Origin: Pseudomonadota bacterium
Lineage (GTDB): Bacteria > Bdellovibrionota > FAC87 > UBA2466
NCBI GenBank assembly: GCA_043718025.1
Contig: JAYSWN010000034.1
Location: 1-15,034, forward strand
Length of the DNA stretch: 15,034 bases
Direction: 5' to 3'
A program made the translations under genes and the position numbers. The notes under the pieces were generated by a model. That model saw only the letters and a program-made list of their open reading frames with translations. It searched no databases and was not told the origin of the DNA. This document shows, piece after piece, positions 1 through 15,034 of the stretch (positions are counted from its first letter, which is position 1; every line of letters starts with the position of its first letter).

Positions 1-231
1 CCCGGGGCGCCGGTGATTCCGTCAATGTCGGGCGGAGCAACCGACAGCCGTTATCTGCGCATGCACGGGGTTGCTTCCTACGGCATCGGCCCCTTGGCGA
101 TGACCAAAGCCGACTCGCGTCGGGCGCACGGAATTGACGAGAGAATTCCGGTGTCGAGCATCGCCCCCGGAATTGATTTTTTAAACCGCTTGGTGGCAGA
201 GCTGGCGGTTGCCCACGCGAAAACGCCCTAA
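1..231 (+). CDS. M20/M25/M40 family metallopeptidase/amidohydrolase, C-terminal fragment (5' end outside the window)
   Basis: Frame 1 is open from base 1 (PGAPVIPSMSGGATDSRYLR...). It carries the M20 C-terminal motifs GxTDSRY and AHGIDERI (the H is the last Zn ligand). Stop TAA at 229-231 overlaps the stop of the convergent gene. Confidence 0.85.
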   Translation, partial: PGAPVIPSMSGGATDSRYLRMHGVASYGIGPLAMTKADSRRAHGIDERIPVSSIAPGIDFLNRLVAELAVAHAKTP

Positions 232-725
232 GTTAGATATTCTTTTCTAAGGCTAAGCCAAAGCGTCCACACTGAACCGGCTAGAAACAGTCCGCCCATG
301 TAGCCGAATAAGGCGAAGGCCTCTTTGGCCTCCGCACGCCCCATTTCTGGACCGTAAATTCCAGCGAAAAGCCAAACCAAGGGGTAAAGCAAGCCGCCTA
401 CGCTCAGCAGATAGGCGGGTGGGTAAAAAGCGTTTGGCTTGAGTTTAAGCTGGGCCAAAAAAAGCAGCAGCCCCATCATCATCGCCCCGATGCCGGTGGC
501 ATGAAAATGGTAGCGCTGATAGTAGCGCCAGTTTTTATCGGTTTCAGATTTGATTTTGGCCGATTTTTCTTCGGCGTTTATGATCTGTTGAACCTTAACG
601 TTTTTTTCGAGCCCCGCCTTGATGCGCGCTTGAAACATCTCTTCGTTCACCCCAAAGAGAATCGCAATGAAAACGCCTCCGGTCATACTCAAAATGGCCA
701 GGACGAAAGGGATTTTTCGAAGCAT
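228..725 (-). CDS. Hypothetical membrane protein, 165 aa, about 4 TM segments, with a WRYYQRYHFHATGIG motif
   Basis: ATG is preceded by AGAAGGT (RBS-like). Hydrophobic segments at the N-terminus and three in the C-terminal half, with a Lys/Glu-rich loop after TM1. Starts 45 bp downstream of the CBS gene on the same strand. Confidence 0.75.
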   Translation of the reverse strand: MLRKIPFVLAILSMTGGVFIAILFGVNEEMFQARIKAGLEKNVKVQQIINAEEKSAKIKSETDKNWRYYQRYHFHATGIGAMMMGLLLFLAQLKLKPNAFYPPAYLLSVGGLLYPLVWLFAGIYGPEMGRAEAKEAFALFGYMGGLFLAGSVWTLWLSLRKEYLT

Positions 726-770
726 TTACTACCTTCTTTTTGTCATTACCCAAGCACAGTGGGCGAAAAA

Positions 771-2120
771 TCAGCGTTGGGTGGCCACAAATTCTACCAA
801 GTCGATCTTGGTGAGAATGTGCTCTGGTTCGCCTTTATCATTAACTAAAACGGCGCTTCCGGTGCGGCCCAACATTTCTTGTAAAACACTTAGCGGCGTT
901 GAGTCTTCAACGCTGGCGACACTTCGATTCATAATGCTGTAGATGTGAATGTTAGGCTGCAGTTCGTTGGTGGCCAAGAACTGCAGCAAACCGTCTTCGG
1001 TAAGCATACCGGCTAAACGCCCATCTTGGGTCACCGGAATTTGCGAAATACCGTTGTCGCGCATTAAAGCGATCGCATCTTTAGCGAAGGCGGTGGATTC
1101 TAACGACACCAGTTTTCGTTTTTGGTGACTGCGTGCCACATCGCCCACCGAGCCCATCAACTTTGGCCCCTCAGAAAACTTGTTGTCACGCATCCACTTA
1201 TCGTCCAAAAATTTACTTAAATAATTGCGGACTCCATCGGCCATAATCACAACACAGTTTTGGCCGCGTTTTAGTTTTGGTGCCTCTTGCAAGGCGGCCG
1301 CCATGGCGGAGCCGCAAGATCCCCCGCAGAGCAGCCCTTCCTCCCTAATTATTCGTCGCGCCAAGGTGAACGACTCTTGATCGTTAGTTTTTACCCACTT
1401 GGTGACTTGTTTAAGATCAAGTACGTCGGGTATGAAGTCGTACCCAATCCCCTCCACCTTGTAAGAGGCAACCGTACTTCCGCCGCCGAGTATCGAGCCC
1501 ACCGGATCGGCCCCGACGATGATCACATTGGGGTTGTGCTCACGTAAGCGTTTTGCCACGCCGGTGATCGTTCCCCCGGTGCCGGCGGTAATCACCACCA
1601 TGTCTACCTGCCCTTTTAAGTCGTCGATGATCTCTTGGGCCGTCGTTTCATAGTGGGCCAACGGGTTAGAGGGATTGGCGTACTGATTTAAAATATGGGC
1701 ATTGGGCAATTCGCGCTGCAGTTTGCGGGCAACGCCAATATGGCTCTCCGGTGCCAGCGAGGGTGCCTCGGTGGGCGTGCGAATAATTTCGGCGCCCAGC
1801 GCCTCAAGTACCACTTGTTTCTCGCGGCTCATCTTTTCGGGCATGGTGATAATAACTCGGTAGCCTTTTACCGCTCCCGCCAGGGCGATGCCTATTCCGG
1901 TGTTTCCGCTGGTGGGCTCAATCAGCGTATCGCCGGGCTTAATTCGGCCGGCCTTTTCGGCGTCGACCACCATGCGATAACCAATGCGGTCTTTTACTGA
2001 ACCTCCCGGATTAAGAAATTCGCACTTGGCGTAGAGATTACAATCGAGGCGGCTTCCCATTCGGTTCAATTTAACTAAGGGGGTGCGGCCAATGGCTTCG
2101 AGAATAGATGGATAAAGCAT
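771..2120 (-). CDS. cbs: Cystathionine beta-synthase (PLP fold type II) with C-terminal CBS/Bateman pair and no N-terminal heme domain
   Basis: Motifs GRTPLV, AKCEFLNPGGSVKDR (PLP lysine), EPTSGNTGIG, MPEKMS, NQYANPSNP, GTGGT, YKVEGIGYDFIP and EEGLLCGGS. The last ~125 aa has CBS-domain features (MRDNGISQIPV...GMLTE, ILTKIDL). RBS-like CAGGA upstream. Confidence 0.92.
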   Translation of the reverse strand: MLYPSILEAIGRTPLVKLNRMGSRLDCNLYAKCEFLNPGGSVKDRIGYRMVVDAEKAGRIKPGDTLIEPTSGNTGIGIALAGAVKGYRVIITMPEKMSREKQVVLEALGAEIIRTPTEAPSLAPESHIGVARKLQRELPNAHILNQYANPSNPLAHYETTAQEIIDDLKGQVDMVVITAGTGGTITGVAKRLREHNPNVIIVGADPVGSILGGGSTVASYKVEGIGYDFIPDVLDLKQVTKWVKTNDQESFTLARRIIREEGLLCGGSCGSAMAAALQEAPKLKRGQNCVVIMADGVRNYLSKFLDDKWMRDNKFSEGPKLMGSVGDVARSHQKRKLVSLESTAFAKDAIALMRDNGISQIPVTQDGRLAGMLTEDGLLQFLATNELQPNIHIYSIMNRSVASVEDSTPLSVLQEMLGRTGSAVLVNDKGEPEHILTKIDLVEFVATQR

Positions 2121-2334
2121 TTCGTTTCCTGCAAATAGCTAGGTTTTGGTAACGTTCCGAGGACGATTTAAGCGGGTTCGGATTCAGTGTTCAAACAATA
2201 AAAAGAGGGGTTGTCGTTATCTGGAGCCAGCGCTTGAAGCGCCGCGTTAGGCGGCGTTTAGCTTTTTCGCGCCAGTTCTCCCCAAAAACATTAACCAAGC
2301 CGTTGTTTCTTGGCTCTGGTAGGAGTGGAAGGGC

Positions 2335-3237
2335 ATGAAGATCCCTAGTGTTTGTGTGCTGCGCCTATTGTTGTTTACTCTGCCTCTGCTCTGGCCAGCC
2401 AACGCGCTCACCGTGAGCTGCCCCGATGAGCTAAGCTTTCGTTTGGCGCTTGAAAAGTTGACTCAACGGGCTTTTGAATTTGTTTACGTCGGTGCGCCAT
2501 CCCAACGTTTCGAAGTCATTTTCACCGCGAATCCGCTAGAGAATTTTGGGTTTCTCGACCCCAGTCTGAAAAGCTACGCGGCAGTGGTGCAAACGGTACC
2601 CAATTTGCCGAGCCAGCCTACTTACGTGCTAGCTTACGCCGAACGGATGGCCCCGTTGAATTCGGCGCGGGTAGACTTTGGTTGGCTACTCAACATCGAC
2701 CACCAACTTGTCTTTTCTCAGGTTAAAAAGATTAGTGAAGAAAGGGGCAATCTTTCACTCCACCGCTCGCTTGAGTTACTGGCTTCGGAATATGGGGATC
2801 ATTCGCTTAAGACCAATAAAATGCGGATACAAGGCAGAGTGGTTTTTGAGCAGATGCGCAAACATTACCGGCTGACTTCTTTAGGGCAGTGGCGTTGGCC
2901 CCTCGCCCGCCGAAAGCGAGATATTTCTGATTTAGAATTTGCGCAGTACTTCGCGCTTGAAAAAACGCTGCCCAGAACACCGGGCATCGCTTACTCGATT
3001 TTAGAGAAACTGTCTTCGGGGCTACCGCTGGGCACCGATCTTGCCTTTCATGTGGCTCACGACTCTACCTTAGCGGCTATGCAAAGCCATCGCGATTGGC
3101 AGCGAACCGCCCTGGGTAGGCTTTCTCATCGCGCCGGGTTCGATTTGTCTGAGCGGTTTTCTGAACGTGAGAGCTTCCTCGTAATCACCACCAAGATTAG
3201 AGCTCCGCACCCTTTCTTTTTTTTGGGGCCGCTCTAA
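2335..3237 (+). CDS. Hypothetical exported protein, 300 aa, with a probable Sec signal peptide
   Basis: Long ORF filling the space between cbs and the ligase gene, with AGGAG upstream at 2320-2324. The N-terminus MKIPSVCVLRLLLFTLPLLWPANA|L fits an n/h/c signal with A-x-A cleavage. No family confidently recognised. Confidence 0.65.
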   Translation: MKIPSVCVLRLLLFTLPLLWPANALTVSCPDELSFRLALEKLTQRAFEFVYVGAPSQRFEVIFTANPLENFGFLDPSLKSYAAVVQTVPNLPSQPTYVLAYAERMAPLNSARVDFGWLLNIDHQLVFSQVKKISEERGNLSLHRSLELLASEYGDHSLKTNKMRIQGRVVFEQMRKHYRLTSLGQWRWPLARRKRDISDLEFAQYFALEKTLPRTPGIAYSILEKLSSGLPLGTDLAFHVAHDSTLAAMQSHRDWQRTALGRLSHRAGFDLSERFSERESFLVITTKIRAPHPFFFLGPL

Positions 3238-3340
3238 CCGTGGGAGCCCCGCCTAAAACAGGTTTTGCTTGTTTTAACCGTCAGAAGTTTTTGTTAGAAC
3301 GGGCAGGGTACAGTGAAAGTCCTTTTTCGAGGGTTTTAAG

Positions 3341-4777
3341 TTGGGCACCGATATAGCGAAGCATCAATTTTCCGACGCAGATTTTAAGAGTTTCCGCGAT
3401 CGGCTTCGGCAAGAAACTGCAATTTTGTCGCATTGGTTTAGGGATGATGCCTTCGTTAACGAGGGAAAGACCACTGGTCTCGAGGTTGAGTTTTGGTTGG
3501 TCGATGAAAATTTTTTACCGGCTCCCAAAAATCATGAATTTCTTGCGCTCGCTGCGCACCCACAAATTGTTGCCGAGATTGCAAAATGTAATGCCGAGTT
3601 AAATTCAGACCCCGTTCCCATGGGGGCAGATGCGCTCAATCGAAATCACTCCCAACTTGAAAAACTTTGGGCTCATATTCAAAAAACTGCGGCTGCAATG
3701 AATCTGCGGGCGATTACGGTGGGATGCCTCCCTACGCTGCGGGATACGAATCTACAGCTGGATTGGCTTTCAGATAAGGAACGTTACCGGGCCCTCAATG
3801 AACGCACTATGGCAATGCGCAAAGACCGGCCCATTCATCTGGATATTGAAGGAAAAGACCGCCTTTTGACCGTTCATCACGATATTATGCTCGAGGCGGC
3901 GGCCACCTCGTTGCAATGCCACCTTCAAGTTGAGGCTGATCAAGCCGCCCGTTATTTTAACGCTAGCCTCGTGGGCAGTCCGTTACTAGTTGCGGTGGCG
4001 GCCAACGCCCCTTTTCTGTTTGGCTGTGATCTTTGGGATGAAACGCGTATTCCCGTTTTTGAGCAGGCGGTACGCTTAATGAGTTTTCATGATACCGAGG
4101 GCGTGCCGGTAAGTCGGGTTGGCTTTGGCACCGGATACGTCAGAGAGAGTTTGCTCGAATGTTTCCTCGAAAATCTTGAGGCCTTTCCCATTTTGCTACC
4201 GATGACGAGCGATGAAAAACCGGATTCGCTCCACCACCTCCGTTTGCACAACGGCACTATTTGGCGGTGGAACCGACCGATAGTTGGCGTAAGTACTACT
4301 GGCAAACCGCATTTACGAACTGAGCAGCGAGTTCCGTCGTCGGGGCCCACCGTTACCGACATGATTGCCAATCTCGCTTTTTATCTCGGGGTCACCCACT
4401 GGCTGGCGCAGGAGAAAACGGATTTTGAAAAACAGCTTCCCTTTATCAAGCTGCGAGAGGGCTTTTACCAAGCGGCTAAGCTTGGACTTTCCGCCACCAT
4501 TCCTTGGCTGGACGGAAAGTCGTGGAATCTCCAACGCCTTTTGCTTGAAGTGGTATTGCCGCGGGCGCGCGAAGGGCTAATTGATCTTGGTATCAACGAA
4601 CTTGACGCCGATCGGTACATCAACGGAGTGATTCGGGCCCGCGTGCAATCGGGGCGCACCGGAGCCGCTTGGCAACGGGCTTACGTTTCTACTCACGGAA
4701 AAGACTTTCAAGGATTGTTGGCCAAATATTTTATATTGCAGGAGCAGGGGATTCCCGTTCATGAATGGTCGGTATGA
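3341..4777 (+). CDS. Glutamate--cysteine ligase family 2 (GCS2)-type carboxylate-amine ligase
   Basis: TTG start with GAGG at 3329-3332. Glutamine-synthetase-fold metal/ATP motifs GLEVEFWLVD, AEIAKCNAELNSDP, EAAATSLQCHLQ, AANAPFLFG, ETRIPVFEQ, LHNGTIWRWNRP and HLRTEQRVPSSGPT. Confidence 0.85.
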   Translation: MGTDIAKHQFSDADFKSFRDRLRQETAILSHWFRDDAFVNEGKTTGLEVEFWLVDENFLPAPKNHEFLALAAHPQIVAEIAKCNAELNSDPVPMGADALNRNHSQLEKLWAHIQKTAAAMNLRAITVGCLPTLRDTNLQLDWLSDKERYRALNERTMAMRKDRPIHLDIEGKDRLLTVHHDIMLEAAATSLQCHLQVEADQAARYFNASLVGSPLLVAVAANAPFLFGCDLWDETRIPVFEQAVRLMSFHDTEGVPVSRVGFGTGYVRESLLECFLENLEAFPILLPMTSDEKPDSLHHLRLHNGTIWRWNRPIVGVSTTGKPHLRTEQRVPSSGPTVTDMIANLAFYLGVTHWLAQEKTDFEKQLPFIKLREGFYQAAKLGLSATIPWLDGKSWNLQRLLLEVVLPRAREGLIDLGINELDADRYINGVIRARVQSGRTGAAWQRAYVSTHGKDFQGLLAKYFILQEQGIPVHEWSV

Positions 4778-5796
4778 GCTTGGTCTTCAAAGATAAAATT
4801 CCGCCGGGGCTATTCAATGCCAACGTTACCGATCTTCATTCAGTCTTAGGTGGCCCCTCCCTTTTCTTTATTGAAGGGGCCCGAAAACCAGCGCTGATCC
4901 TCTCTACGCTTCTTCATGGCAATGAACATACGGGTTTTCTCGCTTTAAAGTCGTGGTTAAGACCTTACGCGCTGGGAAGTAAACCAATCCCGCGTTCGCT
5001 TTGGGTTTTTATTGGCAATACGGAAGCCGCCCAACTAAACCTACGCCTACTTCCCGGTCGGGTTGATTATAATCGCCTCTGGCGCGGTAGTTTGGCCCCC
5101 GAAGCCAAAATTGCCGCTGAAGTGATGGCGCGGGTTACTAAAGATCCGTTATTTGCGGCGGTAGATATTCATAACAACAGCGGAAATAATCCCCATTACG
5201 CGTGCGTCGCAAAATGGGAAAGAAGCCACATTGAACTGGGCGGGCTGTTCGGGAGAACTCTGGTTCACGCAACCCAGCCGGCCGAAACCTTTACCCACGC
5301 TTTTGCCGATTTTTCTCCCTCGGTTACTCTGGAGTGCGGGCTCTCGGGCAATGAGCGTTCCACCCAACACACCATCGACTATCTTGAATCGGTTTTGCAC
5401 TTATCCCACTTTTCGCCGCACGCGGTTTCTCAAGGTGATATCGATGGCTACGAGACTGTGGCCCGCGTTCGGGTGAAGCCCGGGGTGGCCTTCGAATTTG
5501 CAGATCTAGACAGTTCGGTAATGGATAAGAGTTACCTCGTGCTTCGATCTGATCTTGAGAGACTAAACTTTTCACCGCTTCCTGCGGGAACCCTGTTTGG
5601 CCGCTATACGGGCGATGAAACTCCGATTGAGGTTTTAAATGGTAAGGGAGAAGATCCCAAACTTTTGAGTTTCGACAAGGGCCGGATTTTCACTACGGAG
5701 ACGATCACTCCGGCCATGTTAACTACTAACGTGCAGGCTGTGCGCGATGACTGTCTGGGCTATTTGATGAACGGGAAGAAGTTACCTGACCGGTAA
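4774..5796 (+). CDS. M14-like Zn carboxypeptidase / succinylglutamate desuccinylase-aspartoacylase family hydrolase
   Basis: STLLHGNE (HxxE Zn ligands), DYNR (substrate Arg), DIHNN (third Zn ligand) and TLECG (catalytic Glu). Start placed at ATG 4774 because of the ATGA overlap with the ligase stop (the ORF track gives 4765). Confidence 0.85.
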   Translation: MSLVFKDKIPPGLFNANVTDLHSVLGGPSLFFIEGARKPALILSTLLHGNEHTGFLALKSWLRPYALGSKPIPRSLWVFIGNTEAAQLNLRLLPGRVDYNRLWRGSLAPEAKIAAEVMARVTKDPLFAAVDIHNNSGNNPHYACVAKWERSHIELGGLFGRTLVHATQPAETFTHAFADFSPSVTLECGLSGNERSTQHTIDYLESVLHLSHFSPHAVSQGDIDGYETVARVRVKPGVAFEFADLDSSVMDKSYLVLRSDLERLNFSPLPAGTLFGRYTGDETPIEVLNGKGEDPKLLSFDKGRIFTTETITPAMLTTNVQAVRDDCLGYLMNGKKLPDR

Positions 5797-5818
5797 GATC
5801 GCCGCTAGGATCGAATGC

Positions 5819-7378
5819 CTACTTTTGATTCTCGGAATGGAGAACTTTAAACCGAGTGAGATAAAGGTCGTTCGGTTGGTTGGACAGGGGGCGGCGGGGA
5901 TTATAAGCCAAGAAATAGGCGTCGTTGATAATGGCTCTACGATCAATGATTTCTACCGGTCCCTTGGGAACGTAATAGGCTTTTGAGCTGAGATAGAGAT
6001 AAGAATTTCCGGTTTTTAAGGGCCTTTCCCCCATGACGGGAAGCCGGGTGCGGTTTTGGAATGAGGCTAGGAAACTGGGCCTTTCTAAAATGATTCCGTC
6101 GATGCCACTTTCCGATCCGATTAACAGTGAAACGTCCTCGACACTTTGCCGGCGAAAGCTCAAACCCGCCAATCCAATAATAACCGCGGCGGTGAGAAAG
6201 TGGATTGACCAGCGACCAAGCCAGAGTTCAATTCTGGTGTCGCTGAGGGCCAGGCCAATGGTCGTGAAGACGAGGGGGGAGAGGAAAAGAATATGCCGTA
6301 AGGGGCTCAGGCCCAAGTAGCCAGTAATCATGGCGAGCCCCACGGCGAGGAAAGTGCAGGTTGTAAAAAGCACGAATAGATTTAACTCAACGGAAGGTGA
6401 GGGTTTTGAAACTCTTAGTAGCACCCAACGTACGGCTAGGCTGCAGGCCACTATTCCCAGTACGAATTGAGTCCACTCGGCAAACACCCCGCGGTTGAAA
6501 AGGCTAAAATAATTAAGACAAATGTAGAACAACGCTGGGAACAGCTCTTTGAAAGTTTCGACCGTTCCCCGATTTCCCTGATCTATCTGGACTAAAAGAA
6601 GGGAACAAATGGCAATGGCCGCGATCGCCACAGCCTGTGATTTGAGCAACCTGGTCAATACTGAAAGCGGTCGTTTATTTTTTTTGCCGTCTCTCCAGGC
6701 GATGGCCGCCACGAAGCCCAACCAGTAAAAGGGAATGAGGTAGTTTAAGTAGGTCAGAATGGCGGTGGCTACGGAAATACGTTTTTCCAATTGCGGGTGG
6801 CGCAGATTTTGACCGAGCCACCAAATCCAAAACATCGAGGTAGAGAAATTCCAAACGGTGTTGCCCAGATGGAAACCGTAGGAGTAATGGCTGATGGAGA
6901 AGAGTAGCCAAAGTGCGGCGCCGGTAGCGGAGAAAGGCGTTGCCCCCAAGTTGCGAATCGTGAAAAAGAGCAACAGCACAGTGAGGTGAAACAGAAGCAA
7001 GGTCACCAAGGTTGCTCTCGACATAAAGTCAAAGTACGGCAGCGTCGCTCCACCCAATAGTCCATACACTAAGCCGGACCCCATCGAGTAAGTACTTCCC
7101 AACGGGAGAGCCCACATGCTCCGCAAGGGACCAGGTAAGTGGAGATTCTCCAACCTCATAACGAGTGACTCCCTGAAGAGGGACAGCCAGGGGCGCCGCC
7201 CGTCTTTTTTGGGGTAGGCCCACGACTCTCGCAGGTACCATAGCTGCGGACGGGGGAAATCGGTTAGATGGCCGTGCACGAAGCTTGAGTCGATCTCTTG
7301 GAAATGACGGTTTCGAAATCCGACGTGAAAAATAAAACTTAGCGAAAGGGCCAAGAACAAGATTCGCGATGGAGTCAT
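5819..7378 (-). CDS. Polytopic membrane protein, probable GT-C fold glycosyltransferase (PMT/ArnT-like architecture)
   Basis: TM1 is followed by a loop with an acidic motif (FQEIDS), then about 10 hydrophobic segments, an RHILFLSP motif near the last TMs and a soluble C-terminal domain. Start placed at ATG 7378 because of the ATGA overlap with the upstream stop at 7375-7377 (the ORF track gives GTG 7390). Confidence 0.6.
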   Translation of the reverse strand: MTPSRILFLALSLSFIFHVGFRNRHFQEIDSSFVHGHLTDFPRPQLWYLRESWAYPKKDGRRPWLSLFRESLVMRLENLHLPGPLRSMWALPLGSTYSMGSGLVYGLLGGATLPYFDFMSRATLVTLLLFHLTVLLLFFTIRNLGATPFSATGAALWLLFSISHYSYGFHLGNTVWNFSTSMFWIWWLGQNLRHPQLEKRISVATAILTYLNYLIPFYWLGFVAAIAWRDGKKNKRPLSVLTRLLKSQAVAIAAIAICSLLLVQIDQGNRGTVETFKELFPALFYICLNYFSLFNRGVFAEWTQFVLGIVACSLAVRWVLLRVSKPSPSVELNLFVLFTTCTFLAVGLAMITGYLGLSPLRHILFLSPLVFTTIGLALSDTRIELWLGRWSIHFLTAAVIIGLAGLSFRRQSVEDVSLLIGSESGIDGIILERPSFLASFQNRTRLPVMGERPLKTGNSYLYLSSKAYYVPKGPVEIIDRRAIINDAYFLAYNPRRPLSNQPNDLYLTRFKVLHSENQK

Positions 7379-9042
7379 AGGCCCACGCACGTGAGAACCA
7401 CGGGGCGATTTTCATTGGTGCGAATTCGCAATGTTTGGTTGGATATATTTTGGAGACGCAACTTGGCGGTTATCTCCTCAACGCTGGAGCGGTGAAAGCC
7501 AATAAAATTGCCCGACGTCTCACCGCCGTACGAAGTCCAACTTGCGCTGGCCAAGCCTTGGGCATTCACCGCGAACAAGCGAAGATCGTTTGCCTGGCGT
7601 AAGGGGGAAACCCACACCAATACCGTGTTGATTCGGGCCTCGGTAGGAAGCCATTCCAACGCCTGACCGGGCGCAAGCTCCGTTTCGCTAGCGTTAAGCA
7701 AATCGGCTGCGCTTGGGTGCGTACCTAACCGACTGTTGTGTTGGATCCAATATCTCCCTTCGTACGGATTCACCCCAATGCAAAAAGAGCTCGGAAGTGG
7801 TTCTCCACGCCGCTCAAAGGCGCGAACAAATTCAGTCCATTGGCTAAAGTGTAACTCTGGAAAACCGGGGGATTGGGGCGTTCTCAAGAAGAAAGGCCCG
7901 CTATAGAAAAGCACCAGAGACACCCCCAACACCGAGGCACTCCGTGCCCAGCGCGAAACCGATTGCGCGGCATCGGCCAGCAGGTAAATAAGTAACGTGA
8001 GCAGCGCGATATTGGCCAAGATTGCCCAACGTCCATCTTTAACGGTGTAGCCAACCACCGCGAGAATCATCATTCGGGTGGTCCACGTTACACCGAGTGC
8101 GATCACAAAAAGAAAGAAGAGTTTCCCCTGATCGGCCCGCCGCCCGGTAAGATGACGAATCAGTCCCCCTAAAAAAAGAACCACTATCGCTAACCCCAAG
8201 CCTTGCCAAAGAGACAAACCGTGCGTTCTCCACGCCGAAAGAGTTCCGGCAAACCCTGTCTCCAACCACAAACGTCCAGACAACACGAACAGAAACGCAT
8301 CTATGGACGATAAAAAACTTCGGCTCGCGAAAAAAAGGAGCGACTTCGGAGGGCCTGCTTTCAACACGCCTAGGTTCGCCGCTTGAATCGCTACCTGCAA
8401 AAGCCCACCTGAAAGCCCCATGATTAGCCAACCGAAAGGGCGTTGTTCGCGGTATTCGTTCCACAGGAGAATTAGAAAAATCGGAAAGTAGGCAATGAAG
8501 GCCGACTTAGAAAGAAACAGTACGGCCACGCCAACCCCAACCACCCAACGCGTTGTGCCGTCGGAAATACCTCTTTCCCCAATTCGCATCGCCGTAAATA
8601 GGAGCGGCAGCGCGGCAAGGTAAATAAAGTTGATGTAGTAGTGAAGATCGAGATCGGCATTCATCCCCACCACCAGCGCCAAAAAAAGACGCCAAGTGAG
8701 GGGGAATGTCGGGGACTCAAAAAACGGTAAACAAATCGAGGCGCAGAATAAGGACCCCAAAAGTAGCGCCGTAACGCTTTGAATTAATGGCGCCAGCGCA
8801 TCAAGAGTAGAAAAACTGTGGATGCCAAAGGCTACGATTCTTTGAAAGAGCGGTAGGTAATTCATGTCCAGAGTGAACAGGGCGGTAAAAAAAGGAGAGA
8901 AGCGCGCATGGTAAAAAAAATTGAGTCCGCCCTCGCAAAAGAACTCATTTCCCGAAAGGGGGAGGAAAACCAGCGCTTGATAGCCGAACAAAAACAGAAA
9001 GCAAAGAATCGCCGGCAGGGAGTGACTCAATTTATTGTTCAT
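7375..9042 (-). CDS. Polytopic membrane protein, probable GT-C fold glycosyltransferase with a C-terminal extracytoplasmic domain
   Basis: TM1 is followed by EFFCEGGLNFF...DMNYLPLFQRIVA, which resembles the 'aEDG..f....yaGYl...pRl.a' first-loop pattern of GT-C-like proteins. About 11 TM segments, a DGRW motif before the late TMs and a ~170 aa soluble tail. Confidence 0.6.
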   Translation of the reverse strand: MNNKLSHSLPAILCFLFLFGYQALVFLPLSGNEFFCEGGLNFFYHARFSPFFTALFTLDMNYLPLFQRIVAFGIHSFSTLDALAPLIQSVTALLLGSLFCASICLPFFESPTFPLTWRLFLALVVGMNADLDLHYYINFIYLAALPLLFTAMRIGERGISDGTTRWVVGVGVAVLFLSKSAFIAYFPIFLILLWNEYREQRPFGWLIMGLSGGLLQVAIQAANLGVLKAGPPKSLLFFASRSFLSSIDAFLFVLSGRLWLETGFAGTLSAWRTHGLSLWQGLGLAIVVLFLGGLIRHLTGRRADQGKLFFLFVIALGVTWTTRMMILAVVGYTVKDGRWAILANIALLTLLIYLLADAAQSVSRWARSASVLGVSLVLFYSGPFFLRTPQSPGFPELHFSQWTEFVRAFERRGEPLPSSFCIGVNPYEGRYWIQHNSRLGTHPSAADLLNASETELAPGQALEWLPTEARINTVLVWVSPLRQANDLRLFAVNAQGLASASWTSYGGETSGNFIGFHRSSVEEITAKLRLQNISNQTLRIRTNENRPVVLTCVGL

Positions 9043-9130
9043 AGTGAAGTTAACCTATGACATCGGGCTTTTTTTCGAGGTTCCGCCAAGCCAGGCTGAC
9101 GATATCAAGCTCAATTGGGCGAGCTGCGGT

Positions 9131-9139
9131 ATTCTAACA
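9131..9139 (-). promoter_or_regulatory. Putative extended -10 promoter (TG-T-TAGAAT) for the two-gene GT-C-like operon
   Basis: Reverse complement of attctaaca (9131-9139) is TGTTAGAAT, about 90 bp upstream of the ATG at 9042. No good -35. Confidence 0.45.
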
Positions 9140-9200
9140 AAATTTCGTGAAATAGCCGACCGGTTAAACTTCAGCGATAACCACCGCACGCGGCCAATTG

Positions 9201-9216
9201 GTTCGTTTAAATCGAA
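9201..9216. promoter_or_regulatory. Putative LysR-type operator, copy 1 (GTTCG-TTTAAAT-CGAA), upstream of terC
   Basis: TTCG-N7-CGAA dyad containing T-N11-A. Exact reverse complement of 10344-10359. Confidence 0.7.
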
Positions 9217-9238
9217 GTATGAACGATGATTTATCCAA

Positions 9239-9267
9239 TTTCCAAGACCTTCCTACCCACGTAGATT
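9239..9267 (+). promoter_or_regulatory. Putative sigma70-type promoter of terC (-35 TTTCCA, 17 bp spacer, -10 TAGATT)
   Basis: Hexamers at 9239-9244 and 9262-9267. They place the dyad centre (9209) at about -65, the usual LysR recognition-site position. Confidence 0.5.
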
Positions 9268-9327
9268 GTAACTCGTTGTTGCATCCACAACTTGAAGCGA
9301 TACTTCGTTTTTGAAGGAATGGCAGTT

Positions 9328-10353
9328 ATGAGCGTCTCTCTTTTTCCTTTTGCCGAGTACTGGTCGTTCTATCTACTCTTTACTGGATTCGTCGCCTTGC
9401 TTTTGGTCTTAGATCTTGGGGTGTTTCACCGTAAGGCGCACGAGGTGTCATTTAAGGAGGCTGGAATCTGGAGTGTGGTCTGGATTTCCTTAGCGCTGGT
9501 TTTTAACTACCTTCTCTACCAATACTCATTGTGGAAGTTTCCGTTGGATGTGCGTCTGAACGCCATTCCCGGATTTGACGCAGATGGCTCTGCTAAACAG
9601 GTTGCGCTGGAATTTCTTACCGGTTTCGTGATCGAGAAGTCACTGGCCATCGACAATCTTTTTATTTTTGTGGTCGTATTTTCATATTTCGCCATACCGT
9701 CTATTTATCAACACCGAATTCTTTTTTACGGCATTTTGGGTGCCCTCCTGTTTAGGGCTATTTTCATCGCCGTTGGCTCAGTCTTGATGCAGTACCACTG
9801 GGTGATTGTGGTCTTCGGAATTTTTCTGATCCTTACCGGAATCAAGCTTCTGCTCACACCCGATAAGGCCCCGGATATTGAAAAGAACCCTCTAATCCGT
9901 TTCACCAAACGGTTTCTTCCCATTACCACCACTATGGAGGGGCAAAAGTTTTTTGTGGTGAAAAACGGTGTGCGTTACGGAACCCCACTTTTGTTGGCGC
10001 TTATCTTTATTGAATTTACGGATATCGTTTTTGCCATTGATTCGATTCCGGCCATCTACGCCATTACCGCTGAGCCCTTCATCGTATTCACCTCAAATAT
10101 TTTTGCGCTCTTAGGCATGCGTTCGCTCTATTTCCTACTGGCCGGGATAATGCACCTCTTCCGTTTTCTAAAATATGGTCTCGGGCTGGTGCTGGTTTTT
10201 GTTGGACTCAAAATGGCCTGGTTGAACGAACTCTTCGGCGGTAAATTCCCCATTGGGTGGTCGCTAGGAATCATTTTTGGAATTATTGGGGGTTCGATTT
10301 TACTGTCGCTAGTTTGGAAAAAGGAGAGCTCAGTCGCGGATAGTTCGATTTAA
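9328..10353 (+). CDS. terC: TerC/Alx family integral membrane protein
   Basis: Motifs LDLGVFHRKAHEVS, FLTGFVIEKSLAIDNLFIF, QHRILFYGILGAL.FR, IEFTDIVFAIDSIPAI, FTSNIFALLGMRSLYF and FRFLKYGL. Start placed at ATG 9328 with AAGGA at 9314-9318 (the ORF track extends to TTG 9292). Confidence 0.93.
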   Translation: MSVSLFPFAEYWSFYLLFTGFVALLLVLDLGVFHRKAHEVSFKEAGIWSVVWISLALVFNYLLYQYSLWKFPLDVRLNAIPGFDADGSAKQVALEFLTGFVIEKSLAIDNLFIFVVVFSYFAIPSIYQHRILFYGILGALLFRAIFIAVGSVLMQYHWVIVVFGIFLILTGIKLLLTPDKAPDIEKNPLIRFTKRFLPITTTMEGQKFFVVKNGVRYGTPLLLALIFIEFTDIVFAIDSIPAIYAITAEPFIVFTSNIFALLGMRSLYFLLAGIMHLFRFLKYGLGLVLVFVGLKMAWLNELFGGKFPIGWSLGIIFGIIGGSILLSLVWKKESSVADSSI

Positions 10354-10359
10354 ACGAAC
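10343..10359. promoter_or_regulatory. Putative LysR-type operator, copy 2 (GTTCG-ATTTAAA-CGAAC), upstream of dabB and overlapping the terC stop codon
   Basis: Perfect 5-bp-arm dyad with a 7-bp AT spacer. 16/16 identity to copy 1 on the opposite strand. Confidence 0.7.
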
Positions 10360-10379
10360 GGTTGGTTGATTTTTTTCTA

Positions 10380-10409
10380 TTGTTAATGCGTGGCCAAATA
10401 ATGGACAAT
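10380..10409 (+). promoter_or_regulatory. Putative promoter of dabBA (-35 TTGTTA, 18 bp spacer, -10 GACAAT)
   Basis: The -10-like hexamer begins 53 bp after the dyad centre, the same distance as at terC. An alternative pair is TTTCTA (10374-10379) / 17 bp / AATAAT (10397-10402). Confidence 0.4.
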
Positions 10410-10486
10410 TCCAGCAACTTAAATTTGTGGTTGCGACGGGAATCTCACGCGAAAACACAACTTGGTCAGGTCAAGGAGAGACAGAA

Positions 10487-12049
10487 ATGTTTGATGGGTC
10501 GGTATTTCATAGTCTATTGCTGGGGTTGCCCCTTTTTAGTTTGGGGCTGGGATGGGTAATTTCTCGCGTGCGTCGTGACGCTACCACTGAAAAGGCGCTC
10601 GTGAAGCTTAGGGTTTTTGAGTTTCTGATTGCCGTTGCCATTCTGGTGGAAACCTTCACAAATCGGGCTCTGGAAGTTACTTTCTTCAGGGCCAGCTTGT
10701 TTGATCTGGTAAATGTAGACTTTGGCTTAAGGGGCGACGAGCTTTCCTCCATTGTGCTCGCGATGATTGCATTGCTTTCACTTTGCATCTTTCGCTATTC
10801 GGTGAGGTACCTGGACGGGGACGGGCGCAGGTTCGATTTCTATCGAAATTTTCAGCTTACGGTATTTGCGGTTACGTTCTTAACCCTATCAAATAACCTG
10901 CTGATGTTTTTTGCCGCCTGGCTCGCCACCAGTTACGGGTTGCACCAACTATTGCTTCATTTTAGCGAGCGACCACAAGCGGTACTTGCCGCGCGAAAAA
11001 AATGGTGGGTTAGCCGAATCGGCGACGCTTGTCTGCTCCTAGGCATTGTGCTCACCTATAAGCATTTTGGTACTTTTAATTTTGGTGAACTTTTTGCCAT
11101 TGCGAAAAATGAAGAGGCGATGGCCGCCGCCACGAACGGCGGCGGTTTTTACATTATCGGGCTGTTATTTGTGATTGGCGCCATGACTAAGTCAGCTCAG
11201 TTTCCGTTTCATTTCTGGCTACCGGAGACTATGGAAACTCCCACACCAGTTTCTGCCCTAATGCACGCTGGAGTTATCAATGCGGGTGGTTTTCTAATCA
11301 TTCGTTTGTCACCGATTCTAGTACACGCGACTTTCGCACACGCATTGCTCACCGTGGTAGGGGGAGTTACGGCGGTTTTCGCGGCGCTGGCGATGATGAC
11401 TCAAACCGACGTAAAAAGAACATTGGCCTACTCAACTATTAGTCAGCTTGGCTTCATGATGATTCAGTGTGGGTTGGGTTTATACACGCTGGCGCTATTT
11501 CACATTATCGCGCACGGCTTTTACAAAGCGCACGCTTTTCTCTCCACCGGAACGATTCTCGAGGAGAGCAAGGCCCCAAAACGCAATCTTTCAAACCTTG
11601 GGCTTACTATCTCCTACCTCCTCGCCACCGGACTGGTGGTCTACGGGCTAAATTTGAAGACTGACTCGGCGTTTCTTCCTCCTTCGCTCTGGATTTACTT
11701 TGGAATTCTTGCGCTGGCGTTGACCCAAGTGATTGGTTCGCGAACCGAACTGATTTCGGCTCTGGTTAAGAACTCAGTCGGCAGTTTTATTTATCTCACG
11801 GCGGGGTTCAGTATCTACGTGGCCTTTGAGTACTTTGGGGGCGGCTACCTGGCCCAAGTGATGCCCCAAAGGCTGGATATAGACGGCGTTTGGATTGCGT
11901 CCGTCTTGACCGTGTTTGTGCTCTTTTCGCTGGGAATTTATTTCGCAAAGCGCATGCAGGATCTTAACGAGCCAAAGGGAAAACAGCTGTGGATGTTTTT
12001 TTGGAACGGTGGATACATTCCCCAAATTTCAACCCGGCTTTTTCGATAA
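10487..12049 (+). CDS. dabB: DabB/MpsA-type NuoL/ND5-like cation-translocating subunit of an inorganic carbon transporter
   Basis: YSVRYLDGD, SRIGD, KSAQFPFHFWLPETMETPTPVSALMHAGVINAGGF, KRTLAYSTISQLGFMMIQCGLG and HIIAHGFYKAHAFL. Lies directly upstream of a DUF2309 gene with no other nuo/mrp subunits. Start placed at ATG 10487 with AAGGAG at 10473-10478. Confidence 0.92.
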   Translation: MFDGSVFHSLLLGLPLFSLGLGWVISRVRRDATTEKALVKLRVFEFLIAVAILVETFTNRALEVTFFRASLFDLVNVDFGLRGDELSSIVLAMIALLSLCIFRYSVRYLDGDGRRFDFYRNFQLTVFAVTFLTLSNNLLMFFAAWLATSYGLHQLLLHFSERPQAVLAARKKWWVSRIGDACLLLGIVLTYKHFGTFNFGELFAIAKNEEAMAAATNGGGFYIIGLLFVIGAMTKSAQFPFHFWLPETMETPTPVSALMHAGVINAGGFLIIRLSPILVHATFAHALLTVVGGVTAVFAALAMMTQTDVKRTLAYSTISQLGFMMIQCGLGLYTLALFHIIAHGFYKAHAFLSTGTILEESKAPKRNLSNLGLTISYLLATGLVVYGLNLKTDSAFLPPSLWIYFGILALALTQVIGSRTELISALVKNSVGSFIYLTAGFSIYVAFEYFGGGYLAQVMPQRLDIDGVWIASVLTVFVLFSLGIYFAKRMQDLNEPKGKQLWMFFWNGGYIPQISTRLFR

Positions 12050-12079
12050 CCCTTTTCAGAGAAACAGGAGATACTCGTC

Positions 12080-14551
12080 ATGTTTGACACCTCAACTTTT
12101 AGTCAAAATAAACCGCTTGAATCCGTCCTGGGTACAGAAACAATGAACGAGAATAAAATGACGAAAGACACCGCCGCGGCGGTAGCAGAGGCGGTTCGAG
12201 TCGTGGCTCCGGCGTGGCCACTTCAGTCAATCGTGGCGGTGAACCCGTTTTGGAATTTGCGGCAAAAGGGTTTTTACCAGGTGCTGTCGCAGTTGAGTAA
12301 TCTCTTTGGGCAAAGTCTCTTTTTGCCCCTAGAGGTCTTCGTGAAAAAACATGAGGACGGGTTGATCTCTGACGCCGATATTCTGCATTCAATGGAAGGC
12401 TTGCGACGGACCGGGGTGAAGCTCGACGGTGATCTTCCCCGTTTTCTTCGCGAGAGCCAAGAGTCCACGGTGAAAGGGCTGAGCTTTGAAGTCTACTCCG
12501 ACTTTATGTCCCGTCTGGAAAACTCTGAGCTTTCAGCCGATGTGATTAATCAGGTTGGCAAGTATTGCGCCTCGTACTTTGACCAAGGGCAAGCCTCCTT
12601 TGGGCTAAGGGTGAAGACGAAGCGTCTTTATCAAGAATGGCTTGATTTGATTCAAATTGATCATTCCATGGACCACTTAGGGTACCGGCGCGACGCAAAA
12701 TTTTTGGCAAATTTACCATCTGATCCCATCAAGGCGATTGAACTGTGCGCGAACAAACTTGGGCTTGTTTCGGATATAGCGCTTGAGCTTTACCTTATGA
12801 AGGTCTGTCATCGCACGATGGGTTGGTGTTCTCACGTGCATCAACATCTTTGGCAGGATAGCCTCGGACTTAGTCATAACTCGCGTGGCACTAAAATTGA
12901 GGATGTTTTGGCCATTTTCATGGTTTACGAAGTCTGGGCCGGGGAGGTTGATTCAGAGCACGATTTGTCTTGGTCAAACTCGTTGAAACAGCAGGTAATG
13001 ACCTTCTCCCAACGAAATTCGGATCTAGATCACAACTACCTGCTGTTAAGCGTATGGCAGCGGGCCAATGAATGGAGCTATCAAAAGAGGGTGGCCAAAA
13101 AGCTGGTAGCGCCGCGCCCAATGAGTAAGGTTTCGAGCGAAAAAAATATCGCCCAAATGATTTTTTGCATCGATGTGCGCTCAGAGGTGATTCGCAGAAG
13201 CATTGAAGAACAGGGTTCTGCAATCACCACCCATGGCTTTGCCGGATTTTTCGGCGTGTCACTGGACTGTACCCACGAACAAAAGGAAGCAAGCTCTTAC
13301 CGCTGTCCAGTACTGCTCACGCCCAAATTGGCGGTAATCGAAGAGGCCAGTCTGCAGAGCCGTAAAACCATGCAGGGTAGTCGCTCTTTTTCTAAGTTTC
13401 TAACGGGAATGAAACAGGGGCTAGCCTCTTCTTTTGCGTATGTTGAGTTCTTTGGTGTTTTGGCGGGGATCAATATTCTGAAGCGCTCTCTCAACCTCGG
13501 ACCGAGCACCGACAAGCTATTTAGAAAGAAATTTGACGATACCAGCGATCTCAATCTGGCGTTGGACCTTAATAGCCAGGTCGCTACCGCTTCTTTTGCG
13601 CTTTCCCACATGGGTATTCGCGAATTTGCACCGGCGGTGTTTGTGTGTGGCCACGGTAGCGTGACTACGAACAACGCCTTTGCCTCTTCGCTCGATTGTG
13701 GGGCCTGCGGTGGTCACTCCGGAGAACTAAACGCTCGAATCCTTTGTCGCATTTTGAATAATAAGCAGGTTCGTGCGGAACTAAAGACGTTGGGAAAATT
13801 TGTGATTCCCGACGCAACCTACTTCGTTCCCGCTCTGCATGAAACCGTTACGGATAAAATCTTGGTTTTAGAAGAAGGAAAATTACCGGCCGCGGCTCAA
13901 GAGGTAGTTAGCAAAATAAAGGGTTCCCTATCAAAAGCGGCAGATGCGGCGCAACGAGAGCGCTCGTTAATTACCGATGTCCCAGCCCTCTCTGGCGAAA
14001 ATCGCGTCAGCAATTGGTCAGAGGTTCGGCCGGAATGGGCCCTGGTCAGAAATGGGTGCTTTATTGTCGCCCCTCGGTCTCGTACCCGCGGTACCAATTT
14101 TGACGGCCGCTCCTTCCTCCACGACTACGATTTTATGATCGACGAAGGAATGAAGACCCTCGAGCTTATCATGACCGCGCCGATGGTAGTTACTAACTGG
14201 ATCAATATGCAGTACTACGCCTCGTCGGTAGCGATGCACACTTTTGGTTCGGGCAATAAGGTTCTCCACAATATCGTGGGTCGAATGGGAGTGTCGGAAG
14301 GCAACGGGGGCGACCTAAGGGTTGGCCTGCCCTTTCAGTCGGTGCATAGCGGAGAAAAACTGGTGCATGAGCCATTGCGACTGAGCGTATTCATCGAAGC
14401 GCCCCAGAGCGACGTAGAAAAGATTATTGCTAGCCACGCCGTAGTTCAGCAATTGGTCGACAACCAATGGCTGCACCTATTCTTGGTGGACCGTGCGAAA
14501 AACGCCGTAACCTACCGCAACTCGGGCGGAAAATACGAAGCTTTGGAATGA
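12080..14551 (+). CDS. dabA: DabA/MpsB (DUF2309, UPF0753) beta-carbonic-anhydrase-like subunit of an inorganic carbon transporter
   Basis: APAWPLQSIVAVNPF, FCIDVRSE (Zn Cys and Asp), GFAGFFG, GHGS (Zn His), LDCGACGG (Zn Cys), HETVTD, WSEVRPEWAL, GRSFLHDYD, WINMQYYAS, FGSGNKVLHN, GDLRVGLPFQSV and HEPLRL. RBS CAGGAG at 12065-12070. Confidence 0.95.
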   Translation: MFDTSTFSQNKPLESVLGTETMNENKMTKDTAAAVAEAVRVVAPAWPLQSIVAVNPFWNLRQKGFYQVLSQLSNLFGQSLFLPLEVFVKKHEDGLISDADILHSMEGLRRTGVKLDGDLPRFLRESQESTVKGLSFEVYSDFMSRLENSELSADVINQVGKYCASYFDQGQASFGLRVKTKRLYQEWLDLIQIDHSMDHLGYRRDAKFLANLPSDPIKAIELCANKLGLVSDIALELYLMKVCHRTMGWCSHVHQHLWQDSLGLSHNSRGTKIEDVLAIFMVYEVWAGEVDSEHDLSWSNSLKQQVMTFSQRNSDLDHNYLLLSVWQRANEWSYQKRVAKKLVAPRPMSKVSSEKNIAQMIFCIDVRSEVIRRSIEEQGSAITTHGFAGFFGVSLDCTHEQKEASSYRCPVLLTPKLAVIEEASLQSRKTMQGSRSFSKFLTGMKQGLASSFAYVEFFGVLAGINILKRSLNLGPSTDKLFRKKFDDTSDLNLALDLNSQVATASFALSHMGIREFAPAVFVCGHGSVTTNNAFASSLDCGACGGHSGELNARILCRILNNKQVRAELKTLGKFVIPDATYFVPALHETVTDKILVLEEGKLPAAAQEVVSKIKGSLSKAADAAQRERSLITDVPALSGENRVSNWSEVRPEWALVRNGCFIVAPRSRTRGTNFDGRSFLHDYDFMIDEGMKTLELIMTAPMVVTNWINMQYYASSVAMHTFGSGNKVLHNIVGRMGVSEGNGGDLRVGLPFQSVHSGEKLVHEPLRLSVFIEAPQSDVEKIIASHAVVQQLVDNQWLHLFLVDRAKNAVTYRNSGGKYEALE

Positions 14552-14560
14552 GTGGTGAGT

Positions 14561-14574
14561 GAGGCGTATGCCTC
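14561..14574. terminator. Weak hairpin (GAGGC-GTAT-GCCTC) between the convergent dabA and LysR genes
   Basis: 5-bp stem with a 4-nt loop in the 35-bp gap between the stops. No U-tract on either side. Confidence 0.2.
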
Positions 14575-14586
14575 CAATCGGTACCA

Positions 14587-15033
14587 CTATTCGAGCTCAA
14601 ATTCCTTCATGAGACGCGCTGCAACGGGGTTTGCTATCTTTCGCGCTCCGGAAACAAGCCAGTACTCTTCTCTTACGGATTGAAGGATACCGATTTTTAC
14701 CAGTTTCTTTTCGCTTACCAACTGTTGGGCGGCGAACTCAGGCAGTGGCAGAAGTCCCATGGCATCGAGGCCCATTAACTTTTGGATACTGGTGTCTTGA
14801 GTTTCAGCAACCAACTTAACCTTGATCAGGTTCACGGTGAAGAAGTGGTCGAGGTCCTGGCGCAACTTACTGTGAGCGGTTGGAAAAATGAATGGTTGAC
14901 CCTCGAGCGACTTTGGAAAATTCTTTTTTAACGATGCAAATTTTGGCGCACCGAAAACCGCCACCGGTACTTTCGCGATTGAACGGGAATAAGTTCGCCC
15001 TTGCTCTGAATTCATCGGCGGGTAGTTCGAGAC
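14587..15033 (-). CDS. LysR-family transcriptional regulator, NhaR-like, C-terminal effector domain (5' end outside the window)
   Basis: The frame stays open to the window edge (VSNYPPMNSEQG...). FPKSLEGQPFIFPT.HSKLR..LDHFF, VAETQDTSIQKLMG, IGILQSVREEYWLVSGARKIANPVA parallel the NhaR pattern FPxCLE..LLIPG..S.L..KL..WF, GEFDDAALMKAFG, EEY.AI...R.I.HPAV. Confidence 0.85.
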   Translation of the reverse strand, partial: VSNYPPMNSEQGRTYSRSIAKVPVAVFGAPKFASLKKNFPKSLEGQPFIFPTAHSKLRQDLDHFFTVNLIKVKLVAETQDTSIQKLMGLDAMGLLPLPEFAAQQLVSEKKLVKIGILQSVREEYWLVSGARKIANPVAARLMKEFELE

Positions 15034-15034
15034 C

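Follow-up and report, generated by a model that had tools for sequence, protein, structure and literature searches.

A candidate NhaR-type regulon joining terC/alx to a DAB inorganic-carbon pump through two-part operators

Genes and features of the locus

The stretch of DNA analyzed here (the window, 15,034 nucleotides) makes up the entire contig C162. Its right-hand part carries terC/alx, dabB and dabA, followed by the convergent 3' half of a LysR-type regulator gene, and a predicted two-part operator lies before both terC and dabB (Table 1).

Table 1. Genes and predicted regulatory features in the right-hand part of the window
Feature	Position	Strand	Basis or remark
Operator 1, first half-site (TCG-N7-CGA dyad, predicted recognition site)	9203..9215	+	score 23.7, 5th in genome
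Operator 1, second half-site (predicted activation site over the -35 region)	9234..9246	+	nhaA-like 13+18+13
-10-like hexamer TAGATT	9262..9267	+	centre+53; inferred start near 9274
terC/alx, TerC/Alx-family membrane protein, 341 aa, likely Mn2+ exporter	9328..10353	+	TIGR03718, 385.8 bits (cut-off 246.4)
Operator 2, first half-site (predicted), overlapping the terC stop codon	10345..10357	+	score 29.5
Operator 2, second half-site (predicted)	10376..10388	+	13+18+13 layout
-10-like hexamer GACAAT	10404..10409	+	centre+53; inferred start near 10416
dabB, NuoL/MrpA-like membrane subunit of DAB2-type pump, 520 aa	10487..12049	+	PF00361 and PF00662; directly before dabA
dabA, zinc carbonic-anhydrase-like subunit, 823 aa	12080..14551	+	PF10070, 722 bits
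NhaR-related LysR regulator, 3' half, residues about 147-294	14587..15033	-	sole NCBIfam match is NhaR

The terC, dabB and dabA genes named in the original prediction were confirmed by the profile searches, with TIGR03718 exceeding its cut-off for the first, PF00361 and PF00662 matching the second and PF10070 the third. The window TerC is 45% identical to E. coli Alx and keeps all five essential acidic residues (E103, D109, E229, D232 and D238); it is likely a member of the Alx subfamily and likely exports Mn2+.

The best NCBIfam match of DabB was NF006029, at a score below the cut-off. DabA matched DabA2 of PDB entry 9rd0 (E 2.8e-121), and all four zinc-ligand motifs were present in the alignment (C363/D365, H525 and C540). 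With PF10070 beside PF00361 and four zinc ligands, dabBA is assigned by homology to the DAB2-type inorganic-carbon pumps. The original prediction had also connected the pump with Na+, and this link is weakened, since DAB2 was reported to be proton-coupled, Na+-independent and active regardless of pH.

The NhaR-related regulator

The locus was first described as being closed by an NhaR-like LysR gene. The convergent orientation and the NhaR match agree with this, but the protein falls below the family cut-off and the gene is broken at the contig end. The 5' half of an NhaR-like gene was found at the start of contig C154. Since the two halves match one relative's protein over residues 1-145 (81%) and 147-294 (72%) and fall in the same group in the tree, and since contigs of two sequencing runs, possibly the source DNA, continue 8,387 and 875 bases past the right end of the window, the halves are likely to be one gene with about one codon missing at the break; a search for an exact overlap joining C162 to C154 gave none.

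The cut-off of the NhaR equivalog NF008284 (219 bits) was not reached by the halves (91 + 52 bits); full-length members of the clade scored 121 and 146 bits, and the E. coli control 603. In a quick IQ-TREE phylogeny, E. coli NhaR, a long branch, was placed in a clade of five rows (support 100), apart from the group of the window regulator (85-91). Effector-domain residues D102, K106, E128, E223 and D226 are common to the window's clade and E. coli NhaR, and presumably belong to a pocket. Because these residues are shared, the window regulator likely senses what NhaR senses, if their presumed role is correct. The nearest solved structure for the clade, 5y2v, is distant (E 2e-13).

On C154, the genes divergent from the regulator encode a baeRF3 protein, which matches the Balon structures 8RD8, 8RDV and 8RDW (E 4e-5), a zinc-ribbon protein, an ion channel and an ABC/HlyD/TolC trio. 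The host genome holds four other LysR-like matches.

Two-part operators before terC and dabB

The 16-mers at 9201-9216 and 10344-10359 are, as originally claimed, exact reverse complements, and the match extends to 19/20 bases. No other copy of the 16-mer occurs in the 4.14-Mb genome at zero or one mismatch, and three extra copies appear at two. An exact inverted 16-mer pair of any sequence was present in one of 200 shuffled windows, but when the host genome itself was cut into 177 chunks of 15 kb, 20 of them held one. The bare pattern TTCG-N7-CGAA was observed twice in the window where 0.55 would be expected, a count equalled or exceeded by 21 of 200 shuffles, and the genome-wide scan suggested in the original prediction showed no enrichment (181 matches, compared with 139-249 for other spacer lengths). 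Because real chunks hold such pairs this often and the bare pattern is unenriched, 16-mer identity by itself is suggestive only, as moderate evidence for function; the pattern was therefore dropped in favour of a 44-bp operator model.

Under this model, both dyads are read as the first halves of 44-bp LysR operators with a 13+18+13 bp layout. At each promoter a second half-site lies 31 bp downstream of the dyad (start to start), on the same side in both cases; both operators are oriented in the plus direction and are followed by a -10-like hexamer at centre+53, the distance given in the original prediction. The dyads thus stand as operator parts, but as incomplete ones, since the second half-sites had been overlooked. 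In a set of 140 distinct homologous sites, the share with a -10-like hexamer was 57% at centre+53, 13% at +54 and no more than 7% at any other tested offset; the +53 offset also occurred in all four further genome operators inspected. It is because of the second half-site 31 bp downstream and the hexamer spacing that the window sites were judged to be real. A T-N11-A dyad near -65 (here -65 from the predicted starts) together with a second site over the -35 region agrees with the known form of LysR operators.

E. coli nhaA has the same 13+18+13 site in its leader, at a distance of 103 bp from the start codon; this site was the top match in 300 bp and has TAAAAT at centre+53. It agrees with the published NhaR consensus TCgaAAAAatCtA (PMC6307784). 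The LysR-operator reading of the window dyads was thereby sharpened to NhaR-type two-part sites with a predicted nhaA-like geometry. Two other E. coli NhaR targets, osmC and pgaA, gave weak matrix scores (3.3 and 7.7).

A consensus sigma-70 scan detected no plus-strand promoter at either operator, a result that says little because weak -35 regions are normal for activated promoters. Terminator scans found none after terC and none between dabA and the nhaR-like gene.

An unseeded Gibbs motif was trained on 30 foreign LysR-dabB intergenic regions; the best score was reached in one of six runs, with an information content of 29.8, compared with 12.6-12.9 for shuffled input. By this foreign motif the window operators rank first (operator 2, 17.4) and second (operator 1, 12.3), the best other non-overlapping window site scores -0.7, and the E. 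coli nhaA site is the top match in 2.8 kb. A second matrix, built from 40 sites of relatives, detected five genome sites at the threshold score of at least 20, and none in 10 column permutations. The training sites of the matrices from relatives had been detected with a model to which the window operators belonged, which makes the 40-site matrix partly circular and leaves the unseeded motif as the one non-circular test. The top genome site lies in the regulator's own divergent promoter, upstream of the LysR gene itself, where the original prediction had proposed to look for the motif; two others stand before dabB and before terC, C217 holds one, and C154 holds a further one. Only two of the five are therefore in the window, and C154, into which the regulator gene likely runs on, carries a divergent operon and additional operators; this does not fit the "self-contained module" first described.

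According to PMC10197570, E. coli Alx exports Mn2+ at alkaline pH under control of the yybP-ykoY riboswitch, and a section title there reports it as having no part in pH homeostasis. Rfam searches found no riboswitch upstream of the window terC; they are uninformative because the E. coli alx positive control was likewise missed. Two core motifs of yybP-ykoY are present in the E. coli alx leader and absent from positions 9043-9330. The predicted terC leader of ~54 nt is probably too short for a riboswitch of this family.

Conservation in relatives and metagenomes

The survey of relatives covered 35 of the 37 NhaR-like places in 60 related genomes. Neighbours in these 35 loci were carbonic anhydrase (13), HPF (12), TerC (10), bestrophin (10), ABC (8), DabA (6), baeRF (4) and a SulP fragment (1). 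Carbonic anhydrase or DAB was present in 19 of the 35 and both together in none, a weak mutual exclusion, with about two overlaps expected by chance and non-independent kin; most DAB-bearing genomes of relatives have a carbonic anhydrase elsewhere.

The operator precedes dabB in all six relatives' loci that join dabB to the window's regulator clade, and in locus L222 too. It precedes terC in nine of 14 close orthologues (window included), the other five having none directly upstream, and in none of 14 distant paralogues; two of the 30 loci were too short. The conservation in orthologous promoters that the original prediction called for was thus found before both genes, and in relatives the operator also stands before carbonic anhydrase, HPF and a Balon-like gene.

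In the survey of synteny, six loci besides the window combined terC and dab with an nhaR-like gene (G022, G025, G018, L046, L222 and L284). The terC-dabB-dabA order of the window recurs in L222, and in L284 dabB lies at the contig end; L046 and L284 yielded no operator before dabB. The description of the operators as twin and identical did not generalize, for the first half-sites differ in all four other two-site loci (L153, L155, L157 and L222).

In the metagenome survey, the best 80 of 553 loci (36 of these at least 8 kb, some redundant) had as neighbours TerC (47), HPF (25), HtpX (20), baeRF (14), carbonic anhydrase (9) and DAB (2). The operator was found before terC in 36 of the 47 TerC loci of this set, compared with 14 of 600 random windows. 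TerC is the commonest member of the regulon and DAB a minority member, which speaks against a self-contained terC-dab unit. The nearest relative, G015, matches the local arrangement of terC, nhaR and baeRF but has no dab, and for this reason a dabBA cassette already equipped with an operator is likely to have entered the host lineage between terC and nhaR.

A sister clade dedicated to DAB

Among the best 80 of 584 GTDB DabA loci, 30 had an NhaR-like LysR gene divergent from dabB. Of 20 such regulators scanned, NhaR was the best NCBIfam match in 19, all below the cut-off. In the quick tree they form a DAB-dedicated clade (support 98) that spans Pseudomonadota, Verrucomicrobiota, Acidobacteriota, Bdellovibrionota and others and includes neither E. 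coli NhaR nor the window's group; they carry mostly A/T, R and S at the positions of D102, K106 and E128. The operator lies at most 15 bp from the LysR start codon in 26 of these 30 loci. Operator scores of at least 10 were obtained in 17/27 DAB loci with a divergent NhaR-related neighbour and in 3/33 without, where L066, L092, L101 and L117 (divergent) are counted among the "other" loci and L046 among the divergent ones.

The host was placed in the phylum whose genomes are labelled Bdellovibrionota, one locus of that phylum being 100% identical to a locus from Bacteriovoracaceae. In the host phylum, a close DabA was detected in 24 of 401 genomes. Nineteen further DAB loci of this phylum comprised eight with the DAB-dedicated divergent LysR (seven of them with the operator, and two repeating loci of the GTDB set), one with the window's clade nearby and ten with neither clade; the operator was absent from all ten. 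TerC was found near DAB in none of the 19. The sister arrangement, with LysR divergent from dabB, is also carried by Phaeobacter and Pseudoalteromonas plasmids.

Proposed mechanism and alternative explanations

These results show that the feature is real and largely as first read, but part of a wider regulon, and independent of the identity of the twin dyads. We propose that the adjacent NhaR relative binds both operators and activates terC/alx and dabBA, likely under alkaline pH or Na+ load, a reading that we hold to be on balance probable from the sequence comparisons. The wiring, from the adjacent regulator to both predicted operators, is very likely; given this wiring, an alkaline or Na+ signal is fairly likely. 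Hydration of CO2 by DAB or carbonic anhydrase yields bicarbonate and protons, and the signal is proposed from this together with the response of E. coli nhaAR to cations and high pH and the export of Mn2+ by Alx at alkaline pH.

According to this proposal, a regulator tetramer would span both half-sites, contacting the dyad (about -65) and the downstream half-site that covers the -35 region, and would recruit RNA polymerase to a promoter without a good -35. The terC/alx and dabBA genes would have separate activated promoters, and read-through from terC into dabBA may occur, as the scans detected no terminator in between. At high pH, where Mn2+ accumulates, TerC/Alx would export it, a protein regulator taking the place of the E. 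coli riboswitch, and DabAB would hydrate CO2 using the proton gradient, thereby providing carboxylases with bicarbonate and the cytoplasm with protons. Relatives have this regulator clade and operator ahead of carbonic anhydrase (frequently together with bestrophin), HtpX, HPF and a Balon-like factor.

With the same wiring, the regulator could instead sense low CO2 or bicarbonate, or a metabolite reporting it, in which case the regulon would serve inorganic-carbon supply. The carbonic anhydrase or DAB genes in 19 of 35 relatives' loci, together with the bestrophins and the SulP fragment, point in this direction, as does the sister clade, with its 30 cases of a regulator gene facing away from dabB among the best 80 of 584 DabA loci. 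In addition, two LysR knockouts of H. neapolitanus need high CO2 (10.1101/476713, where neither LysR family nor locus tag is given). However, carbonic anhydrase and DAB are a minority beside TerC, HPF and HtpX in the metagenome survey (best 80 of 553 loci), the host genome's own SulP-carbonic anhydrase operon has no operator, and the effector residues of the window's clade are of the E. coli type and not those of the DAB-dedicated clade. With the exclusion between carbonic anhydrase and DAB being weak and carbonic anhydrases lying elsewhere in most DAB-bearing genomes, a low-CO2 signal is considered unlikely, if still worth serious thought.

The frequent occurrence of HtpX, HPF, the Balon-like protein and the ABC/HlyD/TolC trio with operators would also suit a general membrane or energy stress regulon (protease, ribosome hibernation, export), again with the same wiring, in which DAB is a recent passenger. 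The apparent insertion of dabBA in the host lineage and the lack of TerC near the 19 further DAB loci of the host phylum are consistent with this, but dabB's own strong operator in six of six relatives' loci and L222 and the repeated recruitment of DAB and carbonic anhydrase by NhaR-related regulators speak against it. This reading appears improbable.

Binding by the adjacent regulator is predicted, and the four further LysR-like matches of the host genome provide other candidates to read the operators; alternatively, one operator may no longer be functional. This is very improbable, given that the motif tracks NhaR-related genes across phyla (26/30 within 15 bp of the start codon), that DAB loci without an NhaR-related neighbour mostly have no motif (3/33 and 0/10), and that the top genome site is the regulator's own divergent promoter.

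Finally, the inverted 20-bp repeats, which are 19/20 identical and flank terC almost exactly, might mark a segment that inverts or moves by recombination, a reading that was rejected as extremely improbable because the second half-site and -10 hexamer lie on the same side of each repeat (so that functional polarity is direct, not inverted), the repeat identity is not kept in relatives, and the contigs of four runs, two of them possibly the source DNA and all liable to drop rare variants, contain no strand-switch joint; no recombinase was found among the 11 scanned proteins of the window.

The preferred reading, activation of terC/alx and dabBA by the adjacent NhaR relative, may be part of a larger picture, which is put forward tentatively and is rather less likely than not to hold in full. 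NhaR-related LysR proteins would be multi-phylum sensors of alkalinity and CO2/bicarbonate with one operator, the E. coli antiporter regulon being one narrow case. The window's clade would control interchangeable bicarbonate devices (DAB, or carbonic anhydrase with bestrophin), riboswitch-free Mn2+ export and ribosome hibernation factors, and the sister clade with the T/R/S pocket would be a dedicated, so far unnamed DAB regulator that senses inorganic carbon directly.

All parts of the locus belong to known families, and the result widens the scope of a known regulator without adding a new type of system. The regulation of DAB and the reason why heterotrophs keep DAB pumps are open questions raised in 10.1101/476713. 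The current study provides a precise operator, predicted starts and two candidate regulator clades that differ in their effector residues, and cultured hosts with the sister arrangement exist (those with the Phaeobacter and Pseudoalteromonas plasmids). The comparison further suggests that alkaline control of TerC/Alx falls to different kinds of regulator, a riboswitch in E. coli and an NhaR relative in the host.

Comparison with known systems

CbbR, CmpR and CcmR/NdhR are LysR regulators of carbon-concentrating mechanisms, and the window regulator resembles them in the predicted LysR control of inorganic-carbon uptake genes. Unlike it, CbbR-like proteins form their own clade and do not have the conserved residues of the window's clade.

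The literature search, which covered titles and the beginnings of abstracts, with most subscription papers and RegPrecise outside its scope, found no link of NhaR-type regulators or their operator to DAB, TerC or carbonic anhydrase, and nothing on NhaR together with DUF2309.

The pump resembles H. neapolitanus DAB2 (PDB 9rd0, 9rd8 and 9rd9) in its two-gene dabB-dabA organization and its four zinc-ligand motifs. It differs in that its host genome, which is 92% complete, gave no RuBisCO match, and in its position after terC with an NhaR-type operator; the accessible portions of 10.1101/476713 and 10.64898/2026.03.13.711513 describe no operator or regulator for DAB2.

The window TerC is close to E. 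coli Alx in identity, TIGR03718 score and retained acidic residues. Unlike the window terC, E. coli alx has no comparable NhaR-type operator, its best score being -1.8.

Cations and high pH induce nhaAR in E. coli, the targets of E. coli NhaR are nhaAR, osmC and pgaABCD (PMC6307784, PMC10157491), and the Shewanella NhaR regulon is limited to nhaA-SO1337-nhaR (supplement of PMC3223726). NhaA was absent from the recurrent neighbours of NhaR-like loci and from the top operator sites of the host genome, and the one antiporter near such loci was a putative one (PF07399, three loci). The window system shares with NhaR and nhaA P1 the 13+18+13 operator, the TCG-N7-CGA first half and the hexamer at centre+53, and NhaR is the best family match of the window regulator, with effector-domain residues in common. 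The window regulator differs from E. coli NhaR in scoring below the family cut-off, in belonging to a separate clade and in its predicted targets, which are terC/alx, dabBA, carbonic anhydrase, HPF and a Balon-like gene instead of nhaA.

Further predicted operators in the host genome

The best-scoring predicted operator in the host genome precedes an operon on contig C154, which encodes a Balon-like baeRF3 protein, a zinc-ribbon protein, an ion channel and an ABC/HlyD/TolC export trio; the trio was found with dabBA again in relatives. The same contig carries two back-to-back operators, one of them upstream of a DUF533/TerB-like gene. Its partner, with a score of 26.7 and a -10 hexamer, is directed into tolC from the 3' side and has no gene after it. 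This second site may be an antisense promoter or what remains of a gene since lost. No operator was found at the host's own SulP-like and beta-carbonic anhydrase operon (G000:C115:1259-3483).

Features of the host genome (G000) and of comparison loci
Feature	Location	Strand	Remarks
Operon under predicted operator	L188:466-7071		L188, stretch of contig C154
Two predicted operators	L188:7174-7264		back to back
Predicted operator	G000:C217:8367	-	-10-like hexamer; upstream of ~170-aa protein
Predicted operator	G000:C209:27984	-	-10-like hexamer; upstream of 230-aa protein with twin-arginine-like start
Cystathionine beta-synthase	window 771-2120		
GCS2-like ligase and AstE/AspA-like peptidase	window 3341-5796		overlapping pair
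Four proteins	window 5819-9042, 228-725, 2335-3237	-, -, +	
terC RNA (Rfam RF03067)	L218:1956-2013		precedes distant terC paralogue
DUF6671 example	L037:4523-5395		DabA locus
344-aa protein	L170:11394-12425 and relatives		near regulator or DAB

Associated proteins and RNA elements

Four proteins of the window matched neither Pfam nor NCBIfam, and two of them are large and rich in membrane segments. A DUF6671 protein adjoins dabA repeatedly (15 of 80 DabA loci, the best 80 of 584 from GTDB). The 344-aa protein, for which a Pfam search gave no match, occurs at four relatives' loci and three metagenome loci (among the best 80 of 553).

The distant terC paralogue, with RF03067 upstream, carries no operator. 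Since the Rfam scan did not recover the known E. coli alx riboswitch (L042:780-1080) at either threshold, blank riboswitch scans are unreliable here.

dabB promoters in other genomes

The operator is present at the dabB promoters of Tamilnaduibacter and Marinobacter (L083:8323 and L089:8281). Neither locus showed an NhaR-like gene at a distance of up to 10 kb, and these promoters are likely to be controlled in trans. Six DAB loci without the NhaR-type operator (L309-L312, L315 and L316) have A+T-rich tandem repeats upstream of dabB. The repeat motif is centred on CATG and differs from the NhaR-type operator, a sequence pattern suggesting that a different regulator acts at these loci.
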